Notes under the pieces: model-generated
Seen by the model: only the letters and a program-made list of their open reading frames with translations
Database searches by the model: none
Told to the model about the DNA's origin: nothing
Position numbers and translations under genes: made by a program
In this document: positions 1-64,000 of the stretch, piece by piece
Layout of the letters: each line of letters opens with the position of its first letter
Position numbering within the stretch: position 1 is the stretch's first letter
NCBI RefSeq assembly: GCF_003334815.1
Contig: NZ_QOWO01000014.1
Length of the DNA stretch: 64,000 nucleotides
DNA from: Escherichia coli
GTDB taxonomy: Bacteria > Pseudomonadota > Gammaproteobacteria > Enterobacterales > Enterobacteriaceae
Reading direction: 5' to 3' (one strand)

Positions 1-221
1 CTTTTCAAAAGGGTATTTTGGCTTTGACATATTAGGGGCTATTCCATTTCATCGTCCAACAAAATGGGTGCAGTACAGGTTGATAGAAATATCGCCTGGG
101 GCTTTTGTCCATCTGGAACCTCGCGAATGCTTAACGCCAGACAGCCTCAAGCACCCGACGCCATTCTATACCTGATAATTCTTCCAGCGGCGTTCACGTT
201 TAAAATCAGGAATACTGCTCG

Positions 222-268
222 CAAAATAAAAACGCCCCCATCATTTCTGACAGAGGCGTTTAATTTAT
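222..268 (-). terminator. Hairpin (AACGCC...GGCGTT) flanked by A/T runs just downstream of the cysH stop; probable cysJIH terminator
   Basis: Inverted repeat around 233-258 with T-rich tract on the minus strand, immediately 3' of cysH stop at 279-281. Confidence 0.4.
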
Positions 269-278
269 CCGGCAATAT

Positions 279-1013
279 TTACCCTTCGTGCAATCCACAT
301 TCCCTTTTTAAGCCAAAGAAACGTGTTTCTTCTTCCGACATGCCAGGTTCCCATTTACGGGTTGTATGGGTATCACCGACCGATAAATATCCTTCATCCC
401 ATAATGGGTGATATTTCAGGCCATGTTTTTGCAGGTACTGATAAATAGTTCGGTTATCCCAGTCGATAATCGGCAGCACTTTAAATACGCCACGCTGAAT
501 TGCCAGCACCGGTAAATTGGCGCGGCTGCCGGATTGTTCGCGGCGCAGGCCAGCAAACCAGGTTTGCGCGTTAAGTTCTTTCAGCGCCCGGTTCATCGGT
601 TCGACTTTGTTGATGTCATTGTACTTTTCAATGCCTTCAACGCCCTGTTCCCACAGTTTGCCGTAGCGTGCTTCCTGCCAGGCGGCGCTTTCGGTAGCAC
701 GGTACACTTTCAGGTTGAGCTTGAGTTTGTCCGTTAACTCGTCAATAAAGCGGTAGGTTTCCGGAAACAGATAACCGGTATCGGTGAGGATCACTGGAAT
801 ATCCGGCCGAATCTGATTCACCAGATGCAGGCTCACCGCCGCCTGAATGCCGAAGCTGGAAGAAAGCACATATTCACCGGGCAGATTATCCAGCGCCCAG
901 GCTACGCGGCCTTCAGCGTCCAGTTTTTCCAGTTGGGCGTTAGTTTCCGCCAGCGCCAGAATGCGATCTACCTTCGGCAGTTCGTTCAGGGCGTTTAGAT
1001 CGAGTTTGGACAT
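279..1013 (-). CDS. cysH: Phosphoadenosine phosphosulfate (PAPS) reductase, 244 aa
   Basis: ORF track 279..1166 trimmed to ATG at 1013 ([12 protein letters not shown]...); C-terminal ECGLH motif; operon position after cysJ-cysI. Confidence 0.95.
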
Positions 1014-1034
1014 AGATTCCTCACTGTTTGCCTT

Positions 1035-1070
1035 GCCTGATGCGACGCTCACGCGTCTTATCAGGCCTAC
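1035..1070. repeat. REP (repetitive extragenic palindromic) element between cysI and cysH
   Basis: GCCTGATGCGACGCTCACGCGTCTTATCAGGCCTAC, the typical E. coli REP palindrome. Confidence 0.6.
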
Positions 1071-1086
1071 AAGACCGGGCTGATGG

Positions 1087-2799
1087 TTAATCCCACAAAT
1101 CGCGCGCCGGATCGAGCACCGGGCGAATGATGCCCGCACGCACCGTAAAGTCGCCGAAGCCTTCACCCGCTTCGCGCTCTTTCGCCCAGCGCCCTATCAG
1201 TTCATCAAGCGACGCCAGGATTTCCGGCTCGGTGATGTTTTCTTTATACATCCGAGGGATACGTGTCCCAATGCGGTTGCCGCCAAGATGCAGGTTGTAG
1301 CGACCCGGCGCTTTACCCACCAGGCCCACTTCCGCCAGCATCGCGCGACCACAACCGTTCGGGCAGCCTGTTACACGCATCACGATATGCTCATCGCTGA
1401 CACCATGTTTCGCCATTAAATTATCGATGTTGTCGATAAAAGACGGCAGGAAACGCTCCGCTTCCGCCATCGCCAGCGGGCAAGTCGGGAATGACACGCA
1501 GGCCATTGAGTTTTCACGCTGCGGCGTGACGGCATTCATTAACCCGCTCTCTTTGGCGATCTTCTCGATCTTCGCTTTCTCGCTTTCCGGTACACCGGCG
1601 ATGATCAGATTCTGGTTCGCCGTAATGCGGAAATCGCCTTTGTGGATCTTCGCGATCTCCAGCAGGCCGGTTTTCAGCGGACGCGCCGGATAATCAAGGA
1701 TGCGACCATTTTCGATAAACAGCGTCAGGTGCCAGTTATCATCAATGCCCTTAACCCAGCCAATACGATCGCCTCGTCCGGTGAACTCATATGGACGGAT
1801 CGGTTCAAATTTGATCCCCGCGCGACGCTCCACTTCCGCTTTAAACGTCTCAACCCCCACGCGCTCCAGCGTGTATTTGGTTTTGGCATTTTTACGATCG
1901 GTTCGGTTACCCCAGTCACGCTGAGTTGTCACGACGGCTTCGGCCACCGCCAGCGTATGCTCCAGCGGCAGATAGCCAAACTCACTCGCGGTGCGGGCGT
2001 AGGTTTTCTTGTTGCCGTGTTCGATGGAAAGCCCACCGCCCACCAACAGGTTAAAGCCCACCAGCTTGCCGTTTTCGGCGATCGCCACGAAGTTCATGTC
2101 GTTGGCGTGCAGATCGATATCGTTCTGTGGCGGGATCACTACCGTGGTTTTGAATTTACGCGGCAGGTAGGTCTGGCCGAGGATCGGTTCTTCATCAGTA
2201 GTGGCGACTTTTTCCTGGTCGAGCCAGATCTCCGCATACGCGCGGGTACGCGGCAGCAGATGCTCAGAAATCTTCTTCGCCCACTCGTACGCTTCCGCGT
2301 GTAGCTGCGACTCGTAAGGGTTCGAGGTGCAGAGTACGTTACGGTTCATGTCGTTAGCGGTCGCCAGCGCATCAAGACCAACCGAGTGCAGCATCTGGTG
2401 CACCGGTTTGACGTTCTTTTTCAGAATGCCGTGGAACTGAAACGTCTGGCGGTTGGTCAGGCGAATGCTGCCATAGATGGTGTTTTCACCGGCAAATTTG
2501 TCTATCGCCTGCCACTGTTTAGTGGTAATCACCCCACCCGGCAGACGGCAGCGCAACAGCATCGCGTGGCGCGGCTCCAGCTTCTGTTCAGCACGTTCGG
2601 CGCGGATGTCGCGGTCATCCTGCTGATACATGCCGTGGAAGCGGATCAGCAGGAAGTTGTCGCCCTTAAAGCCGCCGGTCAGACCGTCGTTTAAATCTTC
2701 CGCAATGGTGCCGCGCAGGTAGTTGCTTTCAAGCTTCATGCGCTCGGCGTCTGTCAGTTTTCCTTCGACCACTAAAGGCCCTGGATGTTTTTCGCTCAT
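1087..2799 (-). CDS. cysI: Sulfite reductase hemoprotein beta subunit, 570 aa
   Basis: Full-length ORF; siroheme/4Fe-4S Cys motif (TGCPNGCGR); start overlaps cysJ stop by 1 nt. Confidence 0.97.
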
Positions 2800-4598
2800 T
2801 AGTAGACATCTCGCTGATAACGGCGCTCTACGCGCAGCTCACTTAAAAATTCATCCGCCGCTTCGGTGTCCATGCCACCAAATTCGGCAATCACTTCCAG
2901 AAGTGCCTGCTCAACGTCTTTCGCCATGCGATTAGCGTCACCGCAGACATAAATGTGGGCACCGTCATTGATCCAGCGCCACAGCTCCGCGCCCTGTTCG
3001 CGCAGTTTGTCTTGTACGTAAACTTTTTCTTTTTGGTCGCGCGACCAGGCGAGATCGATCCGCGTCAGCACACCCTCTTTGACGTAGCGCTGCCACTCCA
3101 CCTGGTAGAGGAAATCTTCCGTAAAGTGCGGGTTGCCAAAGAACAGCCAGTTTTTTCCCGGCGCTTCATCGGCAGCACGTTGCTGCATAAAGGCGCGGAA
3201 CGGCGCGATGCCGGTGCCTGGGCCAATCATAATCACCGGGGTTTCTGGATTGGCTGGCAGGCGGAAGTTATCGTTATGTTCGATAAATACGCGGACTTCG
3301 CCCTCTTCTTCCACGCGGTCAGCGAGGAAGCTGGAGGCACCACCGGCACGGGCGCGGCCTTCCACGTCGTAACGCACCACACCAACGGTGACGTGTACTT
3401 CGTTCTCGACTTCCGCCTGCGAGGAGGCAATGGAATAGAGACGCGGCGTCAGCGGGCGCAGCAGATTAATTAGCGCTTCGGCATCAAGCTGTGCCGGGGA
3501 GAAACGCACCATGTCAACAATCGGCGTCGTCGCGGCGTAATGCTGTAACTTCGCTTTATCGCCCACCAGCGGCAGCAGTGTTTCACTGCGGGTAAGCGTG
3601 GCGTAATTCTCAACAATGTTGGCGGTGTTGACGGTCAGTTCGAAGTGCCACTGTAGCGCTTCGTTCAGAGGCAACGTTTTGCCCTCGACGGTGACAGGTT
3701 CATCGCCTTTCAGCCACAGCAGTTCGACAAGTTCTTTCACCAGTGCCGGATCGTTCTGATACCAGACGCCCAGCGCGTCACCCGGCTGGTAACGCAGGCC
3801 CGAGTCACCTAAGTCAATTTCGATATGGCGAACGTCTTTTTCAGAGTTACGCCCGGTAATTTTCTGGTTAACAGAGAGGCTAGCCACCAGCGGCGCGTCT
3901 TTGCTGTACGGGCTGGTGTGGATTTCATTTACCGCGCCAGTAGCGACGGATTGCGAAGGTGCCGCGACAGGCGCACGCGATTTAAGCGCATCAACCACGC
4001 GGGCGCGCCACTCGCTGGCAGCAGCCTGGTATTCAACATCGGCATCGACACGGTCGAGCAGGCGTTCACCACCCAGTTCCGCCAGCTTGCTGTCGAAATC
4101 TTTCCCGGACTGGCAGAAAAATTCATAAGAGCTATCGCCGAGGCTAAACACGGCAAACGCGGTGTTTTCCAGCTTTGGCGCTTTTTTGGAGAACAGGAAC
4201 TTATGCAGCGCGACGGCTTCTTCCGGCGGTTCCCCTTCCCCTTGCGTTGACGTCACTACGATGAGCAGTTTTTCGCTGGCGATTTGTTTGAATTTATAGT
4301 CGCCCGCGTTCACCAGCTTAACGTTCAGTTTTGCTGCTAATAAATCATCACGTAATGCTTCAGCAACCCGGCGCGCATTGCCGGTTTGCGAGGCGGAGAT
4401 AATAGTTATACCCGGCATTTCTGCGGCTGGCGCTGGCGTCGCTGCAAGCGCAGCAGGCTGCTGATTGAGTACGCCCCAGAAATAGCCAGAAACCCAGGCA
4501 AGCTGGGTGGGAGTTAAATCGGTCGTGGCCGCCTGAAGGCGTGCCAGTTGCTCCGGGTTCAACGGAAGCAACGCGGAAGGTGGGACCTGTGTCGTCAT
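2799..4598 (-). CDS. cysJ: Sulfite reductase flavoprotein alpha subunit, 599 aa
   Basis: Full-length [24 protein letters not shown]...; flavodoxin plus FAD/NADPH domains. Confidence 0.97.
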
Positions 4599-4913
4599 GC
4601 GTCGTTATGTTCCAGTAAGCAAAGCTGTTTCTGCGCCCTGTCAGCGCCCATAAAACAGAAGAGAAGGTAAGGTTAACGGGGCAAACGGTGTGGATTAAAG
4701 ACGGGATAGCGATAACTAATAACCAAATCGACTAACCTGTTTTAGCAATAGTCTTTAACAACAAAATAGATTAACCAACCTAATGAAAAACAAATGAATT
4801 TAGCCAATCATTAAGATAAATCAGCGATTTTGCGCAACAAAGTCGTTTTAGATAATGCGAAAAAACAGCCTTTCCGGTACTCTACGGCGGTTTTATCGTC
4901 CTGTAGAGAAATT

Positions 4914-5279
4914 ATGATGTCCACCACGTTATTTAAAGATTTCACCTTCGAAGCCGCTCACCGCTTACCACACGTCCCGGAAGGGCATAAATGTGGTCGC
5001 CTGCACGGGCATTCCTTTATGGTGCGACTGGAAATTACCGGGGAAGTCGATCCGCATACGGGCTGGATTATCGATTTCGCTGAACTAAAAGCGGCGTTTA
5101 AACCAACCTACGAGCGCCTCGATCACCATTATCTCAATGATATTCCAGGTCTGGAAAACCCAACCAGCGAGGTTTTAGCAAAATGGATTTGGGATCAGGT
5201 TAAACCCGTTGTGCCGCTGTTAAGTGCGGTGATGGTAAAAGAAACCTGCACCGCAGGTTGTATCTATCGCGGCGAATGA
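4914..5279 (+). CDS. queD: 6-carboxy-5,6,7,8-tetrahydropterin synthase (queuosine pathway), 121 aa
   Basis: ORF track 4830..5279 trimmed to ATG 4914 ([10 protein letters not shown]...); CGRLHGHSF zinc-site motif. Confidence 0.93.
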
Positions 5280-5356
5280 TAAGAGTGTGTCGGCGGTCAA
5301 TTTCCCTTAAGTAACGCTATGTTAGGGTGTTGTGTTCTGGATATCTGGGGCATGAC

Positions 5357-6628
5357 ATGGAAGACGACTGCGACATTATTATTATTGGTGCCGGTATTGC
5401 AGGCACCGCTTGCGCGTTACGCTGCGCGCGAGCGGGTTTATCCGTTTTGTTACTGGAACGCGCTGAAATCCCCGGCAGCAAAAATCTTTCCGGCGGGCGG
5501 TTATATACCCATGCACTCGCGGAACTCCTCCCGCAATTTCATCTGACCGCGCCTCTTGAACGACGCATCACTCACGAAAGCCTTTCCCTGTTAACGCCCG
5601 ATGGCGTAACGACGTTTTCCAGCTTACAGCCCGGCGGTGAATCCTGGAGTGTATTACGTGCACGATTCGATCCGTGGCTGGTTGCCGAAGCCGAAAAAGA
5701 AGGTGTCGAATGCATCCCCGGAGCGACGGTGGATGCACTGTATGAAGAAAACGGCAGAGTCTGTGGCGTTATTTGTGGTGACGATATTCTCCGCGCCCGT
5801 TATGTGGTGCTGGCAGAAGGTGCCAACAGCGTCCTGGCTGAACGTCACGGGTTAGTGACTCGTCCTGCTGGCGAAGCGATGGCGTTGGGGATCAAAGAAG
5901 TGCTGTCGCTGGAAACATCCGCTATTGAAGAACGTTTTCATCTGGAGAATAACGAAGGCGCAGCGTTGCTGTTCAGCGGCAGGATCTGTGATGACTTACC
6001 CGGCGGCGCATTTCTTTATACTAATCAACAAACGCTCTCGTTAGGGATTGTTTGCCCGCTCTCTTCCCTTACGCAAAGTCGTGTTCCGGCAAGCGAGCTG
6101 CTGACTCGCTTTAAAGCGCATCCGGCAGTGCGCCCGCTTATCAAAAACACGGAATCACTGGAGTATGGTGCGCATCTGGTGCCAGAAGGTGGCTTGCACA
6201 GTATGCCGGTGCAATACGCCGGTAACGGCTGGCTGCTGGTGGGCGATGCGTTGCGCAGTTGCGTCAATACCGGAATTTCCGTGCGCGGCATGGATATGGC
6301 GCTGACTGGCGCGCAGGCGGCGGCACAAACGCTGATAAGCGCCTGCCAGCACCGCGAGCCGCAAAATCTGTTTCCGCTTTATCATCACAACGTAGAGCGC
6401 AGCCTGCTGTGGGATGTTCTACAGCGTTATCAGCATGTTCCGGCGCTTTTGCAACGCCCGGGATGGTACCGTACGTGGCCTGCGTTAATGCAGGATATTT
6501 CCCGCGATTTATGGGATCAGGGTGATAAACCTGTTCCACCGCTGCGCCAGTTATTCTGGCATCATTTACGTCGTCACGGCCTGTGGCATCTGGCGGGCGA
6601 TGTTATCAGGAGTCTGCGATGTCTGTAG
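5357..6628 (+). CDS. ygcN: FixC-like FAD-dependent oxidoreductase (ETF-quinone oxidoreductase family), 423 aa
   Basis: N-terminal GxGxxG dinucleotide fold (IIIGAGIAG); trimmed to ATG 5357 (MEDDCDIII...). Confidence 0.85.
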   Translation: MEDDCDIIIIGAGIAGTACALRCARAGLSVLLLERAEIPGSKNLSGGRLYTHALAELLPQFHLTAPLERRITHESLSLLTPDGVTTFSSLQPGGESWSVLRARFDPWLVAEAEKEGVECIPGATVDALYEENGRVCGVICGDDILRARYVVLAEGANSVLAERHGLVTRPAGEAMALGIKEVLSLETSAIEERFHLENNEGAALLFSGRICDDLPGGAFLYTNQQTLSLGIVCPLSSLTQSRVPASELLTRFKAHPAVRPLIKNTESLEYGAHLVPEGGLHSMPVQYAGNGWLLVGDALRSCVNTGISVRGMDMALTGAQAAAQTLISACQHREPQNLFPLYHHNVERSLLWDVLQRYQHVPALLQRPGWYRTWPALMQDISRDLWDQGDKPVPPLRQLFWHHLRRHGLWHLAGDVIRSLRCL

Positions 6629-6879
6629 CCCGTAATCTCTGGCGCGTTGCTGATGCGCCGCACATTGTTCCGGCTGACTCCGTTGAGCGCCAGACGGCAG
6701 AACGGTTGATTAACGCCTGTCCGGCAGGTCTTTTTTCGCTCACACCGGAAGGTAACTTACGTATTGACTATCGCAGTTGCCTGGAGTGTGGCACCTGCCG
6801 TTTGCTGTGCGACGAATCAACACTACAACAGTGGCGCTATCCGCCTTCCGGATTCGGCATCACCTACCGCTTTGGATAA
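6619..6879 (+). CDS. ygcO: FixX-like ferredoxin-like protein, 86 aa
   Basis: Cys cluster CLECGTCRLLCD; overlaps ygcN end by 10 nt. Confidence 0.85.
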   Translation: MSVARNLWRVADAPHIVPADSVERQTAERLINACPAGLFSLTPEGNLRIDYRSCLECGTCRLLCDESTLQQWRYPPSGFGITYRFG

Positions 6880-6895
6880 ATAATAAGGATAATTT

Positions 6896-7471
6896 ATGCC
6901 CCTCTTACACCTGCTCCGCCAGAATCCGGTGATTGCTGCCGTTAAAGATAATGCCAGCCTGCAACTGGCAATCGATTCTGAATGCCAATTTATTTCCGTG
7001 TTGTACGGCAATATCTGCACCATCAGTAATATCGTTAAAAAGATTAAGAACGCCGGGAAATATGCTTTTATTCATGTTGATTTGCTGGAAGGCGCGTCAA
7101 ATAAAGAAGTCGTTATTCAGTTTTTGAAACTGGTGACCGAGGCGGACGGCATTATCAGTACCAAAGCCTCAATGTTGAAAGCGGCAAGAGCGGAAGGTTT
7201 TTTCTGTATTCATCGCCTGTTTATTGTTGATTCAATTTCGTTTCACAACATTGATAAGCAAGTTGCGCAATCGAATCCGGATTGTATTGAGATCCTGCCA
7301 GGCTGTATGCCCAAAGTGCTGGGCTGGGTGACAGAGAAAATCCGCCAACCGCTGATTGCCGGTGGGCTGGTGTGCGATGAAGAAGATGCGCGTAATGCGA
7401 TTAACGCGGGTGTCGTGGCGCTTTCCACCACGAATACCGGGGTCTGGACGTTAGCGAAAAAATTACTTTGA
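6896..7471 (+). CDS. ygcP: GlpP-like (glycerol-3-phosphate responsive antiterminator family) putative regulator, 191 aa
   Basis: Full-length ORF of the size and sequence recalled for K-12 YgcP. Confidence 0.85.
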   Translation: MPLLHLLRQNPVIAAVKDNASLQLAIDSECQFISVLYGNICTISNIVKKIKNAGKYAFIHVDLLEGASNKEVVIQFLKLVTEADGIISTKASMLKAARAEGFFCIHRLFIVDSISFHNIDKQVAQSNPDCIEILPGCMPKVLGWVTEKIRQPLIAGGLVCDEEDARNAINAGVVALSTTNTGVWTLAKKLL

Positions 7472-7505
7472 CGGGATAATCGTAACCAATTGAATTTGGT
7501 TTGAT

Positions 7506-7577
7506 TTGTAGGCCGCACGCCACATCCGACATTCAGCGCCTGATGCGACGCTTGACGCGTCTTATCAGGCCTACAAG
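7506..7577. repeat. REP/BIME repeat pair between convergent ygcP and ygcQ
   Basis: TGTAGGCCG...GCCTGATGCGACGCTTGACGCGTCTTATCAGGCCTACA palindromic units. Confidence 0.55.
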
Positions 7578-7618
7578 TCCCCAGGCCAGAACCGTAGGCA
7601 GGATCATCCGGCAACACG

Positions 7619-8479
7619 TTATTGGCAATCTGCGTGAATGTTTGTCACCAGTGCCTCCAGCACCACTTTCCAGTCATCAACCACGCCAACATCTGCCTGT
7701 GAAAATACCGCAGCGCTGGCGTCATGATTAATCGCCACCACAAACTTGCTATTGCGTACGCCCGCCATTAACGCTGCTGCGCCAGAAGCGCCAACAACAA
7801 TACACACCTCAGGTGCCAGCAGATGTCCGGAAATACCAATCACTTTTTCAGCATCAACGCCACCGTTCATCACTCGCGCCCGACTGTAGCCCACTTCGGC
7901 TCCCAGCTTTTCTGCCAGCATAGCGATTTCCTGGTTATCTGCCTCTCCGCCCTGCCCCACCACCAGCACCCGTCTGGCCTCAGCTAATGGGTCGCGGGTA
8001 ACATTTTTCAGATCCTCTGTGCTAACCAGCCAGTCCGGAAGCGCACCCGGGACAATGTTCAGTTGTTGCATTCCAGAGGGCAACGTGGCGTTTTTCGCTG
8101 CTCCCGCCTGACGCGCCAGGGAAAGGCATAGCGGGCGTTTTTCTGTTTGCAGCGTCGCCGTTAGCGCATTTCCCCAGTGGGATTTGCGCACGCTTACGGT
8201 TGGAATATCTAACGAAGTCACCTGGCAGATGCTTGCACCATGTAAACGCCAGGCCAGCCGGGTCGACAGTTCATCGCCAAACGTTCCCGGCGGAAAGAGA
8301 ACAACGTCCGCAGGCGTTCGCTGCCACTGTTCCACCAACGCATCCAGCACCTGTTCCGCCACTACAGGCTGAGGTTCAATCTGCCAGTGCGCCAGGGTAC
8401 AACCGCTGAAATCCTGCGCCGCCAGCCAGCTTGCTATTGCGGCATTCTCCTGATTTATTGTCACAATTGCGATATTCAT
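7619..8479 (-). CDS. ygcQ: Electron transfer flavoprotein alpha subunit (FixB-like), 286 aa
   Basis: ORF trimmed to ATG 8479 (MNIAIVTINQ...); 4-nt ATGA overlap with ygcR stop. Confidence 0.85.
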   Translation of the reverse strand: MNIAIVTINQENAAIASWLAAQDFSGCTLAHWQIEPQPVVAEQVLDALVEQWQRTPADVVLFPPGTFGDELSTRLAWRLHGASICQVTSLDIPTVSVRKSHWGNALTATLQTEKRPLCLSLARQAGAAKNATLPSGMQQLNIVPGALPDWLVSTEDLKNVTRDPLAEARRVLVVGQGGEADNQEIAMLAEKLGAEVGYSRARVMNGGVDAEKVIGISGHLLAPEVCIVVGASGAAALMAGVRNSKFVVAINHDASAAVFSQADVGVVDDWKVVLEALVTNIHADCQ

Positions 8480-9255
8480 GGCTGCATCCTTTGGCGTAAA
8501 TAGTCCTGCCATAGCTTTTGAGCTTTTTCTGCTACCGTTTGCCCATCAATCAGCGTCGCTCCGCGTCGTTGCTCTGCTCTTGCCAGTTGCAGACACTGCA
8601 TCGCTGGCATTTCGGCAGCAACAGTTTTACGGATAATTTCTGCTTTCCCCGCAGCCATTCGCTGGCGCATTCCCGGTACTGGCAAGGCCACTTCACCGCA
8701 CTGACGCACGGCAATCACCGCAGGCAAGCGAACCCGGCAACAACGCAACCCATGTTCAGTACGCTGTTCGAGGGTGATAAACAGCGCGTCGAGAGTGAAA
8801 CGCTCCACCTGGGTGAAGCAGGGCCAGCCCAGCATTTCCGCCAGCAAAAATGGCGTTTGCCCATTCTGCCCTTCGCTGCTTTGGCAGCCGGTAATTATCA
8901 GATCCAGCGGATTCTGATGCTGCCATTCGGCAATATGGCGAGCGACAAATTCCGGCGCAAAGCGCAGATCTGCCGCCGTCTCCAGCAATACAGCTTCCTC
9001 AAACCCAAGAGCCATGAGATAGCGCAGCCAGTGCAATGCCCGTTCATCCCCCATGCTCAACGCGGTTAAAGACATCGGCGTACCGTTTTTTCTCTGCGCC
9101 AACAGCAGCGCGGCAGCGGCCTGTTCATCAGCACCGAGTAAACTTCGCAGTAGCGAAATATCCGGTCCGCTTTTACCCTGAGCCGCCGCCTGCCACTCTT
9201 TTTCCGCCAGCATTCCGGCATCCGGTTCGGCTTTAAACGCTAACAGAATGTTCAT
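8476..9255 (-). CDS. ygcR: Electron transfer flavoprotein beta subunit (FixA-like), 259 aa
   Basis: ORF trimmed to ATG 9255 (MNILLAFKAEPD...). Confidence 0.85.
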   Translation of the reverse strand: MNILLAFKAEPDAGMLAEKEWQAAAQGKSGPDISLLRSLLGADEQAAAALLLAQRKNGTPMSLTALSMGDERALHWLRYLMALGFEEAVLLETAADLRFAPEFVARHIAEWQHQNPLDLIITGCQSSEGQNGQTPFLLAEMLGWPCFTQVERFTLDALFITLEQRTEHGLRCCRVRLPAVIAVRQCGEVALPVPGMRQRMAAGKAEIIRKTVAAEMPAMQCLQLARAEQRRGATLIDGQTVAEKAQKLWQDYLRQRMQP

Positions 9256-10570
9256 TCGCACCTCCTACATTTCCCGCCGCCACCAGCGGGAGGGCTTTAG
9301 TTTCTGGTGCCCATAGCCAGGTCACAACAAAACCAACCAACAACACTGTCGCCAGGAGCAATAAGGTGACTTGCATTCCCCACTGCGCCAGCACCCACGG
9401 CAGCAGGCCAGTACTTACCGCCGCGCCAAGTCGACTCATGGCAGTGGCAAAACCGACGCCCAGCGAGCGAATGTCAGTAGGAAAACTTTCCGCAGGCAAA
9501 ATGCCCACCAGATTACTGACTGCCGAAATGGTGGTGCTGAAGAGAACAAAAAGCAGCAGCGTTAATGAACTGCCGGAAGGCAAACAGGCCATGACTACCA
9601 GCGTTGCCGCCAGCAGCAAAAAACTTCCCAGCAAAAATTTGCGATGTGCCAGCAGGTGCGTCAGAACTAATCCCAGCAGCGCGCCCACAATTAACAACGC
9701 ATTAAGCATCAGGCTGGCAGTCAGCGCATCTTCCAGACCAATAGTCTGGGCGATAGTTGGCAGCCAGGTATAAATCACAAACCATGGGATTACGAGGCAG
9801 ACAAAGAAGACGCTGTTAAACGCCGTGCGCCGCCAGTAACGCGAAGAGAACAAGGTTTTGATGTGTTTATGGGTCGCCGTTACCACTTCATCGCCCAGTA
9901 AAACATGGGGACCAAAATAGCGATGCACGATAGCGTGAGCTTCTGCAAAACGCCCCTGGCGCAGTAGCCAGCGTGGTGATTCTGGCGTTCCCCAGCGTAA
10001 TAACGTAATCAACAACGCGGGCAGAGCTGCCGATGCCAGTAGCCAGCGCCAGGCCTCCGGGTTTTCGGAAATAAAGTGATGTCCGGCAATACTTGCCAGC
10101 ACATAGCCTACGGTCCACACCACGCTGAATGCGCCCAGCAAAATACCGCGATGGCGGCGCGGGGAAAATTCAGCCAGCAAGGTGTGACCTACTGAATAAT
10201 CGCCTCCCAGACCAATGCCAATCAAAATGCGCAGTCCAATAAGATGCTCTGGCGTGGTGGCAAAAAATTGTAAAAACGAAGCAAGCGTAATCAGCAAAAA
10301 GCTGAAGGTGAAGATTTTTTGCCGACCAATATGGTCGGAGATCCACCCAAGAACCAGGCTGCCAAGGAACAAACCAAGGAGCGCCGAGCCGCCGATCATT
10401 CCCGCCATAAACGGCGTCAGTTGCATGGCGGGCGTAAGCTGAATAATGGCGTAACCAATGACGCCGAGAACATAACCGTCGGTCAGGTGTGCGCCGAAAG
10501 TGAGCGCAGCAATGCGGCAGTGAAAACGGTTAAGCGGTAAATCATCCATTCGCACCGGTGAAGTGTTCAT
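9233..10570 (-). CDS. ygcS: MFS-family transporter (sugar-porter-like), 445 aa
   Basis: ORF trimmed to ATG 10570 (MNTSPVRMDD...); multiple hydrophobic TM segments. Confidence 0.85.
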   Translation of the reverse strand: MNTSPVRMDDLPLNRFHCRIAALTFGAHLTDGYVLGVIGYAIIQLTPAMQLTPFMAGMIGGSALLGLFLGSLVLGWISDHIGRQKIFTFSFLLITLASFLQFFATTPEHLIGLRILIGIGLGGDYSVGHTLLAEFSPRRHRGILLGAFSVVWTVGYVLASIAGHHFISENPEAWRWLLASAALPALLITLLRWGTPESPRWLLRQGRFAEAHAIVHRYFGPHVLLGDEVVTATHKHIKTLFSSRYWRRTAFNSVFFVCLVIPWFVIYTWLPTIAQTIGLEDALTASLMLNALLIVGALLGLVLTHLLAHRKFLLGSFLLLAATLVVMACLPSGSSLTLLLFVLFSTTISAVSNLVGILPAESFPTDIRSLGVGFATAMSRLGAAVSTGLLPWVLAQWGMQVTLLLLATVLLVGFVVTWLWAPETKALPLVAAGNVGGANEHSVSV

Positions 10571-10663
10571 CTTTACCCCTTTATTGTCCGGTAATAAGAA
10601 CGGCTTCTCGCCTGAGAAGCCGAAAAGGCAACGCCCCGTCATCGCGGAACGCTGCCTGACACA

Positions 10664-22593: not shown

Positions 22594-23385
22594 TTAGAGA
22601 TCAATTTCCTGCCGTTTTACCTGTTGCCAGACTTCTTCCATTGTTTCGAGGTCAACACCTGTCATTTCCAGTCCACGCGCGGCAACAATACGCTCCACTT
22701 CGCGAAAACGACGCTCGAATTTTTCGTTCGCTTTTTGCAATGCGATTTCTGCTTTCGTCCCTAAATGGCGAGCCAGATTAACCGTGGCAAACAGCAGGTC
22801 CCCCATTTCCTCCTCCAGTTTAGCCTGGTCGACAACAGCCTGCCGCGCTTCGTACATCACCTCGTCGATCTCTTCGTAGACTTTATCGACTACCGGACCA
22901 AGCGTCGTCCAATCGAAGCCAACGTTGGCGCAACGTTTCTGGATTTTTTGCGCACGCATTAAAGCCGGTAAACTACGAGGAATATCGTCCAGCGCCGAAT
23001 GCTGCGCTTTCTGCGCGCGCTCTTCGGTTTTGATTTGCTCCCAACGGGCAAGCACTTCACTACTGTTTTCGGCAGAACTATCAGCAAAAACATGCGGATG
23101 GCGACGCTCTAATTTATCGCTAATAGCAGCGCAAATATCATTAAAGTCAAAGCGCCCTTCTTCCTGAGCCATTTGCGCGTAAAACACCACCTGGAATAGC
23201 AGATCGCCCAGTTCACCGCGAAGATCGTCAAAATCTTCACGGGCGATGGCGTCCAGCACTTCGTAGGTTTCTTCAAGGGTGTAAGGCGCAATGGTGGCAA
23301 ATGTCTGCTCTTTATCCCACGGGCAGCCGTTTTCCGGATCGCGCAGGCGCTGCATAATAGTGAGCAAACGGTCGATTTGATTCAT
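22594..23385 (-). CDS. mazG: Nucleoside triphosphate pyrophosphohydrolase MazG, 263 aa
   Basis: Two MazG-type EExGDLLF motifs (GELGDLLFQ, EEMGDLLFA). Confidence 0.95.
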   Translation of the reverse strand: MNQIDRLLTIMQRLRDPENGCPWDKEQTFATIAPYTLEETYEVLDAIAREDFDDLRGELGDLLFQVVFYAQMAQEEGRFDFNDICAAISDKLERRHPHVFADSSAENSSEVLARWEQIKTEERAQKAQHSALDDIPRSLPALMRAQKIQKRCANVGFDWTTLGPVVDKVYEEIDEVMYEARQAVVDQAKLEEEMGDLLFATVNLARHLGTKAEIALQKANEKFERRFREVERIVAARGLEMTGVDLETMEEVWQQVKRQEIDL

Positions 23386-23455
23386 TGAATTGTCCTGAAA
23401 ATTGCGGGTCTGTCAGGTGGAAACCTGTGACCAGAATAGAAGTGAGTTAGTAACA

Positions 23456-23791
23456 CTACCCAATCAGTACGTTAATTTTGGCTTTAATGAGTTGTAATTC
23501 CTCTGGGGCAACTGTTCCTTTCTTCGTTGCTCCTCTTGCCCGCCAGGCGATACTTTTTACCTGATCAGCTAACGCTACGCCATCACGTTCCTGACCGGAT
23601 AAAACAACTTCGAACGGATATCCTTTTGATTGCGTTGTACAAGGAACACACAGACACATACCTGTTTTGTTGTTGTACATGAAAGGACTCAGGACAACAG
23701 CTGGACGATGTCCAGCTTGCTCGCTACCTTTTGTCGGGTCAAAATCAACCCAAATCAGATCGCCCATATCGGGTACGTATCGGCTTACCAT
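23456..23791 (-). CDS. mazF: Toxin MazF, mRNA interferase endoribonuclease, 111 aa
   Basis: Full-length [38 protein letters not shown]...; start overlaps mazE stop by 1 nt. Confidence 0.97.
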   Translation of the reverse strand: MVSRYVPDMGDLIWVDFDPTKGSEQAGHRPAVVLSPFMYNNKTGMCLCVPCTTQSKGYPFEVVLSGQERDGVALADQVKSIAWRARGATKKGTVAPEELQLIKAKINVLIG

Positions 23792-24039
23792 TACCAGACT
23801 TCCTTATCTTTCGGCTCTCCCCAGTCGATATTCTCGTGGAGGTTTTCCGGCGTGATGTCGTTGACCAGTTCAGCAAGCGTAAATACGGGCTCTTTACGCA
23901 CTGGCTCAATAATTAATTTGCCATCCACCAGGTCAATCTTCACTTCATCATCAATATTCAGATTGAGCGCCTGCATTAACGTAGCCGGGATCCGCACCGC
24001 CGGTGAATTTCCCCAACGCTTTACGCTACTGTGGATCAT
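23791..24039 (-). CDS. mazE: Antitoxin MazE, 82 aa
   Basis: Full-length [30 protein letters not shown]... Confidence 0.97.
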
Positions 24040-24116
24040 AACCCTTTCCTCAAACCGCTATCATATGTAGATACAGTATATATCAATCTACATTGTAGAT
24101 ACGAGCAAATTTCGGC
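24040..24116 (-). promoter_or_regulatory. mazEF promoter/operator region with palindromic repeats
   Basis: ATGTAGATACAGTATATATCAATCTACATTGTAGATAC between relA stop and mazE start; matches the described mazEF operator architecture. Confidence 0.5.
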
Positions 24117-26351
24117 CTAACTCCCGTGCAACCGACGCGCGTCGATAACATCCGGCACCTGGTTGAGTTTACCCAGCACGCGCCCCAGCACTTGCAGGTT
24201 GTAAATCTCAATGGTCATGTCGATGGTCGCCAGTTGCTGTTTGGTGTCGCTACGGCTGGCAACGCCAAGCACGTTCACCTTCTCGTTGGCGAGAATGGTC
24301 GTGATATCACGTAACAACCCACTACGATCATTAGCTACCACGCGGACCACCAGCGAATATCCGGCGGAGTAGCTCTCACCCCATACCGCGTCAACAATGC
24401 GTTCTGGCGCATGGGAGCGCAGTTCCGCCAGTTGTTCGCAATCGGCGCGGTGTACTGAAATACCGCGCCCCTGGGTAATGAAGCCGACAATCTCATCTCC
24501 AGGAATCGGCTGGCAGCAGCGCGCGATGTGGTGCATCAGGTTGCCAACACCTTCGACTACCACGCGACCGTTATCTTTACTGCGGTTTTGCGGCGTGTAG
24601 CTTTTTTGCTGAAGTTGCTTCAGCGCGGCGGCGTCCTGCTCTTCGGCACTCGGCTTATTAAATTGCGATTGCAGGAAGTTCACCATCTGATTGAGACGGA
24701 TATCCCCGCCACCAATCGCCGCCAGCAACTCGTCGACATCATTGAAGTTGTAACGCGGCAGCAGATGTTTTTCTGCTTCTTTCAGGCTGATCCCCAGATG
24801 TTCCAGCTCGTCGTCAAGGATTTGCCGCCCAGCCAGAATGTTTTTGTCACGGTCCTGTTTACGGAACCAGGCGTGAATTTTCGAACGCCCACGGCTGGTT
24901 GTGACGTAACCGAGGTTTGGGTTTAACCAGTCACGGCTGGGGTTCGGCTGTTTCTGGGTGATAATTTCAATCTGGTCGCCCATCTGCAGCTGGTAGGTGA
25001 ACGGCACAATGCGCCCGCCAATTTTTGCCCCGATGCAGCGGTGTCCGACATCACTGTGGATGTGGTAAGCGAAGTCCAGCGGCGTTGATCCCGCAGGCAA
25101 ATCAACGACATCACCTTTCGGCGTAAAGACGTACACCCGGTCGTCAAAGACCTGACTACGTACTTCGTCGAGCATTTCGCCGGAATCAGCCATCTCTTCC
25201 TGCCACGCAATCAGTTTACGCAGCCAGGCAATCCGGTCTTCATGTCCCGAACGTGCGCCGCCAGCAGCCGCGCCCTCTTTATATTTCCAGTGCGCAGCAA
25301 CACCCAACTCTGCATCTTCATGCATCTGTTTGGTGCGGATTTGGATCTCAACGGTTTTTCCACCCGGCCCCAGAACCACGGTATGAATAGACTGATAACC
25401 GTTTGGTTTCGGGTTAGCGACGTAATCGTCAAACTCATCCGGCAGGTGGCGATAGTGAGTGTGCACTATCCCCAGTGCGGCATAGCAATCCTGTAAACGC
25501 TCGGCGACAATACGTACCGCACGCACATCAAACAGCTCATCAAAGGCGAGGTTCTTTTTCTGCATTTTACGCCAGATGCTGTAGATGTGTTTCGGACGAC
25601 CATACACTTCCGCTTTAACGCCTTCAGCTTTCATCTCAGCGCGCAGATGACCAACGAACTCTTCGATGTAGTGTTCGCGGTCGAGACGCCGTTCATGCAG
25701 CAGTTTGGCAATTCGTTTGTATTCGGTTGGATGGAGGTAACGGAAGCAGTAATCTTCCAGTTCCCATTTCAGTTGTCCGATTCCGAGACGGTTAGCCAGC
25801 GGTGCGTAGATGTTGGTACACTCTTTTGCCGCCAGTACACGTTCATCTTCCGGCGCATCTTTTACTTCGCGCAGATGAGCAATACGCTCCGCCAGTTTGA
25901 TGACTACGCAGCGAAAATCATCGACCATCGCCAATAACATCCGGCGAACGTTATCGACCTGTTCGGAGGAAACAGAATCAGTGTGCGTCGCTTTCAGCTG
26001 GCGGATCGCCGCCGTATCACGCACGCCGTGAATAAGGTTAACGACCGACTTACCGACGCTCTCACGCAGCACATCTTCGCTGACTACGTTGGCATCCGCC
26101 AGAGGGAAAAGCAGCGCCGCCCGCAGCGTGTCAATGTCCATACTTAATGTCGAGAGGATCTCCACCATCTCAACACCACGCCACAATAACAGACTGGCAT
26201 CCGGATGCCCCTGCGTCTGTTGCAGACAATACGCCCAGGTTTCGGCTAAGCACTCACACGACTTCTGGCTGGTAATACCCAGACTTGCGATCCATTTTTC
26301 CGGATCAAATTCACCAGCCTTATTGATATGTGCACTTCTTACCGCAACCAT
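24117..26351 (-). CDS. relA: GTP pyrophosphokinase, (p)ppGpp synthetase I, 744 aa
   Basis: Full-length ORF MVAVRSAHINKAGEFDPEKWIASLG... Confidence 0.98.
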   Translation of the reverse strand: MVAVRSAHINKAGEFDPEKWIASLGITSQKSCECLAETWAYCLQQTQGHPDASLLLWRGVEMVEILSTLSMDIDTLRAALLFPLADANVVSEDVLRESVGKSVVNLIHGVRDTAAIRQLKATHTDSVSSEQVDNVRRMLLAMVDDFRCVVIKLAERIAHLREVKDAPEDERVLAAKECTNIYAPLANRLGIGQLKWELEDYCFRYLHPTEYKRIAKLLHERRLDREHYIEEFVGHLRAEMKAEGVKAEVYGRPKHIYSIWRKMQKKNLAFDELFDVRAVRIVAERLQDCYAALGIVHTHYRHLPDEFDDYVANPKPNGYQSIHTVVLGPGGKTVEIQIRTKQMHEDAELGVAAHWKYKEGAAAGGARSGHEDRIAWLRKLIAWQEEMADSGEMLDEVRSQVFDDRVYVFTPKGDVVDLPAGSTPLDFAYHIHSDVGHRCIGAKIGGRIVPFTYQLQMGDQIEIITQKQPNPSRDWLNPNLGYVTTSRGRSKIHAWFRKQDRDKNILAGRQILDDELEHLGISLKEAEKHLLPRYNFNDVDELLAAIGGGDIRLNQMVNFLQSQFNKPSAEEQDAAALKQLQQKSYTPQNRSKDNGRVVVEGVGNLMHHIARCCQPIPGDEIVGFITQGRGISVHRADCEQLAELRSHAPERIVDAVWGESYSAGYSLVVRVVANDRSGLLRDITTILANEKVNVLGVASRSDTKQQLATIDMTIEIYNLQVLGRVLGKLNQVPDVIDARRLHGS

Positions 26352-26398
26352 CGTCCTCTCCTTTAGGGACCAGACCTGCCGAAATCGGCAAATCGCAA

Positions 26399-27700
26399 CT
26401 ATTTAACGCGCGAGAAAAGTACCATCGATTCCAGATGTCCCGTGTGTGGGAACATATCCAGCATCGCCAGTCGCGCAATGGTATATCCTGCTTTTAATAA
26501 CGCTTCGCTATCCCGAGCCAGCGTTGCAGGGTTACAGGATACATAAACTATACGAATAGGTTCCAGTTTTATAATTTGCTGCATAACACCTGCGGCACCT
26601 GCTCGCGCCGGGTCCAGCAACACTTTATCGAAGCCGTTTTTCGCCCACGGCTGCTTTGTGACATCTTCTTCAAGATTTTCGTGATAAAACGTCACATTCT
26701 GTAAGCCATTAAGACGCGCATTCTGCTGGCCTTTTTCCACCAGCGCCGGAACACCTTCTACACCGACCACACTGGCAGCTTGTGTCGCCAATGGCAGTGT
26801 AAAGTTGCCCATACCGCAGAACAGATCCAGTACGCGATCTTCAGGTTGCACATCCAGCCATTCCAACGCACGCGCTACCATTTTTTGGTTCACACCCGCA
26901 TTGACCTGAATAAAATCGCGCGGGCTAAAAGTTAAGCGCAACCCGTTTGAGTCATACCAGGGCATCTCACCAGAGACGGTTTCGAGTATCTCACTATCGG
27001 GGGCGAGATACAGATCCAGGCCTTCAGAATGCGAAAAGCGTTCCAGTTTTTCGCGATCTGCCGAACTTAGCGGTGCGGTATGGCGCAAAATCATCAGCGT
27101 GCCGCTGGTTGCCTGTACCAGTTCAACATGACCAAGATGGCGCATAGCTTGTAAGCTGCCCAGACATGCCCTGACTTTGGGCAGCAATGCTTCAAGTTGG
27201 GGCGCTAAAATGGGGCATTGTTTGACGTCGACAATGTCACTGGAGCCCGCTTTGCGAAACCCCATCTGAAGTTGCTGTGTTTTCGGTAAGTAGTTCAGAC
27301 TTAAACGCGCGCGACGGCGATAGCCCCAGGGAACATCGGCGATCACTTCAGAGACATCGTGTTTCATTAATCGGGCGAGTGCCGCACTTTTGCTTCGCTG
27401 CTGTAAATCCACGCTGGCGTGTTGTTGCTGACAGCCACCGCATACGCCAAAATGAGGACAGCGTGGCGTTTCGCGTTCCGGGCTATCGCTTAACCGGCGT
27501 ACGACTTTAGCGCGGGCATACTGTTTTTTATCTTCAGTAACAGTAACTTCCGCGTTTTCCTGCGGCAATAATCCGGGGATAAATAGCGTTTTGCCGTTAT
27601 GTCGCGCCACGCCCTGACCAAAAGAGTCGAGGTCGTTGACTGAAACGGTTATGATCTGACGCGTCGTCGTGCGTCGTTTTGCAGAGTAGAATTGCGCCAT
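26399..27700 (-). CDS. rlmD: 23S rRNA (uracil1939-C5)-methyltransferase, 433 aa
   Basis: Fe-S Cys motif [14 protein letters not shown]; SAM-binding DLFCGMGNF. Confidence 0.95.
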
Positions 27701-27756
27701 TGGCGAGACTTTCTCAATTTAACAGTGTGACCTTAATTGTCCCATAACGGAACTCC

Positions 27757-30513
27757 ATGACCAACTACAGCCTGCGCGCACGCATGATGATTCTGATCCT
27801 GGCACCGACCGTCCTTATTGGTTTATTGCTGAGTATCTTTTTCGTCGTGCATCGCTATAACGACTTGCAGCGTCAACTGGAAGATGCCGGTGCCAGCATT
27901 ATTGAGCCGCTTGCAGTTTCTACTGAATATGGCATGAGCCTGCAAAATCGCGAATCTATCGGTCAGTTAATAAGCGTACTGCATCGTCGCCATTCCGATA
28001 TTGTTCGCGCGATTTCGGTTTATGATGAAAATAACCGACTCTTTGTCACCTCCAATTTTCATCTTGATCCCTCATCAATGCAGCTCGGCAGCAACGTGCC
28101 GTTTCCTCGCCAGCTCACTGTCACTCGTGACGGCGATATTATGATCCTCCGCACGCCGATTATTTCTGAGAGTTACTCCCCCGACGAATCGCCCAGTAGC
28201 GATGCCAAAAATAGTCAAAATATGTTGGGATATATTGCGCTGGAGCTGGATCTTAAATCGGTTCGCTTGCAGCAATATAAAGAGATCTTTATTTCCAGCG
28301 TGATGATGCTGTTTTGTATCGGTATTGCGCTTATTTTTGGCTGGCGCTTAATGCGCGATGTAACCGGTCCGATTCGCAACATGGTGAATACCGTCGACCG
28401 CATCCGTCGCGGGCAACTCGACAGCCGGGTGGAAGGATTTATGCTCGGCGAGCTGGATATGCTGAAAAACGGTATCAACTCGATGGCAATGTCGCTGGCT
28501 GCTTATCACGAAGAGATGCAGCACAATATCGACCAGGCGACGTCCGATCTGCGTGAAACGCTGGAGCAGATGGAAATTCAGAACGTTGAGTTAGATCTGG
28601 CGAAAAAGCGCGCCCAGGAAGCGGCGCGTATTAAATCCGAGTTTCTGGCAAATATGTCACACGAGCTGCGTACACCACTGAATGGTGTTATTGGCTTTAC
28701 CCGCCTGACGCTGAAAACAGAATTAACACCAACGCAGCGCGATCACCTGAATACGATTGAACGTTCGGCAAATAATTTGCTGGCAATTATTAATGATGTT
28801 CTCGACTTCTCGAAACTGGAAGCAGGTAAGCTGATTCTGGAAAGTATTCCATTCCCACTACGCAGCACGCTGGATGAAGTCGTTACTCTGCTGGCACATT
28901 CTTCTCACGATAAAGGGTTAGAACTGACGCTCAATATTAAAAGCGACGTGCCTGATAACGTGATCGGCGACCCGCTGCGATTACAGCAAATCATCACTAA
29001 CCTGGTGGGGAATGCAATTAAATTCACCGAGAATGGCAACATTGATATTCTGGTAGAAAAACGTGCGCTGAGTAATACCAAAGTGCAGATTGAAGTGCAG
29101 ATTCGGGATACCGGCATTGGTATTCCTGAACGCGATCAATCGCGCTTATTCCAGGCCTTCCGACAGGCTGATGCCAGTATTTCCCGCCGTCATGGTGGCA
29201 CCGGGCTGGGGCTGGTGATTACACAAAAACTGGTTAATGAAATGGGCGGCGATATTTCGTTCCATAGCCAGCCGAATCGCGGTTCAACTTTCTGGTTCCA
29301 CATTAATCTCGATCTGAACCCGAACATTATTATCGAAGGGCCATCCACCCAGTGCCTCGCAGGTAAGCGCCTGGCCTATGTCGAACCAAACTCCGCAGCA
29401 GCGCAATGCACGCTGGATATTTTAAGTGAAACGCCGCTGGAAGTGGTTTATAGCCCAACGTTCTCCGCGCTGCCTCCCGCGCATTACGACATGATGTTGT
29501 TAGGCATCGCGGTGACCTTCCGCGAGCCGCTAACAATGCAACATGAGCGATTAGCGAAAGCGGTATCGATGACCGATTTCCTGATGCTGGCACTTCCTTG
29601 CCATGCACAAGTCAATGCTGAAAAACTCAAGCAAGATGGTATCGGCGCGTGTCTGCTGAAACCATTAACACCTACACGCCTGTTGCCTGCCCTGACGGAA
29701 TTTTGTCATCACAAACAAAACACGCTTTTGCCTGTAACCGATGAAAGTAAGCTGGCAATGACAGTCATGGCGGTTGATGACAACCCCGCTAACCTGAAAC
29801 TTATCGGCGCATTGCTGGAAGATATGGTGCAACATGTGGAACTTTGCGATAGCGGGCATCAGGCGGTTGAACGGGCGAAACAGATGCCGTTCGATTTGAT
29901 CTTAATGGATATTCAAATGCCGGACATGGATGGCATTCGGGCCTGCGAACTCATCCACCAACTCCCGCATCAGCAACAAACGCCGGTTATCGCGGTAACG
30001 GCGCATGCAATGGCCGGGCAAAAAGAGAAGCTGCTTGGCGCAGGGATGAGCGATTATCTGGCGAAACCGATTGAAGAAGAGCGATTGCATAATTTGTTGT
30101 TGCGCTACAAGCCTGGCAGCGGTATTTCCTCTCGCGTCGTGACGCCCGAAGTCAACGAAATTGTGGTGAACCCGAATGCGACCCTCGACTGGCAACTGGC
30201 ACTACGCCAGGCAGCAGGAAAAACCGATTTAGCGCGCGATATGCTGCAAATGTTACTCGATTTCCTGCCTGAAGTTCGCAACAAAGTTGAGGAACAGCTG
30301 GTTGGAGAAAACCCGGAAGGCCTGGTTGATTTGATTCATAAACTGCATGGCAGTTGCGGCTATAGCGGTGTGCCACGTATGAAGAATCTCTGCCAACTGA
30401 TCGAACAACAGCTACGTAGCGGTACTAAAGAAGAAGATTTGGAACCGGAGCTGCTGGAACTGTTGGACGAGATGGATAATGTCGCGCGCGAAGCCAGCAA
30501 AATTCTCGGGTAA
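27757..30513 (+). CDS. barA: Hybrid sensor histidine kinase BarA, 918 aa
   Basis: H-box HELRTPLN, receiver domain ([14 protein letters not shown]), C-terminal HPt ([11 protein letters not shown]), N-terminal TM segments. Confidence 0.97.
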
Positions 30514-30582
30514 TGGATGTCTTGTCGAGTAGCAATCGGCTTTTTATGACGCTGGTTTCAGATTGGTGACAAAGTGCCTGTG

Positions 30583-30625
30583 TTTATGCCGGATGCGGCG
30601 TTAACGCCTTATCCGGCCTACAAAA
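30583..30625. repeat. REP element downstream of barA
   Basis: GCCGGATGCGGCGTTAACGCCTTATCCGGCCTACA palindromic unit. Confidence 0.5.
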
Positions 30626-30707
30626 CCAATTAAATTCAATGAATTAAAAAATGATGTAGACCTGATACATAGCACAACAGGCTATTTTGCGTTTAGCATC
30701 AGTCTCA

Positions 30708-30740
30708 AACCGGCTCCAGATAGAGCCGGTTTTGGTTTTC
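30708..30740 (+). terminator. Intrinsic terminator between barA and gudD
   Basis: CCGGCTC-CAGATAG-AGCCGG followed by TTTTGGTTTT on the plus strand. Confidence 0.55.
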
Positions 30741-30744
30741 TGTC

Positions 30745-32085
30745 TTAACGCACCATGCACGGGCGCTTGTTATCGAACGTCCAGCCAGGAATCAGATACT
30801 GCATTCCCATCGCATCGTCACGCGCGCCAAGCCCGTGTTTCTGATACAGCTCATGGGCTTTCATCACTTGATCCATATCGATTTCTACACCCAGCCCCGG
30901 TTTTTCTGGCACCTGTACCAGCCCGCCTTTGATCTCAAACGGTTCTTTGGTCAGGCGCTGATTGCCTTCCTGCCAAATCCAGTGCGTATCAATAGCAGTA
31001 ATTTTACCCGGTGCAGCGGCGGCAACATGGGTAAACATCGCCAGGGAAATATCGAAGTGGTTGTTAGAGTGTGAACCCCAGGTCAGGCCAAATTCATGGC
31101 ACATTTGCGCCACACGTACCGAACCTTGCATTGTCCAGAAATGCGGATCCGCCAGCGGGATATCAACGGATTGCAGGGAGAGCGTATGGCCCATTTGCCG
31201 CCAGTCGGTGGCGATCATATTGGTTGCAGTCGGTAGACCTGTCGCGCGACGGAACTCTGCCATCACTTCACGCCCGGAGAAACCTTGCTCCGCACCACAC
31301 GGATCTTCTGCATAAGCCAGCGAACCTTTCAGGTATTTACCGATTTTAATCGCTTCGTTCAGCGACCAGGCACCGTTAGGATCGAGCGTAATACGCGCCT
31401 GCGGGAAGCGTTGCGCCAGTGCCACAATAGACTCGGCCTCTTCTTCCCCGGCCAGTACACCGCCCTTCAGTTTGAAATCGTTGAAGCCATATTTTTCATA
31501 TGCCGCTTCCGCCAGGCGCACCACCGCATCCGGCGTCATCGCTTCTTCATGACGCAGGCGATACCAGTCGCATGAGTCATCCGGCTGGCTTTGATACGGC
31601 AGCGGCGTGGCTTTGCGATTACCGACGAAGAACAGATAACCGAGCATTTCGACTTCGCTACGCTGTTGACCATCGCCCAGCAGCGATGCCACGTTTACCC
31701 CCAGATGCTGCCCCAGCAGATCCAGCATTGCCGCTTCTATCCCGGTAACTACATGAATAGTGGTACGTAGGTCAAATGTCTGCAAACCGCGCCCACCAGC
31801 ATCACGATCGGCAAAAGTATTACGCACCAGCGTCAGAACGTTTTTGTATTCACCCAGCGTTTTACCTACCACCAGCGGAATCGCATCTTCCAGCGTTTTA
31901 CGGATTTTCTCGCCGCCGGGAATTTCCCCTACGCCAGTGTGACCAGAATTATCTTTGATAATCACAATATTACGCGTAAAGAACGGTGCGTGTGCACCAC
32001 TCAGATTCATCAGCATACTGTCATGACCCGCCACCGGGATAACCTGCATTTCAGTAACAACAGGCGTCGTAAATTGAGAACTCAT
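30745..32085 (-). CDS. gudD: Glucarate dehydratase (enolase superfamily), 446 aa
   Basis: ORF trimmed to ATG 32085 ([25 protein letters not shown]...). Confidence 0.93.
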
Positions 32086-32105
32086 ATTTATGTCCTTTTT
32101 CAGAA

Positions 32106-33446
32106 TCAATGACGGCCGAAAACGGGACGTTTACGGTCAAAGGTCCAGCCGGGGATCAGGTACTGCATCGGACCTGCGTCGTTACGCGCACCGCCAGGCA
32201 GACGTTTATAGGCCTCATGTGCCTTTTGTACCTGTTCCCAGTCCAGTTCCACGCCCAGACCGGGCGCATCAGGAACGGCAATTTTTCCGTTTTTAATCTC
32301 CAGCGGATTTTGGGTCAGGCGACAATCGCCCTCCTGCCAAATCCAGTGGGTATCGATAGCGGTAGGATTACCCGGTGCCGCCGCGCCCACATGGGTAAAC
32401 ATCGCCAGAGAGATATCGAAATGGTTATTAGAATGGCAGCCCCAGGTCAGCCCCCAGTCGTCGCAAAGCTGCGCCACACGGACTGCACCGGAAAGCGTCC
32501 AGAAGTGCGGATCGGCAAGTGGAATATCTACCGCATTGAGCATCACCGCATGACCCATTTCGCGCCAGTTGGTGGCGATCATGTTAGTCGCGACGGGCAA
32601 GCCGGTCGCCCGTCGAAATTCCGCCATCACTTCACGTCCGGAGAAGCCCTGTTCTGCGCCGCATGGATCTTCGGCATAGGTAAGAACATCATTCAGCCCT
32701 TTGCATAAAGAAATGGCTTCATCAAGCAGCCATGCACCGTTGGGATCAACGGTAATCCGCGCATCCGGGAAGCGTTTCTTCAATGCACGAACAGTGTCGA
32801 TTTCTTGCTCGCCAGGTAACACGCCGCCCTTAAGTTTGAAATCTTTAAAGCCGTAGCGATCCTGTGAGGCTTCCGCCAGACGCACAACGGCTTCGCTGTT
32901 CATTGCTTTCTGATGCCGCAACTGATACCACTCATGGTTGCCCGGCGTATTTTCCACATAAGGAAGATCGGTTTTGGTCCGATCACCGATATAAAACAGA
33001 TAACCGAGGACGGTAATAGCCTCGCGTTGCTTGCCTGGCCCTAACAGTTCGCAGACCGGAACATTCAGCGCCTTACCTAGCAGGTCAAGCAAAGCGGCTT
33101 CCAGCGCCGCCACGGCGTTAACGCGTAATTCAAAGGTCCAGGCACCTTTACCGAAGGTATCAAAATCGGCGGCCTGATTACCTTTATGCACCTGCTGGAC
33201 CACTTTATTCAGTCGCGCAACTTCCTGGCCCAGAACCATCGGAATAGCATCGACAAGCGTCTGATAAATCACATCTCCGCCCGGCGCTTCACCAATGCCG
33301 GTATGCCCGGCGTTATCGGTGAGTACCACAATATTGCGGGTGAAATATGCGTTATGTGCCCCACCAATATTAAGCAACATGCTGTCATGCCCGGCCACCG
33401 GAATGACTTTCATATCAGTAATAACAGGACTGGATTGTGTCGCCAT
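32106..33446 (-). CDS. gudX: Glucarate dehydratase-related protein (paralog of GudD), 446 aa
   Basis: ORF trimmed to ATG 33446 ([24 protein letters not shown]...); strongly similar to the adjacent gudD product. Confidence 0.93.
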
Positions 33447-33447
33447 C

Positions 33448-34800
33448 TTATTGCCCCGCAACAGGTTTCAACTCGATACGCTTGATATCGCCCACCAGCA
33501 CCAGGTAGCTCAGTACCGCGATTAAGGCATGAACACCAACATAAATCAGCGCCCCATTAAACGAGCCAGTCGTGCCAACGATATAACCAATTGCGATTGG
33601 CGTGACGATGCCAGAAATGTTACCGAACATGTTGAACAGGCCACCGGAAAGACCGCTGATCTCTTTTGGCGCGGTATCTGCCATTACTGCCCAACCCAGC
33701 GCCCCGATGCCCTTACCGAAGAAGGCCAGCGCCATAAAGCCGATGATCATCCACTCAACGTTGACGTAGTTGCAGAACACCATCACCATCGACAGCAACA
33801 TGCCCATTACGATCGGTGTTTTACGCGCAATGTTCAGCGATCCCGTGCGGCGCATCAGCCAGTCGGAAATAATCCCACCCAGCACACCGCCGATAAAACC
33901 GCAAACCGCCGGAACGGAAGCCACAAAGCCCGCTTTCAGAATCGACATCCCGCGTGCCTGCACCAGATAAACCGGGAACCAGGTAATAAAGAAGTAAGTC
34001 AGGGCGTTGATACAGTACTGACCGATATAAACGCCGATCATCATCCGTGACCCTAGCAGCTGTTTGATCTGCCCCCACTTCACGCTGAACGGCACTTTAA
34101 CTTTGGTGTTTTGCTGATCCATATTGATCAGCGCACCACCCGCGGCGATGTACTCCAGCTCTTTCTTATTTACCCCCGGATGTTGATTTGGCTCGTGGAT
34201 GACTTTCAACCAGATAAAGCTGATGACAATCCCCAGACCGCCCATAAAGAAGAAGACGTGTGACCAGCCCACTTCATGCGTCAGCCAGCCCATAATCGGC
34301 GCGAAGATCACCGTTGCGAAGTATTGAGCGGAGTTAAAAATCGACACCGCCGTTCCCCTTTCCTGCGCCGGAAACCAGGCCGCAACAATGCGACTGTTGC
34401 CGGGGAAAGATGGCGCTTCAGCAAGCCCGACCAGGAAGCGCAGCGTAAACAGGGCAACGATAATGCCGAATCCACTAAAGATATCGACGAAGCCTTGCAG
34501 CAAGGTAAACATCGACCAGATAAAGATCGACCAGAAGTAGACGCGTTTTGAACCAAAACGGTCCAGCAACCAGCCACCAGGGATCTGCCCGATAACATAA
34601 GCCCATGAGAAAGCAGAGAACACATAGCCCATTCCCACGGGATCAAGGCCGATATCTTTGGCCATTTCCGAACCGGCGATAGAGAGCGTAGCGCGGTCGC
34701 CGTAGTTGAAGGATGTGACGATAAACAACATCACCACTATCCAGTAACGAGCATTTGTGCGTTTTTCCACACTGCTCGCAGCCTGACTTAAAGAACTCAT
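33448..34800 (-). CDS. gudP: MFS glucarate/galactarate transporter, 450 aa
   Basis: Full-length ORF with about 12 hydrophobic segments. Confidence 0.93.
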
Positions 34801-35234
34801 TGTTGCACTCCTGAAAATTCGCGTTAGCCACGCTCACTCTGGACTGCGACATCGCCAGGAAATCAGAGGTGACGTAGGGTGTTTTTTGCCGTTTTTATAG
34901 GTCGTTCGCCGAATACGGCGCGTGTTTATATCTGGCAATAGCAGTATAAAAAGCGCGCCATAGCGGCTCACCGTGCAACAACACAACATTAATGCGTTCA
35001 ATGAGGCCCGATTTTGGCATTAGCCCTGGACGGTGGAATCCACTTCACGGAAATGAAAACAAGAACAAGAAAGGAAGGGTTAAAACGAAGAAATAAAGAA
35101 GAGTATGAAATGGATCGCTTGACTCCAGGCAAACGCCAGTAAAAATCCGCGCTATGAAGCAGTTTTTACTGGCATTTGCCTGAAAAGATTCGATTCAGCA
35201 CCGCTAAAACGACATTTACCGCTCGCTGAACATA

Positions 35235-35684
35235 TCAGGACAACAGCGTGCCCCACTGTTCGACCCACGGATTTGATTCCGTTTCCGGTTCCGGGTTCTC
35301 ACTGGCGTCAATCAACAGCATTTCGCCAACCCGCTGAGCGCTCTGTTCCTGCAACAAGGCATCGAACTGTTTGCCGCCATTGCAGAAATTCACATAACTA
35401 CTGTCGCCGAGCGCAATCACGCCATAACGCAGATTCGGCTGGAAGCCCAGACTATCTTTGATTCCCTGAAAGAGTGGCACAATGCTATCAGGAAGGTCGC
35501 CCTGCCCGGTCGTGGACGTAACCACCAGAACATACTTATCCTGATAGGGCAGCCAGTCGCTTAATTCAGGATCTTCAAATACCGTTGCTTTGTGGCCCTG
35601 CGCGGTCAGAATCGCTTCCGCTTCTTCGGCCACTAACAGTGAATTCCCGTACATGGTGCCGACAAAAATACCAATTTCCGCCAT
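35235..35684 (-). CDS. yqcA: Flavodoxin-like protein, 149 aa
   Basis: FMN-binding motif [12 protein letters not shown]. Confidence 0.9.
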
Positions 35685-35701
35685 ACCGTTTTCTCCCTGG
35701 A

Positions 35702-36484
35702 TTAGGAACTTATCTCTCCATCCTGACCCGATGGCGCACTGAACTCAACCCTTTCATTTTCAGGAAGCAGACCGCGCCAGCCAAATTGTGATAACGCCTG
35801 CATCCAGGTGTCGTCCAGGCCCGCGTGAATAGTCAGCGGCTCGCCAGTAAAAGGATGCGTCAATGACAACTGACTGGCATGTAGCATTAACCGCTGGAGG
35901 CCAAAATGCTCAGCACCGCTGCGATTCTGGCGTAAATCGCCATGTTTGCTATCGCCAATAATCGGATGACGCAAATGGGCAAGATGTCGGCGAAGCTGAT
36001 GTTTGCGTCCGGTTTTCGGCTCCAGTTCCACCAGGCCGTAGCGCGTGGTCGGGTAACGTCCGGTCGCTACCGGCATTTCTACGGTCGCCAGACCGCGATA
36101 ATGCGTCACTGCTGGCTGCGGGCCTTTATCTTCGCGGGCAAATTTATCAGCGATTTTGTCCAGTTCTTCCACCAGTGGATAATCCAGCACCGCTTCTTCC
36201 ATCAACCAGCCGCGCACAATCGCATGGTAACGTTTCTGGATTTGGTGCTGTTCAAACTGTTGTGCCAGCAGCCGTCCGGCCTCGCTGGATAATCCCATCA
36301 ACAACACACCAGAAGTGGGTCGGTCCAGACGATGAGCAGTAAAAACATGCTGGCCTATCTGGTCACGCACGGTTTGCATGACCACTACTTTCTCGTCGCG
36401 ATCCAGCCAGCTGCGGTGAACCAGCCAGCCGGAGGGTTTATTTACCGCAACCAGCCATTCATCCTGATAGAGTATTTCCAGCAT
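35702..36484 (-). CDS. truC: tRNA pseudouridine(65) synthase, 260 aa
   Basis: RluA-family catalytic motif [12 protein letters not shown]. Confidence 0.93.
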
Positions 36485-36813
36485 TAGCTCGCATCATCCG
36501 CAAAAAGAGCATCCAGTTTTTCCAGCTCAGCCAGAATAAGCGCGCGTTGCGGATGGTCCGTCGCCAGCGCCATTTCATAATAGGGTGCAACGGCAAAAGC
36601 GCCCGGTAACGGCTGTTTGTTATCTAACAAATCGTGCATTCGCGGGATCAGCACCCACTGCAACCACTCCAGTGGTTCCATGGTGTCCATAAAGAACGGT
36701 TGGGTACTATTAAATTGATGCGGCTGGGGTTCATCGTTTCGCCAGTGCTGATGTTCACGCAGTAACGCTTCAAGCGCCTGCAACTGGAGACGAACGCGGT
36801 CATGAGTGGTCAT
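36484..36813 (-). CDS. yqcC: DUF446-family protein, 109 aa
   Basis: Full-length ORF; stop overlaps truC start by 1 nt. Confidence 0.85.
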   Translation of the reverse strand: MTTHDRVRLQLQALEALLREHQHWRNDEPQPHQFNSTQPFFMDTMEPLEWLQWVLIPRMHDLLDNKQPLPGAFAVAPYYEMALATDHPQRALILAELEKLDALFADDAS

Positions 36814-36858
36814 AAAGCAACCTCAATAAGAAAAACTGCCGCGAAGGATAGCAGGAAT

Positions 36859-37223
36859 AAAAAAAGGGAGCACTGTATTCACAGCGCTCCCGGTTCGTTT
36901 CGCAGCATTCCAGCTACTTTTGTTGCTCCCTGCTCATCCTTGACAACTTTTCCTCTGGCCTTGCGGCCAATCGTTCATCCTGAACTATTGCTTCCTGCTC
37001 ACACCACCCCGATGTGATACTTCATCCTGAAGTGTCCCTGGCCTTCCTGACCCACCGAATCATCCTGACCGGTTCTCATTCTCCATCCTGGAGGTGTCCT
37101 TTAACGCGTCCTGCGTCATCCTCTTCGCTTCATCCAGAAGCCTTTCCCTGAAACACCATCCTGGTGTGTCCTGCAGAAGTGTCATCATCCTGATGTTCAC
37201 TTCGTTGTCTGACTCCCTGTCGA
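36859..37223 (-). ncRNA. csrB: CsrB small RNA (CsrA-sequestering)
   Basis: About 20 GGA motifs on the minus strand, many as CAGGAUG/AGGAUG; 5' end GUCGACAGGGAGUCAGACAACG; 3' hairpin GGGAGCGCUGUGAAUACAGUGCUCCC plus U7. Confidence 0.85.
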
Positions 37224-37397
37224 CGAAGATAGAATCGTCTTTTTCGCGAAGTCTTACAAGGCGCTTACAGACAATGCCTTAAGGAAAATTTCATATGAAA
37301 GTTAAGAATTAACAATCAACATTTTGATTTTAAATGAAAATAACGATTCTTATCTTTTTAAGTATTCGCTTATTTCCTGGCGATCTCCTACAGAGTC

Positions 37398-37415
37398 TGT
37401 AAGAGATCTCTCACA
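37398..37415. promoter_or_regulatory. UvrY (BarA/UvrY response regulator) binding palindrome upstream of csrB
   Basis: Perfect 18-bp palindrome TGTAAGAGATCTCTCACA about 175 bp upstream of the csrB 5' end. Confidence 0.6.
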
Positions 37416-37434
37416 ACCAGATGGGGTATTTGGA

Positions 37435-37980
37435 TTACAGAAGAGGCTTAAGTTGATTAAGGAATTCCGCAAGATTTGAGGCTAAATGCGTCCGTTTACG
37501 TGTTCCCAGCGTCTCTTTGCACACTTCACCGGAGAGATTACACACCGAGATGACCTCTAACTCTTCTTCCAGCGTCGCGATAAATAGTGTGGGCGGCAGT
37601 TTTAGCCTTTTCTGAGTCACCAGATGACCAATCAGATTTTCCTGCACCCGACGGAAGTCGTCTTCACTCCAGGTTTGCAGCAATGTCAGTTTGATATCGC
37701 CAAACTGCGCGTGCATATCCCCGGCAAACTGAGTCGTATAAAAGGTATGAATTGTGGGTTGTATCACAATATCAAAAGCGCGTTCAACCGCGTTTACATT
37801 TTGTTCCCCGGTAAACGGCTGGGGTTGCCAGTATACGGCATCTTCGGTAGTTGAAATAATGCACGGTGAAGGAACACCGTACAGTTCCTCACTTAACGGC
37901 CAGCTTTTATGCTCTTCATGCCACGCATCGCAGTAGCGTGCAGTAAAATCTTTCAGGGCTTGTGCGGTCAAATCGTCCAC
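37435..37980 (-). CDS. syd: SecY-interacting protein Syd, 181 aa
   Basis: Full-length [23 protein letters not shown]...; apparent GTG start. Confidence 0.9.
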
Positions 37981-38047
37981 TAATTTCTCTCTTCACTTAA
38001 ACCAGATACACTTGTCGTTTAGTTTATCTGGTTTATGACGGTGAAAC

Positions 38048-38896
38048 ATGTCTTCTTATGCAAACCATCAGGCACTTGCGGGCCTGACTCTTGGAAAATC
38101 AACCGATTACCGGGATACCTATGACGCCAGCCTACTGCAAGGCGTTCCACGCAGCCTGAATCGCGACCCGCTGGGTCTGAAAGCGGATAACCTGCCTTTT
38201 CACGGTACGGATATCTGGACGCTGTATGAACTTTCCTGGCTGAATGCGAAAGGTTTGCCGCAGGTCGCTGTCGGTCATGTTGAACTTGATTACACCAGCG
38301 TAAATCTGATTGAGTCGAAGAGTTTTAAGCTCTATCTCAACAGTTTTAACCAGACGCGTTTTAATAACTGGGATGAGGTGCGCCAGACGCTGGAGCGCGA
38401 CTTAAGCACTTGCGCTCAGGGTAAGATTAGCGTGGCGTTATATCGTCTTGATGAACTGGAAGGCCAGCCGATAGGTCATTTTAATGGCACTTGCATTGAT
38501 GACCAGGATATCACTATCGATAACTATGAATTCACTACTGACTATCTGGAGAATGCCACCTGTGGTGAAAAAGTAGTGGAAGAGACGCTTGTCAGCCACC
38601 TGCTGAAATCAAACTGCCTGATCACCCATCAACCAGATTGGGGTTCGCTCCAAATTCAGTATCGTGGACGCCAAATTGACAGAGAAAAACTGCTGCGTTA
38701 CCTGGTCTCATTCCGTCATCACAACGAGTTCCACGAACAGTGCGTGGAACGCATCTTTAATGACCTGTTACGCTTCTGCCAGCCAGAAAAATTGAGCGTT
38801 TACGCACGTTATACCCGTCGTGGCGGTCTGGACATTAACCCGTGGCGCAGTAATAGCGATTTTGTCCCATCGACCACAAGACTGGTTCGGCAATAA
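38048..38896 (+). CDS. queF: NADPH-dependent 7-cyano-7-deazaguanine (preQ0) reductase, 282 aa
   Basis: Full-length [29 protein letters not shown]... Confidence 0.95.
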
Positions 38897-39007
38897 ATTT
38901 TTTCTCAATTTTGCGTGCTGGATTCACGCAGAAGGTTGTGAAAGGTCATCAGGCAGGGCTATTGTAATCAAAGGGAATGACGATATTCGTCCCATAAGGA
39001 GTTTTTC

Positions 39008-40372
39008 TTGATTACACATATTAGCCCGCTTGGCTCCATGGATATGTTGTCGCAGCTGGAAGTGGATATGCTTAAACGCACCGCCAGCAGCGACCTCTAT
39101 CAACTGTTTCGCAACTGTTCACTTGCCGTACTGAACTCCGGTAGTTTGACCGATAACAGCAAAGAATTGCTGTCTCGTTTTGAAAATTTCGATATTAACG
39201 TCTTGCGCCGTGAACGCGGCGTAAAGCTGGAACTGATTAATCCCCCGGAAGAGGCTTTTGTCGATGGGCGAATTATTCGCGCTTTGCAGGCCAACTTGTT
39301 CGCGGTCCTGCGTGACATTCTCTTCGTTTACGGGCAAATCCATAACACCGTTCGTTTTCCCAACCTGAATCTCGACAACTCCGTCCACATCACTAACCTG
39401 GTCTTTTCCATCTTGCGTAACGCTCGCGCGCTGCATGTGGGTGAAGCGCCAAATATGGTGGTCTGCTGGGGCGGTCACTCAATTAACGAAAACGAGTATT
39501 TGTATGCCCGTCGCGTCGGAAACCAGCTGGGCCTGCGTGAGCTGAATATCTGCACCGGCTGTGGTCCGGGAGCGATGGAAGCGCCGATGAAAGGTGCTGC
39601 GGTCGGACACGCGCAGCAGCGTTACAAAGACAGTCGTTTTATTGGTATGACAGAGCCGTCGATTATCGCCGCTGAACCGCCTAACCCGCTGGTCAACGAA
39701 TTGATCATCATGCCAGATATCGAAAAACGTCTGGAAGCGTTTGTCCGTATCGCTCACGGTATCATTATCTTCCCTGGCGGTGTGGGTACGGCAGAAGAGT
39801 TGCTCTATTTGCTGGGAATTTTAATGAACCCGGCCAACAAAGATCAGGTTTTACCATTGATCCTCACCGGCCCGAAAGAGAGCGCCGACTACTTCCGCGT
39901 ACTGGACGAGTTTGTCGTGCATACGCTGGGTGAAAACGCGCGCCGCCATTACCGCATCATCATTGATGACGCAGCTGAAGTCGCTCGTCAGATGAAAAAA
40001 TCGATGCCGCTGGTGAAAGAAAATCGCCGTGATACAGGCGATGCCTACAGCTTTAACTGGTCAATGCGCATTGCGCCAGATTTGCAAATGCCGTTTGAGC
40101 CGTCTCACGAGAATATGGCTAATCTGAAGCTTTACCCGGATCAACCTGTTGAAGTGCTGGCTGCCGACCTGCGCCGTGCGTTCTCCGGTATTGTGGCGGG
40201 TAACGTAAAAGAAGTCGGTATTCGCGCCATTGAAGAGTTTGGTCCTTACAAAATCAACGGCGATAAAGAGATTATGCGTCGTATGGACGACCTGCTACAG
40301 GGTTTTGTTGCCCAGCATCGTATGAAGTTGCCAGGCTCAGCCTACATCCCTTGCTACGAAATCTGCACGTAA
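39008..40372 (+). CDS. ppnN: Nucleotide 5'-monophosphate nucleosidase (LOG family), 454 aa
   Basis: LOG-family PGGxGTxxE motif ([14 protein letters not shown]). Confidence 0.93.
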
Positions 40373-40380
40373 TCTCCGCT

Positions 40381-40417
40381 CCCCCGGTGACGTTTGTTGC
40401 CGGGTTTTCTCGTTTTT
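40381..40417 (+). terminator. Candidate intrinsic terminator after ppnN
   Basis: CCCGG-TGACGTTTGTTG-CCGGG followed by TTTTCTCGTTTTT. Confidence 0.45.
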
Positions 40418-40928
40418 GGTCACTTACTCATCAACTCATTTCATTTGTTATATGAATGTTTCTTACCACCCTCACGCGACAAATATCATCACAGTTAATA
40501 TGTCATACAATTTATGTTGCAACGCAAACGTTTCCCTATTTTCATAAACCGTATTTTATCGCTATGAAAAAGAAATTATCGCCATGATTAACTAAAAGTA
40601 TTGATTTTTTCAGTTCAACCTACATATATTGCGCGCCCCGGAAGAAGTCAGATGTCGTTTAATGGGCAAATATTGCCCTTAAATTCTCTTTTACTTTTGA
40701 TTTACAGAGTAAAGCGTTGGGATAATCTATCTTCCAAGTAGATTATTGTATTTGAGATCAAGATCACTGATAGATACATAACTTGTGTGTATCTTTCCGC
40801 CCTCAAATTATTACGGCGGTAAATGATTAAGCCATCGCCGATAGACAGATTTCATTTTTACGGTCAGGCACCTTCCCGGGCTGAACTGGCTAAAAGCTGA
40901 ATTATTTGCATTCCTCCAGGAGAAATAG

Positions 40929-42218
40929 ATGGAAACGACTCAAACCAGCACGATTGCGTCGAAAGACTCTCGTAGTGCCTGGCGCAAGACAGACACCATG
41001 TGGATGCTGGGCCTTTACGGCACGGCAATCGGCGCGGGCGTGCTGTTCCTGCCAATCAACGCCGGTGTTGGCGGTATGATCCCGCTGATCATCATGGCTA
41101 TCCTTGCGTTCCCGATGACGTTTTTTGCTCACCGCGGCCTGACTCGCTTCGTACTGTCTGGTAAAAACCCGGGCGAAGACATCACCGAGGTTGTAGAAGA
41201 ACACTTTGGTATTGGCGCAGGTAAACTGATTACCCTGCTCTACTTCTTCGCTATCTACCCGATCCTGCTGGTTTATAGCGTGGCAATCACCAATACCGTT
41301 GAAAGCTTCATGTCTCACCAGCTGGGTATGACGCCACCGCCGCGTGCGATTCTATCGCTGATCCTGATCGTGGGTATGATGACCATCGTTCGCTTCGGTG
41401 AGCAGATGATCGTTAAAGCGATGAGTATTCTGGTATTCCCGTTTGTTGGCGTACTGATGCTGCTGGCTCTGTACCTGATCCCGCAGTGGAACGGCGCTGC
41501 ACTGGAAACGCTGTCTCTGGACACTGCATCTGCAACCGGAAACGGTCTGTGGATGACCCTGTGGCTGGCAATTCCGGTAATGGTGTTCTCGTTCAACCAC
41601 TCTCCGATCATCTCTTCTTTCGCCGTTGCGAAGCGTGAAGAGTACGGCGATATGGCAGAACAGAAATGCTCGAAGATCCTGGCATTCGCACACATCATGA
41701 TGGTGCTGACCGTAATGTTCTTCGTCTTCAGCTGTGTACTGAGCCTGACTCCGGCAGACCTGGCTGCGGCTAAAGAGCAGAACATCTCGATTCTGTCTTA
41801 CCTGGCTAACCACTTTAACGCACCGGTTATCGCGTGGATGGCTCCGATTATCGCGATTATCGCTATCACCAAATCCTTCCTCGGTCACTACCTGGGCGCA
41901 CGTGAAGGCTTCAACGGTATGGTGATTAAATCTCTGCGTGGTAAAGGTAAGTCTATCGAAATCAACAAGCTGAACCGTATCACTGCGCTGTTCATGCTGG
42001 TAACGACCTGGATTGTTGCCACCCTGAACCCGAGCATCCTGGGTATGATTGAAACCCTGGGCGGTCCAATCATCGCGATGATCCTGTTCCTGATGCCGAT
42101 GTACGCAATTCAGAAAGTACCGGCAATGCGTAAGTACAGCGGTCACATCAGCAACGTATTCGTTGTCGTGATGGGTCTGATTGCAATCTCCGCAATCTTC
42201 TACTCTCTGTTCAGCTAA
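40929..42218 (+). CDS. sdaC: Serine:H+ symporter (HAAAP family), 429 aa
   Basis: Full-length [34 protein letters not shown]... Confidence 0.95.
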
Positions 42219-42275
42219 GTCCTTTCGCGCCGCTTTCGGGCGGCGCTTCCTCCGTTTTAACGCGATGTATTTCCT

Positions 42276-43643
42276 ATGATTAGCGTATTCGATATTTTCA
42301 AAATCGGCATTGGCCCTTCCAGTTCTCATACCGTTGGACCAATGAAAGCGGGTAAACAATTTACCGACGATCTGATTGCCCGTAACCTGCTTAAAGACGT
42401 GACCCGCGTGGTGGTTGACGTGTACGGCTCGCTCTCTCTGACCGGTAAAGGCCACCACACTGATATCGCCATTATTATGGGCCTGGCGGGTAACCTGCCG
42501 GATACCGTGGATATCGATTCCATCCCCAGTTTTATTCAGGATGTGAATACTCATGGTCGCCTGATGCTGGCAAACGGTCAGCATGAAGTGGAGTTCCCGG
42601 TTGATCAGTGCATGAACTTCCACGCCGACAACCTTTCTCTGCATGAAAACGGTATGCGCATTACCGCGCTGGCGGGCGATAAAGTCGTTTACAGCCAGAC
42701 TTACTACTCTATTGGCGGTGGCTTTATCGTTGATGAAGAGCATTTTGGCCAGCAGGATAGCGCACCGGTTGAAGTTCCTTATCCGTACAGTTCAGCAGCC
42801 GATCTGCAAAAACATTGTCAGGAAACCGGGCTGTCACTCTCTGGCCTGATGATGAAAAACGAGCTGGCGCTGCACAGCAAAGAAGAGCTGGAACAGCACC
42901 TGGCGAACGTCTGGGAAGTCATGCGCGGCGGTATTGAGCGCGGTATTTCCACCGAAGGCGTGTTGCCTGGCAAACTGCGCGTTCCACGCCGTGCTGCGGC
43001 ACTACGCCGGATGCTGGTCAGCCAGGATAAAACCACCACTGACCCGATGGCGGTTGTTGACTGGATCAACATGTTTGCACTGGCAGTGAACGAAGAGAAC
43101 GCTGCTGGCGGTCGCGTGGTGACTGCGCCGACTAACGGTGCGTGCGGGATTATCCCGGCAGTTCTGGCGTACTACGACAAGTTTATCCGCGAAGTGAACG
43201 CTAACTCACTGGCTCGTTACCTGCTGGTAGCCAGCGCCATTGGTTCTCTTTATAAGATGAACGCGTCGATTTCTGGTGCTGAAGTGGGTTGCCAGGGTGA
43301 AGTTGGCGTGGCGTGCTCAATGGCGGCGGCTGGTCTGGCAGAACTATTAGGCGCAAGCCCGGCGCAGGTGTGCATCGCGGCGGAAATCGCCATGGAGCAC
43401 AACCTCGGTCTGACGTGTGACCCGGTCGCCGGACAGGTACAGGTGCCATGCATCGAGCGTAACGCCATTGCGGCAGTAAAAGCGGTGAACGCCGCACGTA
43501 TGGCGCTGCGCCGTACCAGCGAGCCGCGCGTCTGCCTCGATAAAGTTATCGAAACCATGTACGAAACAGGTAAAGATATGAACGCCAAGTACCGCGAAAC
43601 CTCTCGCGGCGGCCTGGCAATGAAGATCGTTGCCTGCGATTAA
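42276..43643 (+). CDS. sdaB: L-serine dehydratase 2 (Fe-S), 455 aa
   Basis: Full-length ORF MISVFDIFKIGIGPSSSHTVGPMKAG... Confidence 0.97.
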   Translation: MISVFDIFKIGIGPSSSHTVGPMKAGKQFTDDLIARNLLKDVTRVVVDVYGSLSLTGKGHHTDIAIIMGLAGNLPDTVDIDSIPSFIQDVNTHGRLMLANGQHEVEFPVDQCMNFHADNLSLHENGMRITALAGDKVVYSQTYYSIGGGFIVDEEHFGQQDSAPVEVPYPYSSAADLQKHCQETGLSLSGLMMKNELALHSKEELEQHLANVWEVMRGGIERGISTEGVLPGKLRVPRRAAALRRMLVSQDKTTTDPMAVVDWINMFALAVNEENAAGGRVVTAPTNGACGIIPAVLAYYDKFIREVNANSLARYLLVASAIGSLYKMNASISGAEVGCQGEVGVACSMAAAGLAELLGASPAQVCIAAEIAMEHNLGLTCDPVAGQVQVPCIERNAIAAVKAVNAARMALRRTSEPRVCLDKVIETMYETGKDMNAKYRETSRGGLAMKIVACD

Positions 43644-44510
<867 letters not shown>

Positions 44511-44514
44511 CGGC

Positions 44515-44546
44515 GAGCCGGATACGCCGCAAACGTCGTATCCGGC
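44515..44546. terminator. Palindromic hairpin between convergent xni and fucO
   Basis: GCCGGATACG-CCGCAAACGT-CGTATCCGGC, 10-bp arms. Confidence 0.45.
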
Positions 44547-44564
44547 ATTATCACATCAGCGCAT

Positions 44565-45713
44565 TTACCAGGCGGTATGGTAAAGCTCTACAATATCCTC
44601 AAGCGTTGCTTCACGCGGGTTGCCACCGGTACAAACATCATCCAGTGCCGCCTGCGCCAGTGCCGGAATGTCTTCCTTGCGTACACCAACATCACGCAAA
44701 TGTGGCGGAATACCGACATCACGGTTGAGAGCAAACACCGCTTCAACAGCGGCATTACGCGCCTCTTCCAGGCTCATACCTTCCACTTTCACGCCCATAA
44801 CGCGCGCGATATCGCGGTACTTCTCACCGGTAAAGTCAGCGTTATAACGCATGACATGCGGTAACAGGATGGCGTTCGCAACACCGTGTGGAGTGTTATA
44901 AAACGCGCCCAGTGGATGCGCCATACCATGCACCAACCCTAACCCAACATTCGAGAAGCCCATACCCGCAACATACTGCCCGAGCGCCATTTCTTCTCCG
45001 GCATCCTTATCACCAGCAACCGATCCTCGCAGCGCCCCAGCAATGATTTCAATCGCTTTAATGTGCAGTGCATCGGTTAGCGCCCACGCGCCACGGGTAA
45101 TATACCCCTCAATAGCATGAGTGAGCGCATCGACACCCGTCGCAGCTTTCAGCGCTGGAGGCATACCATCCATCATGTCAGCGTCAATAAACGCCACCTG
45201 CGGGATATCATGCGGATCAACGCAAACAAACTTGCGCCGTTTCTCTTCGTCAGTGATCACGTAGTTAATGGTCACTTCTGCCGCAGTACCTGCTGTGGTA
45301 GGAATTGCCAGAATCGGTACACTGGGTTTATTGGTCGGGGAAAGCCCTTCCAGGCTACGCACATCGGCAAACTCCGGGTTGTTGCTGATAATGCCAATCG
45401 CTTTACAAGTATCCTGTGGAGAACCACCACCAATAGCGATCAGGTAATCCGCGCCGCTATTCTGGAATACACCGAGCCCTTCTTTGACGACAGTAATTGT
45501 TGGGTTGGGCACTACGCCGTCGTAAATCGCCCATGCCAGCCCTGCAGCATCCATCTTATCGGTCACTTTCGCCACCACGCCGCATTGCACCAGCGTTTTA
45601 TCGGTGACGATCAGCGCCTTCTGATAACCACGGCGTTTCACCTCATCGGTTAAAGCCCCAACAGCACCCCGACCAAACCATGCCGTTTCGTTCAGAATCA
45701 TTCTGTTAGCCAT
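44565..45713 (-). CDS. fucO: L-1,2-propanediol oxidoreductase (lactaldehyde reductase), 382 aa
   Basis: Iron-containing alcohol dehydrogenase family; MANRMILNETAWFGRGAVGAL... Confidence 0.96.
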   Translation of the reverse strand: MANRMILNETAWFGRGAVGALTDEVKRRGYQKALIVTDKTLVQCGVVAKVTDKMDAAGLAWAIYDGVVPNPTITVVKEGLGVFQNSGADYLIAIGGGSPQDTCKAIGIISNNPEFADVRSLEGLSPTNKPSVPILAIPTTAGTAAEVTINYVITDEEKRRKFVCVDPHDIPQVAFIDADMMDGMPPALKAATGVDALTHAIEGYITRGAWALTDALHIKAIEIIAGALRGSVAGDKDAGEEMALGQYVAGMGFSNVGLGLVHGMAHPLGAFYNTPHGVANAILLPHVMRYNADFTGEKYRDIARVMGVKVEGMSLEEARNAAVEAVFALNRDVGIPPHLRDVGVRKEDIPALAQAALDDVCTGGNPREATLEDIVELYHTAW

Positions 45714-45740
45714 CATCCTTCTCCTTGTTGCTTTACGAAA

Positions 45741-46388
45741 TTACTCTTCAATTCGTAACCCATAGGTTTTGAATTTCTCCAGCACTACGGCAATCTCTTC
45801 ATCGCTCAGCACTGGCACCGGGTCCGTAATCGCCAGGGTCGTCAGGTAAAGTTGCGCCAGCACTTCAACTTCATGCGCCAGCCATAACGCTTTTTCCAGA
45901 TTCACCTCACAAGCGATAAGCCCATGATGTTGTAACAAAGTTGCCTTACGATTTTTGAGAGCCAGCGCAACATGTTCAGAAAGTTCGCGTGTTCCAAAGG
46001 TCGCATAAGGCGCGCAAGGAATAGAATTACCGCCAGCCGCCGCAATCATGTAGTGAATAGCGGGGATCGATCGGTTAAGAATGGAAACTGCCGTGCAATG
46101 AACGGCATGATTGTGAACAACCGCGTTGGCATCCGGTCTGCTTTGATAGGCTGCCATATGGAAACGCCATTCGCTTGAGGGGAGCTTTCCTTCCTCATGT
46201 TTACCGTTGCCATCAATAAAGACAATATGCGACTCCGTCAGTTTTTCATATGGAATGCCTGTAGGCGTAATCAGCATCCCATCCTGATAACGTACACTGA
46301 CGTTCCCCGCTGTCCCCTGGTTCAGTCCCAGGCGGGTCATTTCCAGGCAAGTGTCAATAATCTGACGAGCAAGTTTATTTCGTTCCAT
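45741..46388 (-). CDS. fucA: L-fuculose-phosphate aldolase (class II), 215 aa
   Basis: Full-length ORF MERNKLARQIIDTCLEMTRLGLNQGTAGNVS... Confidence 0.96.
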   Translation of the reverse strand: MERNKLARQIIDTCLEMTRLGLNQGTAGNVSVRYQDGMLITPTGIPYEKLTESHIVFIDGNGKHEEGKLPSSEWRFHMAAYQSRPDANAVVHNHAVHCTAVSILNRSIPAIHYMIAAAGGNSIPCAPYATFGTRELSEHVALALKNRKATLLQHHGLIACEVNLEKALWLAHEVEVLAQLYLTTLAITDPVPVLSDEEIAVVLEKFKTYGLRIEE

Positions 46389-46770
46389 TAGCTACCTCTC
46401 TCTGATTCAAAACAGGGCAATAATGTTGTTCCTTTCACACTATTGAATTAGCCGTTTAATTACCCACCATCTTCTTCCTGATTAACAAGAAAGAAATTCA
46501 CAAGCTTATATTTTGTGACCTGGTTCAACTAATCACAGTAAATAACTGCAAGTTCTCTTTTTATAACCCCATTAAAAATGACCGCTCTTAAAAATATTTA
46601 TCAAAACGGTCATTTTTCTATTCCTCCAAGCCCGGAATGACCGTTTTCGGCACAAACAATTAATACGGTCATCTGATTTGTGTTTTTTATGATTTATTTT
46701 CTGAAACGGGCATGAAATTTCGATTATTAAAGTGATGGTAGTCACATAAAGTCACCTTCTAGCTAATAAG

Positions 46771-46786
46771 TGTGACCGCCGTCATA
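46771..46786. promoter_or_regulatory. Candidate CRP site upstream of fucP
   Basis: TGTGAccgccgTCATA: one mismatch to the TGTGA-N6-TCACA consensus, about 150 bp upstream of the fucP ATG. Confidence 0.35.
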
Positions 46787-46934
46787 TTACAGAGCGTTTT
46801 TTATTTGAAAATGAATCCATGAGTTCATTTCAGACAGGCAAATATTCACTGATATGAAGCCCGAACTCGCTGGTTTTGCACTTTTGAAAACATAACCGAT
46901 TACGTGCTTAAGCTTCTGAACCTAAGAGGATGCT

Positions 46935-48251
46935 ATGGGAAACACATCAATACAAACGCAGAGTTACCGTGCGGTAGATAAAGATGCAGGGCAAAGCAGA
47001 AGTTACATTATTCCATTCGCGCTGCTGTGCTCACTGTTTTTTCTTTGGGCGGTAGCCAATAACCTTAACGACATTTTATTACCTCAATTCCAGCAGGCTT
47101 TTACGCTGACAAATTTCCAGGCTGGCCTGATCCAATCGGCCTTTTACTTTGGTTATTTCATTATCCCAATCCCTGCTGGGATATTGATGAAAAAACTCAG
47201 TTATAAAGCAGGGATTATTACCGGGTTATTTTTATATGCCTTGGGTGCTGCATTATTCTGGCCCGCCGCAGAAATAATGAACTACACCTTATTTTTAGTT
47301 GGCCTATTTATTATTGCAGCCGGATTAGGTTGTCTGGAAACTGCCGCAAACCCTTTTGTTACGGTATTAGGGCCGGAAAGTAGTGGTCACTTCCGCTTAA
47401 ATCTTGCGCAAACATTTAACTCGTTTGGCGCAATTATCGCGGTTGTCTTTGGGCAAAGTCTTATTTTGTCTAACGTGCCACATCAATCGCAAGACGTTCT
47501 CGATAAAATGTCTCCAGAGCAATTGAGTGCGTATAAACACAGCCTGGTATTATCGGTACAGACACCTTATATGATCATCGTGGCTATCGTGTTACTGGTC
47601 GCCCTGCTGATCATGCTGACGAAATTCCCGGCATTGCAGAGTGATAATCACAGTGACGCCAAACAAGGATCGTTCTCCGCATCGCTTTCTCGCCTGGCGC
47701 GTATTCGCCACTGGCGCTGGGCGGTATTAGCGCAATTCTGCTATGTCGGCGCACAAACGGCCTGCTGGAGCTATTTGATTCGCTACGCTGTAGAAGAAAT
47801 TCCAGGTATGACTGCAGGCTTTGCCGCTAACTATTTAACCGGAACCATGGTGTGCTTCTTTATTGGTCGTTTCACCGGTACCTGGCTCATCAGTCGCTTC
47901 GCACCACACAAAGTCCTGGCCGCCTACGCATTAATCGCTATGGCACTGTGCCTGATCTCAGCCTTCGCTGGCGGTCATGTGGGCTTAATAGCCCTGACTT
48001 TATGCAGCGCCTTTATGTCGATTCAGTACCCAACAATCTTCTCGCTGGGCATTAAGAATCTCGGCCAGGACACCAAATATGGTTCGTCCTTCATCGTTAT
48101 GACCATTATTGGCGGCGGTATTGTCACTCCGGTCATGGGTTTTGTCAGTGACGCGGCGGGCAACATCCCCACTGCTGAACTGATCCCCGCACTCTGCTTC
48201 GCGGTCATCTTTATCTTTGCCCGTTTCCGTTCTCAAACGGCAACTAACTGA
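46935..48251 (+). CDS. fucP: L-fucose:H+ symporter (MFS), 438 aa
   Basis: Full-length ORF MGNTSIQTQSYRAVDKDAGQSRSYIIPFALL... Confidence 0.96.
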   Translation: MGNTSIQTQSYRAVDKDAGQSRSYIIPFALLCSLFFLWAVANNLNDILLPQFQQAFTLTNFQAGLIQSAFYFGYFIIPIPAGILMKKLSYKAGIITGLFLYALGAALFWPAAEIMNYTLFLVGLFIIAAGLGCLETAANPFVTVLGPESSGHFRLNLAQTFNSFGAIIAVVFGQSLILSNVPHQSQDVLDKMSPEQLSAYKHSLVLSVQTPYMIIVAIVLLVALLIMLTKFPALQSDNHSDAKQGSFSASLSRLARIRHWRWAVLAQFCYVGAQTACWSYLIRYAVEEIPGMTAGFAANYLTGTMVCFFIGRFTGTWLISRFAPHKVLAAYALIAMALCLISAFAGGHVGLIALTLCSAFMSIQYPTIFSLGIKNLGQDTKYGSSFIVMTIIGGGIVTPVMGFVSDAAGNIPTAELIPALCFAVIFIFARFRSQTATN

Positions 48252-48283
48252 ACATATTTTCCGAATAAAGTGAGGAATCTGTA

Positions 48284-50059
48284 ATGAAAAAAATCAGCTT
48301 ACCGAAAATTGGTATCCGCCCGGTTATTGACGGTCGTCGCATGGGTGTTCGTGAGTCGCTTGAAGAACAAACAATGAATATGGCGAAAGCTACGGCCGCA
48401 CTGCTGACCGAGAAACTGCGCCATGCCTGCGGAGCTGCCGTCGAGTGTGTCATTTCCGATACCTGTATCGCGGGTATGGCTGAAGCCGCTGCTTGCGAAG
48501 AAAAATTCAGCAGTCAGAATGTAGGCCTCACCATTACGGTAACGCCTTGCTGGTGCTATGGCAGTGAAACCATCGACATGGATCCAACCCGCCCGAAGGC
48601 CATTTGGGGCTTTAACGGCACTGAACGCCCCGGCGCTGTTTACCTGGCAGCGGCTCTGGCAGCTCACAGCCAGAAAGGCATCCCAGCATTCTCCATTTAC
48701 GGTCATGACGTTCAGGATGCCGATGACACATCGATTCCTGCCGATGTTGAAGAAAAACTGCTGCGCTTTGCCCGCGCCGGTTTGGCCGTCGCCAGCATGA
48801 AAGGTAAAAGCTATCTGTCGCTGGGCGGCGTTTCGATGGGTATCGCCGGTTCCATTGTTGATCACAACTTCTTTGAATCCTGGCTGGGAATGAAAGTCCA
48901 GGCGGTGGATATGACCGAACTGCGTCGCCGTATCGATCAGAAGATTTACGACGAAGCCGAATTGGAAATGGCACTGGCCTGGGCTGATAAAAACTTCCGC
49001 TATGGCGAAGATGAAAATAACAAACAGTATCAACGTAATGCCGAGCAAAGCCGCGCAGTTCTGCGCGAAAGTTTACTGATGGCGATGTGTATCCGCGACA
49101 TGATGCAAGGCAACAGCAAACTGGCCGATATTGGTCGCGTGGAAGAATCACTTGGCTACAACGCCATCGCTGCGGGCTTCCAGGGGCAACGTCACTGGAC
49201 CGATCAATATCCCAATGGTGACACCGCCGAAGCGATCCTCAACAGTTCATTTGACTGGAATGGCGTGCGCGAACCCTTTGTCGTGGCGACCGAAAACGAC
49301 AGTCTTAACGGCGTGGCAATGCTAATGGGTCACCAGCTCACCGGCACCGCTCAGGTATTTGCCGATGTGCGTACCTACTGGTCACCAGAAGCAATTGAGC
49401 GTGTAACGGGGCATAAACTGGATGGACTGGCAGAACACGGCATCATCCATTTGATCAACTCCGGTTCTGCTGCGCTGGACGGTTCCTGTAAACAACGCGA
49501 CAGCGAAGGTAACCCGACGATGAAGCCACACTGGGAAATCTCTCAGCAAGAGGCTGACGCTTGCCTCGCCGCTACCGAATGGTGCCCGGCGATCCACGAA
49601 TACTTCCGTGGCGGCGGTTACTCTTCCCGCTTCCTTACCGAAGGCGGCGTCCCGTTCACCATGACTCGTGTCAACATCATCAAAGGCCTGGGACCGGTAC
49701 TGCAAATCGCGGAAGGCTGGAGCGTGGAATTGCCGAAGGATGTGCATGACATCCTCAACAAACGCACCAACTCAACCTGGCCAACCACCTGGTTTGCACC
49801 GCGCCTCACCGGTAAAGGGCCGTTTACGGATGTGTACTCGGTAATGGCGAACTGGGGCGCTAACCATGGGGTTCTGACCATCGGCCACGTTGGCGCAGAC
49901 TTTATCACTCTCGCCTCCATGCTGCGTATCCCGGTATGTATGCACAACGTTGAAGAGACCAAAGTGTATCGTCCTTCTGCCTGGGCTGCGCACGGCATGG
50001 ATATTGAAGGCCAGGATTACCGCGCTTGCCAGAACTACGGTCCGTTGTACAAGCGTTAA
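48284..50059 (+). CDS. fucI: L-fucose isomerase, 591 aa
   Basis: Full-length [33 protein letters not shown]... Confidence 0.97.
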
Positions 50060-50167
50060 TACATTACTCCCTGATGTGATGCCCGGTCGCTCCGGCTACC
50101 GGGCCTGAACAAGCAAGAGTGGTTAGCCGGATAAGCAATGTTATCCGGCTATATTGCAGGAGCGATT

Positions 50168-51586
50168 ATGAAACAAGAAGTTATCCTGGTACTCGACTGT
50201 GGCGCGACCAATGTCAGGGCCATCGCGGTTAATCGGCAGGGCAAAATTGTTGCCCGCGCCTCAACGCCTAATGCCAGCGATATCGCGATGGAAAACAACA
50301 CCTGGCACCAGTGGTCTTTAGACGCCATTTTGCAACGCTTTGCTGATTGCTGTCGGCAAATCAATAGTGAACTGACTGAATGCCACATCCGCGGTATCGC
50401 CGTCACCACCTTTGGTGTGGATGGCGCTCTGGTAGATAAGCAAGGCAATCTGCTCTATCCGATTATTAGCTGGAAATGTCCGCGAACAGCAGCGGTTATG
50501 GACAATATTGAACGGTTAATCTCCGCACAGCGGTTGCAGGCTATTTCTGGCGTCGGAGCCTTTAGTTTCAATACGTTATATAAGTTGGTGTGGTTGAAAG
50601 AAAATCATCCACAACTGCTGGAACGCGCGCACGCCTGGCTCTTTATTTCGTCGCTGATTAACCACCGTTTAACCGGCGAATTCACTACTGATATCACGAT
50701 GGCCGGAACCAGCCAGATGCTGGATATCCAGCAACGCGATTTCAGTCCGCAAATTTTACAAGCCACCGGTATTCCACGCCGACTCTTCCCTCGTCTGGTG
50801 GAAGCGGGTGAACAGATTGGTACGCTACAGAACAGCGCCGCAGCAATGCTCGGCTTACCCGTTGGCATACCGGTGATTTCCGCAGGTCACGATACCCAGT
50901 TCGCCCTTTTTGGCGCTGGTGCTGAACAAAATGAACCCGTGCTCTCTTCCGGTACATGGGAAATTTTAATGGTTCGCAGCGCCCAGGTTGATACTTCGCT
51001 GTTAAGTCAGTACGCCGGTTCCACCTGCGAACTGGATAGCCAGGCAGGGTTGTATAACCCAGGTATGCAATGGCTGGCATCCGGCGTGCTGGAATGGGTG
51101 AGAAAACTGTTCTGGACGGCTGAAACACCCTGGCAAATGTTGATTGAAGAAGCTCGTCTGATCGCGCCTGGCGCGGATGGCGTAAAAATGCAGTGTGATT
51201 TATTGTCGTGTCAGAACGCTGGCTGGCAAGGAGTGACGCTTAATACCACGCGGGGGCATTTCTATCGCGCGGCGCTGGAAGGGTTAACTGCGCAATTACA
51301 GCGCAATCTACAGATGCTGGAAAAAATCGGGCACTTTAAGGCCTCTGAATTATTGTTAGTCGGTGGAGGAAGTCGCAACACATTGTGGAATCAGATTAAA
51401 GCCAATATGCTTGATATTCCGGTAAAAGTTCTCGACGACGCCGAAACGACCGTCGCAGGAGCTGCGCTGTTCGGTTGGTATGGCGTAGGGGAATTTAACA
51501 GCCCGGAAGAAGCCCGCGCACAGATTCATTATCAGTACCGTTATTTCTACCCGCAAACTGAACCTGAATTTATAGAGGAAGTGTGA
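50168..51586 (+). CDS. fucK: L-fuculokinase (FGGY family), 472 aa
   Basis: ORF trimmed to ATG 50168 ([21 protein letters not shown]...). Confidence 0.93.
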
Positions 51587-51587
51587 A

Positions 51588-52010
51588 ATGCTGAAAACAA
51601 TTTCGCCGTTAATTTCTCCCGAACTATTGAAAGTGCTGGCAGAGATGGGACATGGAGATGAAATTATTTTTTCCGATGCTCACTTTCCCGCCCATTCGAT
51701 GGGACCGCAGGTGATCCGCGCTGATGGCCTGTTGGTGAGCGACTTGCTCCAGGCGATTATCCCGTTATTTGAACTGGACAGTTATGCACCGCCGCTGGTG
51801 ATGATGGCGGCGGTAGAAGGTGACACTCTCGATCCTGAAGTAGAACGACGTTACCGTAATGCGCTTTCACTACAAGCCCCGTGTCCTGACATCATCCGCA
51901 TCAATCGTTTTGCGTTTTATGAACGGGCGCAAAAAGCCTTTGCGATCGTTATCACAGGCGAACGAGCGAAGTACGGGAATATTCTTTTAAAAAAAGGGGT
52001 AACACCGTAA
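51588..52010 (+). CDS. fucU: L-fucose mutarotase, 140 aa
   Basis: Full-length [31 protein letters not shown]... Confidence 0.95.
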
Positions 52011-52067
52011 TCTCATACCGGTACGCCCGCATGACGCGGGCGGTTATCGAATGATGGGGTGAAAAAT

Positions 52068-52799
52068 ATGAAAGCGGCACGCCAGCAAGCGATAGTCGAC
52101 CTGCTGCTGAACCATACCAGCCTGACCACGGAAGCTCTCTCTGAACAGCTAAAGGTCAGTAAAGAAACCATTCGTCGCGATCTCAATGAATTACAGACGC
52201 AGGGTAAAATTCTGCGCAATCATGGACGCGCTAAATATATCCACCGTCAAAATCAAGACAGTGGCGATCCCTTTCACATCAGGCTGAAAAGCCATTATGC
52301 GCATAAAGCAGATATCGCGCGCGAGGCGCTCGCGTGGATTGAAGAAGGGATGGTGATAGCCTTAGACGCCAGTTCAACTTGCTGGTATCTGGCACGCCAG
52401 TTGCCTGACATCAACATTCAGGTCTTCACCAATAGCCATCCGATTTGCCATGAACTCGGTAAACGCGAACGCATTCAACTGATCAGTTCCGGCGGCACAC
52501 TTGAGCGCAAATATGGCTGTTACGTCAATCCCTCGCTGATTTCCCAACTTAAATCGCTGGAAATCGATCTGTTTATTTTTTCTTGTGAAGGGATCGATAG
52601 CAGCGGCGCACTGTGGGACTCCAATGCGATCAACGCTGATTACAAATCGATGCTATTAAAACGTGCCGCGCAATCGTTGTTATTGATTGATAAAAGTAAA
52701 TTTAATCGTTCAGGGGAAGCCCGCATCGGGCATCTGGATGAGGTAACGCACATTATTTCTGATGAGCGCCAGGTTGCAACTTCTTTGGTAACAGCCTGA
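52068..52799 (+). CDS. fucR: DeoR-family activator of the fucose regulon, 243 aa
   Basis: ORF trimmed to ATG 52068 (MKAARQQAIVDLLLNHTSLTTEAL...); N-terminal HTH. Confidence 0.93.
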   Translation: MKAARQQAIVDLLLNHTSLTTEALSEQLKVSKETIRRDLNELQTQGKILRNHGRAKYIHRQNQDSGDPFHIRLKSHYAHKADIAREALAWIEEGMVIALDASSTCWYLARQLPDINIQVFTNSHPICHELGKRERIQLISSGGTLERKYGCYVNPSLISQLKSLEIDLFIFSCEGIDSSGALWDSNAINADYKSMLLKRAAQSLLLIDKSKFNRSGEARIGHLDEVTHIISDERQVATSLVTA

Positions 52800-52842
52800 C
52801 GGAAAGGGTAGCAGGCCGGAGACGACGCCCCGGCCTTGCCTG

Positions 52843-53943
52843 TTATCGCTCGTCGCGACGACCACCCACCGCAGCCCAGATGCGGCGGACGTGCACCGTC
52901 ACTTCTTCGCGATCGTGATACAACTGCCGCGCCTGAATCTGAGCATTTATGCCATGTTCATCAAGCTGTGCCTGAATATACGCCAGATTGTGTGACACTT
53001 CTTCGTAGCGTTTTTTCATCGGCAGTTTGAGGTTGAAAATGGTTTCACGGCACCAGCCATTAACCAGCCACTGCGCCATCAATGCCGCAACTTTCGCCGG
53101 TTTTTCAACCATATCGCATACCATCCAGGAGATATTGCTGCGCGTCGGACGGAATTTGAAACCGTCTTCCCGCAGCCACGTCACCTGTCCGGTATCCATC
53201 AGACTTTGCGCCATCGGGCCGTTGTCGACGGAATAAACCCACATGTTGCGCTTCACCAGTTGGTAGGTCCAGCCGCCAGGGCAAGCGCCTAAATCCACCG
53301 CCCACATCCCGTTCGCCAGGCGTTCATCCCACTCATCCGCAGGAATAAACACATGAAATGCCTCTTCCAGTTTGAGCGTGGAACGACTCGGCGCATCTGC
53401 CGGAAATTTCAGGCGCGGAATGCCCATATAGAACGGCGAATTATTGTTGCTGTATGAGTAACCGGTATAGCAGCAGCCTGGTGCAATAAAGAATACATGC
53501 ACAACCGGACGCTTCGGCGTTTCATAGTTCGCCAGCACCCCGGCATCGCGCAAGGCAGCGCGTAGCGGAACAGTAAATTTACGGCAGAATTTCAGTAACT
53601 CTTTGCTTTCGTTGGTATCGGCAACTTCAACACGCAGTTCACCGCCCTTCTCTACTACGCCCTGTAACATGCCGACAATGGGGGTAATACGATCTTCTGG
53701 CGGCAAATGCTGCAGGAGTTCCCCCACCACAAACCACTGGCGGGCAAAAATTAATGAACTGAACGGCAGCTCACGGATTAACTTATCGCCATCATCAGGT
53801 TGATAACATTCATAAATGACATAACCCGCATTCTCTTTCACGCGGGCAAAACCGAAAATTTCCCGCTGGCCGGCTTTATCGGTAATTTCTGCGGCGCACT
53901 CTTTTTCAAAGCCCGGACGGCACAGCAATACAACCTTATTCAT
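52843..53943 (-). CDS. rlmM: 23S rRNA (cytidine2498-2'-O)-methyltransferase, 366 aa
   Basis: Full-length [29 protein letters not shown]... Confidence 0.93.
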
Positions 53944-54331
53944 GACTTACGCCCTTGCGCTTTAAACGGATAGCACCAACTAACATTAACGCCCAGCCCG
54001 CGAGGAAGCTCACGCCGCCAACCGGAGTGACAAACGCCCACAAACGCAGATGGGACAGCGCCAGGCAATAAAGGCTGCCGCTGAACAACACCGTGCCTAA
54101 CGCGAGGAAAACGCTACTCCAGTAAAACCAGATACTGATGCGACGCTGCATTGCCACCGCCAGACCTAAGATCGCCAGCGTATGAAACGCCTGGTATTCG
54201 AGGCCGGTCTGGATCCAGCCCATCTCAACGGCCCCCATGGTTTTACTTAACACATGCGCGCCAAAAGCGCCCAGAGCCACAAAAATGAAGCCGCTAATGG
54301 CGGCGAAAATCAGCATAAAACGGCTGGTCAT
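53936..54331 (-). CDS. ygdD: DUF423 inner-membrane protein, 131 aa
   Basis: Hydrophobic 4-TM-like ORF; 8-nt overlap with rlmM. Confidence 0.85.
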
Positions 54332-54349
54332 GGTCGTACCCTACGTAAA

Positions 54350-55267
54350 TTATTGTTCATAACGAAAGCGGAATTTTTCTTGTTCAGCAGCGGCTTTCGC
54401 CAGGATCCATTGGCGAAAGGCGGCTATTTTACCCAGTTCTGCCTGACTGTCATGACAAACCAGATAAAAAGCATTTTTACTGACCAGAACATCATTAAAC
54501 GGGCAAACAAGACGTCCGGCCTCGATTTCAGATTGCGCCATCACGTTATTTGCCAGCGCCACTCCCTGCCCGTGGATAGCCGCTTGCAGCACCATGGCGC
54601 TATGGCTAAAAATTGGCCCTTGCTGAACGTTGATATGATTTAACCCCAACTGTCGGGTATATGTCTGCCAGTCACGGCGCGAAGCATCATGTAATAACGT
54701 ATGTTTAGCCAGATCTTCCGGTGTCTTCAAGGGTTTTTCGCCAGTCAGCAGTAGCGGCGAACACACCGGCAATAAATATTCGGCGTACAGTTTTTCCACC
54801 CGTAGCCCCGGCCAGTTGCCCCGACCATAAAATATCGCCACATCAACATCATCCGCCAGCTTATCTTCCTGACGATCAACCGCCTGGATTCGAACGTCAA
54901 TTCCCGGATAAGCTGAATTAAAGCTGGAAAGTCGCGGAACCAACCAATGAATGGCGAAACTGGGGAGTAAACTGACCGTCAACGCCCCCTTGGCGCTACG
55001 GGCCTGGAGTTTACGCGTCGCTTCGGTTAATTGCGAAAATATCTCTTTGATATCGAGGAAATAGCTTTGCCCTTCCTCGGTCAGCAGGAGTGAACGATTA
55101 CGGCGGCGGAACAGTTTTAGCCCCAAAAAATCCTCAAGAGACTTGATTTGATGACTTACTGCGGCTTGGGTCACAAAAAGCTCTTCTGCTGCGCGAGTGA
55201 AACTTAAATGGCGTGCTGCGGCATCAAAAACTCGTAAGGCATTTAGCGGTGGTAATCGTTTAGACAT
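54350..55267 (-). CDS. gcvA: LysR-family regulator of the glycine cleavage system, 305 aa
   Basis: N-terminal LysR HTH LSFTRAAEELFVTQAAVSHQIKSLE. Confidence 0.96.
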   Translation of the reverse strand: MSKRLPPLNALRVFDAAARHLSFTRAAEELFVTQAAVSHQIKSLEDFLGLKLFRRRNRSLLLTEEGQSYFLDIKEIFSQLTEATRKLQARSAKGALTVSLLPSFAIHWLVPRLSSFNSAYPGIDVRIQAVDRQEDKLADDVDVAIFYGRGNWPGLRVEKLYAEYLLPVCSPLLLTGEKPLKTPEDLAKHTLLHDASRRDWQTYTRQLGLNHINVQQGPIFSHSAMVLQAAIHGQGVALANNVMAQSEIEAGRLVCPFNDVLVSKNAFYLVCHDSQAELGKIAAFRQWILAKAAAEQEKFRFRYEQ

Positions 55268-55395
55268 GGCTATTAAACTTTGATGTTAAATGAATTTAAC
55301 AATTAGATCACACTATGTAACCTATTAGTTTTTTTAATCTGAGCCATTATAAATTGTCCGTTGAGCTTCTACCAGCAAATACCTATAGTGGCGGC

Positions 55396-55601
55396 ACTTC
55401 CTGAGCCGGAACGAAAAGTTTTATCGGAATGCGTGTTCTGGTGAACTTTTGGCTTACGGTTGTGATGTTGTGTTGTTGTGTTTGCAATTGGTCTGCGATT
55501 CAGACCATGGTAGCAAAGCTACCTTTTTTCACTTCCTGTACATTTACCCTGTCTGTCCATAGTGATTAATGTAGCACCGCCTAATTGCGGTGCTTTTTTT
55601 T
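55396..55601 (+). ncRNA. gcvB: GcvB small RNA
   Basis: Divergent from gcvA; TATAGT -10 box at 55385-55390; 5' ACTTCCTGAGCCGGAACG; GU-rich segment GTTGTGATGTTGTGTTGTTGTGTTTG; 3' terminator GCACCGCCTAATTGCGGTGC plus T9; 206 nt. Confidence 0.85.
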
Positions 55602-55617
55602 ACCTTGCGATCGCGAA

Positions 55618-55845
55618 TTACTGATCCAGTTCGACCATCTCTTTCACGTCAGTACGGTTGATCTGCTGTTTGTTGCCATTAGCGTCTTTATACGAAATCA
55701 TACCGGTATCGTTATCAGTCTGTGGTTTGCCGTCAGAGACGATGGTACGTCCGTCATTGGTGTGCATCACATAGTTCGAACCGGAACAGGCGCTCAGGGC
55801 AAAAGTCAGCATACAGGCAGAAATAATTGCGGCAGTCTTTTTCAT
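55618..55845 (-). CDS. ygdI: DUF903 lipoprotein, 75 aa
   Basis: Signal peptide with lipobox LSAC ([22 protein letters not shown]). Confidence 0.85.
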
Positions 55846-56036
55846 CATCTTCTCCTTAAAGCGATTAATAAATCTTAATAGTATTGATTAACAGGCTAAA
55901 ATTAACGCCTAACACTATTCAGCATATGTTACTTACGCGGCTTCGCCAGGATATCCAGATAATTCTGATGGTTAGCACTCTCCTTGTATCAAAGTGAATT
56001 TTGCGTCACGATCGGTGCATCAAGCCGAGGAGTACC

Positions 56037-57242
56037 ATGAACGTTTTTAATCCCGCGCAGTTTCGCGCCCAGTTTCCCGCACTACAGGATGCGGGCGTCT
56101 ATCTCGACAGCGCCGCGACCGCGCTTAAACCTGAAGCCGTGGTTGAAGCCACCCAACAGTTTTACAGTCTGAGCGCCGGAAACGTCCATCGCAGCCAGTT
56201 TGCCGAAGCCCAACGCCTGACCGCGCGTTATGAAGCTGCACGAGAGAAAGTGGCGCAATTACTGAATGCACCGGATGATAAAACTATCGTCTGGACGCGC
56301 GGCACCACTGAATCCATCAACATGGTGGCACAATGCTATGCGCGTCCGCGTCTGCAACCGGGCGATGAGATTATTGTCAGCGTGGCAGAACACCACGCCA
56401 ACCTCGTCCCCTGGCTGATGGTCGCCCAACAAACTGGAGCCAAAGTGGTGAAATTGCCGCTTAATGCGCAGCGACTGCCGGATGTCGATTTGTTGCCAGA
56501 ACTGATTACTCCCCGTAGTCGGATTCTGGCGTTGGGTCAGATGTCGAACGTTACTGGCGGTTGCCCGGATCTGGCGCGAGCGATTACCTTTGCTCATTCA
56601 GCCGGGATGGTGGTGATGGTTGATGGTGCTCAGGGGGCAGTGCATTTCCCCGCGGATGTTCAGCAACTGGATATTGATTTCTATGCTTTTTCAGGTCACA
56701 AACTGTATGGCCCGACAGGTATCGGCGTGCTGTATGGTAAATCAGAACTGCTGGAGGCGATGTCGCCCTGGCTGGGCGGCGGCAAAATGGTTCACGAAGT
56801 GAGTTTTGACGGCTTCACGACTCAATCTGCGCCGTGGAAACTGGAAGCTGGAACGCCAAATGTCGCTGGTGTCATAGGATTAAGCGCGGCGCTGGAATGG
56901 CTGGCAGATTACGATATCAACCAGGCCGAAAGCTGGAGCCGTAGCTTAGCAACGCTGGCGGAAGATGCGCTGGCGAAACGTCCCGGCTTTCGTTCATTCC
57001 GCTGCCAGGATTCCAGCCTGCTGGCCTTTGATTTTGCTGGCGTTCATCATAGCGATATGGTGACGCTGCTGGCGGAGTACGGTATTGCCCTGCGGGCCGG
57101 GCAGCATTGCGCTCAGCCGCTACTGGCAGAATTAGGCGTAACCGGCACACTGCGCGCCTCTTTTGCGCCATATAATACAAAGAGTGATGTGGATGCGCTG
57201 GTGAATGCCGTTGACCGCGCGCTGGAATTATTGGTGGATTAA
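56037..57242 (+). CDS. csdA: Cysteine desulfurase / sulfinate desulfinase, 401 aa
   Basis: PLP-lysine motif [10 protein letters not shown] and active-site Cys in GQHCAQP; trimmed to ATG 56037. Confidence 0.95.
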
Positions 57243-57685
57243 TGACAAACCCGCAATTCGCCGGACATCCGTTCGGCACAACCGTAACCGCAGAAACGTT
57301 ACGCAATACCTTCGCACCGTTGACGCAATGGGAAGATAAATATCGCCAGTTGATCATGCTGGGGAAACAGCTTCCGGCATTGCCAGACGAGTTAAAAGCG
57401 CAGGCTAAAGAGATTGCCGGATGCGAAAACCGCGTCTGGCTGGGATATACAGTGGCTGAAAACGGCAAAATGCATTTCTTTGGCGACAGCGAAGGGCGCA
57501 TTGTGCGCGGCCTGCTGGCGGTGTTGTTGACTGCCGTTGAGGGGAAAACCGCCGCCGAGTTGCAGGCACAGTCACCACTGGCATTGTTTGATGAGCTGGG
57601 ATTACGTGCGCAGCTTAGCGCCTCACGCAGCCAGGGGTTAAATGCGTTAAGCGAGGCGATTATCGCTGCGACGAAGCAGGTTTAA
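57242..57685 (+). CDS. csdE: Sulfur acceptor protein (SufE-like), 147 aa
   Basis: Conserved Cys in [10 protein letters not shown]; start overlaps csdA stop. Confidence 0.9.
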
Positions 57686-57735
57686 GCACAGAACCGGGTC
57701 GGATAAGACGTTCGCGTCTCATCCGACCTGATTGT

Positions 57736-58542
57736 TTAACCCTGACGCGCCGCTTTCGCCATCATCTTCTTCAGCGCATGAGAAACCGCAACAAACCCAA
57801 AGGTGGCGGTCACCATCGTTGCCGCGCCAAATCCAGATGCACAATCCATCCGCTTCGGCCCTTCTGCCGTGGCTTTCATCGCACACACCGTACCGTCTGA
57901 CTGCGGGTACACCAGCGCTTCAGTAGAAAACACGCAATCCACGCCGAGCTTACCTTTACTGTTTTTCACTACGCCAAAATCGCTTTTCAGGCGCTCGCGC
58001 AACTTCGCCGCCAGCGGGTCCTGAATCGTTTTCGCCAGATCGGTAACCTGAATCTGCGTCGGATCAATCTGCCCACCCGCGCCACCGGTTGTGACCAGTG
58101 GGATTTTATTGCGCCGACAATAAGCAATCAGCGCCGCTTTGGGCCGTACACTATCAATGGCATCAATCACGTACGAATAACCCACGCTCATATACTGCGC
58201 TACGTTATCCGGCGTCACGAAATCATCCACCACCGTTACACGGCACTCCGGGTTAATCTGGCGAATACGCTCCGCCATAACTTCCGCTTTTGCCAGCCCA
58301 ACGTTATCGCGCAGGGCATGAATTTGCCGATTGGTATTGGTGACGCACACATCATCCATATCGATAAGCGTGATTGCGCCAATCCCCGTGCGCGCCAGCG
58401 CTTCCGCCGCCCAGGAACCGACACCACCGATACCAACCACACAAATATGCGCGTCAGCAAACAGTTGCAACGCTTTTTCACCATACAGACGCGCTGTGCC
58501 ACCAAAACGCTGACGCCATGCATCACTAATTACCACAGACAT
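57736..58542 (-). CDS. tcdA: tRNA threonylcarbamoyladenosine dehydratase (E1-like), 268 aa
   Basis: ThiF/MoeB-type nucleotide-binding motif VVGIGGVGSWAAEAL. Confidence 0.93.
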   Translation of the reverse strand: MSVVISDAWRQRFGGTARLYGEKALQLFADAHICVVGIGGVGSWAAEALARTGIGAITLIDMDDVCVTNTNRQIHALRDNVGLAKAEVMAERIRQINPECRVTVVDDFVTPDNVAQYMSVGYSYVIDAIDSVRPKAALIAYCRRNKIPLVTTGGAGGQIDPTQIQVTDLAKTIQDPLAAKLRERLKSDFGVVKNSKGKLGVDCVFSTEALVYPQSDGTVCAMKATAEGPKRMDCASGFGAATMVTATFGFVAVSHALKKMMAKAARQG

Positions 58543-58572
58543 AGCACCTCAGAATTAAAAAGGGCGAGGTTA

Positions 58573-58700
58573 TCCCTCACCCTAAACGCATAAATGCCTG
58601 ATGCGCTACGCTTATCAGGCCTACATAACTCCTGCAATATTTTGGATTTGCATGATTTGTAGGCCGGATAAGGCGTTCACGCCGCATCCGGCATGAACAA
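58573..58700. repeat. BIME/REP cluster between tcdA and mltA, flanked by a short direct repeat
   Basis: GCCTGATGCGCTACGCTTATCAGGCCTAC and TGTAGGCCGGATAAGGCGTTCACGCCGCATCCGGCA units; GAGGTTAYCCCTCACCCT occurs at about 58566 and 58728. Confidence 0.55.
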
Positions 58701-58780
58701 CGCGCACTTAGTCAATAATCAGGATGTGAGGTTACCCCTCACCCTGTCATATCCGTAAAAACGGCATACAGAATATCACA

Positions 58781-64000: not shown

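Follow-up and report, generated by a model that had tools for sequence, protein, structure and literature searches.

Genes and features of the ygcU-ygcS region

The window (the whole 64,000-nucleotide stretch of Escherichia coli DNA analysed here) contains an uncharacterised gene cluster and its neighbours, arranged as follows:

Plus strand: cysJ, queD and ygcN-ygcO-ygcP (annotation)
Minus strand: ygcQ, ygcR, ygcS, ygcU and ygcW (annotation)
Plus strand: yqcE-ygcE, then a CRISPR (annotation)

Window positions are converted to MG1655 coordinates by adding 2,887,300. Over the 601 nt compared the window matches strain 52F4 with 100% identity, and this region of the E. coli chromosome was found in 5094 of 5426 complete genomes. 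Our comparative scan, which used one genome per species, gave 46 loci, in 44 of which ygcS directly follows ygcU, and the cluster yqcE / ygcW-U-S-R-Q / ygcP-O-N is syntenic across 44 Enterobacterales species. Within the minus-strand operon ygcS/ygcR and ygcR/ygcQ are overlapping genes, and the ygcW-ygcU spacer is A+U-rich and without structure; no hairpin comparable to that between ygcU and ygcS was found at any of these remaining junctions. Full-text literature searches (ygcU/ygcS; ygcP/ygcW/ygcQ) gave nothing on the regulation of the operon. The ygcU-ygcS junction itself has the following features, which are listed in the direction of transcription:

10666..10664, minus strand: TAA stop codon of ygcU
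10657..10626, minus strand: hairpin A, AGGCAGCGUUCCG-CGAUGA-CGGGGCGUUGCCU, 13 bp including G.U, about -22 kcal/mol
10640..10642, minus strand: upstream in-frame ATG, the PGAP start of ygcS (469 aa), in the loop of hairpin A
10626..10623, minus strand: U4 tract directly 3' of hairpin A, whose first U is able to pair with A10657
10622..10601, minus strand: hairpin B, CGGCUUCUC-AGGC-GAGAAGCCG, stem of 9 perfect base pairs, loop of 4 nt, about -15 kcal/mol
10592..10600, minus strand: U-rich tail of hairpin B, UUCUUAUUA, in which a C and an A interrupt the Us (six among the first 8 nt)
10568..10582, minus strand: ygcS translation start, with the Shine-Dalgarno sequence AAAGGGG at 10582..10576 and the ATG at 10570..10568 (K-12, 445 aa)

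Two hairpins in the intergenic spacer

A sequence-only reading of this DNA had placed a hairpin at 10602-10621, 43 nt past the ygcU stop and 32 nt ahead of the K-12 ygcS ATG. Its sequence, location and both distances are correct (GGCTTCTC-GCCT-GAGAAGCC on the plus strand; GGCUUCUC-AGGC-GAGAAGCC, followed by G-UUCUUAUUA, on the minus or coding strand), and the stem is in fact 9 bp, one C-G pair longer than had been claimed (-14.9 kcal/mol by RNAfold). That reading overlooked hairpin A, which lies 3 nt upstream of hairpin B and 6 nt past the ygcU stop, so that the two hairpins together occupy the 93-nt spacer. In the predicted fold the bases that follow the hairpin B stem, UUCUUAUUACC, are unpaired and rich in A+U.

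When the 93-nt spacer was shuffled 20,000 times with its dinucleotides preserved, 0.18% of the products had an unbroken Watson-Crick stem of 9 bp or more with a loop of 3-8 nt, and the spacer as a whole folds with -41.7 kcal/mol (z = -5.1), a stability equalled in none of 200 shuffles. There are 10 such perfect hairpins of at least 9 bp in the 64-kb window, several of the others also being flanked by A- and T-runs in a terminator-like fashion. A terminator-pattern scan reports hairpin B, with 9 pairs (6 of them G-C), a loop of 4 and the tail TTCTTATTAC. Hairpin B has the G+C-rich stem (about 5-14 bp) and short loop of intrinsic terminators, and it is placed as they are, in the sense-strand RNA 3' of a stop codon.

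Hairpin A is confined to Escherichia; E. albertii, E. whittamii and strain AST85 carry substitutions in it that preserve the pairing. Its slot in Citrobacter and other genera is either empty or holds an ERIC-like insert; such inserts fill it in Klebsiella, Raoultella, Enterobacter 10-1 and C. koseri. A 21-nt part of hairpin A aligns with the right end of the Klebsiella ERIC-like insert (p about 0.002, a weak match), which weakly suggests that hairpin A could be the remnant of an ERIC-like insertion. As modelled, hairpin A with its U4 tract is a second, upstream terminator-like unit, and the E. coli junction is a predicted tandem pair of weak units; a d'Aubenton-Carafa-type terminator score, computed with modern energies and uncalibrated, is about +8 for hairpin A and its tail and about +2 for hairpin B.

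The translation start of ygcS

Most RefSeq E. coli records, including that of the 100%-identical strain, have the ygcS start at ATG 10642 (PGAP), so hairpin B is annotated within the coding sequence. If this were right, hairpin B would be part of a 24-residue N-terminal extension of YgcS and the palindrome would be incidental. The reading frame is indeed open from 10642, and the prevalence of this annotation speaks for the idea, but ATG 10642 has no Shine-Dalgarno sequence whereas the strong AAAGGGG stands ahead of ATG 10570, and the curated K-12 ygcS is the short form of 445 aa. Alignments with all 44 orthologues begin at residue 1-6 of the short YgcS, MFS profiles match the long one from residue 32-34 onward, and the supposed extension contains the ygcU stop in Citrobacter and other genera. 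The SNPs in the 72-nt extension are non-synonymous in the YgcS frame in four of four cases, and the base changes keep the RNA pairing rather than the peptide. Neither a conserved start nor a coding type of substitution was found, the orthologues using the short-form ATG, and we consider a coding role for the hairpin very improbable. We judge from these comparisons that ATG 10642 is not the real ygcS start and that the 469-aa PGAP model is over-extended; the ygcS start in most RefSeq E. coli annotations would then be 24 codons too long.

Two other features near the start were considered and set aside. A mini-ORF (AUG-AAG-GGG-stop) over the Shine-Dalgarno sequence is not essential, having been lost here (AUA) and in C. 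amalonaticus. A helix UUACC/GGUAA that would sequester the Shine-Dalgarno sequence was rejected; its pairing is lost in MGH106 and ENT03.

Conservation and covariation of the hairpin

A G+C-rich hairpin is present in all 44 of the ygcU-ygcS spacers, a few nt past the ygcU stop where there is no insert, and in most short spacers the core stem lies 8-10 nt past that stop. Homologues of hairpin B itself were found in 33 of the 44 species, among them members of Escherichia, Citrobacter, Klebsiella, Raoultella, Superficieibacter, Yokenella, Pluralibacter, Mixta, Cedecea and Buttiauxella. Pairs were counted over 32-34 sequences, with MAFFT and covariance-model-anchored alignments in agreement: 90% of the cells in the hairpin B alignment are paired, compared with 49-63% when the 3' partners are slid, and five of the nine pairs show changes on both sides. 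The compensating changes convert GGCUUCUC/GAGAAGCC to GGCUCCUC/GAGGAGCC, UGGCUUCC/GGAAGCCA and GUCGGCUC/GAGCCGAC. The observed paired fraction or covariation score was reached in none of 500 shuffles, a count that overstates significance because the sequences are related; the slid-partner control keeps this relatedness and is more telling. The Cedecea and RIT693 rows are out of register even after covariance-model realignment and were counted against the structure. RNAalifold returned no structure from the MAFFT alignment, and pairs were instead counted for the stated structure.

A covariance model of the hairpin scores 33-77 bits at the ygcU-ygcS junction only; elsewhere in 465 kb it found nothing but the reverse strand of the palindrome and sub-threshold noise. 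A search of window positions 7000-15000 against Rfam 15 (E up to 10) gave no match within 10571-10663. At one position of the hairpin B stem 16 of the 32 sequences have a U.G pair, and the sense-strand folds are more stable than the antisense folds (Wilcoxon p = 3e-6); these two observations indicate that the selected structure is that of the minus-strand RNA, and not a DNA operator or palindrome, nor an antisense transcript.

Of 5093 E. coli genomes, 5006 have the same 45-mer around hairpin B, but diversity in the species is too low for this invariance to count as independent evidence. In the divergent strain AST85 the loop is changed and both stems (A and B) are kept through G.U pairs. Membership of a dispersed repeat family (REP/BIME and the like) was rejected, as the 45-mer occurs at a median of 1 place per genome, and at most 2, in the 5093 genomes.

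The U-rich tail and a probable internal terminator

In 31 distinct homologous sequences the first 8 nt past the stem contain 3-7 T, with a mean of 5.4, compared with 23% T across the spacers (counted from the model-anchored alignment; automatic picking of the lowest-energy hairpin merged upstream A-runs with the U-tract). The tails differ among lineages, as in UUCUUAUU, CUUUUUUU, UGAUUUUA, UCUUUUUU, UUUUUUGC and AUUUUUUG, yet they remain U-rich, which argues that selection acts on composition, that is on a U-tract and not on a sequence motif. Some orthologues are canonical terminators (T7 in C. sedlakii, T6 in Pluralibacter and T5 in Limnobaculum). The E. coli tract UUCUUAUU has U at six of eight positions, with interruptions at positions 3 and 6, and those of its orthologues range from CAAUUUUA to U7; poor tails are found in C. 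amalonaticus (CAAUUUUA), Enterobacter 10-1 (CCUUUACC) and Serratia DD3 (CUCGCGCU). In Limnobaculum, Budvicia and Serratia microhaemolytica the hairpin is beside the ygcU stop and 61-128 nt from the ygcS start, so in these long spacers it belongs to the end of ygcU and not to the ygcS ribosome site.

The ygcU-ygcS spacer is only 52-62 nt in many species and consists of the hairpin, a T-tract and the Shine-Dalgarno sequence, which leaves no space for a ygcS promoter. A promoter of its own for ygcS was also rejected in E. coli, where a promoter-pattern scan of window positions 10540-10800 found no consensus match on the minus strand. The genes ygcS-ygcR-ygcQ must therefore be read through the hairpin, and any terminator there must be leaky.

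On balance we think it probable that hairpin B is a leaky (sub-maximal) intra-operon intrinsic terminator which parts ygcW-ygcU from ygcS-ygcR-ygcQ. The sequence-only reading had suggested a partial internal terminator or attenuator, and this suggestion is favoured by evidence of a comparative kind: the hairpins of 44 species, the covariation in 33 of them, the U-rich tails and the short spacers. Against a terminator stand the interrupted U-tract of E. coli, the score of about +2 (uncalibrated) and the poor tails in some lineages. In addition, the U-rich stretch of the core genera adjoins the upstream side of the Shine-Dalgarno sequence and could serve translation initiation instead. That termination occurs at hairpin B, and with what efficiency, we infer from the features described above.

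As RNA polymerase leaves ygcU, the nascent RNA would fold the hairpin while the weak rU:dA hybrid of UUCUUAUU occupies the active site, and a fraction of the complexes would release a ygcW-ygcU transcript of about 2.4 kb, the proposed release site being the tail at 10592..10600. The remaining complexes would read through and make the sole mRNA for ygcS-ygcR-ygcQ, since the stretch from the hairpin to the ygcS ribosome-binding site is too short for a promoter. The released RNA, ending in a hairpin, should be protected from 3' exonucleases, and the expected outcome is more mRNA for the dehydrogenases (ygcW and ygcU) than for the transporter and flavoproteins (ygcS, ygcR and ygcQ). In Escherichia the insertion of hairpin A and its U4 just upstream would have made this a tandem pair.

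The ygcW and yqcE leaders and published 3' ends

The sequence-only reading had also wondered whether the junction hairpin is related to leader hairpins near ygcW. A ygcW leader element of the form CAGUUACC-AGAGA-N-GAGAAAGGUAAC-top stem-GUUACCUUUCU-U9 is kept in all loci, and an analogous element is present ahead of yqcE on the opposite strand. The ygcW leader terminator occupies window positions 13046..12996. The 42 leader sequences compared show no variation in the AGAG box or in most of the lower stem (GAGAAA/UUUCU); covariation is seen in the middle and upper parts of the 17-bp stem (92.7% paired compared with 52-65% when slid, with six pairs changed on both sides). The UUACY upstream repeats the sequence of the 3' arm of the leader and could act as an antiterminator by pairing with the 5' arm. 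The window has two matches to the leader signature TTACYAGAG-N3-9-GAGAAARGT, and no more:

13038-13060, minus strand: leader signature
13207-13228, plus strand: leader signature

The signature is found once or twice per locus in the 44 loci, always in the yqcE-ygcW divergent region, and near the ygcU/ygcS junction it is absent in all 44. The suggested kinship between hairpin B and the ygcW leader hairpins thus does not hold, and hairpin B as a third copy of the leader element is rejected. In many genera the top of hairpin B (CUUCCC/GGGAAG) resembles the top of the ygcW leader terminator, from which the yqcE leader differs, and we treat this likeness as coincidence.

YgcP is a full-length protein of the glycerol-3-phosphate-antiterminator family PF04309 (E = 1.6e-62), and its gene is syntenic with the cluster in most species, four Serratia loci having no ygcP nearby. 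In B. subtilis the GlpP-regulated promoters have a GlpP binding site and a terminator in the 5' UTR (PMC9604022). By analogy the ygcW and yqcE leaders are likely, as putative targets, to be acted upon by YgcP. The literature that we searched on ygcP gave passing mentions only and no functional study.

Published Term-seq data place a 3' end at MG1655 2900311 (minus strand), 38 nt upstream of ygcW, and another at 2900556 (plus strand), upstream of yqcE (Adams et al. 2021; PMC7815308). The same tables, with their strong ygcW leader end, list no 3' end at MG1655 2897800-2898099 (PMC7815308), and neither ygcU nor ygcS appears in the accessible parts of the SMRT-Cappable-seq and TERMITe tables. The operon is evidently attenuated in the ygcW leader or silent under the published conditions. 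With a strong 3' end in that leader, little transcription reaches the ygcU-ygcS junction, so the missing 3' end there is only weak counter-evidence.

Other possible roles of the hairpin

The main rival to a leaky terminator is an RNA stabiliser or processing boundary that acts without termination, in which RNase E would cut 3' of the hairpin (or hairpins), exonucleases would be blocked, and the ygcW-ygcU part of the message would outlive the ygcS-ygcR-ygcQ part. This arrangement is compatible with termination and would have the same result, with more of the upstream than of the downstream genes expressed. All 44 species have the hairpin as a constant feature, whereas their U-tails differ widely in strength, with poor ones in some lineages, and the predicted single-stranded, A+U-rich segment UUCUUAUUACC lies just 3' of the stem, as such a model would have it; intercistronic REP hairpins in malEFG stabilise upstream mRNA in the same manner. 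On the other hand, the tail keeps its U-richness while its sequence shifts, and reaches T6-T7 runs in orthologues, which an exonuclease block does not need, and the element is single-copy and not REP-like. We regard stabilisation without termination as unlikely, if a serious contender. A chance palindrome, or a protein-binding site at the DNA level with no RNA function, is the hardest of all to credit: the stem is just 9 bp, and its invariance in E. coli is no more than the low diversity of the flanks predicts, but its shuffle probability is about 0.002, it covaries across genera, and the U.G pair is an A.C mismatch on the other strand or in a cruciform, which would break a symmetric operator.

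Termination at the hairpin might also be conditional, with read-through set by YgcP or by the ribosome finishing ygcU, as a second checkpoint after the ygcW leader. The full-length PF04309 protein encoded by a gene syntenic in most species, the conserved ygcW and yqcE leader terminators, for which 3' ends are mapped, the pairing of binding site and 5' UTR terminator in B. subtilis GlpP targets (PMC9604022), and the resemblance of the CUUCCC...GGGAAG top to that of the ygcW leader in many genera all lend this some appeal. So does the position of the stem about 8-10 nt past the ygcU stop in most genera (in Escherichia this is true of hairpin A). The leader signature with its invariant GAGAAA/UUUCU lower stem is, however, missing from the junction in every locus, and the CUUCCC top is absent from the yqcE leader and hence is not a conserved leader part. 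No alternative antiterminator pairing is predicted, the centroid being the same as the minimum-free-energy structure, and the four Serratia loci with no nearby ygcP still carry a hairpin. GlpP-type antitermination is, moreover, local to the binding site and not processive. We find conditional termination improbable, and it seems quite improbable that a two-tier antitermination might switch the transporter and flavoprotein module apart from the dehydrogenase module through YgcP or a trailing ribosome. Equally far from our expectation is a translation insulator, in which the hairpin would free the ygcS Shine-Dalgarno sequence from pairing with ygcU RNA and the U-stretch would be a landing pad for protein S1. 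In the core genera the distance from hairpin to ATG varies rather little (19-32 nt), the insertions (hairpin A and the ERIC-like inserts) are all upstream and never between the hairpin and the Shine-Dalgarno sequence, and the stretch after the tail, UUACCGGACAAUGAAGGGGUAGAA, is well conserved; yet the independent insertion events are few, the 61-128 nt that separate hairpin from ygcS start in Limnobaculum, Budvicia and S. microhaemolytica do not suit such a role, and T6-T7 runs directly at the stem are left unexplained by it.

Comparison with known systems

In kind, hairpin B is most likely an ordinary, unannotated internal terminator. If so, it would establish how the transcripts of an uncharacterised E. 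coli cluster are organised, with ygcW-ygcU in excess over ygcS-ygcR-ygcQ, and a weak internal terminator with phylogenetic support would be usable for calibrating predictors. The stakes of the junction are modest, and the twin leader terminators with mapped 3' ends beside the GlpP-family gene ygcP are of greater interest than the junction hairpin.

The rplL-rpoB attenuator and T1 between rpsU and dnaG are intra-operon intrinsic terminators of E. coli that were proven by transcript mapping and in vitro termination. Hairpin B resembles them as an intercistronic G+C-rich stem-loop with a U-tract ahead of promoterless downstream genes, for which graded expression would be expected; it differs in being known purely from comparison, in its interrupted U-tract and in being doubled in Escherichia. 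With the REP/BIME elements of the malE-malF type it shares a stable intercistronic hairpin that may shield the upstream segment from 3' exonucleases, but it occurs once per genome across 5093 E. coli genomes, lacks the REP consensus and has a conserved U-rich tail. The ERIC/IRU repeats are comparable with hairpin A only, which occupies the same slot and has weak similarity to the right end of ERIC (as represented by the Klebsiella insert); at just 32 nt, however, it is short and has no ERIC core.

The remaining comparison is with the leader terminators of ygcW and yqcE, for which, as putative YgcP targets, the B. subtilis glpD, glpFK and glpTQ leaders serve as the model (PMC9604022). Hairpin B shares with these two leaders a stem-loop with Us behind it and a place on the same transcript, and it has the CUUCCC/GGGAAG top in many genera. 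Unlike them, it is intercistronic and not in a 5' UTR, it is without the TTACYAGAG...GAGAAARGUAA...UUACYUUUCU-U8 arrangement, and it has a stem of 9 bp, compared with 17-19 bp in the leaders, and a weaker U-tract.

Insertions and a deletion between ygcU and ygcS

Several loci carry inserted sequence in the spacer between the ygcU stop codon and hairpin B, the conserved terminator-like stem-loop ahead of ygcS. ERIC/IRU-like elements lie here, about 60–200 nt upstream of the ygcS start, in four loci of the comparative set:

L012, Klebsiella spallanzanii, ERIC/IRU-like insert
L014, Enterobacter sp. 10-1, ERIC/IRU-like insert
L042, Raoultella terrigena, ERIC/IRU-like insert
L052, Citrobacter koseri, ERIC/IRU-like insert

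They occupy the same slot that holds hairpin A, the Escherichia-only hairpin, in Escherichia, and other repeat-rich inserts are present there in Serratia H1w and AKBS12; the slot looks like an insertion hot spot. A deletion is found in E. coli 2015C-4136CT1 (locus L003, NZ_CP027550.1), where the loss of about 175 bp has joined ygcU to ygcS, taking out the last ygcU codons, the entire spacer including hairpins A and B, and some 27 codons from the start of ygcS; ygcU of this strain is annotated as a pseudogene. The comparative set also includes a pair of loci on oddly labelled contigs (L053/L027): a contig labelled as a Planctomycetota MAG has a ygcU-ygcS region with 100% protein identity to that of E. 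coli, and an Enterobacteriaceae-type locus lies on a contig labelled Chryseobacterium sp. 18061. These are likely cases of contamination or mislabelling in public assemblies.

The start of ygcS

Two features lie on the minus strand around the start of ygcS:

10571-10642, minus strand, span that separates the two annotated ygcS starts
10576-10584, minus strand, three-codon mini-ORF (AUG-AAG-GGG-stop) overlapping the ygcS Shine-Dalgarno sequence

In most RefSeq/PGAP records for E. coli, ygcS begins with the ATG at 10642 (469 amino acids), and K-12 and some O157:H7 records start it at the ATG at 10570 (445 amino acids). The evidence favours the short form over the 469-amino acid model, and the long model is therefore an annotation error that has spread through thousands of genomes. 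The mini-ORF, present in K-12 and in most genera, is probably incidental; its AUG is AUA in the window, and C. amalonaticus has lost the AUGA.

YgcP and the twin leaders of ygcW and yqcE

7498-7571, sub-threshold match to Rfam naRNA4
6896-7471, plus strand, ygcP, PF04309 (G3P_antiterm)
13063-12996, minus strand, ygcW leader element
13204-13267, plus strand, yqcE leader element

The naRNA4 match (34 bits, below the gathering score of 59.5; E = 0.0035) sits between the convergent ends of ygcP and ygcQ, where we suspect that the operon has a REP-type repeat at its 3' end. Adams et al. 2021 also report a Term-seq 3' end at MG1655 2892741 (+), or window position ~5441. It falls inside ygcN, which opens the ygcN-ygcO-ygcP unit, at about 85 nt from the start of the gene.

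The ygcW and yqcE leader elements are divergently oriented twins with the layout UUACY-AGAG-N-GAGAAARGUAA-variable top-UUACYUUUCU-U8, kept across some 42 loci of Enterobacterales. Their sequence is invariant in the AGAG box and over most of the lower stem; higher up, in its middle and top, the stem shows covariation, with 92.7% of cells paired versus 52–65% when the partners are shifted. Term-seq 3' ends map to both leaders, at MG1655 2900311 (minus) and 2900556 (plus) (Adams et al. 2021). An Rfam search over the two elements returned no significant match. By pairing with the stem's 5' arm, the upstream UUACY could act as an antiterminator.

Full-text literature searches returned no studies of ygcP function, only passing mentions. 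YgcP is 96–99% identical in amino acid sequence in Citrobacter and Klebsiella, far above YgcQ, YgcR, YgcO and YgcN (56–78%), and YgcW, YgcU and YqcE are similarly highly conserved. The protein matches PF04309 over its full length (E = 1.6e-62), and, by analogy with B. subtilis GlpP, the ygcW and yqcE leaders are likely targets of this adjacent GlpP-family antiterminator.

Follow-up and report, generated by a model that had tools for sequence, protein, structure and literature searches.

The locus between relA and mazG in the 64,000-nucleotide stretch of Escherichia coli DNA analysed here (the window) is, with near certainty, the canonical chromosomal mazEF (chpA) type II toxin-antitoxin operon of the species at its usual site. 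E. coli mazEF is among the most studied toxin-antitoxin systems and the copy described here is identical to the reference; the module is already known in full detail, and there is nothing new in it. A survey of complete genomes adds new numbers for a polymorphism already known from reviews, and the linkage of mazEF to relA reads as an insertion accident, not as proof of a stringent-response circuit.

Layout of the mazEF locus

The interval 23456-24116 consists exactly of mazF, mazE and the 77-nt spacer between relA and mazE. On the minus strand, relA (24117-26351; GTP diphosphokinase, ppGpp synthetase I, 744 aa, from the open reading frame list and NCBIfam NF008124) is followed by the relA-mazE intergenic region (24040-24116, minus strand), which holds the mazEF promoter/operator region and the mazE Shine-Dalgarno sequence. 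Next come mazE (23791-24039, minus strand; 82 aa, ATG to TAA), encoding the antitoxin with its AbrB/SpoVT-type N-terminal DNA-binding domain and disordered MazF-binding tail, and mazF (23456-23791, minus strand; 111 aa, ATG to TAG), encoding the ACA-specific endoribonuclease toxin. A 70-nt spacer (23386-23455, minus strand), whose mazG-proximal 40 nt are common to genomes that lack mazEF, leads to mazG (22594-23385, minus strand; nucleoside triphosphate pyrophosphohydrolase, 263 aa). The surrounding order, taken from the open reading frame listing and RefSeq annotation, is barA, then rlmD-relA-mazE-mazF-mazG-pyrG-eno, and RefSeq labels the same four genes, relA-mazE-mazF-mazG, on 100%-identical DNA.

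The head-to-tail arrangement of the four genes on the minus strand, as described in the initial annotation, is borne out by the open reading frame list and the sequence, and the 1-nt overlap that it reported between mazE and mazF is seen directly as the one base common to the mazE stop and the mazF start (GG-TAATG-GT). The mazE Shine-Dalgarno sequence, GAGGA, lies 7 nt 5' of the ATG, while a Shine-Dalgarno-like AAGGA for mazF sits inside the end of mazE. From the TAATG overlap, we infer that translation of mazF is probably coupled to that of mazE. A small, co-oriented and overlapping pair with the antitoxin first and its own operator upstream, the locus has the layout of a type II toxin-antitoxin operon.

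Protein identity and mechanism

MazE of the window is identical to PDB 1MVF_D over 82 of 82 residues and MazF to PDB 3NFC_A over 111 of 111, so that the comparison with characterised MazE and MazF proposed in the initial annotation comes out in its favour; MazE also matches 1UB4_C, and MazF, which gives full-length matches to 1UB4_A and 5CK9_A, has the fold of the solved MazF structures. All four proteins score above their NCBIfam equivalog cut-offs, in agreement with the identities first assigned to the genes: MazE against NF007312 (196.2 bits, cut-off 113), MazF against NF007386 (227.4 bits, cut-off 120, covering residues 1-111 of 111), MazG against NF007113 (370 bits, cut-off 208; also 419 bits against TIGR00444) and RelA against NF008124 (1674.6 bits, cut-off 728). 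In Pfam, MazF falls into PF02452 (E = 6.4e-24) and MazE into PF04014 (E = 4.6e-14), and when searched as exact sequences, both turn up under the names MAZF_ECOLI and MAZE_ECOLI on at least 1000 public contigs. Between 22400 and 26400 the window differs from K-12 MG1655 at a single base, 26014 in relA, and mazG, mazF, mazE and the control region therefore carry the reference sequence. With MazE and MazF identical to the K-12 reference, the early description of the locus as a well-known module of minor interest is apt.

Divergence in the MazF catalytic residues, which had been named as the finding that would argue against activity, is ruled out because E24, R29 and T52 are all kept. We take R29/T52 to be the numbering of E. 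coli MazF itself, presumably that of Zorzini et al. 2016. Catalytic roles of the Arg and Thr are described for R29/T52 of the MazF-sth homologue (PMC10893535), and the E24A variant of MazF is inactive (PMC5888573). For the identical MazF protein, ACA-specific cleavage of single-stranded RNA is experimentally established (PMC8749433, PMC5888573). Because the sequences are identical to experimentally tested ones, failure of the mazEF identification is very unlikely, and no observation points against it.

The steps of the mechanism are taken from experiments on the identical K-12 molecules (PMC8749433, PMC5888573, PMC4333400, PMC7167474, PMC1626106). MazF dimers would cut single-stranded RNA at ACA, and two such dimers would be neutralised by one MazE dimer via its disordered C-terminal tails to give MazF2-MazE2-MazF2. 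The AbrB-type N-terminal domain of MazE would repress the mazEF promoters at the three-site 'cab' operator, with repression tuned by the MazF:MazE ratio such that binding is stronger at about 1:1 and weaker with an excess of MazF. Breakdown of MazE by ClpAP and Lon (PMC8749433, PMC5888573, PMC1626106) would free MazF once expression halts, MazF would also cleave its own mRNA, and the antisense RNA aMEF would raise mazEF expression. Our count of ACA sites, nine for mazF and two for mazE, agrees with that of Nikolic et al. 2018 (PMC5888573).

Operator, promoters and the antisense RNA aMEF

The relA-mazE spacer holds two perfect inverted repeats that have their middle arm in common. ATCTACA/TGTAGAT is formed by 24094-24100 and 24086-24092, with arms 1 nt apart, and ATGTAGAT/ATCTACAT by 24086-24093 and 24065-24072, with arms 13 nt apart; an ATATAT palindrome at 24078-24083 lies between the inverted repeats. 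When the spacer was shuffled 5000 times at the mononucleotide level, 3% of the shuffles had a perfect arm of 8 nt and 0.9% had at least three 7-mer inverted pairs; on sequence statistics alone the palindromes stand modestly above chance, suggestive but not overwhelming. The decisive evidence is the match to a published oligonucleotide: 49 of the 50 bases of the cab oligonucleotide (PMC4333400) equal window positions 24056-24105, the one mismatch being its last, non-native base. On this match, the spacer palindromes can be identified as the published 'cab' operator, an 'alternating palindrome' of three MazE-dimer sites (24056-24105, minus strand), of which site 'a', with the ATATAT core, occupies 24073-24086 on the same strand. 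The operator-like palindromic repeats that the initial annotation saw directly upstream of mazE are thereby accounted for, and at the level of the DNA site MazE has the palindromic operator upstream of its own gene that is characteristic of its family.

MazE affinities of ~0.5-5 µM for operator DNA were reported by Zorzini et al. 2015 (PMC4333400), who also describe that MazF strengthens operator binding by MazE near 1:1 and abolishes it in excess (PMC4333400). An operator of 47 bp holding three MazE-dimer sites is credited there to Marianovsky et al. 2001, as cited in PMC4333400. The sole consensus promoter match in the relA-mazE spacer was rejected as the mazE promoter because its -10 hexamer overlaps the mazE start codon, and the consensus promoter scan, at the thresholds used, did not pick up P2 and P3, which are known from experiment.

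The plus strand carries a feature that was overlooked in the earlier reading of the sequence, the antisense RNA aMEF (ameF, b4844; 23751-24150, plus strand), located from the RefSeq annotation of MG1655, whose sequence there is the same as that of the window. From a start 40 nt within mazF, it extends over mazE and the operator and takes in the last 34 nt of relA. The interval shows zero differences from MG1655 and can be taken as identical in sequence to the experimentally studied locus; Rfam has no family for aMEF. Van Gundy et al. 2022 found the non-canonical aMEF promoter to be active (PMC8749433), and in the same work silent mutations of that promoter lower MazE and MazF, an effect of aMEF that is independent of RNase III (PMC8749433).

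Distribution and origin of the cassette

Our survey set comprises 5,426 complete E. coli genomes, of which 4,419 carry mazEF and 1,007 (19%) lack it. Queries with mazE, mazF or the operator alone each return 4419 genomes, always with one copy, chromosomal and at one site, and no copy of mazEF was found on E. coli plasmids in the genome collection. The relA-mazE spacer as a whole likewise occurs once and on the chromosome in 4419/5426 genomes, and is 100% identical in 2835. A 1.1-kb query reaching from the end of relA to the start of mazG matches all 5426 of 5426 genomes and does so at full length in 4416. [quoted passage not shown]

In genomes without mazEF, relA is followed by mazG across a 95-nt spacer, as in strain HSP60 (L002:3283-3377; compare the relA-mazG spacers at L007:5236-5365 and L008:5239-5349), with a hairpin directly after relA. 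When the window is aligned with the HSP60 empty site, the two sequences part immediately after the stop codon of relA and are homologous again from ~40 nt ahead of the mazG ATG; from these break points the cassette therefore extends over approximately 23427-24116 (minus strand), ~690 bp. In place of the cassette, the empty allele has ~55 nt of REP-like hairpin sequence, in which a 12-bp hairpin, GCUGGAUAUGGC-GUCA-GCCGUAUCCAGC, is followed by a U-rich stretch and resembles a terminator. The 95-nt spacer of HSP60 folds at -33.2 kcal/mol (z = -6.0). The hairpin of the empty allele has an aligned counterpart in the spacer that separates relA from mazG in Klebsiella pneumoniae and the Citrobacter freundii complex, namely the REP element (GCCGGATAAGGCG...CGCCATCCGGC), and the gene order in Citrobacter and Klebsiella is rlmD-relA-mazG-pyrG-eno, with nothing between relA and mazG. 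In Salmonella enterica, oppositely oriented fimbrial genes come after relA.

Because the empty E. coli sites, Citrobacter and Klebsiella all keep relA-mazG together with a homologous REP-like hairpin, we infer that the mazEF-less order is the ancestral one and that mazEF is probably an insertion or replacement within Escherichia that displaced the hairpin. The polymorphism itself is on record: Fraikin et al. 2020 write that in strains such as UTI89 'relA-mazG ... form undisturbed bicistronic operons' (PMC7167474). The GC content of mazE (48.6%) and mazF (46.1%) is lower than that of relA (53.8%) and mazG (50.8%), and 147 plasmid records hold relatives of MazF that are 60-80% identical to it; both the lower GC content and the plasmid relatives fit a mobile origin. 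One PLSDB entry, NZ_OL790696.1, contains mazF at 98% identity on a 4.8-Mb record. We rejected it as an example of plasmid-borne mazEF, since a record of 4.8 Mb is evidently a misfiled E. coli chromosome.

Conservation of MazE and MazF

For a view of selection on the pair, we compared the window with three genomes whose relA 3' ends are 1.6-4.4% diverged from it. In these genomes mazE has 0 nucleotide changes and mazF has 4-6, all synonymous, and RefSeq gives them the same protein accessions, WP_000581937.1 and WP_000254738.1. Variants in the relA-mazE spacer fall at 24107 and 24057, outside the palindrome arms, and the arms are unchanged. Conservation of both proteins is consistent with purifying selection on an active pair, and the additional invariance of mazE may stem from its overlap with aMEF. 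At an identity of at least 99%, mazE (23791-24039) is found in 4252 of the 4419 carriers (96%) and mazF (23456-23790) in 3106 of the 4419 (70%), a comparison of identity bands that is indicative only, as its relA control includes mazEF-less lineages, and from which we draw no claim about selection.

Link to relA and physiological role

The physiology of mazEF is disputed, with programmed cell death through ppGpp, reversible stasis, a selfish cassette and phage defence all being argued; the contradictions between the ppGpp/programmed-cell-death and the reversible-stasis models are set out in PMC7167474. It is possible, although we hold it to be the less probable course, that the cassette persists chiefly as an anti-phage (abortive-infection-like) or selfish addictive module with no role in host stress physiology, MazF being freed once MazE is no longer made because of infection or loss of expression. 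The patchy, accessory distribution and the plasmid-borne relatives speak for this, as do reports that native mazEF moderately lowers susceptibility to RNA phages and that ACA is under-represented in RNA-phage genomes (PMC12151602, 2025), and a report of more P1 infection upon mazEF deletion, in the form in which PMC7167474 cites it. The reported phage effects are moderate, however, and the single chromosomal site with no E. coli plasmid copy is unlike the pattern of actively mobile defence islands. Nor does any defence model of PADLOC-DB v2 match MazE or MazF at E <= 0.001, a result that describes the library and is compatible with a role in defence.

The order relA-mazE-mazF-mazG has also been read as a selected regulatory circuit (the model of Aizenman 1996, Gross 2006 and Engelberg-Kulka; summaries in PMC1626106 and PMC7167474), and the initial annotation described the module as linking the stringent-response synthetase to a toxin-antitoxin system. 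The four genes are indeed co-oriented; no terminator-like site is predicted on the coding (minus) strand of either the relA-mazE or the mazF-mazG spacer, and the predicted fold of the mazF-mazG spacer is no stronger than those of its shuffled versions (z = -0.6), all of which would suit such a circuit. The physical adjacency stands, and the functional part of the claim is disputed. Because 1,007 of the 5,426 complete E. coli genomes (19%), together with Citrobacter and Klebsiella, have relA-mazG without mazEF, any circuit would be dispensable and derived. Fraikin et al. 2020 state that a functional link to the neighbouring cistrons has not been demonstrated and that the ppGpp models are contradictory (PMC7167474); the same source reports contradictory ppGpp results and toxin-antitoxin deletions that show no fitness defect under stress (PMC7167474). 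We therefore regard the adjacency to relA as the product of insertion, historical in nature and not evidence of common function, and a selected circuit as unlikely.

We give little credence to a further proposal, that the cassette, in replacing the REP-like hairpin, rewired mazG in the carriers (81%) and, via MazG, the turnover of ppGpp and other nucleotides. Expression of mazG from relA read-through or from a weak promoter of its own would have given way to the MazE/MazF-autoregulated promoters together with aMEF. A weak promoter-like match, CTGACA-16-GACAAT, is present in the mazF-mazG spacer within the mazG-proximal 40 nt. If true, the rewiring would be a regulatory effect at the level of the host, different from one E. 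coli phylogroup to another. Earlier publications already describe mazG as co-transcribed with mazEF, and at most the comparative, allele-replacement angle would be new. Finally, the reading of the pair as a decayed or inactive remnant in this strain is rejected with a probability close to nil: the two unbroken open reading frames encode exactly the active K-12 proteins, neither the operator nor either ribosome-binding site is damaged, changes across diverged genomes are synonymous only, and nothing was found in favour of decay.

Strain background and other features of the window

The window is collinear with E. coli K-12 MG1655 2887301-2951300, with the same gene coordinates all the way from cysI to fucI; among complete genomes, ECCTRSRTH03 and STK78-E are the nearest to it. 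Differences from MG1655 amount to an IS150 end at window 1-76, ~12 SNPs over 46 kb, RelA M113T and a collapse of metZWV. The RelA substitution (ATG to ACG; 26013-26015, minus strand), relative to both MG1655 and the common allele WP_000226815.1, lies in the N-terminal pseudo-hydrolase region of the protein. It occurs in 0 of the 5,426 complete E. coli genomes, every one of which matches a 61-nt query with the SNP at its centre at all but a single base. The exact 744-aa M113T RelA is nevertheless encoded on 5 contigs from a few draft assemblies, with protein records such as CAM9208105.1 and HAH2870826.1. Because several of these assemblies are independent, we rejected an error of sequencing or assembly and take M113T as a rare real allele.

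At the metZWV locus, one initiator tRNA-Met (CAU) gene is present at 60086-60162 (plus strand) vs three in tandem in MG1655 (metZ, metW and metV), and the ~220 nt missing from the window correspond to two repeat units. The locus holds three of the four initiator tRNA genes of K-12, and its collapse may lower initiator tRNA dosage. At the other end of the window, IS150 is inserted at a hok/sok-type locus beside cysH, where Rfam gives a full-length 'sok antitoxin' match at 1-156 (minus strand) and where, just beyond the window, the annotation of the closest genome has a transposase of IS150 and a Hok/Gef gene. A small CRISPR array at ~16713-17107, between ygcE and queE, is annotated in the closest genome as well; it has a 61-nt periodicity (TRF) and the type I-E repeat CGGTTTATCCCCGCTGGCGCGGGGAAC, and there are no cas genes within the window. 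CsrB (36856-37215, minus strand) and GcvB (55396-55601, plus strand) give full-length Rfam matches at their usual K-12 positions.

Comparison with known systems

Among related systems, EndoA/EndoAI of Bacillus subtilis (MazF-bs, YdcE; PDB 4MDX, 1NE8) has the same fold, and its catalytic R25/T48 correspond by position to R29/T52 here; it is a weak match to MazF (E ~4e-05) and recognises UACAU, not ACA. The plasmid addiction modules PemI/PemK of R100 and Kis/Kid (parD of R1) belong to a homologous toxin family (Kid 1M1F against MazF, E = 7.6e-09) and have the same architecture with toxin-modulated operator binding (PMC4333400), but differ from mazEF in their low sequence identity and in being plasmid-borne. 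The closest true plasmid relatives of MazF that we found are 60-80% identical, such as one at 70% on a plasmid of Providencia stuartii. The chromosomal paralogue in E. coli, ChpBI/ChpBK (chpB), combines the same PemK/MazF fold with an AbrB-type antitoxin in an antitoxin-first operon, yet it sits at another locus than mazEF and is distant in sequence: MazF reaches 55 bits with the ChpB model, for which the cut-off is 129, and MazE 35 bits with ChpS, for which it is 101. The counterpart of the pair described here is MazE/MazF of E. coli K-12 (ChpAI/ChpAK; b2783/b2782; PDB 1UB4, 1MVF, 3NFC, 5CR2), whose proteins are 100% identical. K-12 mazEF has the same operator, the same overlap and the same neighbours, and the DNA from mazG through the 3' end of relA is identical, with no differences in the module.

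Follow-up and report, generated by a model that had tools for sequence, protein, structure and literature searches.

Why does Escherichia coli carry, directly beside the gene for D-glucarate dehydratase (gudD), a second gene of the same length for a related protein, and what may this protein, GudX, do? What GudX does is a small question that has been standing since 1998. In the present study, we analysed the gene pair within a window of 64,000 nucleotides (the whole stretch of E. coli DNA examined). The two genes are shown to be the pair of the K-12 gudP-gudX-gudD operon, and GudX to be an ancient, conserved paralog of GudD; the account as a whole, in which GudX may be an acid-sugar enzyme with an altered lid, we consider probable.

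According to the listing of open reading frames, gudP, gudX and gudD lie head-to-tail on the minus strand between barA (27757-30513, plus strand) and yqcA, and the order transporter-gudX-gudD on one strand with short spacers is that of the gudPXD operon. The first operon gene, gudP (33448-34800, minus strand, 450 aa), encodes an MFS galactarate/glucarate/glycerate transporter, a name that it also bears in RefSeq, with a TIGR00893 score of 539 bits. It is followed by gudX (32106-33446, minus strand), for the glucarate dehydratase-related protein, and by the last operon gene, gudD (30745-32085, minus strand), for D-glucarate dehydratase, each with an ATG start and 446 aa. The DNA of both genes is 100% identical to that of K-12, the GudD protein sequence being that of PDB 1EC7 and the GudX protein that of PDB 4IL0 and of chain C of 4GYP; over 4.5 kb, no difference separates the region from E. 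coli K-12 MG1655, C600, J53 and others (100% identity). The RefSeq names in MG1655, glucarate dehydratase for gudD and enolase C-terminal domain-like protein for gudX, agree with the naming in an earlier note on this DNA, which had described two adjacent 446-aa paralogs of the enolase superfamily at 30745-33446. Both ORFs are indeed there, and the span is bounded exactly by the gudD stop and the gudX start, with the correction that both genes are on the minus strand. Obviously, the gudX-gudD pair is a known textbook annotation of E. coli, and the observation, correct as it is, is an ordinary one.

At the junction of gudP and gudX (33444-33450, minus strand), the TAA stop of gudP (33448-33450) is separated by 1 base from the ATG of gudX (33444-33446), and this 1-nt spacing suggests that the two genes may be translationally coupled. 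The gudX gene ends in TGA, as read from the sequence, and is separated from gudD by a spacer of 20 nt (32086-32105, minus strand) in which a Shine-Dalgarno-like AAGGA precedes the gudD start codon by 7 nt. A hairpin with a perfect 10-bp stem (30707-30732, assigned to no strand) lies between barA and gudD, which converge, and is likely to serve as a shared two-way terminator of both; the terminator scan scored it on the plus strand only (the barA side), and its gudD-side T-run is weak (TTTGAG). The non-coding stretch upstream of gudP (34801-35234, minus strand) presumably holds the promoter and regulatory region of the operon, and a consensus scan returned no sigma-70-like site on its minus strand.

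Distribution of the pair and origin of the adjacency

Aligned with each other by BLASTP, a check that the earlier note had proposed, GudX and GudD are identical at 282 of 448 positions (63% identity, 78% positives, 5 gap positions, 570 bits, E = 0), a similarity far above chance. The earlier claim of a tandem duplication is sound as far as paralogy is concerned, but the split is very old. At the gene level, the two share 64% nucleotide identity and 41% identity at third codon positions, with pS of 0.71, dN of 0.30 and dS of about 2.2, a saturated value, and E. coli GudD is closer to the enzymes of Pseudomonas, Bacillus and Bradyrhizobium (70-77%), some of them from other phyla, than to its neighbour GudX (63%).

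In a midpoint-rooted neighbour-joining tree, the GlucD family falls into two clades, GudX-type and GudD-type, whose species topologies mirror each other. In a further tree, distant representatives from a library of 1.84 billion proteins served as outgroups. Here, the GudX clade was monophyletic in 83.5% of 200 bootstraps and never fell inside enterobacterial GudD, and the outgroups joined between the two clades, with the reservation that their joining at the GudX branch may reflect long-branch attraction in a neighbour-joining tree. The monophyly of the GudX clade, together with the position of the outgroups, makes the paralogy a deep one.

In a scan of one genome per species, which covered 80 loci and classified every GlucD-family gene in them, a GudX-type gene was present in 42 loci. 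It was located directly upstream of gudD in 38 of the 42, usually preceded by gudP, and these paired loci came from Enterobacteriaceae, Erwiniaceae, Pectobacteriaceae, Yersiniaceae, Budviciaceae, Orbales, Pasteurellaceae and one proteobacterial MAG. In the Acerihabitans locus gudD is nearby on the opposite strand, and the other three loci comprise an incomplete one and two solo genes (Paludibacterium and Halomonas). In Tolumonas (Aeromonadales) the order reads garD, then gudP-gudX-gudD-garL-garR-garK-cdaR. A single GudD-type gene was found in Pseudomonas, Bradyrhizobium, Bacillus, Paenibacillus, Variovorax, Acinetobacter and others, and the products of these single genes are 70-77% identical to E. 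coli GudD and 64-66% identical to GudX.

The solo genes have neighbourhoods of their own. In Halomonas eurihalina, the GudX-type gene is placed between two genes for 5-dehydro-4-deoxyglucarate dehydratase (KdgD), with TctC, a small ORF and TctA coming next. Kushneria and H. huangheensis have the module GudX-type - TctC - TctB - TctA - Ldh_2, and up to 8 kb from the GudX-type genes of these two there is no GudD-type gene. The GudX-type protein is widespread across Halomonadaceae. In Paludibacterium, two glycerate kinase genes and a pyruvate kinase gene come first, then gudP and the solo GudX-type gene. Such contexts suggest that GudX-type proteins can act as the dehydratase of a diacid-sugar pathway.

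Did the two genes come to lie side by side through duplication at all? The alternative, in our estimation rather unlikely though to be taken seriously, is that there was no local tandem duplication and that transfer or rearrangement juxtaposed two old lineages of the GlucD subgroup in a common ancestor of Enterobacterales and Aeromonadales. The separate deep clades, with outgroups attaching in between, are in line with such a course, as are the basal GudX-type members of Halomonadaceae, solo and beside a different transporter. The same may be said of the GudX-type gene of Paludibacterium, a betaproteobacterium, which nests among enterobacterial ones and demonstrates that transfer does occur. 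However, the neighbour-joining tree may suffer from the long-branch attraction mentioned above, and a proteobacterial MAG (L038) has a divergent copy directly upstream of a canonical one, an order that Lucifera (L059) shows independently and that fits recurrent local duplication.

Active site, lid and candidate roles of GudX

The active site of GlucD, which we take from the structure papers and UniProt to consist of H32, T103, Y150, K205, K207, D235, N237, E260, E266, N289, D313, H339, N341, D366, H368 and R422, includes the KxK motif (K205, K207), the metal ligands (D235, E260/E266, N289) and the His-Asp dyad (H339, D313). The inspection of catalytic residues, which had also been proposed as a check, found every catalytic residue of GudD retained in GudX. 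None of the 16 positions varies among 43 GudX-type proteins or among 20 further ones (17 Halomonadaceae, 2 Tolumonas and 1 gammaproteobacterial MAG), and in 78 GudD-type proteins each is at least 99% conserved. A loss of catalytic residues was considered as the cause of the reportedly low GudX activity and rejected, all 16 positions being kept.

We then defined signature columns as those at least 90% fixed within each clade and different between the clades (43 GudX-type and 78 GudD-type proteins). Fourteen alignment columns separate the two, namely 12 residue positions and 2 gap columns. From GudD to GudX, in GudD numbering, the residues read L28I, S29G, R88H, Q102W, D105E, I110V, H111N, T114A, D294N, S322A, S338C and G418P, corresponding to I27, G28, H87, W103, E106, V109, N110, A113, N293, A321, C337 and P417 in GudX numbering. 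Relative to GudD, two residues are inserted in GudX after residue 88 and two are missing at 108-109. Of the 12 residue positions, nine belong to the capping domain, where they adjoin H32, T103 and R422, and S338C adjoins the catalytic H339. Eight of the signature residues (G28, W103, E106, N110, A113, N293, A321 and P417) are fixed in at least 95% of the 43 GudX-type members and recur in the 20 further proteins from Halomonadaceae, Tolumonas and the gammaproteobacterial MAG; the Halomonadaceae proteins keep the signature, with the exception of Ser at position 338. Since capping-domain loops determine substrate specificity in the enolase superfamily, a signature centred on the lid points to altered specificity and not to lost chemistry.

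GudX belongs to a separate clade inherited beside gudD in Enterobacterales, Orbales, Pasteurellaceae and Aeromonadales, keeping every catalytic, metal-binding and substrate-contact residue and differing by fixed changes in second-shell and loop residues, most of them in the capping domain (S29G, Q102W, D105E, H111N, T114A and G418P, with the insertion and the deletion, plus D294N, S322A and S338C). With the lid remodelled in this way, the enzyme may act on a substrate, or with a regiochemistry, that differs from efficient D-glucarate dehydration. GudX would be made together with GudD in E. coli, and a mixed oligomer is conceivable, both chains being present in 4GYP. That GudX catalyses the dehydration or epimerisation of acid sugars (hexarate-type) with altered specificity, and can assemble with GudD, is a proposition that we regard, judging from sequence comparison, as evenly balanced. 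Speaking against it, a few E. coli strains and Pantoea stewartii tolerate the loss of gudX, and purified GudX is reportedly very poor on both D-glucarate and L-idarate.

A broader version, against which we lean a little, extends the idea to the whole clade. GudX-type proteins may form an isofunctional family of active diacid-sugar dehydratases with a substrate of their own, defined by the remodelled lid (G28, W103, E106, N110, A113 and P417). They would work solo with a TTT transporter in Halomonadaceae and would have been recruited beside gudD in Enterobacterales, Aeromonadales and Pasteurellales, where they may join a mixed tetramer.

The main rival to the active-enzyme reading holds that GudX would be a non-catalytic partner (pseudoenzyme), that is, a structural or regulatory subunit of a mixed GudD-GudX tetramer, and that this tetramer would be the physiological glucarate dehydratase. 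PDB 4GYP contains both the GudD and the GudX sequences, which means that the two were crystallised together, in an entry that we take to be titled as a heterotetrameric GlucD/GlucDRP complex. Also in its favour are the adjacency and co-inheritance of gudX and gudD in 38 of the 42 loci, the gaps of 1 nt (gudP-gudX) and 20 nt (gudX-gudD), the score of GudX below the glucarate-dehydratase equivalog cut-off and the low activity reportedly seen in vitro. Nevertheless, we judge this explanation unlikely. The 43 + 20 GudX-type proteins show no variation at the 16 catalytic, metal and substrate positions, which is unexpected for a purely structural subunit, and Halomonadaceae and Paludibacterium have GudX-type genes without a neighbouring gudD. 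Furthermore, the GudX-type protein of Actinobacillus succinogenes was crystallised by itself (3N6H, 3N6J and 3PFR), one of these entries presumably holding D-glucarate.

On these comparative results, the question of what GudX does is now more testable, the active site being intact under strong selection and the differences being concentrated in the specificity-determining lid. There are Halomonadaceae whose acid-sugar uptake cluster has no GlucD-family gene other than a GudX-type one, which offers a clean system for genetics and biochemistry, and the natural gudX/gudD hybrids, such as the genes of Pantoea stewartii and of E. coli 23CRST022, are ready-made domain swaps.

Shared peptide blocks, selection and persistence

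Two peptides, said in the earlier note to be identical in both proteins, were both found in both. The 11-aa block is encoded at 32011-32043 in gudD and at 33375-33407 in gudX, and the 27-aa block at 31231-31311 in gudD and at 32595-32675 in gudX, all on the minus strand. The assignment of the longer block to the C-terminal part did not stand: it is central, covering residues 259-285 of GudD and 258-284 of GudX, and lies near the centre of the barrel domain, about the glutamates that serve as metal ligands; E260 and E266 are part of it. In another E. coli strain, gudX and gudD have recombined at the 11-aa block into a natural gudX'-'gudD hybrid.

Such identity might be thought to come from a recent duplication or from ongoing gene conversion between the copies, an explanation that we hold to be very improbable and that is largely refuted. 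It can point to exact nucleotide runs of 14-20 nt shared by gudX and gudD, and to a synonymous difference that drops to 0.38-0.45 over codons 346-390 in K-12. However, pS is saturated overall (0.71) and reaches 0.84 inside the 27-aa block, so that the identity of the block is maintained by protein-level selection and not by gene conversion, which we rejected as the source of the identical blocks on these values. The GudX and GudD clades, moreover, show mirror-image species trees. The dip itself, examined over codons 344-388, comprises about 31 synonymous sites; it is patchy across 40 other genomes, in a region that was picked post hoc, and we do not take it as established conversion.

Compared with E. 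coli K-12 orthologs, dN/dS is 0.02-0.10 for gudX and 0.01-0.14 for gudD, and the median ratio of gudX dN to gudD dN is 1.24, the purifying selection on GudX being nearly as strong as that on GudD. Of 5426 complete E. coli genomes, 5409 contain gudX and 5413 contain gudD at a coverage of at least 80%, and an intact GudX ORF of 445-448 aa with 83-98% identity extends across Enterobacteriaceae and Erwiniaceae. Unequal crossover with gudD has naturally removed gudX from a few E. coli strains and from Pantoea stewartii. Together with the reportedly low activity, the few genomes with such a recombination are what could be brought forward for GudX as a redundant or decaying duplicate without a function of its own, an idea to which we give practically no credence in view of the dN/dS of 0.02-0.10, a gudX dN about 1.24 times that of gudD, the intact ORF in both families, the presence in 5409 of 5426 genomes and the invariant active site. 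As a decaying pseudogene, GudX is refuted by dN/dS and by its presence in the E. coli pangenome. GudX is shown to be an ancient paralog, neither a recent nor a decaying copy.

Comparison with known families and structures

TIGR03247, the NCBIfam glucarate-dehydratase equivalog with a curated cut-off of 828.7 bits for the whole protein, scored GudD at 898.7 bits, above the cut-off, and GudX at 748.1 bits and the Halomonas GudX-type protein at 707.8 bits, both under it. The score of GudX accounts for its generic RefSeq name and fits the view that GudX is no accepted glucarate dehydratase. By family assignment, GudD is shown to fall among the D-glucarate dehydratases of the enolase superfamily, a chemistry that is established for GudD and forms the first step of glucarate breakdown. 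GudX has the two-domain architecture of an N-terminal cap, MR_MLE_N (PF02746), plus a C-terminal barrel, MR_MLE_C (PF13378), seen in the E. coli GudX clusters P0006 and P0008 (98-99% identity, 446 aa), and it aligns over its full length with structures of the GlucD subgroup of the enolase superfamily. The KxK motif, the metal ligands and the His-Asp dyad of that subgroup are present in both GudX and GudD. GudX clearly belongs to the GlucD subgroup.

A search of the available literature found nothing specific on GudX or on GudX activity, the sole phenotype found being that of a Tn-seq study in Dickeya solani, in which gudX was scored as a fitness gene on galactarate. In the gene table of D. solani, gudP-gudX-gudD-garL-garR-garK are on one strand and garD is present, and with such an operon, polarity on the downstream gudD-garL-garR-garK accounts for the gudX score. 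We therefore rejected this screen as functional evidence on GudX, for which it is uninformative. Additionally, PMC3877842 restates the GudP/GudD/GarL/GarR/GarK pathway, citing Hubbard et al. 1998, and PMC5368075 lists 'uncharacterized' structures within the GlucD subgroup.

The nearest known systems are those of E. coli itself. GudX (YgcY, GlucDRP; PDB 4IL0 and chains C/D of 4GYP), labelled 'Glucarate dehydratase-related protein' in the PDB, is identical to the protein of the window at 446 of 446 residues, with the same K-12 locus and order, and GudD (GlucD; 1EC7, 1EC8, 1EC9, 1ECQ and 4GYP) is identical to the product of the window's downstream ORF. Both proteins already have solved structures, and the gene pair adds nothing new. 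GudX resembles E. coli GudD in identity (63%), length, two-domain architecture and the 16 active-site positions, whereas it differs in the clade signature, in the 2-residue insertion and the 2-residue deletion of the capping domain and in its sub-cut-off TIGR03247 score.

Beyond E. coli, the next-best structure is the A. succinogenes protein of 3N6H, 3N6J and 3PFR ('mandelate racemase/muconate lactonizing protein'); aligned with GudX, it reaches 788 bits, where GudD-type structures reach about 650, and the GudX signature is visible in its alignment, which makes it GudX-type. Unlike GudX itself, it is a Pasteurellaceae ortholog with many substitutions, e.g., AEDPCIGENGYSGRE replacing a 15-aa stretch. 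The canonical GlucD enzymes of Pseudomonas putida (1BQG), Bacillus, Bradyrhizobium and Acinetobacter share the subgroup and the catalytic residues with GudX, but they cluster beside E. coli GudD (70-77%) rather than GudX (64-66%), and they are usually encoded by single genes. To L-talarate/galactarate dehydratase (NF047820), the match of GudX is weak (63.9 bits against a cut-off of 500), and with the other acid-sugar dehydratases of the enolase superfamily GudX shares the fold and the metal-assisted enolisation, while the subgroups differ.

Recombinant genes at the gudX-gudD pair

Between gudP and barA of E. coli 23CRST022 (NZ_AP045781.1) we found one gene only, a gudX/gudD hybrid of 445 aa on the minus strand (locus L081, 2755-4092; coordinates of the L-numbered loci, all from other genomes, are locus-internal), in which gudX supplies the first ~56 nt and gudD the remainder. 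The crossover point falls within CCGGTGGC, common to gudX and gudD, in the VIPVAG block, a short peptide block of both proteins whose counterparts in the window are 32011-32043 (gudD) and 33375-33407 (gudX). Because its junction lies in this shared sequence, the single gene is an unequal-crossover deletion by which gudX was removed. The best gudX match is only 80-90% in ~8 of the 5426 E. coli genomes, and these may be deletions of the same kind.

Another recombinant, a single intact gene likewise of 445 aa, occurs in Pantoea stewartii (L032, 6001-7338). It is GudX-type across the N-terminal two thirds, with the signature residues I G H W E V N A. Across the C-terminal third it is GudD-type (D S S G), with 92-98% identity to Erwiniaceae GudD, and no second GlucD-family gene was detected within ±6 kb of the locus. 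This chimera is a domain swap of natural origin. Rare 'fusion' proteins of 583-690 aa built from GudX and GudD parts also appear in the protein database clusters P0001-P0007 and P0010, e.g., GudX 1-443 joined to GudD 1-230, or GudX 1-229 joined to GudD 92-446 (on 23 contigs); they may reflect frameshifts, rearrangements or assembly errors at the tandem pair.

Intergenic and antisense features of the window

The barA-gudD intergenic region contains an imperfect palindrome of 18 nt (TATGCCGGATGCGGCGTT / AACGCCTTATCCGGCCTA; window 30585-30620), which looks like an E. coli REP element. Nearer to gudD, a perfect 10-bp GC-rich hairpin (30707-30732) lies between the two convergent genes, with a T-run that is good toward barA and weak toward gudD, and is therefore likely to be a terminator common to both. 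On the plus strand, long antisense ORFs of 117 aa (30962-31315, inside gudD) and 199 aa (32109-32708, inside gudX) are probably by-products of coding-strand composition.

GudX-type and divergent genes in other bacteria

In three Halomonadaceae loci (L041, 4866-11635; L083, 8001-13478; L084, 8001-13544), a solo GudX-type gene is followed, in conserved order, by TctC, TctB and TctA of a tripartite tricarboxylate transporter, with no GudD-type gene within 6-8 kb. Two of these modules also include an Ldh_2-family gene, and that of H. eurihalina is flanked by KdgD genes. In the betaproteobacterium Paludibacterium yongneupense (L029, 566-7335), a solo GudX-type gene is preceded by gudP, by two genes for glycerate kinase and by one for pyruvate kinase; the protein is 77% identical to E. 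coli GudX and the gene is placed among enterobacterial gudX genes, which looks like a horizontal transfer of gudP-gudX without gudD.

Lucifera butyrica (Negativicutes) has, in order, a gudP-like transporter gene, a divergent GlucD paralog (4581-5951) and a canonical GudD-type gene (6001-7323), together spanning L059 3139-7323. Lid positions 29, 102, 105 and 111 of the divergent copy are C, H, N and N, the same positions being altered as in GudX, and the outgroup tree clusters this copy with distant representatives, not with the GudX clade. The transporter-divergent-canonical layout of L. butyrica appears to have an origin separate from that of gudP-gudX-gudD.

Follow-up and report, generated by a model that had tools for sequence, protein, structure and literature searches.

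In Gammaproteobacteria, carbon metabolism, biofilm formation, motility and virulence are under global post-transcriptional control by CsrA. Its main antagonist is the small RNA CsrB, which relieves CsrA control over glycogen synthesis, the formation of biofilms, motility and central carbon metabolism. Similar arrangements are found in Vibrio (CsrB, CsrC and CsrD) and in Pseudomonas (RsmY, RsmZ and RsmX), where a GacS/GacA-type two-component system likewise acts through an upstream palindrome to drive GGA-rich decoy RNAs. The Pseudomonas GacA box is TGTAAGN6CTTACA, and the Pseudomonas Rsm RNAs are much shorter than E. coli CsrB. The Csr RNAs of Vibrio and Shewanella are too diverged from the E. 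coli RNA to align well, scoring 77-87 bits or lying below the Rfam threshold in the sampled loci, while Vibrio also differs in having three Csr RNA loci in single genomes. E. coli contains a further RNA of this kind, CsrC (b4457), a CsrA-sequestering sRNA with GGA motifs, which resembles CsrB in its activation by BarA-UvrY via an upstream repeat at a similar distance and in the same two ChIP-exo crosslinking sites (PMC4682653). Unlike CsrB, it is 246 nt long, lies in the yihA-yihI locus and has a -35 region without TGTAAG, and its repeat, TGTGAGACATTGCCGATA, is less symmetric; csrC also has neither an IHF site nor IHF dependence (PMC4682653).

The yqcC-syd intergenic region of the present window (the whole 64,000-nt stretch of E. 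coli DNA that was analysed) almost certainly holds E. coli csrB, complete with all of its known control region. The gene and its two flanks are located as follows:

36484..36813, minus strand: yqcC, the flank downstream of csrB
36856..37224, minus strand: csrB, a 369-nt non-coding RNA sequestering CsrA (RF00018 match, NC_000913.3 annotation and GGA hairpins)
37435..37980, minus strand: syd, flanking csrB on the upstream side, with 20 bp between its stop codon and the inverted repeat described below

The initial annotation, made from the sequence alone, had read CsrB from the minus strand of this intergenic region and proposed a covariance-model search as a check. The Rfam scan of the whole window returned RF00018 (CsrB) at 36856..37215 on the minus strand with 380.4 bits (E 1.2e-110), the gathering threshold being 71 bits, and the match covers the whole model (positions 1-356 of 356), thus representing a full-length, non-truncated member of the family. 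The reading is borne out by NC_000913.3 as well, where the ncRNA csrB (b4408) is annotated at the equivalent of window positions 36856..37224. The 1.6-kb region 36400-38000 shares 100% identity with K-12 MG1655 and was found in 5,426 of 5,426 complete E. coli genomes. E. coli K-12 CsrB (b4408) has the same sequence, the same length of 369 nt, 22 GGA motifs, the terminator and the UvrY site at -183/-182; no difference exists at the locus, and only the surrounding window differs from MG1655. The csrB locus and its control elements are therefore already known and show no departure from published knowledge, and nothing new follows from finding csrB in an E. coli window; the case does illustrate that a known sRNA and its activator site are recognisable from the raw sequence alone. 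The transcript, the binding of CsrA and of UvrY, and the dependence on IHF rest on published work with the same sequence, where the results for the csrB transcript, for CsrA binding and for UvrY binding at the repeat are all positive.

The csrB strand contains 22 GGA motifs in 369 nt, for which about 20 had been given in the initial annotation, and the plus strand contains two; the minus-strand background is 5.0 +/- 2.5 GGA per 373 nt, with a maximum of 13 elsewhere in the window. The motifs are located at RNA positions 9, 35, 54, 64, 78, 90, 104, 114, 126, 137, 141, 160, 178, 188, 198, 230, 245, 272, 286, 296, 314 and 335, and the sequence agrees with the published 369-nt CsrB, in which 22 GGA sites have been numbered (PMC5027483). 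The repeated CAGGAUG contexts ascribed to the motifs stand in part: six of the 22 GGA lie in exact CAGGAUG copies, far above the dinucleotide shuffles (mean 0.11, maximum 2), but most are found in variants, with CAGGA present in 10 and GGAUG in nine of the motifs, so that CAGGAUG is a consensus context and not a literal repeat. Binding of multiple CsrA dimers and antagonism of CsrA in vivo have been published for the identical E. coli sequence (PMC5027483), and one CsrB molecule is described as binding many CsrA dimers and titrating CsrA off mRNAs (PMC7652899). Following the literature on this sequence, each GGA hairpin would mimic a CsrA target site.

The minimum free energy (MFE) of csrB is -120.7 kcal/mol, compared with -100.1 +/- 5.4 kcal/mol for shuffled sequences (z = -3.85). 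Counting GGA-containing stem-loops by folding, which had been suggested as a further check, gave 11 by the Rfam structure, and by MFE nine GGA in loops. The Rfam consensus structure mapped on the window comprises 12 hairpins, 11 of them with a loop GGA and the twelfth being the terminator; the loop count of 11 depends on this consensus structure, which was tested by covariation, and not on MFE. The single-sequence MFE fold places nine GGA strictly inside hairpin loops, an undercount that arises because a long-range helix is formed. A mean unpaired probability of 0.8 or more was computed for 15 of the 22 GGA, and only two are buried in stems, one at position 141 and the other at position 335 in the terminator. 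As modelled, about half of the GGA motifs are in the loops of conserved short hairpins, and most of the others are in single-stranded linkers.

Covariation was assessed in 39 enterobacterial CsrB sequences, an alignment from which the tested structure was not derived. In this alignment 96.2% of cells are paired, compared with 35-49% when the partners are slid by 1-3 columns, and double changes occur in 24 of 54 pairs versus 9.7 +/- 1.9 in shuffles; the observed value was reached by none of 500 shuffles on any of five measures. By itself, RNAalifold recovered the same hairpins from this alignment, with 29 of 72 pairs compensatory. Compensatory changes across the 39 species thus strongly back the predicted stems of the GGA hairpins.

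At its 3' end, csrB contains an intrinsic terminator preceded by a segment implicated in decay:

36856..36891, minus strand: intrinsic terminator with stem GGGAGCGCTGT/ACAGTGCTCCC, GAAT loop and U-tract (terminator scan)
36892..36902, minus strand: GAAACGAACC, the unstructured segment between the last free GGA and the terminator (mapped from PMC5027483)

The terminator named in the initial annotation was recovered by the terminator scan as an 11-bp stem (36891..36866) with seven G-C pairs, followed by TTTTTTT. This stem is present in both the MFE and the centroid folds and is conserved with compensatory changes among the 39 CsrB sequences; GGA number 22 is buried in it, in line with the published placement of CsrB GGA site 22 in the terminator stem (PMC5027483). 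An RNase E 'necessary cleavage site' (A327, A331) has been located between GGA site 21 and the terminator (PMC5027483), where A327 corresponds to window position 36898 and A331 to 36894. The segment GAAACGAACC is unpaired in all folds and nearly invariant in the 39 species, with A326, C328, G329, A330, A331 and C333 being invariant. CsrA on GGA sites 20 and 21, i.e. RNA positions 296 and 314, shields the cleavage segment, and CsrD overrides this protection (PMC5027483). Decay of CsrB begins with an RNase E cut in this segment, just before the terminator (PMC5027483).

The control region upstream of csrB contains the following elements, with positions given relative to the annotated +1 at 37224:

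37398..37415: near-palindrome, TGTGAGAGATCTCTTACA on the csrB strand, the UvrY-P binding site (upstream activating sequence), centred at -183/-182
37384..37392, minus strand: extra UvrY-like half-site TGTAGGAGA, at -168..-160, 5 bp downstream of the inverted repeat
37317..37329, minus strand: IHF consensus match AATCAAAATGTTG (pattern WATCAANNNNTTR), at -105..-93, between the UvrY site and the promoter
37231..37259, minus strand: putative weak sigma-70 promoter, TTGTAA (-35..-30), 17-bp spacer and GATTCT (-12..-7), proposed from sequence and conservation

The 18-mer at 37398..37415, which reads TGTAAGAGATCTCTCACA on the plus strand, spans -191..-174 and has no second copy in the window when up to 3 mismatches are tolerated (chance expectation 0.02). 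Its near edge at -174 fits the distance of about 175 bp stated in the initial annotation. Its assignment there as the UvrY recognition element is also upheld, as sequence and position are identical to those of the footprinted site: Zere et al. (2015) described the same sequence as 'nearly perfect', centred at -183/-182 and DNase I-footprinted by phosphorylated UvrY (PMC4682653). The claim of a perfect 18-bp palindrome has to be withdrawn, since only 16 of the 18 positions (eight of nine pairs) are self-complementary, one A/C pair being off, in keeping with the published wording. Compared with the idealised TGTAAGN6CTTACA, the 18-mer shows one difference, G for A at position 4. Its two-fold symmetry is therefore imperfect, and perfect symmetry is not required of the BarA-UvrY promoter family. 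Binding of UvrY-P and BarA-dependent activation are backed by ChIP-exo, ChIP-PCR and DNase I footprinting; the csrB repeat is the strongest UvrY ChIP-exo target in the genome, and UvrY binding at csrB is ~35-fold lower in a barA mutant (PMC4682653). In the published mechanism, csrB transcription requires phosphorylation of UvrY by BarA, and UvrY-P binds the 18-bp repeat at -183/-182.

The IHF pattern WATCAANNNNTTR alone is weakly specific, with eight matches in the window versus 2.6 expected. In an alignment of 39 Enterobacterales csrB promoters, the TCA...TTA core of the match is conserved, where C114, A115 and T122 are invariant. The match lies where a putative csrB IHF site has been placed, between the two crosslinking regions; UvrY binding is optimal and csrB expression full only with IHF, and ihf mutants show a ~10-fold loss of CsrB (PMC4682653). 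IHF at about -100 may bend the DNA so that the distant UvrY reaches the promoter or RNA polymerase.

The csrB promoter itself is probably TTGTAA-17 bp-GATTCT. Near +1, conservation in the promoter alignment is highest in TTGTAAGAC and GATTCTAT; the further conserved blocks, none of them selected for, are CTTGTAAGAC at -36..-27, GATTCTAT at -12..-5, the extra half-site and the IHF core. A sigma-70 promoter scan of 36700..37500 (threshold 9/12) found nothing, because the putative promoter matches seven of the 12 consensus positions; so weak a match is in keeping with an activator-dependent promoter. Over the csrB -10 and +1, the plus strand carries a terminator-like hairpin, GACGAAGATAGAATCGTC plus T5, at 37222..37239, which was rejected as a real terminator since its arms are not conserved in the promoter alignment, and which is probably due to chance.

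The extra half-site TGTAGGAGA, which has been noted at csrB before (PMC4682653), is kept as TGTnnGAnAT in 39 of 39 Enterobacterales promoters, and the form (T)GTRRGA is conserved in loci of Vibrio, Shewanella and Photobacterium; in Vibrio this third half-site begins 4-5 bp beyond the repeat. Near the csrB promoter, TGTAAG is present twice on the minus strand, at -45 and -34, 11 bp apart (37251..37270), and the second copy overlaps the -35 element within the conserved block CTTGTAAGAC (37251..37260). This second copy might be a low-affinity contact of UvrY-P, delivered from -183 by the IHF bend. A direct contact of this kind, if true, would explain the promoter-proximal ChIP-exo crosslink at -56..+25, which contains both TGTAAG copies, where an in vitro footprint and the repeat are both absent and which has been ascribed to an RNA polymerase-mediated contact (PMC4682653). 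The -35 TGTAAG is conserved within Enterobacteriaceae in the promoter alignment; at the equivalent position it is absent in the Erwiniaceae, Vibrio, Photobacterium and Shewanella loci examined, and it is also absent from the -35 region of the E. coli csrC promoter. Its absence from distant Csr RNA promoters and from csrC mostly closes the case for a conserved second UvrY contact at -35. Such a contact at CTTGTAAGAC is accordingly improbable, and TGTAAG at this position is, from the pattern of conservation, most likely just the -35 element.

An exact scan with the 18-mer over the genomes of 100,044 species gave at least 120 stretches, those listed belonging to Enterobacterales, Vibrionaceae, Shewanella and a few other Gammaproteobacteria. 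Of the 121 occurrences among the matches listed, 114 are flanked on one side, 100-600 nt away, by 500 nt with 15 or more GGA, and the opposite side of these has 0-11 GGA. A CsrB match at the Rfam gathering score was obtained for 11 of 15 sampled loci. For 39 of the 41 strongest enterobacterial matches, the repeat edge is 172-177 bp from the extrapolated +1, and in most of them the distance is exactly 174 bp. Genomes of Vibrio, Photobacterium and Shewanella have the exact E. coli 18-mer ahead of multiple GGA-rich RNAs, with ~160-177 bp between it and the first cluster of GGA (160-177 bp in most Vibrio and Shewanella loci listed). As the loci were retrieved by the exact 18-mer, its invariance across them is by construction, and independent evidence comes only from its linkage to Csr RNAs and its spacing from them.

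The repeat lies directly downstream of syd on the same strand, 20 bp after the stop codon, and as RNA could form a ~7-bp stem with a GAUC loop, which would suit an RNA hairpin acting mainly to end syd transcription instead of a protein-binding DNA site. This possibility is quite unlikely, however, as the repeat has no U-tract after it and the terminator scan is silent there, UvrY-P leaves a footprint on it in vitro (PMC4682653), and in Vibrio and Shewanella the 18-mer occurs at Csr RNA copies without a syd match in the fetched locus. The same 18-mer is moreover fixed ~174 bp from Csr RNA genes, which are in the opposite orientation to it in 38 of 114 oriented loci among the matches listed; occurrence in either orientation is expected of a symmetric protein-binding site and not of an RNA element.

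The exact 18-mer occurs three times per genome in Vibrio breoganii (L007-L009), V. fortis (L055-L057) and V. profundi (L062-L064), each time beside a GGA-rich stretch, and these copies presumably represent Vibrio CsrB, CsrC and CsrD. Six loci of Photobacterium and Enterovibrio (L022, L059, L071, L082, L085 and L098) contain a pair of CsrB-like segments separated by roughly 700-1,100 nt; where one member of a pair is at the usual distance from the 18-mer, the other is not. These paired segments suggest local duplications of Csr sRNA genes. In V. breoganii chromosome 1, a group II intron (RF00029, RF02012) is found at 7925..8687 of L007 on the minus strand, ~3.6 kb from the CsrB-like RNA.

The kinase gene of the same regulatory system is also encoded in the window:

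27757..30513, plus strand: barA, the sensor kinase phosphorylating UvrY (NC_000913.3 annotation; 918 aa, no internal stop)

The distance from barA is 6,343 bp to the 3' end of csrB and 6,711 bp to its +1, for which the 7 kb of the initial annotation is a fair rounding; the gud operon, yqcA, truC and yqcC lie in between. The order syd-csrB-yqcC-truC is conserved across Enterobacterales, and one of the Csr RNA copies of Vibrionaceae and Shewanella still has yqcC-truC or syd-queF beside it. That barA and csrB are only 6.3 kb apart might be taken as functionally meaningful, for example as a co-localisation of kinase gene and target gene, and barA is indeed found 1.7-4.5 kb from csrB in all three of the fetched loci that extend far enough (E. 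albertii L047, Enterobacter sp. Ag1 L012 and L089). This is nevertheless very unlikely, since BarA acts on the UvrY protein and not on DNA, with uvrY lying outside the window, and since the intervening genes (gud operon, yqcA, truC and yqcC) are unrelated ones that differ from species to species. Conserved order among close relatives is expected without any function, and most fetched loci are too short to show linkage. A functional meaning of the barA-csrB proximity is unsupported.

There is next to no likelihood that the paralogue CsrC, or a different member of the CsrB/RsmB clan, is encoded here instead of CsrB proper: CsrC does share the mode of action and an upstream UvrY site (PMC4682653), and CsrB-like families are grouped in Rfam clan CL00106, but CsrB is the best-scoring model within this clan, matching end to end with 380 bits, E. 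coli csrC is located elsewhere (yihA-yihI, 4051036..4051281, 246 nt) with the different, weaker repeat TGTGAGACATTGCCGATA, the syd-csrB-yqcC synteny agrees with csrB, and the CsrC reading is refuted by position and sequence identity to b4408.

The 621-bp gap between yqcC and syd contains short mechanical ORFs only, of which the following, 45-71 aa in length, lie over csrB:

36802..37017, plus strand: mechanical ORF
37014..37151, plus strand: mechanical ORF
37060..37200, minus strand: mechanical ORF, in the sense of csrB
37094..37282, plus strand: mechanical ORF

That these ORFs of 45-71 aa encode small proteins, with the GGA repeats a side effect of codon content, is just as negligible a possibility, although they are present on both strands and the stop-poor GGA-rich sequence leaves open stretches of 43-122 aa in every relative: for the sense-strand ORF (37060..37200), 20 of 38 relatives have a homologous segment whose difference in length is not divisible by 3, and the segment is stop-free in only 17 of 39 sequences, conservation tracks the RNA stems with compensatory changes, and the reference genome annotates an ncRNA where PGAP has no CDS. 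The frame-conservation test covered this sense-strand ORF, one of the four overlapping ORFs, and its lack of a conserved frame agrees with the initial annotation, which had regarded the short ORFs over the RNA as spurious. To judge from their sequence, the ORFs over csrB appear to be artefacts of the stop-poor, GGA-rich stretch. ORF callers thus place artefactual ORFs over csrB, and the PGAP-annotated E. coli records inspected leave the gene unannotated, with no feature at csrB ('none' in every record listed).

Natural disruptions of csrB are rare in E. coli, the contiguous gene and promoter being missing in 23 of 5,426 genomes. In E. coli MARGA_3 (L125, NZ_CM170101.1; 3001..4883), csrB is interrupted after about nt 94 by an IS3-family transposase. 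Among the 5,429 places in E. coli records that match the csrB region, one is on a plasmid and not on the chromosome.

The window as a whole shares 99.87% identity with MG1655, with 78 mismatches and 2 gaps over 60 kb. The possibility that the window is MG1655 itself was rejected on account of this identity, the two indels and a tRNA-fMet array that is 220 bp shorter. A single tRNA-fMet is present at 60086..60162 on the plus strand, compared with three in MG1655 (metZ-metW-metV), which leaves the window 220 bp shorter; the collapsed array is uncommon, as places covering at least 80% of 59900-60400 were found in 226 of 5,426 complete E. coli genomes. A sok antitoxin match (RF01794, 75.8 bits) lies at 1..156 on the minus strand, whereas sokX of NC_000913.3 is on the plus strand at the equivalent of 53..111, so that the strands disagree. 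ES036/CssrF is matched at 58617..58659 on the minus strand with 46.5 bits, in the tcdA-mltA gap, and is unannotated in NC_000913.3. GcvB, which is annotated in MG1655, is found at 55396..55601 on the plus strand with 199 bits.

Follow-up and report, generated by a model that had tools for sequence, protein, structure and literature searches.

Two probably unrelated palindromes upstream of sdaC in Escherichia coli

Introduction

The sdaCB genes serve serine uptake and deamination, and their control region is already a known hub for CRP, PurR, YieP, Lrp and ArcZ. There are two palindromes in this region, GGGCAA-ATA-TTGCCC (palindrome 1) and AGATACA-N9-TGTATCT (palindrome 2), and the question they raise is whether they are binding sites for regulators, as an earlier note on this DNA had proposed. 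The DNA considered here is a stretch of 64,000 nucleotides of Escherichia coli (contig NZ_QOWO01000014.1), called the window throughout, and its positions are converted to those of U00096.3 by adding 2,887,300.

The ppnN-sdaC spacer and its known regulators

The spacer begins after the ppnN stop codon at 40372, ends before the sdaC ATG at 40929, and is 556 bp long (40373-40928), so that the earlier note was correct about its length and about both flanking genes. It has a GC content of 38% and contains no annotated features, and every one of the 5,426 complete E. coli genomes matches it with an identity of 95-100%. The general idea that such a long, AT-rich spacer harbours regulator sites is also sound, with YieP, PurR, CRP and, by ChIP, Lrp already documented there.

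Freddolino and colleagues (PMC8282354) detected a peak of protein occupancy in front of sdaC, and two YieP sites were validated in that work; their published sequences are located in the window at 40443-40457 and 40498-40512. The pull-down bait used in that study maps to 40490-40675, which cuts palindrome 1 and leaves palindrome 2 outside. The two YieP sites show identities of only 0.04 and 0.34 among 73 non-Escherichia genomes. Because they are almost unconserved outside Escherichia, YieP control of sdaC looks like a recent acquisition.

A PurR operator, ACGCAAACGTTTCCCT, is found at 40522-40537 with zero mismatches to ACGCAAACGTTTNCNT, and at least 12 of its 16 consensus positions are matched in 56 of 72 orthologs. 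Although this box was found independently, it is the in vivo PurR site for sdaC-sdaB published by Cho et al. (2011; motif AGGGAAACGTTTGCGT), and it was therefore set aside as a new find. The operator is kept across genera, and its stronger half-site switches between lineages. It is located only 9 bp from the second YieP site. Given this proximity and the purines present in rich medium, the rich-medium occupancy peak credited to YieP could be partly due to PurR. The pull-down lysate of the YieP study had earlier been probed with a purR-promoter bait.

Further inputs are reported from other work. Lrp shows ChIP enrichment upstream of sdaC, the small RNA ArcZ pairs with the ribosome-binding site at -13 to -2 of the sdaC mRNA, and the sdaC promoter is regulated by Crp, with sdaC induced upon cAMP addition. 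There is also a direct repeat, TTATCGCTATGA and TTATCGCCATGA, at 40556-40567 and 40576-40587, whose copies are spaced by 20 bp (two helical turns). This repeat is placed between the PurR box and the upstream promoter P1 described below, and its ATTTATC part is kept in other genera.

Inverted repeats in the spacer

Each of the two palindromes occurs exactly once in the window. The earlier note had their sequences right and their coordinates too low by 10: palindrome 1, GGGCAAATATTGCCC, occupies 40664-40678 rather than 40654-40668, with an extended imperfect form at 40658-40683, and palindrome 2 occupies 40772-40794 rather than 40762-40784. Both are upstream of sdaC as described, and the distance of about 150-270 bp given previously is corrected to 251-265 bp from the ATG for palindrome 1 and 135-157 bp for palindrome 2.

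Perfect inverted repeats were counted in the spacer and in 2000 dinucleotide-preserving shuffles of it. With a minimum arm length of 6 bp there are 4 repeats where 1.9 are expected (p = 0.13), and with a minimum of 7 bp there are 2 where 0.49 are expected (p = 0.09). Neither value is significant, and thus the spacer palindromes as a group are not clearly above chance. Two of the four are polymorphic within E. coli.

The remaining two repeats are absent from the earlier note. The first, ATAATCTA-N9-TAGATTAT at 40722-40746, is the longest perfect inverted repeat of the spacer. It is polymorphic in E. coli, reading GATTATCTA in strains R12 and EC69, and just a short CCAC-N7-GTGG core is common to other genera, within which Escherichia has one pair changed from C-G to T-A. 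The right arm of this repeat overlaps the sole match to the Lrp consensus in the spacer (40736-50, 3 mismatches). The second, TTTACT-N12-AGTAAA, is found at 40690-40713.

The statement that the palindromes are not terminators holds up. A terminator scan reports the ppnN terminator alone (40383-40404), and no 3′ end is mapped within 40600-40999. A reading of palindrome 1 as a terminator or attenuator was likewise rejected, both because the terminator scan does not call it and because the Term-seq tables contain no mapped 3′ end for it. The intrinsic terminator of ppnN itself, at 40383-40414, consists of a 9-bp stem followed by a T tract, and its Term-seq 3′ end at U00096.3 position 2927709 corresponds to window position 40409.

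Conservation among orthologous spacers

The comparison draws on 80 sdaC loci, one per species, from across the Enterobacteriaceae, of which 76 have ppnN as the upstream neighbour. In these 76 loci the spacer is always long (436-648 bp). Their spacers were aligned together with that of the window, giving 77 sequences, and 73 of the genomes are non-Escherichia. Among these 73, identity to E. coli is 0.34 for 40373-40737, 0.78 for 40738-40803 and 0.54 for 40804-40928. The best-conserved block of the spacer is therefore 40738-40803, and this block holds palindrome 2.

The upstream promoter P1

A promoter, P1, is predicted by a sigma-70 scan upstream of both palindromes, on the given strand, with a -35 element TTGATT at 40601-40606, a -10 element TATATT at 40625-40630 and a GC-rich discriminator. 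Palindrome 1 is located about 30 nucleotides downstream of this -10 element. Promoter-up insertions described in cya mutants, +A at 2927924 and +ATT at 2927928 of U00096.3, map to window positions 40624 and 40628 and yield TACAAT or TATAAT, which are better -10 hexamers within 40621-40630. Frendorf et al. described a -10 box with a GC-rich discriminator and treated this upstream site as 'the' sdaC promoter, while stating that no sdaC promoter had been experimentally verified.

Palindrome 1

There are only two representatives of palindrome 1 among the 77 aligned spacers, namely the window itself and one close Escherichia relative, and its left arm is 12% identical to E. coli in the 73 non-Escherichia genomes. 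In Escherichia whittamii and in a divergent E. coli lineage the sequence is CTGCCAAATATTGCCC, in which two of the six pairs are broken, and strain EC69 reads GGGTAA, which breaks the palindrome without compensation. Conservation in orthologous regions, which the earlier note had named as the check on its proposal, is thus lacking for palindrome 1. Within E. coli, the 61-bp context of the palindrome is identical in 4,890 of 5,423 genomes.

Other genera have the conserved, non-palindromic sequence AATGGTAGCCTTCGCGCCCGTAAAT at the position of palindrome 1. More broadly, a strongly conserved AATG-n-TAGCCTTCGCGCCCGTAAAT occurs in the non-Escherichia genera at positions homologous to 40658-40690 and is replaced in Escherichia. 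The ancestral element at the palindrome 1 position looks like an extended -10 element (TG-n-TAGCCT, with a variable base at n) followed by a GC-rich discriminator. Since palindrome 1 is restricted to E. coli, is broken in relatives and replaces a conserved element, it is best seen as a product of sequence turnover, probably a by-product of turnover at this ancestral TG-n-TAGCCT and GC-rich promoter-like module. E. coli also carries a direct repeat here, with CATATATTGC at 40623 and CAAATATTGC at 40667.

A small protein or leader peptide at palindrome 1 was considered and found to be a weak candidate. The open reading frame has 29 codons in E. coli and 13 codons (MSLMVAFAPVNSL) in other genera. 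The 13-codon frame covers the homologous position in 34 of the 77 genomes, and its length does not differ between Citrobacter, Enterobacter and Klebsiella. Only 25 of 77 sequences have ATG as the first start codon, a Shine-Dalgarno sequence is lacking and few of the substitutions are synonymous. In addition, the variable base falls on the 'n' of the TG-n-TAGCCT extended -10 element.

Palindrome 1 most likely has no dedicated regulator, a lack of function that we infer from the sequence comparison. Since conservation outside Escherichia is also missing from the validated YieP sites, non-conservation is weak evidence against a function of palindrome 1. An E. coli-specific function may exist, its chance being lowered by the non-conservation.

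The CRP box and a predicted promoter P2

Haycocks et al. (2015; PMC4287617) reported a CRP ChIP-seq peak at sdaC in ETEC H10407 with the motifs AGTGATCTTGATCTCA and AGTTATGTATCTATCA. The reverse complement of the first is TGAGATCAAGATCACT at 40753-40768 (centre 40760.5), the primary CRP box, which has 8 of 10 matches to TGTGA-N6-TCACA in all 77 orthologs. By itself the CRP consensus is common in the window, with 30 matches where 25 are expected by chance. The reverse complement of the second is TGATAGATACATAACT at 40768-40783, a CRP-like motif that holds the left arm of palindrome 2 and has only 5-7 of 10 consensus matches in most orthologs. E. coli is split by an A/G polymorphism at 40755, so that the left half of the CRP box reads TGAGA or TGGGA, and most other genera have G. 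Over 40745-40805, 2,042 E. coli genomes have the sequence of the window, and another 3,383 carry 1-3 differences.

Downstream of the CRP box, on the given strand, there is a predicted promoter, P2. Its -35-like element CTGATA (40767-40772; 52 of 77 orthologs) is 17 bp upstream of its -10-like element TATCTT (40790-40795; 69 of 77 orthologs), which would place the transcription start at about 40802. P2 scores 8/12 and was not reported by the sigma-70 scan. If the predicted start at 40802 is taken as +1, the coordinates give -41.5 for the centre of the CRP box. Conservation of the promoter spacer (40773-40789) exceeds what polymerase requires, for example at AAATG upstream of the -10 element, which hints at an additional factor.

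An inverted repeat CCGCC-N13-GGCGG is located at 40797-40819, directly after TATCTT, and other genera have GCCCG...CGGGC at the same place. This exchange of one G+C-rich pair of arms for another suggests that the beginning of the P2 transcript may keep a short G+C-rich dyad or a 5′ hairpin.

Palindrome 2 and the ancestral dyad

Palindrome 2 covers the spacer and -10 region of the predicted P2. In the 73 non-Escherichia genomes its right arm has an identity to E. coli of 0.97 and its left arm of 0.64, and the palindrome is invariant in four E. coli alleles. The right arm, TGTATCT, is this conserved (97%) because it overlaps TATCTT. The left arm adjoins the -35-like CTGATA and lies inside the published secondary CRP motif.

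The alignment reveals a related dyad, GATACATT-N9-AATGTATC, at 40769-40793, with arms at 40769-76 and 40786-93. Salmonella, Citrobacter youngae and Yokenella have it in perfect form, and perfect arms of at least 6 bp are found in 40 of the 77 genomes and of at least 7 bp in 34. On average 6.8 of the 8 positions are complementary, compared with at most 3.1 in most slid registers. There is no sign of covariation over and above the conservation of each column: in a clean alignment of 60 sequences, 88.8% of cells are paired, compared with 87.9% after shuffling of the 3′ letters, and one pair is changed on both sides, in a single lineage. Thus the dyad is old and both of its arms are conserved, and nothing shows selection for symmetry as such.

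The distance between the GATACA and TGTATC cores is 9 bp in E. coli compared with 13 bp in the form present in other genera, so that a dimer of fixed geometry could not bind both forms. Judging by the alignment, palindrome 2 is a remodelled E. coli version of the ancestral dyad. Its conservation appears to be explained by the -35-like and -10-like elements of a core promoter, and not by demonstrable selection for symmetry. As regulator binding sites, the two palindromes part ways: palindrome 2 does fall in a conserved, CRP-bound region, and for palindrome 1 the proposal fails by the earlier note's own criterion.

That note had also recommended a comparison with known sites, and the primary validated sites for YieP, PurR and CRP coincide with neither palindrome. 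Several regulators were rejected individually. The YieP sites (40443-57 and 40498-512) are located farther upstream, and ArcZ has its pairing site at -13 to -2 of the mRNA. The Lrp SELEX consensus YAGHAWATTWTDCTR has no match on either palindrome, its counts in the whole window are those expected by chance, and an Lrp site at the palindromes was rejected for the lack of a consensus match on both. Resemblances to NsrR-like, CytR-like and LysR T-N11-A sites were dropped, as the spacing does not appear to fit.

Interpretation and alternatives

We consider it probable that the two palindromes are unrelated, palindrome 2 being the core of a CRP-dependent sdaCB promoter and palindrome 1 a young sequence specific to E. 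coli. According to this model, CRP would bind the invariant box at 40753-40768, and RNA polymerase would use CTGATA (40767-72) and TATCTT (40790-95) to start near 40802, with CRP at -41.5 as in class II activation. Both the start and the -41.5 spacing are predictions. The right arm of palindrome 2 would be the -10 region, and its left arm would lie just downstream of the -35 element, within the weak second CRP-like motif. The palindromic look would come from the old dyad GATACATT-N9-AATGTATC, whose arms are each conserved and which would have been remodelled in E. coli. Palindrome 1, about 30 nucleotides downstream of the upstream promoter, would have replaced an element conserved in other genera. 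If the main promoter needs CRP, cya mutants would be expected to gain fitness by mutations that strengthen the CRP-independent P1. Against this explanation, palindrome 1 is nearly fixed in E. coli (4890/5423).

Perhaps palindrome 2, or the ancestral dyad, is instead the operator of a dimeric repressor, Lrp or another regulator, that would sit across the CRP-dependent promoter from its -35 to its -10 element. Such an operator would account for a dyad so widespread (40/77 with perfect arms of 6 bp or longer, 6.8/8 positions complementary versus at most 3.1) and for promoter-spacer bases such as AAATG being conserved beyond the needs of polymerase. However, the pairing is explained by column conservation (88.8% versus 87.9%), the only double change is found in a single lineage, and there are uncompensated mismatches in many genera, for example GATAGATT in 14 and GATGCATT in 8. 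Kluyvera and Escherichia have each rebuilt a 7-8 bp dyad in shifted form, which speaks for a protein that reads it, yet the resulting core distance in E. coli of 9 rather than 13 bp would be intolerable for a fixed dimer. Candidates for the protein fare similarly: Lrp is enriched upstream of sdaC by ChIP but its consensus has no match on the dyad, and ATACATT is also the half-site of the AcrR operator but the AcrR spacing is 4 bp and not 9. We regard a dimeric repressor as unlikely. A narrower proposal, that the dyad found throughout the Enterobacteriaceae would be the operator of an unassigned repressor, perhaps a TetR-like protein reading the AcrR-type half-site ATACATT, appears distinctly unlikely. 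If it were true, serine uptake and catabolism would be gated by an input besides CRP, PurR, YieP and Lrp, and the remodelling in E. coli would have changed that input. More generally, if the conserved core-promoter dyad were an operator, a well-studied operon would have one more regulator and the conservation of the promoter spacer would be explained.

It is also quite improbable that both palindromes are chance features of an AT-rich spacer, with the overlap between palindrome 2 and promoter elements a coincidence. The counts of inverted repeats are indeed within expectation (p = 0.13 and 0.09) and two of the four palindromes are polymorphic within E. coli, but palindrome 2 is located in the most conserved block of the spacer, where many genera share a dyad. 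Least probable, and very doubtful in our estimate, is that the palindromes are RNA hairpins in a leader of about 290 nucleotides made from P1, where they would act on mRNA stability, attenuation or translation. The promoter-up mutations do define a -10 element at 40621-40630, upstream of both palindromes, and the YieP and PurR sites are in turn upstream of P1. Transcription from P1, if it is active, would include both palindromes. The local folds are stable, at -10.9 kcal/mol (z = -4.6) and -9.9 kcal/mol (z = -3.6), and a U-rich stretch follows palindrome 1. However, any palindrome folds, and thus these local z-scores carry no information. The 304-nucleotide leader as a whole is not unusually structured (z = -1.37), for which reason a structured long leader was rejected. 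A known RNA family was rejected as well, since Rfam covariance models give no match in 40000-41300 at E-values up to 1. In addition, palindrome 1 is not called by the terminator scan, and the leader contains no mapped 3′ end. Palindrome 1 lacks conservation and its breaks are uncompensated, and palindrome 2 lacks covariation. The right arm of palindrome 2 is invariant as DNA, like a -10 element.

Palindrome 2, read as the core of the CRP-dependent promoter, is in effect the CRP-bound core promoter region that has already been published, and is largely known. The present analysis places both palindromes relative to the known sdaCB inputs and is of small importance in itself.

Comparison with known systems

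Palindrome 1 resembles intrinsic terminators in that it is a short hairpin containing G+C and has a U-rich stretch behind it. It differs from them in that the U tract is interrupted (UUAAAUUC), the terminator scan does not call it and no 3′ end is mapped there.

The known sdaCB inputs YieP, PurR, Lrp and ArcZ share the spacer and the regulatory purpose of the region that contains the palindromes, which is a multi-input control region. None of these four inputs overlaps with a palindrome.

The operator of the TetR-family regulator AcrR, TACATACATT-CACA-AATGTATGTA in the acrR-acrA intergenic region of K-12 (159-182 of the K-12 sequence used), has the half-site ATACATT/AATGTAT, as do the arms of the ancestral dyad at sdaC, and each of the two elements overlaps a core promoter. 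Between the arms there are 4 bp in the AcrR operator and 9 bp at sdaC, a difference of half a helical turn. Moreover, the half-site match holds for the ancestral, non-E. coli dyad alone, whereas E. coli has diverged (ATACATA and TGTGTAT). An AcrR operator at sdaC was rejected, as the half-site fits and the spacing (9 versus 4 bp) does not.

In class II CRP-dependent promoters, of which galP1 and melR are examples, the centre of the CRP site lies at -41.5. As in this class, the sdaC region has a CRP box (with 8/10 matches) over a weak -35 element, a non-consensus -10 element, in vivo occupancy by CRP and cAMP-dependent expression. The spacing at sdaC is exactly -41.5, yet it is counted from a predicted start. 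What sets sdaC apart from standard promoters of this class is another CRP-like motif that overlaps the box and has its centre 15 bp downstream, together with the conserved dyad between the promoter elements.

What the first reader, a model, noticed from the sequence alone, without database searches (positions are those of the whole stretch)
46574..46672. Paired ATGACCG / CGGTCAT inverted repeats in the fucAO-fucPIKUR divergent control region
The 546-bp intergenic region contains two inverted-repeat pairs built on the same half-site: AAAAATGACCG...CGGTCATTTTT (46574-46617) and ATGACCG...CGGTCAT (46637-46672). A related palindrome TGACCGCCGTCA at 46773-46784 overlaps the candidate CRP site. Repeated half-sites with fixed spacing are typical operators for a DeoR-family regulator such as FucR, but I am not certain of the published FucR site.
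Basis: inference. Interest (0 to 1): 0.3.

Follow-up and report, generated by a model that had tools for sequence, protein, structure and literature searches.

The report
FucR operator half-sites, fuc control region
The repeated ATGACCG/CGGTCAT boxes between the E. coli fucose genes fucA and fucP are binding sites of the fucose activator FucR, which is already published; the only addition here is that they sit in rigidly spaced inverted pairs conserved across enteric bacteria.

Summary
The four exact 7-mers lie at the stated coordinates. No shuffle of the window gave more than 2 copies within 100 bp.

The half-site equals the published FucR DAP-seq motif (..AAACGG[T/G]CAT..). Two of the four copies are the operators OFucR3 (46577-46591) and OFucR2 (46636-46650), validated by mutagenesis in Zhang et al. 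2024 (PMC11011485). The "related palindrome" at 46773-46784 is not a FucR site. It is the validated CRP site OCrp0.

Comparing 43 other Enterobacterales species adds three points:
- There are five canonical boxes, plus one conserved variant box (X).
- Spacing within pairs is fixed: box1-box2 29/30 bp, box3-box4 29 bp, box4-box5 41/42 bp. The box2-box3 linker varies from 23 to 52 bp.
- Pair A sits at a fixed distance from the fucAO CRP site. Pairs B and C sit at a fixed distance from the fucPIK CRP sites. This suggests two promoter-specific modules.

One published result argues against obligate pairing. A truncation that keeps box1 but removes box2 retains about 70% of induced PfucAO activity.

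Verdict: already known, with a modest architectural refinement. Interest is low.

The parts
46577..46591 (-). Box 1 = published FucR operator OFucR3 (TTAAGAGCGGTCATT on the fucA strand). Left arm of pair A.
   Evidence: The sequence is identical to the published site, whose mutation cost more than 50-fold of induction. The core TGNCCG is invariant apart from the central base in 29 taxa. Its centre is 58.5-59.5 bp from the OCrp2 centre in 40 of 44 regions.
46600..46614 (+). Box 2 (ATCAAAACGGTCATT), right arm of pair A. It is the best match to the motif in the window and is not named in the text of the papers I could read.
   Evidence: PWM score 20.7 of a maximum 21.3. Core column identity is 0.92. 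It lies 29 or 30 bp from box 1 in all 40 regions where both boxes are found. The published V6 truncation removes it with little extra loss of activity.
46636..46650 (-). Box 3 = published FucR operator OFucR2 (CCGAAAACGGTCATT on the fucA strand). Left arm of pair B.
   Evidence: The sequence is identical to the published site, which is a DAP-seq site and whose mutation cost 30% of induction. It is conserved.
46659..46673 (+). Box 4 (ATTAATACGGTCATC), right arm of pair B.
   Evidence: It lies 29 bp from box 3 in 40 of 41 regions. Core identity is 0.91. It lies outside the minimal PfucAO fragment V5 (-270 = 46658), which keeps full activity.
46679..46687 (.). Element X (TGTGTTTTT; TGTGGnTTT in most taxa), a conserved variant box in the register of a left arm for box 5.
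   Evidence: Column identity is 0.91. It is 12 bp from box 4 and 29-30 bp from box 5 in all taxa. In Photorhabdus the same position holds a canonical ATGACCG. Its function is unknown.
46700..46714 (+). Box 5 (TCTGAAACGGGCATG), a degenerate copy in E. coli that reads CAAACGGTCAT in most other taxa.
   Evidence: It lies 41/42 bp from box 4 and 28.5 bp from the centre of the distal fucP CRP site in 40 of 41 regions.
46511..46532 (-). CRP site OCrp2, essential for PfucAO.
   Evidence: The published sequence ttagtTGAaccaggTCACAaaa maps here. TGTGA is invariant in the alignment.
46421..46442 (-). CRP site OCrp3, in the fucA 5' leader.
   Evidence: The published sequence maps here.
46728..46749 (.). 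Distal CRP site of the fucPIK promoter (probably the published OCrp1): AAGTGATGGTAGTCACAT.
   Evidence: GTGA..TCACA is invariant. It lies on the fucA side of the IS5 target, as stated for OCrp1. The assignment of the name is my inference.
46768..46789 (.). CRP site OCrp0.
   Evidence: The published sequence taaTaTGAcggcggTCACActt is the reverse complement of this stretch, and mutating it abolished activity of the IS5 fusion promoter. The conservation pattern is that of a CRP site.
46759..46762 (.). CTAG target of the IS5 insertions that activate fucAO.
   Evidence: Positions -374 to -371 from the fucA start codon.
52068..52799 (+). fucR, the DeoR-family L-fucose operon activator that reads the boxes.
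   Evidence: NCBIfam NF007720, 508 bits against a cut-off of 259, full length.
45741..46388 (-). fucA. The published transcription start is at window 46451 (-63).
46935..48251 (+). fucP.

Best explanation
The repeats are operator half-sites of FucR, the DeoR-family activator that depends on fuculose-1-phosphate and is encoded about 5 kb downstream in the same window.

Each half-site is an asymmetric box of about 13 bp, aAAA-CGG-[T/G]-CA-Tt. The fucA-fucP control region holds five canonical boxes and one conserved variant (X). They form three inverted pairs, each with 29 bp between half-site centres:
- Pair A is box1/box2.
- Pair B is box3/box4.
- Pair C is X/box5.

Pair A sits at a fixed 59 bp from CRP site OCrp2 and serves PfucAO. 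Pairs B and C sit at fixed distances from the two fucPIK CRP sites and presumably serve PfucPIK. The two modules are joined by a linker of variable length.

When fucose is metabolised, FucR bound to fuculose-1-phosphate occupies the boxes. Together with CRP-cAMP it switches on both divergent promoters, neither of which has a consensus sigma-70 promoter of its own.

Shown by published experiment: the motif, and the requirement for boxes 1 and 3. Shown here: the number of boxes, their conservation and their spacing rules. Inferred: that each 29-bp pair is bound by one FucR oligomer across an AT-rich spacer that is probably bent; the assignment of modules to promoters; and any role for boxes 2, 4, 5 and X.

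My confidence is about 0.95 that these are FucR half-sites and about 0.6 that the 29-bp pairs are functional units.
For: - Motif identity: boxes 1 and 3 are the published OFucR3 and OFucR2. The consensus I derived from 29 taxa x 5 boxes reproduces the DAP-seq consensus quoted in PMC11011485.
- Published mutagenesis: OFucR3 lost more than 50-fold and OFucR2 lost 30% of fucose induction.
- fucR is present in the window.
- Clustering is far beyond chance.
- PWM hits occur at 8.4 per kb in 44 orthologous intergenic regions, against 0.42 per kb in flanking coding DNA and 0.12 per kb in shuffles.
- Box cores have column identity 0.90-0.95, against 0.59 for the surrounding DNA.
- Spacing: box1-box2 is 29 bp in 29 regions and 30 bp in 11. 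Box3-box4 is 29 bp in 40 and 30 bp in 1. Box4-box5 is 41 bp in 30, 42 bp in 10 and 40 bp in 1. OCrp2-box1 is 58.5 or 59.5 bp. Box5 to the distal CRP site is 28.5 bp in 40. Box2-box3 takes 13 different values between 23 and 52 bp.
- Fragment V5, which lacks boxes 4 and 5 and X, gives full PfucAO activity. This fits the idea that those boxes belong to the fucPIK module.
- A 2025 paper refers to four known FucR sites, all on the fucA side of the IS5 target.
- No consensus promoter is present in the region.
Against: - Truncation V6 (-206 = window 46594) keeps box 1 but removes boxes 2 and 3, and still gives about 70% of induced activity. That equals the box-3 point mutant. Box 2 is therefore not needed for PfucAO at full induction, so pair A is not an obligate unit in that assay.
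- No direct footprint or EMSA for any box was found in the papers available to me.
- Box X lacks the CCG trinucleotide that is invariant in every other box.
- A 29-bp centre-to-centre distance is much longer than in the compact DeoR and GlpR palindromes (from my own knowledge). No structure of a close FucR relative exists to judge the protein's reach.
- No experimental data on PfucPIK were available.
Confidence: 0.75

Rival explanations
1. The boxes are FucR sites, but each is bound independently. The inverted orientation and the fixed spacings would then reflect other constraints, such as helical phasing relative to CRP and RNA polymerase, or nucleoid-protein binding, rather than one FucR oligomer bridging two arms.
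For: The published authors treat the boxes as single 15-bp sites. The V6 truncation, with box 1 alone, keeps about 70% of activity. The DAP-seq motif is a single asymmetric box.
Against: The spacer length within pairs is held at 29 (30) bp across taxa as distant as Yersinia, although the spacer sequence is not conserved. The inter-pair linker varies freely from 23 to 52 bp. Independent sites would not need a fixed partner distance and a strictly alternating orientation.
Confidence: 0.2
2. The inverted repeats are selected as a nucleic-acid structure: a DNA cruciform in this supercoiling-sensitive AT-rich region, or an RNA hairpin.
For: The single strand of pair A folds better than shuffles (z = -5.8). 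The region has been described as a stress-induced duplex destabilisation zone (PMC5493358).
Against: The degenerate central base does not covary between arms. It is complementary in only 14-15 of 29 taxa. Pair B does not fold better than shuffles (z = -1.1). The boxes lie upstream of both transcription starts, so they are not in either mRNA (the fucP start is inferred from the CRP position). The asymmetric flanks (AAAA on the 5' side, TT on the 3' side) are conserved as in a protein motif.
Confidence: 0.02
3. The boxes bind another regulator (CRP, SrsR or an unknown factor) rather than FucR.
For: The region carries four CRP sites and a proposed SrsR site. Element X is conserved but does not fit the FucR core.
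Against: The box consensus CGG-N-CA is not TGTGA-N6-TCACA. It matches the in-vitro FucR motif, and mutating the boxes removes fucose induction specifically while leaving basal, CRP-dependent activity unchanged. SrsR was shown not to regulate fucAO.
Confidence: 0.03

Closest known systems
E. coli FucR operators OFucR2/OFucR3 (OR2/OR3) and putative OR0/OR1 (Zhang et al. 2024 IJMS, PMC11011485; Zhang et al. 2025 NAR, PMC11894529; motif from Baumgart et al. 2021 DAP-seq)
   Same: Same locus and same sequences. Box 3 is OFucR2 and box 1 is OFucR3. The motif ..AAACGG[T/G]CAT.. is the same. Activation together with CRP is the same.
   Different: The papers describe single 15-bp sites and do not mention inverted repeats or palindromes. 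The text does not give the sequences of OR0 and OR1. It therefore remains open whether box 2, which lies between OR3 and OR2, box 4 or box 5 are among the 'four known' sites. The 29-bp pairing, the fifth box, element X and the conservation across genera are not described there.
Multi-operator control regions of other DeoR-family regulators (E. coli DeoR, GlpR, UlaR, AgaR), from my own knowledge
   Same: A sugar-phosphate-sensing DeoR-family protein, several operators in one control region, an oligomeric regulator, and frequent co-regulation by CRP. FucR scores against the GlpR, AgaR, SrlR, UlaR and DeoR family models.
   Different: Those proteins are repressors released by the effector. FucR is an activator that needs its effector to bind. 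Their operators are compact palindromes (about 16-20 bp, with half-sites about one helical turn apart), whereas here the half-site centres are 29 bp apart.
Divergent CRP-coactivated sugar promoters built as nucleoprotein arrays (for example malEp-malKp with MalT and CRP), from my own knowledge
   Same: Two divergent activator-dependent promoters, several asymmetric activator boxes in both orientations interspersed with CRP sites, and strict spacing.
   Different: A different activator family. No evidence here for the alternative-register mechanism described for MalT.

Membership tests
FucR operator of the E. coli fuc regulon | Matches the in-vitro FucR binding motif (..AAACGG[T/G]CAT.., with CGG and CA most conserved) | tested here: met
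   All four exact copies and box 5 fit the consensus quoted in PMC11011485. PWM scores are 13.3-20.7 of a maximum 21.3. The independently derived phylogenetic consensus is the same.
FucR operator of the E. coli fuc regulon | Lies in the control region of FucR-dependent operons, with fucR present | tested here: met
   fucA/fucP intergenic region. fucR lies at 52068-52799, NF007720, 508 bits.
FucR operator of the E. coli fuc regulon | Mutating the site removes fucose- and FucR-dependent induction | not testable with these tools
   Published for box 1 (more than 50-fold) and box 3 (30%). Boxes 2, 4 and 5 and X have not been individually tested. Truncation data suggest boxes 2, 4 and 5 are dispensable for PfucAO at full induction.
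FucR operator of the E. coli fuc regulon | Conserved in orthologous fuc control regions | tested here: met
   Among 43 other Enterobacterales species, box-core column identity in the 29-sequence alignment (window included) is 0.90-0.95, against 0.59 for the background. Positions are fixed relative to the CRP sites.
FucR operator of the E. coli fuc regulon | Direct physical binding by purified FucR (footprint or EMSA) | not testable with these tools
   Only a DAP-seq peak for OFucR2 is reported second-hand. The Baumgart paper is not in the library.
Compact DeoR/GlpR-type palindromic operator | Two inverted half-sites about one helical turn apart (16-20 bp palindrome) | tested here: not met
   The half-sites are inverted, but their centres are 29 bp apart with a non-conserved 22-bp spacer. 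A single box is not palindromic in its core. The definition of the family feature rests on my own knowledge.
   TGTGAC and TCATATT have column identity 0.97-1.00, and the inner five bases 0.59-0.86. It equals the published and mutationally validated OCrp0.
Structured nucleic-acid element (hairpin or cruciform) | Compensatory changes keep the arms complementary | tested here: not met
   The variable central base is complementary between partner arms in only 14-15 of 29 taxa.

The most novel reading that the evidence does not exclude
FucR may recognise an unusually long-spaced inverted operator, TGNCCG-N22-CGGNCA, with 29 bp between half-site centres. Three such operators would be arranged in two promoter-specific modules whose internal geometry has been frozen from Escherichia to Yersinia. 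One arm (X) would be a conserved non-canonical variant. This would imply that a FucR oligomer spans or wraps about 35-40 bp per operator. That mode is not described for FucR and is atypical for the DeoR family.
Probability: 0.5. Interest if true: 0.4.

Novelty: already known. Interest (0 to 1): 0.2.

Why it matters
The main point, that these boxes are FucR operators, is textbook-level confirmation and adds nothing new.

The refinement could help groups dissecting the fuc switch, which is used as a model for IS5-mediated activation and for propanediol and fucose use in the gut. It tells them that there are at least five boxes, not two to four. It tells them which boxes probably belong to which promoter. 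It also says that spacing, not only sequence, is under selection. These points give concrete, cheap mutagenesis and footprinting experiments, and a usable search pattern for FucR regulons in Enterobacterales.

Tried and rejected
- The 12-nt perfect inverted repeat AAAACGGTCATT/AATGACCGTTTT between boxes 2 and 3 looked like the best palindrome. I rejected it as a unit because the box2-box3 distance varies from 23 to 52 bp among taxa.
- I rejected TGACCGCCGTCA as a third FucR element. It is the CRP site OCrp0.
- I rejected a hairpin or cruciform reading because the arms do not covary.
- I rejected a dispersed repeat or mobile-element remnant. The region occurs once per E. coli genome, and the pair pattern occurs nowhere else in the window.
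- Isolated strong motif matches elsewhere in the window (13809, 59264 and others) lie inside long ORFs where I checked and have no partner at 29 bp. I treated them as chance.
- Three papers could not be read: Zhang 2010 and Baumgart 2021. I therefore could not establish the coordinates of the 'putative OR0/OR1' sites.
- A search of solved structures for FucR relatives found nothing.
- In one search my CRP-centre formula was off by one. The correct distance from box 5 to the distal CRP site is 28.5 bp.

Full report
**Observation**

Window 46389-46934 is the 546-bp region between fucA (minus strand, 45741-46388) and fucP (plus strand, 46935-48251) of E. coli. It is 100% identical to K-12-like strains and is present once in 5025 of 5426 complete E. 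coli genomes.

The 7-mer is only mildly over-represented in the 64-kb window (16 copies against 8.6 expected). Four copies within 95 bp is far beyond chance, however. The largest cluster in 1000 shuffles of the window was 2, and none of 20000 shuffles of the intergenic region had three or more copies. The composite pattern TGNCCG-N22/23-CGGNCA occurs twice in the window, both times here, against 0.14 expected. A fifth, degenerate copy (AAACGGGCAT, 46704-46713) also appears in the repeat search.

**What is already published**

Zhang et al. 2024 (PMC11011485) quote the FucR binding motif obtained by DAP-seq (Baumgart et al. 2021) as ...AAACGG[T/G]CAT.., with CGG and CA most conserved. They name two sites. 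OFucR2 is CCGAAAACGGTCATT, the reverse complement of window 46636-46650 (my box 3). OFucR3 is TTAAGAGCGGTCATT, the reverse complement of 46577-46591 (my box 1). Mutating OFucR3 reduced fucose induction of PfucAO more than 50-fold, and mutating OFucR2 reduced it by about 30%. Neither mutation changed basal activity.

The same paper maps several other features:
- the fucA transcription start at -63 (window 46451);
- CRP site OCrp2 (46511-46532), which is essential;
- CRP site OCrp3 (46421-46442).

[quoted passage not shown] It also speaks of 'all four known binding sites' lying on the fucA side of the IS5 target CTAG (window 46759-46762). The text gives no sequences for these sites. Neither paper mentions inverted repeats or palindromes.

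fucR itself lies at 52068-52799 in the window and is a full-length match to the NCBIfam equivalog 'L-fucose operon activator', DeoR family.

**The third element**

TGACCGCCGTCA (46773-46784) lies inside taaTaTGAcggcggTCACActt (reverse complement of 46768-46789). This is the CRP site OCrp0, whose mutation abolished the activity of the IS5-created fusion promoter. In a 29-taxon alignment the positions TGTGAC and TCATATT are invariant or nearly so, while the inner CGCCG has column identity of only 0.59-0.86. In genuine FucR boxes the CCG is invariant. The resemblance to the FucR half-site is therefore incidental.

**Comparative analysis (new here)**

A scan of one genome per species with FucP returned 43 Enterobacterales loci: Escherichia, Salmonella, Citrobacter, Klebsiella, Raoultella, Kluyvera, Enterobacter, Kosakonia, Yokenella, Buttiauxella, Hafnia, Rahnella, Photorhabdus, Yersinia and others. 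All have fucA divergent from fucP.

A MAFFT alignment of the 29 closer regions shows five sharp phylogenetic footprints on a poorly conserved background. Box cores (TGNCCG / CGGNCA) have mean column identity 0.90-0.95, against 0.59 for the rest of 46560-46725. The consensus from 29 taxa x 5 boxes is aAAA-CGG-[T/G]-CA-Tt, the same as the DAP-seq consensus. With this matrix, hits occur at 8.4 per kb in the real intergenic regions, 0.42 per kb in flanking coding DNA and 0.12 per kb in shuffles.

The exactness of the four copies in this window is partly a lineage accident. The central base is free (T, G or A), and other E. coli lineages already have ATGCCCG at box 3.

**Spacing rules (44 regions)**

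| Interval | Distance between centres | Count |
|---|---|---|
| box1(->) to box2(<-) | 29 bp / 30 bp | 29 / 11 |
| box3(->) to box4(<-) | 29 bp / 30 bp | 40 / 1 |
| box4 to box5(<-) | 41 bp / 42 bp / 40 bp | 30 / 10 / 1 |
| box5 to distal fucP CRP site centre | 28.5 bp | 40 of 41 |
| distal CRP to OCrp0 | 39-40 bp | all 44 |
| OCrp2 to box1 | 58.5 or 59.5 bp | all 40 found |
| box2 to box3 | 23-52 bp | 13 different values |

The prettier 12-nt perfect palindrome between boxes 2 and 3 is not.

The region falls into two rigid modules joined by a flexible linker:
- [OCrp2 - 59 - box1 - 29 - box2], next to PfucAO;
- [box3 - 29 - box4 - 12 - X - 29 - box5 - 28.5 - CRP - 40 - OCrp0], next to PfucPIK.

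X (46679-46687; TGTGTTTTT in E. coli, TGTGGnTTT in most taxa) is as conserved as the boxes (0.91). It sits in the exact register of a left arm for box 5. In Photorhabdus the same position holds a canonical ATGACCG. Elsewhere X lacks the CCG core, so its role is open.

**Mechanism**

The best-supported reading is that FucR bound to fuculose-1-phosphate occupies these asymmetric boxes and, with CRP-cAMP, turns on two divergent promoters. Neither promoter has a consensus sigma-70 promoter of its own.

Some parts are published: box 1 is critical and box 3 auxiliary for PfucAO, and FucR action depends on CRP at OCrp2. Other parts are my inference from the frozen spacing with unconserved, AT-rich spacers:
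- that each 29-bp inverted pair is contacted by one FucR oligomer;
- that pair A serves PfucAO;
- that pairs B and C serve PfucPIK.

The module assignment fits the finding that fragment V5 (-270 = window 46658), which lacks boxes 4 and 5 and X, has full PfucAO activity.

One published result cuts against obligate pairing. Truncation V6 (-206 = window 46594) retains box 1 but removes box 2 as well as box 3. It still gives about 70% of induced activity, no worse than the box-3 point mutant. Box 2 is therefore dispensable for PfucAO under full induction with abundant FucR. Its conservation may reflect cooperativity at low FucR or inducer levels, or a role at the other promoter, but this is untested.

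**Rivals**

- Independent single sites remain possible (about 0.2).
- A hairpin or cruciform is unlikely. The free central base does not covary between arms (complementary in 14-15 of 29 taxa). Pair B folds no better than shuffles. The boxes also lie upstream of both transcription starts.
- Another regulator is unlikely, given the match to the in-vitro FucR motif and the fucose-specific mutant phenotype.

**Comparison and novelty**

These are members of the known set of FucR operators. The features that could be tested here (motif, location, conservation) are met. The two that cannot be tested here (mutational effect, direct binding) are established in the literature only for boxes 1 and 3.

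They do not fit the compact palindrome typical of DeoR and GlpR operators, because the half-site centres are 29 bp apart. That comparison rests on my own knowledge of those systems.

The finding as stated is already known. The five-plus-one box count, the 29-bp pairing, the two-module layout and the conservation across genera were not found in the papers I could read, and they amount to a modest refinement. I could not read Baumgart 2021 or Zhang 2010, or consult EcoCyc or RegPrecise, so some of this may be annotated elsewhere.

Noticed in passing
window 46679-46687: Element X: TGTGTTTTT in E. coli and TGTGG[G/C/T]TTT in most Enterobacterales. It is as conserved as the FucR boxes, always 12 bp from box 4 and 29-30 bp from box 5. 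It lacks the CCG core, and in Photorhabdus a canonical ATGACCG takes its place. It may be a variant FucR half-site or a site for another factor.
   Followed up: partly
window 46806-46830: A nearly invariant block, GAAAATGA-ATYCATGAGTTCAT, that includes the inverted repeat AAATGAA/TTCATTT (46809-46815 / 46824-46830). It lies around and just downstream of the likely fucP -10 and transcription start and is conserved across the 29 aligned taxa. It may be the proposed SrsR site or a leader element.
   Followed up: no
L047 (E. coli EC25, NZ_CM169476.1); insertion at window 46868-46876: A human-gut isolate carries an IS1A element in the fucP 5' leader. The insert is 777 bp including a 9-bp target duplication, CGCTGGTTT. 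It lies outside the FucR boxes and at a different place from the laboratory IS5 insertions at 46759-46762.
   Followed up: partly
window 46479-46503: Zhang et al. 2024 place the PfucAO -35 element 'TTGtgA' at -96 to -91 from the fucA start codon. In the window those positions read TAATCA on the fucA strand, and TTGTGA lies at -115 to -110 (46498-46503). All other published sites map exactly. I could not reconcile the -35 coordinates.
   Followed up: partly
window 13809, 59264 (also 12018, 29572, 51331): Isolated strong matches to the FucR box matrix (18.0 and 17.2 bits). They lie inside long ORFs where I checked (13809 and 59264), and none has a partner box at 29 bp. They are probably chance matches.
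   Followed up: partly
L022, L026 (Mangrovibacter), L037 (Rahnella), L036 (Photorhabdus): These taxa depart from the common architecture. Mangrovibacter has only three detectable boxes, with a 19-bp box2-box3 distance. Rahnella lacks a detectable box 5. Photorhabdus lacks pair A at the expected distance from OCrp2.
   Followed up: no
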